From a virus (Duplodnaviria; Heunggongvirae; Uroviricota; Caudoviricetes), in the IMG/VR virus record IMGVR_UViG_2695420687_000017: a stretch of 3,410 nucleotides of DNA; one strand, 5' to 3'. Positions within the stretch are counted from its first letter, which is position 1. Every line of letters starts with the position of its first letter. Positions 1-3,410 of the stretch are shown here, piece by piece. Position numbers and translations under genes: made by a program. The notes under the pieces are model-generated. The model did not search any database. It was not told the DNA's origin and was given only the letters and a program-made list of their open reading frames with translations.

Positions 1-74
1 CCCGTAACGCCTCTGCCACGCGCGTAACGTGACAGGGATTAAGGGTAAACTAATTGATTTTGCAAGTTTTTATT
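1..74. other. Candidate prophage attachment-site flank immediately 3' of the integrase gene; host partner not identifiable from 74 nt
   Basis: Position directly downstream of the int stop, as att lies next to int in lambdoid phages. Contains an imperfect inverted repeat, ctgccacg (13-20) and cgtgacag (28-35), 7 of 8 positions complementary with a 7-nt spacer, and a direct repeat cgtaacg at 3-9 and 23-29. No coding or tRNA signal recognised. Confidence 0.25.
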
Positions 75-1361
75 TTACCCTGCTTTCTTATGGGGCATAC
101 ATGGGACACTTTCAGATAGTCTTTTGTTAAGGAGTTCTATCTGTTCGTGATTGTTGTCTTTCATCCATGCTCCGTAAACATTGAATACCATTTGTGCGTT
201 TGTGTGGCCCATCTGGCTTGCGATAAAACTAGGATTAGCTCCTGCGGCAAGTGACCAGCATGCATAAGTATGCCTGGATTGGTACGATTTTCTGTGTCTC
301 AGACCTGCGCGTTTTAAGATACTTGTCCATGACTCCCTGATGGAGTCAACCTTGTAGTGAGGTCCGGACAACTGCTGCTGTTTTGTTACCTGAGGACTAA
401 AAACAAAAGTGCATTTATGCACAGCAGTTCTCCCATATTCCCTCTGCTTCACCTCTACAGAATGTTGCTTTCCAAGCATGGTCATTTCCGCCTGGCTTTT
501 AAGAGCATCAATAGCTGGTTGAACCAGATGAATTGTCCTTCCGGTGCCTGCATCGGTTTTTGGTGGAGTGAATTCGCCAAGTTTTGTATAATTTCTACGG
601 ATGGTTATAGTCCTTGCTTTAAGGTCTATATCTTCCCATGCCAGCGATACCAACTCCCCGTGACGAATACCCGTGTATACAGCGAGAATCCACAGGTTTT
701 TTGTTTGTTGATGACGGCAAGCCTCAATAAAACGAATAAATTCGTCACGGGTGAGAGGATCTGGTTTTACCTTGGACTTTTTTAAGGGAGCCAGACCGTT
801 AAATGGGTTTCCTGAGGTATAACCATTATCTGTTGCAAATTGAAACATTCCAGCTATGGTTGTCATATAGTAGTTTACCGTGACCACTGAGCGCCCTTTT
901 ATGGAAGAAGTCTTTCCATTAGAAAGCTTTTGGTAACCGGTCAACAAATCTCTCCTTACGAAAAGTAAATCCTCTTTTGTTATGGATGAAACCAGTTTTT
1001 TTTCACCTAACATTGGTAACATGTTTTTAATTACTGACTGGTAACGGTTAAGTGCATTCGCACAAATCTCAATTTTCTTAAGGTCCAACCATTTTTCCGA
1101 AAGTGCCTTAACGGTTATCTCTCTTTTTCCCAGACCAAAGTGTTTCAGGTTAGGGGAATTAGGGAACTGCGCGGCGTAGTCGAAACTCCCCATTCTGATT
1201 GCAAAACAAACGGAAGTGCGAAGTTCACCAGCGATCTTCCGGTTTTTGGCTGTGTCAGGAACACCGAGGTTTTCTCTGACACGTTTGCCATTATAGTGAA
1301 ACCATATACGGAGTGATCCTCCATGGTTTTCAACGCCTGTCGGGTATGATGCGTTACTCAT
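75..1361 (-). CDS. int: Phage-type tyrosine recombinase (lambdoid prophage integrase, Rac/IntR-like family), 428 aa, apparently intact
   Basis: Complete ORF, ATG at 1361-1359 preceded by GGGAGG 4 nt upstream, stop TAA at 77-75. N-terminal arm-binding-type region (PTGVE, LRIWF, GKRVRE) and C-terminal catalytic motifs typical of tyrosine recombinases: GIRHGEL (Arg), RTIHL, QSRHTYACWSLAAGANPSFIASQMGH (box II) and VYGAWM (Tyr nucleophile). Lies 33 nt downstream of an excisionase-like gene on the same strand. AT-rich relative to the lacZ part. Confidence 0.93.
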   Translation of the reverse strand: MSNASYPTGVENHGGSLRIWFHYNGKRVRENLGVPDTAKNRKIAGELRTSVCFAIRMGSFDYAAQFPNSPNLKHFGLGKREITVKALSEKWLDLKKIEICANALNRYQSVIKNMLPMLGEKKLVSSITKEDLLFVRRDLLTGYQKLSNGKTSSIKGRSVVTVNYYMTTIAGMFQFATDNGYTSGNPFNGLAPLKKSKVKPDPLTRDEFIRFIEACRHQQTKNLWILAVYTGIRHGELVSLAWEDIDLKARTITIRRNYTKLGEFTPPKTDAGTGRTIHLVQPAIDALKSQAEMTMLGKQHSVEVKQREYGRTAVHKCTFVFSPQVTKQQQLSGPHYKVDSIRESWTSILKRAGLRHRKSYQSRHTYACWSLAAGANPSFIASQMGHTNAQMVFNVYGAWMKDNNHEQIELLNKRLSESVPCMPHKKAG

Positions 1362-1394
1362 TAAACCTCCCAGACGTCCAGGAGCATTAACAGG

Positions 1395-1649
1395 TTAACC
1401 GGAACTTGCATTTTTGGCACCTGGTTGTTTCTGGTTTTCGATCCATCGCATAATTTCTTCGATGTTGTACAGGCATTCACTGTAATGCCCAGGATCACCT
1501 TCTACAGCGTAATGGCGGTATTCTTTTCCCTGCATCCATGACTTTCTTCTGGCCCGCTCGATGGTGCCGGGCTTTAGCCCTGTTGATGCAATAAGGACTC
1601 TCTCCGTACACCATTTGCTGGGGGTTATCTGATAGATGATTGTCTGCAT
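1395..1649 (-). CDS. xis: Excisionase-like protein (Xis / recombination directionality factor), 84 aa
   Basis: Small basic ORF immediately upstream of and co-directional with int, the canonical xis position. Sequence ITPSKWCTERVLIASTGLKPGTIERARRKSWMQGKEYRHY resembles the winged-helix excisionase pattern of lambda Xis and the putative-excisionase families, judged from memory. GAGGT 5-6 nt upstream of ATG at 1649-1647. Confidence 0.7.
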   Translation of the reverse strand: MQTIIYQITPSKWCTERVLIASTGLKPGTIERARRKSWMQGKEYRHYAVEGDPGHYSECLYNIEEIMRWIENQKQPGAKNASSG

Positions 1650-1667
1650 GCCAACCTCATAAAACTT

Positions 1668-1802
1668 TCATCCACGGCAGTGGCACCACACGTCAAACAT
1701 TCGTTTCACAACTTCACGGCAGTAGAAGCCGTCGACATCACGGGTCAGGTCGTAGCGATTGCCGAATGTCTTGCGAACCCAGAACTCAAAAGCCGTATGC
1801 AT
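1668..1802 (-). CDS. Small ORF not in the supplied track, 44 aa (MHTAFEFWVRKTFGNRYDLTRDVDGFYCREVVKRMFDVWCHCRG), hypothetical, three Cys near the C-terminus
   Basis: Found by hand translation. ATG at 1802-1800 is preceded by a perfect Shine-Dalgarno GGAGGTGA (1813-1806) with a 6-nt spacer; the SD overlaps the TGA stop of the upstream 80-aa ORF. Stop TGA at 1670-1668, 18 nt before the xis start. Fills the only gap in an otherwise tightly packed co-directional gene string. No homolog recognised. Confidence 0.35.
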   Translation of the reverse strand: MHTAFEFWVRKTFGNRYDLTRDVDGFYCREVVKRMFDVWCHCRG

Positions 1803-1805
1803 GTA

Positions 1806-1813
1806 TCACCTCC
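1806..1813 (-). promoter_or_regulatory. Shine-Dalgarno GGAGGTGA serving the 44-aa ORF
   Basis: Plus strand reads tcacctcc at 1806-1813; the minus strand is GGAGGTGA, 6 nt upstream of ATG at 1802. Same 8-mer as at 2141-2148. Confidence 0.4.
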
Positions 1814-2048
1814 GTTGCATTGCGCGTAATTTTTTCAGGCGCATTTCCTGCTCAGTGCCCGCCAGAATTTTGCGGTACTCCTGTTGGTCAATATGTTCGA
1901 ACAGGTTGTTGAACTCACCAATGCGTACCCGTCCGGAGCGCCCGTCCATGCGTCGAAAGAACACTGAGTGCTGAGTACTGCGAGTAATCACCACAGGGTA
2001 TCCGGCTCTGTCCGTGTATATCTGACCACGTTGAATCAGAGCGAACAT
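1806..2048 (-). CDS. Hypothetical prophage early-region protein, 80 aa
   Basis: ORF co-directional with xis and int. ATG at 2048-2046 with GGGGA and AGGA upstream. Basic C-terminus (RLKKLRAMQRR). Function not recognised; a weak resemblance to small lambdoid-prophage proteins of unknown function is recollection only. Confidence 0.55.
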   Translation of the reverse strand: MFALIQRGQIYTDRAGYPVVITRSTQHSVFFRRMDGRSGRVRIGEFNNLFEHIDQQEYRKILAGTEQEMRLKKLRAMQRR

Positions 2049-2052
2049 TCCT

Positions 2053-3410
<1,358 letters not shown>

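Follow-up and report, generated by a model that had tools for sequence, protein, structure and literature searches.

The 44-codon open reading frame (ORF) located between an 80-aa DUF4222 gene and the excisionase gene xis on the minus strand of the window (the whole 3,410-nt stretch of viral DNA that was analyzed; Table 1) is, judging from the way in which its sequence has been conserved, a lambdoid prophage gene that genuinely codes for a protein. It is not new, being already listed in RefSeq, GenBank and PHROG. Its product is probably a portable accessory small protein of the early or delayed-early class, which would act by binding a partner; this reading is given rather better than even chances.

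The ORF had been proposed in an earlier note, made from the letters of the DNA, as a protein of 44 aa with cysteines at positions 28, 40 and 42 lying between the 80-aa gene and xis, and it is present there with the sequence MHTAFEFWVRKTFGNRYDLTRDVDGFYCREVVKRMFDVWCHCRG. The same note had pointed out a perfect 8-mer Shine-Dalgarno (SD) sequence shared with the hydrophobic ORF. The window has exactly two copies of the 8-mer, GGAGGTGA, each on the minus strand, where shuffled sequences lead one to expect 0.08 copies; one copy precedes the small gene and the other the 28-aa hydrophobic ORF. The distance of 6 nt that had been given between SD and ATG holds when it is counted from the GGAGG core, whereas the 8-mer itself ends 3 nt from the ATG, from which it is separated by the bases TAC. 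Nor is the gap at 1650-1805 exactly filled, as had been thought; 3 nt are left over upstream of the gene and 18 nt before the ATG of xis.

Table 1. Coordinates of the small gene and the neighbouring features in the window, with the basis on which each was assigned
Feature	Position	Strand	Details and basis
Small ORF / coding sequence	1668-1802	minus	44 aa, ATG start; PHROG 3871 family; ORF listing
SD of small gene	1806-1813	minus	GGAGGTGA; sequence reading and motif count
Spacer, small-gene stop to xis ATG (1649)	1650-1667	minus	18 nt; contains xis SD GAGG at 1655-1658
Integrase	75-1361	minus	Gene in window
Excisionase (DUF1233, xisR type)	1395-1649	minus	Pfam PF06806, E 2e-29; PHROG 539; RefSeq annotation
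80-aa DUF4222 gene	1806-2048	minus	Pfam PF13973, E 9e-16
28-aa hydrophobic ORF	2053-2139; SD GGAGGTGA at 2141-2148	minus	ORF listing, motif count, conservation
DUF551 gene, C-terminal part	joined to lacZ at 2440/2441	minus	Window gene reading

The SD ends in TGA (1806-1808), which at the same time terminates the upstream DUF4222 gene, and this overlap allows coupling of the small gene by termination and reinitiation. The 3-nt gap between stop and start is retained in nearly every DUF4222 context among the homologous loci. On the downstream side, the stop codon of the small gene overlaps the SD of the next gene in most relatives; in the 48-aa alleles, the last codons and the stop (..GTG TGA GGT..) form the SD of xis, GTGTGAGGT, which is followed by 4-6 nt and the ATG. 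It was also observed that the DUF4222 gene, the small gene and xis (1395-2048) lie in one common reading frame, running as TGA-TAC-ATG at the first boundary and TGA-spacer-ATG at the second, and that read-through of both TGA codons would yield fusion proteins. The common frame is probably a coincidence, since the spacing is different in the 48-aa alleles.

A 44-codon ORF means little on its own in a window that holds 53 ORFs of at least 25 aa. The pairing with an SD and, above all, the conservation across genomes go far beyond chance. Homologous loci were gathered from species-representative genomes, IMG/VR and annotated phages, a sample that is heavily biased to E. coli. The frame was found to be open from start to stop in all 94 loci that were fetched first (41 distinct ORF sequences of 44-50 codons), and frame-breaking indels, for which the earlier note had suggested that homologous prophages be searched, are absent from these regions. 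From the same 94 loci, 39 unique blocks of 132 nt, all from prophages of Enterobacterales, were taken for the estimation of dN/dS. These gave a pooled pS of 0.50, a pN of 0.087 and a dN/dS of 0.11, with no stop in the frame in any of the 39; variable columns number 23, 21 and 39 at the three codon positions, the third varying most. The remaining five frames either are interrupted by stops, in 13-39 of the 39 blocks, or have a dN/dS above 2. Among 50 distinct contexts, the start codon is ATG in 46 and GTG in three, and 47 have an SD-like motif at a distance of 4-16 nt before it, so that the combination of SD and start is not confined to this genome. The proposal that this is a real small gene of a leftward operon is thus well borne out by the frame, the substitution pattern and the start sites.

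Other readings of the same stretch have been considered. It is hardly credible that the ORF is a chance one in a spacer, or that it serves as a 'ribosome delivery' ORF with an irrelevant peptide sequence. Such a reading would draw on the abundance of short ORFs in the window and on the partial constraint at the nucleotide level in 48-aa alleles, the final codons of which double as the xis SD, but it is refuted by the substitution pattern: the low dN/dS goes together with near-saturated synonymous change and the lack of stops, the amino-acid core is kept across genera, and the same protein is conserved in the nin region, which is a different operon with different neighbours. A search of the whole window against Rfam at E ≤ 1 returned no RNA family. 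A leader peptide or pure coupling ORF was ruled out on account of the purifying selection that acts on the amino-acid sequence and of its conservation in another operon. The antisense ORFs on the plus strand (1640-1912 and 1680-1829) were rejected as well, since each of the three antisense frames is interrupted by stops in 13-39 of the 39 blocks.

The protein matches the profile of PHROG 3871 (phrog_3871) with an E-value of 1.1e-32, its residues 1-44 aligning with profile positions 1-44 of 48. It falls in the 44-50 aa length class of this family and has the core residues F5, E6, Y17, D22, G25 and Y27; alignments of diverse members showed no variation at F5 and Y27, the only such residues besides the start Met, and conservation of at least 90% at the other four. 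As in the rest of the family, its home is a temperate phage or prophage, in a same-strand run of early-region genes (left arm or nin). Carriers include the prophage adjoining mlrA in E. coli O145:H28, Stx1 phages, BP-4795, Fels-1 and, in the nin region, prophages of Hafnia and Xenorhabdus. At 90% identity, the family falls into 179 clusters, all of them from genera of Enterobacterales (among these Escherichia, Salmonella, Klebsiella, Citrobacter, Enterobacter, Pantoea, Serratia, Hafnia and Xenorhabdus) and all labelled 'hypothetical'; at 50% identity, only 37 representatives are found among 1.84 billion proteins. Two records attributed to Flavobacteriia, one titled Chryseobacterium sp. 18061 (L012) and the other Elizabethkingia phage EKP1 (H90), carry a version of this enterobacterial-type gene with 77-80% protein identity, and in the former the neighbours of the small gene are likewise enterobacterial prophage genes. 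This suggests that the two records are mislabelled or contaminated and do not reflect the true host range.

An identical protein is held in RefSeq as WP_000556583.1 ('hypothetical protein'); it is an annotated CDS in one of the loci (L001) and is present on at least 1000 contigs. Annotation is uneven, and among the 44 phage records in which the small gene is encoded there are eight, e.g., VT1-Sakai and phiP27, that give no feature for it. This probably explains why the gene had been described as absent from the track. Clear homologues with 73-75% identity, also called 'hypothetical protein', lie in the same place upstream of xis and int in BP-4795 (ORF3, YP_001449240.1) and Fels-1 (STM0895.1n), and the record of the latter itself cites BP-4795 ORF3. 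The allele in the window is the short form of 44 aa, most family members having 48 aa; otherwise, there is no substantive difference. Searches with the 44-aa protein gave no match in Pfam, NCBIfam or PADLOC (E ≤ 0.1), the last covering models of anti-phage defence, and no excisionase family was matched in Pfam, NCBIfam or PHROG. A literature search returned no paper that mentions WP_000556583 or STM0895.1n and nothing on this protein.

According to an AlphaFold2 model built from a 22-sequence alignment (mean pLDDT 87), the protein consists of a helix at residues 2-13, a short beta-hairpin-like loop and a second helix at residues 30-43. Aromatic residues make up nine of the 44, a composition that would be suited to the core of so small a domain, and the protein is predicted from the model to fold as a compact, aromatic-rich helix-hairpin-helix module. 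No helix-turn-helix (HTH) or enzyme family was matched, and sequence and fold searches of the PDB gave nothing relevant. The winged-helix or HTH DNA-binding fold that marks an excisionase or recombination directionality factor is not seen in the model. In a fold search of BFVD, the best match was a member of the family (TM 0.9); the next were uncharacterized phage proteins from Erwinia, Burkholderia, Ralstonia, Pseudomonas and Stenotrophomonas, with TMq values of 0.7-0.84 and non-significant E-values. The module also occurs as part of larger proteins. Phage accessory proteins of the P0079/P0080 type, which are 105-139 aa long and have a Lar-like zinc ribbon and a PQPPQE tail, contain 43 residues homologous to the small protein; in these the module is the N-terminal domain, whereas it stands alone in the window. 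Residues 5-47 of P0080 align with the small protein with an hhalign probability of 97% and 47% identity, the N-terminal module matches PHROG 3871 (E 2e-8), and the zinc ribbon that follows it has a Pfam match below the cutoff. Further fusions of the P0080 type were sought with a word-index search, which yielded no candidates, and with tblastn against phage records, which yielded no matches.

The cysteines had been suggested as a possible partial metal-binding motif, which would make the product a zinc mini-protein; this is now very improbable. The allele in the window does have Cys28, Cys40, His41 and Cys42, and close relatives retain Cys28 and Cys42 in at least 90% of cases. However, not one Cys or His is invariant across the family, which makes a conserved metal site unlikely, and the three or four invariant ligands of a zinc ribbon or knuckle are not found. 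Cys28 is replaced by Ala or Val in six of 17 diverse members, Cys42 by Ala, Leu, Arg or Phe in more distant members, and Cys40 by R, S, Y, F, Q or V, the first four of these already among close relatives; C40F is seen in nine loci of the window's own clade, and His41 varies widely. Zinc-binding Pfam families were not matched. The model, too, speaks against such a site. Cys28 is placed just before the second helix, while Cys40 and Cys42 stand in an i/i+2 relation near its far end, and Cys28 is about 18 Å away from these two, as estimated from helix geometry via the secondary-structure string and not from coordinates. By this estimate, the cysteines are too far apart for one intramolecular site, and the closeness in space of ligands in paired CxxC-type knuckles is not seen.

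The small gene stands in an uninterrupted same-strand run made up of DUF551, the 28-aa membrane ORF, DUF4222, the small gene, xis and int. A scan of 1300-2500 returned no promoter-like or terminator-like site, which fits a single operon and gives no sign of an independent transcription unit. The first 2440 nt of the window are 100% identical to the prophage adjoining mlrA in E. coli O145:H28 RM12761, and positions 1300-2300 are 98.7% identical to Stx1a-converting phages. DUF4222 is the family of RgdR (ECs1581), a regulator encoded by a prophage that activates the type III secretion system of the LEE in EHEC (PMC10877973, PMC3378721); the copy in the window has RGQ at the place of the RGD motif. 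The 28-aa hydrophobic ORF overlaps the stop codon of DUF551 (ATGA) and is conserved as M[SN]WP[DE]A...[RF]WG in at least eight diverged variants, including those of Pantoea loci and of the locus L095 described below. It is unannotated in RefSeq, where a gap is left at 5048-5134 of L001, and likewise in the phage records that were examined; it is probably a real small membrane protein. At the far end of the run, a lacZ'-'DUF551 ORF of 410 aa (2136-3368, minus strand) is formed by an in-frame join at 2440/2441, beyond which the lacZ part is only 89% identical to lacZ of E. coli. The junction is covered by no complete E. coli genome, and a search of IMG/VR for its 34-mer gave no exact match; either the join arose naturally, by rearrangement in an Escherichia-like host other than E. 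coli, or the assembly is chimeric.

On comparing the surroundings of the gene in different genomes, it was found to lie directly upstream of an excisionase-type gene in 163 of 185 locus entries, a collection that is rich in E. coli and contains some contigs fetched twice. Contexts adjoining an excisionase make up about half of the 30 combinations of upstream and downstream neighbours that were seen. The excisionases belong to four families: PHROG 539/DUF1233, PHROG 2917, PHROG 1553 and the AlpA-like PHROG 66/33798. The upstream neighbour is DUF4222 in most E. coli loci and one of at least five unrelated genes elsewhere (at least six in all). In P4-type loci, where int is convergent, the small gene remains beside xis and not int. 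In L095, which represents one lineage on two contigs, the small domain is fused in frame to a DUF1233 Xis. The fusion spans 3962-4336; the gene caller had placed the start at 4001, and the N-terminal helix becomes complete when the ORF is begun at the ATG at 3962. Immediately before the fusion there is a homologue, 27 aa long, of the hydrophobic ORF. In Escherichia phage PhiR12_1 (L097, 2654-2863), an unannotated 69-aa excisionase of PHROG 2917 (E 2.5e-41) was observed between the small gene and int.

The gene is also found away from xis. In prophages of Hafnia (66% identity) and Xenorhabdus (52%), it is located in the nin region, between ninB and rusA/ybcO/ninG, where it overlaps ninB by 4 nt and has no xis nearby. 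These homologues behave as a typical small nin cassette of the NinD/E/F/H class of lambdoid ORFs; the small protein differs from the nin families in that it is unmatched by the Pfam nin models and that the copies in E. coli and Salmonella belong to the left operon. Between the small gene and an AlpA-like or PrtN-like gene, Klebsiella and Serratia have a further gene. In the Stx2a phage Stx2_14040 (L096, 2851-3133), a deletion has taken the 5' part of the small gene together with the 3' part of DUF4222, so that the truncated DUF4222 is joined to the final ~40 nt of the small gene; xis and int are intact and 98% identical to those of the window. Co-occurrence with xis and int is, hence, not obligatory in either direction.

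These contexts bear on the possibility that the protein is an accessory factor of the excision module, one which stabilises, chaperones or tunes Xis or the Xis-Int intasome and for this reason sits before xis and is translationally coupled to it. The link is attractive: the gene adjoins excisionases of four families while its upstream neighbour changes, stays by xis where int is convergent, has a stop that overlaps the xis SD, and in one lineage has become part of Xis itself. It is not obligatory, however, given the nin copies, the intervening genes of Klebsiella and Serratia and the deletion in Stx2_14040. Moreover, the four excisionase families are not recognisably related, so that one shared contact surface is less likely, and the fusion in L095 is a single event. 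The ranking follows from this, with the accessory partner-binding protein first and the excisionase as partner its main rival, which is considered unlikely. Still more doubtful is the idea of a portable module that joins Xis proteins of several unrelated families and tunes the directionality or timing of excision, the nin copies being secondary relocations.

According to the preferred reading, that of an accessory protein acting by partner binding, the small gene would belong to the leftward early operon, by its position in the gene run that ends in xis and int, and its product would bind and modulate another protein, of host or phage, in early lytic development or during induction. The binding step is suggested by the size of the protein, its fold, the domain fusions and the context. 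The same module would also be used, at the N-terminus, in larger accessory proteins of phages. The small protein would not be an essential part of the excision machinery; an accessory or dispensable role is proposed because Stx2_14040 has xis and int without an intact small gene and because the nin-region copies are far from xis. A positional analogue is known from lambda. Ea8.5, the product of the gene directly upstream of xis in lambda, is a small accessory protein of the leftward early operon, and the fold of its homologues is a homeodomain/zinc-finger hybrid in which the ligands are conserved. No relationship of sequence or fold between Ea8.5 and the small protein was detected in the sequence and fold searches of the PDB, and the family of the small protein has no conserved ligands.

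Compared with the 48-aa form, the allele of the window itself shows a net deletion of 1 nt at codons 44/45 (GGG CTG A.. to GGA TGA; L001 vs L081). Through the early TGA, the four C-terminal residues (the L-x-V-V tail) are lost, and the 18 nt before xis, which are coding in the commoner 48-aa alleles, become a spacer. The clade of the window was defined as the 42 loci within 10 nt of its allele (the 'MHTAFEFW' lineage). Among these, the small gene has eight distinct nonsynonymous changes and one synonymous, and in the same loci the corresponding ratios are 3:10 for xis (omega ~0.08) and 10:28 for int (omega ~0.10), with a Fisher p of 0.0006 for the comparison. The changes include G14D, T20P, V38E and C40F, which are radical and affect positions that are otherwise near-invariant. 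The 8:1 pattern fits neutrality (binomial p = 1.0) and rejects the omega of 0.11 of the family (p = 0.0004), whereas the sister 'MNKAFELW' clade, of similar depth, has a ratio of 6:15 with conservative replacements (omega ~0.10).

On these nine mutations, the window's own copy may be under relaxed constraint. It is conceivable, though on balance doubtful, that it is a decaying allele of an otherwise functional family, the 44-aa lineage drifting while its frame is still open; the neutral-like and partly radical changes, unlike those in xis, int and the sister clade, and the loss of the C-terminal residues would agree with this. Set against it are the small number of mutations, the intact frame in all 42 loci and the wide occurrence of the identical protein noted above, and the excess of replacements could instead be a sign of diversifying selection or of short-term polymorphism. 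The relaxation would not be due to truncation alone, since other 44-aa alleles (L062-L066) sit in the constrained sister clade.

The small gene is real and warrants consistent annotation, given its absence from eight of 44 phage records. It adds one more conserved, uncharacterized small protein to those already known from the accessory early genes of lambdoid prophages, the Stx-converting ones included, and there is nothing in this that would surprise a phage specialist. Only one lead would merit an experiment, namely, that the gene is repeatedly coupled to excisionases of unrelated families, which offers a cheap and testable approach to the control of prophage excision in EHEC and Salmonella.
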